In this document: piece after piece, positions 1-1,565 of the stretch
How the letters are laid out: each line of letters starts with the position of its first letter
How positions within the stretch are numbered: the first letter of the stretch is position 1
NCBI GenBank assembly: GCA_000004985.1
Contig: GG739379.1
Strand: one strand, 5' to 3'
Source of the DNA: Naegleria gruberi
Taxonomy: Eukaryota
DNA length: 1,565 bases
Program-made: the position numbers and the translations under genes
The notes under the pieces: model-generated
Database searches by the model: none
What the model saw: only the letters and a program-made list of their open reading frames with translations
What the model was told of the DNA's origin: nothing

Positions 1-554
1 TTCCAAATATTCTTGATGAATTGGTTACTGGTCAGAAGTGATGTAGAGAAGTATAAATCCAACTCAGGAAGAGGAGCGAGCATTATTGTGATAATAGTTG
101 CAAAATAGAGGTAAATGTCAGACAAGGTGATTATCTTGCTGAGTGGTAAAGAAGTCACATCCTCGTGTTCATCAACACTTTCTTCAGGTAGAGAAGGTAT
201 GATAACTTGATCGTCTTCATCAAGTTGTTCATTGTCTTCCGAATTATTTTGAACATGTTTTCCATACCACTCTTTAATGTGATCACCTTGGTCATCAAAA
301 TCCGTTGTTGATGGCTTGTGTGGATGGTTACATAGATCAACTATTCCATCCATTAACTCATCAGTCAAGTACTGCTCCAAACATTTAAGAGGAGTCATTG
401 AATTCAAGTGATTGCCATGACCAACAGGGCCTTCCGATACCTGTTTGAATGTCATCTCCTTTTCAAAAAATTCATAATCACTCCATCCCAAACTGTGTAA
501 AAATTCACTGTGTTGGTTGATGTCCTCTAGAGTAATATTATGAGGTTTGTTCAT
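1..554 (-). CDS. 5' portion of a protein-coding gene running off the left edge. It is 184 codons with no stop. The N-terminus is MNKPHNITLEDINQHSEFLHSLGWSDYEFFEKEMTFKQVSEGPVGHGNHLNSMTPLKCLEQYLTDELMDGIVDLCNHPHKPSTTDFDDQGDHIKEWYGKHVQNNSEDNEQLDEDDQVIIPSLPEESVDEHEDVTSLPLSKIITLSDIYLYFATIITIMLAPLPELDLYFSTSLLTSNQFIKNIW... The predicted product is a membrane protein with an acidic N-terminal domain of unknown family.
   Basis: I translated the minus strand by hand. The ATG is the reverse complement of 552-554 (context ctagtaATGaac, G at -3). An in-frame upstream TAA sits at 630-632, so 554 is the first in-frame ATG. There are 184 sense codons with no stop down to position 3. That is very unlikely by chance in ~65% AT DNA, roughly 0.93^184. 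The supplied track omits it because its stop lies outside the window. Confidence 0.8.
   Translation of the reverse strand, partial: MNKPHNITLEDINQHSEFLHSLGWSDYEFFEKEMTFKQVSEGPVGHGNHLNSMTPLKCLEQYLTDELMDGIVDLCNHPHKPSTTDFDDQGDHIKEWYGKHVQNNSEDNEQLDEDDQVIIPSLPEESVDEHEDVTSLPLSKIITLSDIYLYFATIITIMLAPLPELDLYFSTSLLTSNQFIKNIW
72..134 (-). other. Segment of gene 1 encoding a hydrophobic stretch, KIITLSDIYLYFATIITIMLAPLP. It is a candidate transmembrane helix.
   Basis: Hand translation gives about 21 residues that are mostly hydrophobic, following a 135-residue acidic hydrophilic region. I ran no formal hydropathy calculation. Confidence 0.4.
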
Positions 555-622
555 TACTAGTTGGTGTGATGATGAAGAAAATATACCATCCAAAGTTGAT
601 GCTGACTTTGTAAAAAACGGTA

Positions 623-631
623 TTTTTTTTT
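623..631. repeat. T9 homopolymer, a poly(dA:dT) tract.
   Basis: ggtaTTTTTTTTTac, counted directly from the sequence. Confidence 0.7.
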
Positions 632-658
632 ACAAAAGTGAACCAACTATACCACCAT

Positions 659-668
659 CCATATAAGG
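659..668. promoter_or_regulatory. CArG box, CC(A/T)6GG. It is a candidate Mcm1/SRF-family MADS-box site that overlaps a TATA-like ATATAA core.
   Basis: CCATATAAGG matches the consensus exactly. It is about 105 bp upstream of the gene 1 ATG. This is a motif match only. Confidence 0.3.
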
Positions 669-759
669 ACACGATCATCAAAATGAAAAAAACAAACTTC
701 AACATCTTTATGAAAATGCAAACACATTGCCCCATTCCGATGATTGCACCCAATAATCA

Positions 760-769
760 AGTTTAAACA
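760..769. repeat. Copy 1 of a 10-bp palindromic-core repeat, AGTTTAAACA (core GTTTAAAC).
   Basis: Exact 10-mer. It recurs at 850-859. Confidence 0.55.
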
Positions 770-770
770 G

Positions 771-776
771 CACGTG
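771..776. promoter_or_regulatory. CACGTG E-box, a candidate bHLH site of the Cbf1/Pho4/Tye7 class.
   Basis: It is an exact palindromic hexamer inside a local GC-rich patch, agCACGTGgcgagcctg. This is a motif match only. Confidence 0.3.
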
Positions 777-804
777 GCGAGCCTGATATGTTAATGAGAC
801 ACTT

Positions 805-813
805 AAAAAAAAA
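805..813. repeat. A9 homopolymer, a poly(dA:dT) tract.
   Basis: acttAAAAAAAAAgag, counted directly from the sequence. Confidence 0.7.
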
Positions 814-849
814 GAGAATTTAGATTCTATTCCATCATATTTATTTGAT

Positions 850-859
850 AGTTTAAACA
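850..859. repeat. Copy 2 of the 10-bp palindromic-core repeat, AGTTTAAACA.
   Basis: Exact 10-mer, 90 bp downstream of copy 1. Confidence 0.55.
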
Positions 860-1038
860 TTATTTAATTCAGGCTGCACTATCATTTGTAAGAAGAAACC
901 CTGATTTACGGTTCTCCTTTATTGAGGCTCTGTATGATTATATTCTTCACTATGAGCACAAAGAGATAGTGGGCTCTAATTTTGAGGTTTCGAACAATAT
1001 TGCATCTCATTGATAAGATCTGGTTTGGCGTGTCCTGT

Positions 1039-1053
1039 TGACTCAGCCAATCA
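1039..1053. promoter_or_regulatory. Composite of a TGACTCA (Gcn4/AP-1 class bZIP site) and an adjacent GCCAATCA (CCAAT box, HAP/NF-Y class).
   Basis: TGACTCA is at 1039-1045 and CCAATCA at 1047-1053. They sit 32-46 bp upstream of ATG 1085. These are motif matches only. Confidence 0.3.
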
Positions 1054-1070
1054 AAAAAACAATTGAATTT

Positions 1071-1118
1071 ATGAGTTGGCTCAAATGTTGTTGGATATTA
1101 AAAAGTTGCAAACAATAG
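1071..1118 (+). other. Possible 15-codon upstream ORF (MSWLKCCWILKSCKQ*). It is out of frame with gene 2 and overlaps its ATG at 1085.
   Basis: ATG at 1071 in frame 0 and TAG at 1116-1118. It matters only if the transcript start lies upstream of 1071. Confidence 0.2.
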
Positions 1119-1565
1119 ACTTGGCTGTGCATTTTATTAACAACACAAATTGTAGAAAAAAAGTGGAAAAGGGAATTTGTGTTGCCTTTTGTGCATTGAA
1201 TGGTAAGAAATTGTCTTCATTAATCAATTTCTCTTACTGTATCAATTCAACACTGCAAAATCAATTGAACAATATTGAATTTATGTGTGAGAAAGCCTTA
1301 ACACCAACTACTTATATTGAACATTGCAAACAGAATGGCTGGATAGATTCCAATTCATCTACAATCGATGGAGAGGAGTTATATTGTGATAATATGGTGC
1401 ATCATCCTGAAAGAGTTTTAAAAATTCTGGTTAGACCAATAGATTATGCACATGATGATGCAATGTTAGCTCTTAAAACTGAAAACTCTTCATATATTTC
1501 CTTAAGGTTCAGTTTCAAGTTTCTAACAGGAAAAGACAAACACAAAGATGATGGATACAAATCAA
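1085..1565 (+). CDS. 5' portion of a protein-coding gene running off the right edge. It is 160 codons with no stop. The N-terminus is MLLDIKKLQTIDLAVHFINNTNCRKKVEKGICVAFCALNGKKLSSLINFSYCINSTLQNQLNNIEFMCEKALTPTTYIEHCKQNGWIDSNSSTIDGEELYCDNMVHHPERVLKILVRPIDYAHDDAMLALKTENSSYISLRFSFKFLTGKDKHKDDGYKS... It is a hypothetical protein. The exact start codon is uncertain.
   Basis: I translated frame 2 by hand. An in-frame TGA lies at 1064-1066, the first ATG is at 1085-1087, and the frame is open through 1564. In-frame Met codons also occur at 1283 and 1394 as alternative starts. Arg codons are AGA x3 and AGG x1, which fits yeast-like usage. Confidence 0.7.
   Translation, partial: MLLDIKKLQTIDLAVHFINNTNCRKKVEKGICVAFCALNGKKLSSLINFSYCINSTLQNQLNNIEFMCEKALTPTTYIEHCKQNGWIDSNSSTIDGEELYCDNMVHHPERVLKILVRPIDYAHDDAMLALKTENSSYISLRFSFKFLTGKDKHKDDGYKS

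What the first reader, a model, noticed from the sequence alone, without database searches (positions are those of the whole stretch)
1..1565. The real gene content is two edge-truncated divergent ORFs that the ORF track misses, and the two listed ORFs are likely artefacts
Hand translation finds a 184-codon open frame on the minus strand (554 to 1) and a 160-codon open frame on the plus strand (1085 to 1565), both stop-free. In DNA this AT-rich, chance open frames of this length are improbable (order 1e-5 each). The listed ORF 155..340(-) starts with TTG (the reverse complement of 338-340 is TTG) and sits inside gene 1 on the same strand in a different frame. The listed ORF 538..753(-) also starts with TTG, overlaps the gene 1 start out of frame and reads through the T9 tract, which explains its FFIL-rich product. 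Use of TTG starts suggests the track was built with a prokaryotic table. The sequence itself looks eukaryotic: poly(dA:dT) promoter tracts, no Shine-Dalgarno sequences, a 530-bp intergenic region and AGA arginine codons.
Basis: seen in the sequence. Interest (0 to 1): 0.6.

Follow-up and report, generated by a model that had tools for sequence, protein, structure and literature searches.

The report
Amoeba transposase gene plus decayed gene fragment
The two long edge-truncated reading frames are real coding sequence from a Naegleria-like amoeba (not a fungus): one is the start of a piggyBac-type transposase gene and the other is a broken, front-truncated copy of an amoeba-specific gene, which is ordinary genome content.

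Summary
The minus frame is open from 629 to 3, with its first ATG at 554 (184 codons). The plus frame is open from 1067 to 1564, with an ATG at 1085 (160 codons). Only 0.44% of 5000 simulated windows had one frame this long, and none had two.

Both frames have homologues only in Naegleria genomes and a few ENA contigs, found by exhaustive HMMER after word-indexed searches found nothing.

- **Gene 1** aligns without gaps, at 44% identity (E 3e-38), to the N-terminus of N. lovaniensis piggyBac-type transposases. Those carry Pfam PF13843 and match the solved piggyBat and piggyBac structures.
- **Gene 2** matches the C-terminal region of a Naegleria-specific P-loop protein family of 650-1100 aa. 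Its homology continues upstream of ATG 1085, through an in-frame TGA (1064-1066) and a frameshift (about 1003-1006), back to about 906. It is most likely a 5'-truncated pseudogene, not an intact gene start.
- **The 530-bp "promoter"** is therefore partly transposon leader and partly decayed coding sequence.
- **The two listed TTG ORFs** are artefacts.

The parts
3..554 (-). First 184 codons of a piggyBac-type transposase gene (ATG at 552-554). The gene runs off the left edge of the window.
   Evidence: Gap-free alignment of 182 aa at 44-45% identity to N. lovaniensis P0001/P0007/P0008 residues 5-186 (phmmer E 3e-38; blastx). It is also 36% identical to ENA protein P0002 starting from residue 1. 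P0001 carries PF13843 DDE_Tnp_1_7 (E 3.5e-25) and matches solved piggyBat 9c0f and piggyBac 6x67.
3..146 (-). Start of the DDE_Tnp_1_7 (piggyBac) domain: window residues about 137-184, ITLSDIYLYFATIITIMLAPLPELDLYFSTSLLTSNQFIKNIW.
   Evidence: These residues align to P0001 139-186, which is Pfam profile positions from 30 onwards. A direct Pfam scan of the window protein gives no hit, because only about 48 domain residues are present.
555..790 (-). Putative 5' untranslated leader of the transposon. The extent is uncertain. It contains the T9 run (623-631) and a perfect 11-nt palindrome (607-617 / 626-636).
   Evidence: In related elements the ATG lies 241-242 nt inside the left terminal repeat. 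The alignment shows short shared blocks near the ATG: AAAGTCA(G/A)CATCA (window 597-609) and A(C/T)ACC(G/C)(T/C)TTTTT. This is an inference. It was not significant by blastn.
768..794 (-). Candidate transposon terminus. The minus strand reads TTAA-C-ATAT-CAGGCTCGCCACGTGC, 236 nt upstream of the ATG. Low confidence.
   Evidence: The position agrees with relatives (241-242 nt), and it is the only G+C-rich block in the spacer. However, the match to the relatives' terminal repeat ATATCCTCTACGCGACGGCAA is 11 of 21, and 97% of shuffled windows reach 12 of 21 somewhere. The other end of the element lies outside the window.
906..1004 (+). Decayed upstream coding remnant of gene 2, in the frame whose codons start at positions divisible by 3: ...RFSFIEALYDYILHYEHKEIVGSNFEVSNNIA. 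The frame is open 852-1010.
   Evidence: tblastx and blastx matches to family members on L008 (residues 147-177, E 7.8e-6) and L007 (112-142, E 7e-5). In the subject these are contiguous with the next segment.
1003..1006 (+). Frameshift (an extra 2 nt or a missing 1 nt in gcaTCTCattg) between the two homologous segments.
   Evidence: L008 residues 177 and 178 are adjacent in the subject, but the window changes frame here. Both sides are homologous, so an intron cannot explain the shift.
1007..1066 (+). Remnant in the gene 2 frame carrying the conserved SG(L/I/V)xxP motif (SLIRSGLACPVDSANQKNN), ending in an in-frame TGA at 1064-1066.
   Evidence: A single blastx match runs through the stop against P0003 (558-), P0005 (796-), L007 and L008.
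1067..1564 (+). Open 166-codon stretch (ATG at 1085) homologous to the C-terminal domain of a Naegleria-specific P-loop protein family. It runs off the right edge of the window.
   Evidence: phmmer E 7.7e-21 to N. gruberi P0003 (residues 578-743 of 817). Further hits are P0004, P0005 and P0006 and tblastn to L006, L007 and L008. Conserved residues include E28, C68, C81, W86, G96-E97, P118, H123, D125 and S143, and the GYKS tail is shared with the full-length members.
155..340 (-). Listed 61-aa TTG ORF: an artefact. It is an alternative frame inside the transposase coding sequence.
   Evidence: It is out of frame with the homology-supported frame. Codon-usage score is -0.064 bits/codon, third-position G+C is 66%, and only sub-threshold Pfam noise was found.
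538..753 (-). Listed 71-aa TTG ORF: an artefact across the gene 1 start and the leader.
   Evidence: It is out of frame with gene 1 and reads through the T9 run. It has no Pfam hit and no record in the gene collection.

Best explanation
The window is nuclear DNA of a heterolobosean amoeba (Naegleria or a close relative) and holds two things.

(1) On the minus strand, 554 to 3 and beyond the left edge, lies the 5' part of a piggyBac-type cut-and-paste DNA transposon. It comprises an untranslated leader and the first 184 codons of the transposase. These codons encode a clade-specific N-terminal region with the conserved block GHGNHLNSxTPxxCxEQYLxD, then an acidic stretch, then the first 48 or so residues of the DDE_Tnp_1_7 catalytic domain. 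If the rest of the gene is intact, the protein would excise and reinsert the element through a DDD active site, as in piggyBac. That step is inferred from relatives.

(2) On the plus strand, from about 906 to 1565 and beyond the right edge, lies a decayed 5'-truncated copy of a Naegleria-specific gene family. Full-length members have a Walker A/B P-loop NTPase followed by a conserved C-terminal domain. Only the C-terminal region is present here. It is interrupted by a frameshift (about 1003-1006) and an in-frame TGA (1064-1066). The 160-codon ORF from ATG 1085 is therefore the still-open tail of a pseudogene rather than a genuine gene start.

The transposon may have truncated this gene by inserting into or beside it. 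That is speculation. The two ORFs in the ORF track are by-products of a bacterial-code ORF finder.
For: Shown:
- Both frames are open and improbable by chance, and they have Naegleria-like codon usage.
- Gene 1 aligns over 182 aa without gaps at 44-45% identity to three N. lovaniensis proteins named 'PiggyBac transposable element-derived'. These carry PF13843 (E 3.5e-25) and match solved piggyBat and piggyBac transposases at E about 1e-14 to 1e-15, with the three catalytic-aspartate motifs visible.
- The start codons coincide with those of P0001 and P0002.
- The relatives are bona fide mobile elements. There are three copies at 97.9-99.6% identity with 18-21-nt perfect terminal inverted repeats, and one complete element on an ENA contig.
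- PiggyBac repeats are already reported in the N. lovaniensis genome. Naegleria genomes are 35-37% G+C (PMC6125883), and the window sits at about 30-40% G+C in 200-nt steps.
- Gene 2 gives E 7.7e-21 to N. gruberi P0003 residues 578-743, plus five other family members.
- Collinear homology is seen upstream of the ATG through a TGA and a frame change. Subject residues 177 and 178 are contiguous across the shift.
- Full-length members have 320-835 residues N-terminal to this point, including Walker A (SPSGxGKT) and Walker B (ICVDEAN). Only about 350 nt separate the remnant from the gene 1 start.
- A second copy truncated at nearly the same point, with a stop inside the homologous region, exists in N. 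fowleri.
Against: - The 166 codons after the TGA carry no further lesion. Either decay is recent or this part is kept as a short functional gene starting at ATG 1085.
- The two lesions could be sequencing or assembly errors, since I have no reads.
- The transposon end could not be located. The similarity to relatives' terminal repeats is at chance level, so it is not shown that gene 1 sits in a mobile element rather than being a domesticated copy.
- The catalytic residues lie outside the window.
- Identity to the nearest relatives is only 28-45%. The source organism is therefore inferred from the taxonomic range of the hits, not identified.
Confidence: 0.75

Rival explanations
1. Gene 2 is a functional short gene. 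After 5' truncation, the C-terminal domain is expressed on its own from ATG 1085, and the sequence at 906-1066 is only the dead leftover upstream of a new start.
For: There are 166 stop-free codons in AT-rich DNA. The codon-usage score is as high as for gene 1 (+0.229). All family-invariant residues are kept. AlphaFold gives a compact model (pLDDT 77). N. fowleri has an annotated 149-aa gene model (P0004) that begins at almost the same domain boundary.
Against: The -3 position before ATG 1085 is C, and no promoter evidence exists. In the N. fowleri copy the homology runs through the annotated stop, so that copy looks like a relic too. The domain continues beyond the window, so its intactness is unknown. 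No close relative is available to test for purifying selection.
Confidence: 0.17
2. This is the reader's model: two intact, divergently transcribed host genes of a fungus sharing a 530-bp bidirectional promoter with poly(dA:dT) tracts.
For: Both ATGs face away from each other. A/T runs plus CACGTG, TGACTCA and CCAAT motifs are present in 555-1084.
Against: All homologues are from Naegleria or unnamed ENA contigs, none fungal. Gene 1 is a transposase. At least 180 nt of the 'promoter' (906-1084) is degenerate coding sequence of gene 2, and TGACTCA and CCAAT lie inside it. Part of 555-640 aligns to the transposon leader.
Confidence: 0.04
3. The frameshift and the TGA are sequencing or assembly errors. 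The window then shows an otherwise intact family gene that a piggyBac insertion has interrupted, or whose upstream exons lie beyond the transposon.
For: The window looks like a short contig. The two lesions are single events close together. The rest of the frame is clean.
Against: The frameshift is not in a homopolymer. The region around the TGA is also about 8-11 residues shorter than in relatives. Homology fades upstream of about 885-906, and stops occur in all frames between 795 and 850.
Confidence: 0.04

Closest known systems
piggyBac superfamily DNA transposons (Pfam PF13843 DDE_Tnp_1_7), specifically the Naegleria lovaniensis piggyBac-like elements encoding XP_044543959 / XP_044552974
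   Same: The first 184 residues are collinear and 44-45% identical. They share the start position, the conserved N-terminal block, the acidic stretch and the beginning of the DDE_Tnp_1_7 domain. The leader length is similar if 768-794 is the terminus.
   Different: It is a distinct lineage, below the 50% identity used for clustering. The leader and putative terminus are not significantly alike. The catalytic core, the Cys-rich C-terminus, the second terminal repeat and the target duplication are outside the window and unseen.
Unnamed Naegleria-specific P-loop protein family (N. gruberi XP_002677006 and XP_002672518; N. lovaniensis XP_044543040; N. fowleri XP_044567331)
   Same: The C-terminal domain is 28-41% identical, with all invariant residues present (E, two C, W, GE, P, H-x-D, S) and the GYKS tail shared with the full-length members.
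   Different: The window copy lacks the whole N-terminal part with Walker A and B. It also carries a frameshift and a premature TGA. The family has no Pfam, NCBIfam, PADLOC or PDB relative, and its fold was not recognised.

Membership tests
piggyBac superfamily transposase (PF13843) | Significant sequence homology to proteins carrying the DDE_Tnp_1_7 domain, extending into that domain | tested here: met
   E 3e-38 with 182 gap-free columns to P0001. P0001 carries PF13843 at E 3.5e-25 over residues 139-432 and hits solved piggyBat and piggyBac.
piggyBac superfamily transposase (PF13843) | Direct Pfam match of the window's own protein | tested here: inconclusive
   No hit at E <= 1. Only about 48 of 349 profile positions fall inside the window. 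The relative P0002, which has the same region plus about 65 more residues, scores E 0.0026, below the Pfam cut-off.
piggyBac superfamily transposase (PF13843) | Catalytic D-D-D triad | not testable with these tools
   The triad lies beyond the left edge of the window. It is present in the relative P0001 (VDET, CTDSY and VDVADR, aligned to piggyBat).
piggyBac-like mobile element | Terminal inverted repeats | tested here: inconclusive
   At most one end can be in the window. The candidate at 768-794 matches the relatives' repeat at 11 of 21, which is chance level.
piggyBac-like mobile element | TTAA target-site duplication | tested here: inconclusive
   TTAA at 791-794 adjoins the candidate end, but four other TTAA sites occur in 555-1000 and the second end is unseen. 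The Naegleria relatives themselves are not flanked by TTAA.
Naegleria P-loop and C-terminal-domain family | Conserved C-terminal domain | tested here: met
   E 7.7e-21 to 7.8e-5 against four members. Invariant residues are conserved.
Naegleria P-loop and C-terminal-domain family | N-terminal Walker A/B NTPase module | tested here: not met
   No homology upstream of about 906. Only about 350 nt are available before gene 1.
Naegleria P-loop and C-terminal-domain family | Uninterrupted reading frame | tested here: not met
   Frameshift at about 1003-1006 and TGA at 1064-1066 inside collinear homology.
PD-(D/E)xK nuclease fold (my own lead for the gene 2 domain) | Structural similarity of the predicted model to known nucleases of this fold | tested here: not met
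   All named homologues are from Naegleria gruberi, N. lovaniensis or N. fowleri.
Bacterial or phage genes (ORF track) | Homologues or context in prokaryotic, phage or plasmid collections | tested here: not met
   No match in phage or plasmid collections, IMG/VR, JGI metagenomes or GTDB genomes. There are no tRNA genes, no Rfam match above threshold, and no excess of sigma-70-like promoter or terminator sites.

The most novel reading that the evidence does not exclude
The Naegleria clade of piggyBac-like elements, to which gene 1 belongs, may not use the canonical TTAA target. All four complete relatives end in ATAT-CCTCTACG...CGTAGAGG-ATAT, with no TTAA and no other flanking duplication. That would indicate a changed target specificity (ATAT or TA). 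Separately, the gene 2 family is an orphan P-loop protein that leaves copies truncated at a similar point (within about 40 residues) in two lineages, and it might itself be part of an undescribed mobile or conflict system.
Probability: 0.12. Interest if true: 0.45.

Novelty: new member of a known kind. Interest (0 to 1): 0.15.

Why it matters
The value is mainly practical. A bacterial-code ORF track on a short contig missed all real coding sequence and reported two artefacts. Word-indexed protein searches also found nothing, and only the exhaustive HMMER scan placed the window (versus 30).

Biologically, the window adds a divergent piggyBac-like transposase lineage and one more relic of an uncharacterised Naegleria gene family. 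PiggyBac repeats in Naegleria are already reported (PMC6125883), so nothing here changes current understanding.

Tried and rejected
- **Direct family and structure searches.** Pfam on the window proteins gave nothing. The solved-structure search gave nothing significant: no hit for gene 1 and only E about 1 for gene 2. NCBIfam gave nothing for gene 1 and a single sub-threshold hit (E 0.082) for gene 2.
- **Word-indexed protein search.** It found nothing for either protein.
- **Collection scans.** IMG/VR, JGI metagenome and GTDB genome scans with both proteins, and blastn against phages and plasmids, all found nothing.
- **Exact-product look-ups.** Look-ups of both long products and of the 71-aa ORF found no record, so the source sample could not be named.
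- **RNA and prokaryotic signals.** There was no Rfam match above threshold, no tRNA gene, and no excess of sigma-70-like promoter or terminator sites.
- **Locating the transposon end.** Similarity to the relatives' terminal repeats was at chance level. The degenerate PBLE terminal motif from PMC5381638 fits 5 of 6 positions, which is uninformative.
- **Full-length P0003 model.** It was too poor to use (pLDDT 45).
- **AlphaFold database library.** It was not available.
- **Annotating the gene 2 family.** PADLOC, NCBIfam, Pfam and a PDB profile search on the family gave nothing credible. The weak hAT-dimerisation (E 0.13) and SAM_Ste50p (E 0.067) hits are below threshold and I disregarded them.
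- **An intron as the cause of the frame change.** I rejected this because both sides of the shift are homologous and contiguous in the subject.
- **Linkage of the gene 2 family to piggyBac copies elsewhere.** None was seen in loci L001-L008.
Full report
**Observation.** Translation of 554..3 on the minus strand gives 184 codons starting MNKPHNITLE. Translation of 1085..1564 on the plus strand gives 160 codons starting MLLDIKKLQT. The complete open stretches are 629..3 (209 codons) and 1067..1564 (166 codons). ATG 552-554 is the first ATG after the upstream stop.

With a stop frequency of 0.062 per codon, the chance of such runs is 2e-5 to 1e-6 per start. Of 5000 first-order Markov simulations of the window, 0.44% had one open frame of at least 160 codons and none had two. 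The two ORFs in the track both begin with TTG, and both are out of frame with, and overlap, the minus-strand gene.

Codon-position composition supports the long frames and not the listed ORFs. A codon-usage score trained on 17 unrelated Naegleria genes agrees: +0.215 and +0.229 bits/codon for the long frames, -0.35 to -0.49 for their off-frames, -0.064 for ORF 155..340 and +0.094 for ORF 538..753.

**Finding relatives.** The following searches found nothing:
- Pfam, NCBIfam and the solved-structure search on the window proteins gave nothing significant.
- The word-indexed protein search.
- Scans of IMG/VR, JGI metagenomes and GTDB genomes.
- blastn against phage and plasmid collections.
- Exact-product look-ups.

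The exhaustive HMMER scan, run with the two products concatenated, gave six hits. P0001 (E 3e-38) and P0002 (E 8e-29) match gene 1. P0003 to P0006 (E 8e-21 to 8e-5) match gene 2. By cluster look-up, all named hits are from Naegleria lovaniensis, N. gruberi or N. fowleri, and P0002 is from an ENA metagenome contig. A profile search added one more N. gruberi protein and two more ENA proteins. The related loci have 36-37% G+C, and Naegleria genomes are reported at 35-37% (PMC6125883). The species is not identified, since the best identities are only 28-45%.

**Gene 1.** The 184-aa product aligns without a single gap to residues 5-186 of three N. lovaniensis proteins that UniRef names 'PiggyBac transposable element-derived protein domain-containing' (44-45% identity). 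It also aligns from residue 1 of P0002 (36%). The annotated start codons coincide within two residues, which supports ATG 554 as the true start.

P0001 carries Pfam PF13843 DDE_Tnp_1_7 over residues 139-432 (E 3.5e-25). It matches the solved piggyBat (9c0f, E 3.8e-15) and piggyBac (6x67, E 3.8e-14) transposases, with the three aspartate motifs aligned. Window residues of about 137-184 (ITLSDIYLYFATIITIMLAPLPELDLYFSTS...) therefore correspond to the first part of the catalytic domain. Residues 1-136 form a clade-specific N-terminal region with a conserved block (GHGNHLNSxTPxxCxEQYLxD) and an acidic stretch.

The relatives are real mobile elements. The three N. lovaniensis copies share a 1874-bp unit at 97.9-99.6% identity, bounded by perfect inverted repeats (ATATCCTCTACGCGACGG...). 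ENA contig L002 holds a complete 1887-bp element with 21-nt perfect repeats. In all of these the ATG lies 241-242 nt inside the left end. PiggyBac repeats are already listed for the N. lovaniensis genome (29 copies; PMC6125883).

In the window, the leader near the ATG shares two short blocks with these elements. A G+C-rich sequence sits 236 nt upstream (minus strand TTAA-C-ATAT-CAGGCTCGCCACGTGC, window 768-794), where an end would be expected. However, its match to the relatives' repeat (11 of 21) is no better than chance. The element boundary is therefore an inference, not a result. Whether the gene is intact, mobile or domesticated cannot be told from 184 codons.

**Gene 2.** The product matches the C-terminal region of a family found only in Naegleria and the ENA contigs: N. 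gruberi P0003 (817 aa, matched at 578-743), N. lovaniensis P0005 (1110 aa, 835-981), N. gruberi P0006 (647 aa, 318-451) and N. fowleri P0004 (149 aa). Full-length members have a Walker A motif (SPSGxGKT) and a Walker B motif (ICVDEAN) far upstream of this region.

The homology does not begin at ATG 1085. A single blastx alignment runs from 1007-1013 through an in-frame TGA at 1064-1066. The conserved motif SG(L/I/V)xxP (window SLIRSGLACP) lies upstream of that stop. A further segment at 906-1007, in a different frame (RFSFIEALYDYILHYEHKEIVGSNFEVSNNIA), matches the residues immediately preceding in L007 and L008. In L008, subject residues 147-177 and then 178-369 are contiguous across the frame change. 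Both sides of the shift are homologous and adjacent, so an intron cannot explain it. The sequence gcaTCTCattg at about 1003-1006 carries a 2-nt gain or a 1-nt loss.

Upstream of about 885, homology is lost and all frames are closed. Only about 350 nt remain before gene 1, whereas relatives need 1-2.5 kb of further coding sequence. The simplest reading is a 5'-truncated, decaying copy. A comparable relic exists in N. fowleri, where homology starts at almost the same point and runs through the annotated stop codon.

The clean 166 codons after the TGA, with good codon usage, keep alive the rival that this tail is expressed as a short protein. I give that rival about 0.17.

**The spacer.**
- About 555-640 to 790: transposon leader (partly alignable; the extent is inferred).
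- About 795-905: unassigned AT-rich sequence.
- 906-1084: degenerate coding sequence of gene 2.

The TGACTCA (1039-1045) and CCAAT (1047-1051) motifs lie inside the coding remnant. The T9 run (623-631) lies in the leader-like stretch and the A9 run (805-813) in the unassigned spacer, so none of these can be read as a shared promoter.

**Verdict.** The content is a new, divergent member of known kinds: a piggyBac-like transposase in a Naegleria-type genome and a pseudogene fragment of a lineage-specific family. Interest is low.

The one point that might deserve a follow-up lies outside the window. The Naegleria piggyBac-like elements end in ATAT and are not flanked by TTAA, whereas TTAA is near-universal in the superfamily (PMC5381638).

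Noticed in passing
L001 9759-11597, L004 9758-11632, L005 9758-11631, L002 169-2055: The related Naegleria piggyBac-like elements have perfect terminal inverted repeats of 18 nt (N. lovaniensis copies) to 21 nt (L002), ATATCCTCTACG(C/A)GACGG(CAA). They show no TTAA and no other duplication in the flanks. Only the palindromic ATAT at both ends is shared. If ATAT is the target duplication, the repeat starts with CC as in other piggyBac elements. TTAA is otherwise near-universal in the superfamily (PMC5381638).
   Followed up: partly
L001, L004, L005 (N. lovaniensis): Three copies are 97.9-99.6% identical, with open transposase genes, all three aspartate motifs and, in the 525-aa product P0007, a Cys/His-rich tail. 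The element looks recently active in N. lovaniensis.
   Followed up: partly
L005 10001-14775; L004 8054-9136: The 1338-aa gene model P0008 fuses the transposase to about 800 unrelated residues. Pieces of that extension recur in inverted orientation just upstream of the L004 copy. This suggests a second repeat family next to both insertions and a mis-merged gene model.
   Followed up: no
L006 9941-10750 (N. fowleri VFQX01000009): Homology to the gene 2 family runs in one frame through the stop codon of the annotated 149-aa gene XP_044567331. It begins at almost the same family position as in the window, directly beside the start of an RdRP gene. This is a second 5'-truncated relic, or a mis-annotated gene.
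   Followed up: partly
window 3-554 (-): The 184-residue N-terminal part of the transposase contains no arginine codon at all. Relatives have a few.
   Followed up: no
window 607-636: There is a perfect 11-nt inverted repeat, TTTGTAAAAAA / TTTTTTACAAA, with an 8-nt spacer, 53-82 nt upstream of the transposase ATG. Relatives have A-runs and T-runs around an ACCG core at a similar place. It may be a leader or promoter feature of the element.
   Followed up: no
window 771-776, 1039-1051: CACGTG, TGACTCA and CCAAT motifs are present. The last two lie inside the decayed coding remnant, so they are probably fortuitous.
   Followed up: partly
L007 321-2705 versus L008 1511-3932 (ENA ERZ27315067): Two paralogous copies of the gene 2 family, at about 78-81% nucleotide identity, come from one metagenome assembly. 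The bacterial gene caller split each into two or three ORFs.
   Followed up: no
methods: The word-indexed protein search missed every homologue that the exhaustive HMMER scan found at E down to 3e-38 (versus 30). In the later profile search, P0005 and P0006, although part of the query alignment, were not returned.
   Followed up: no
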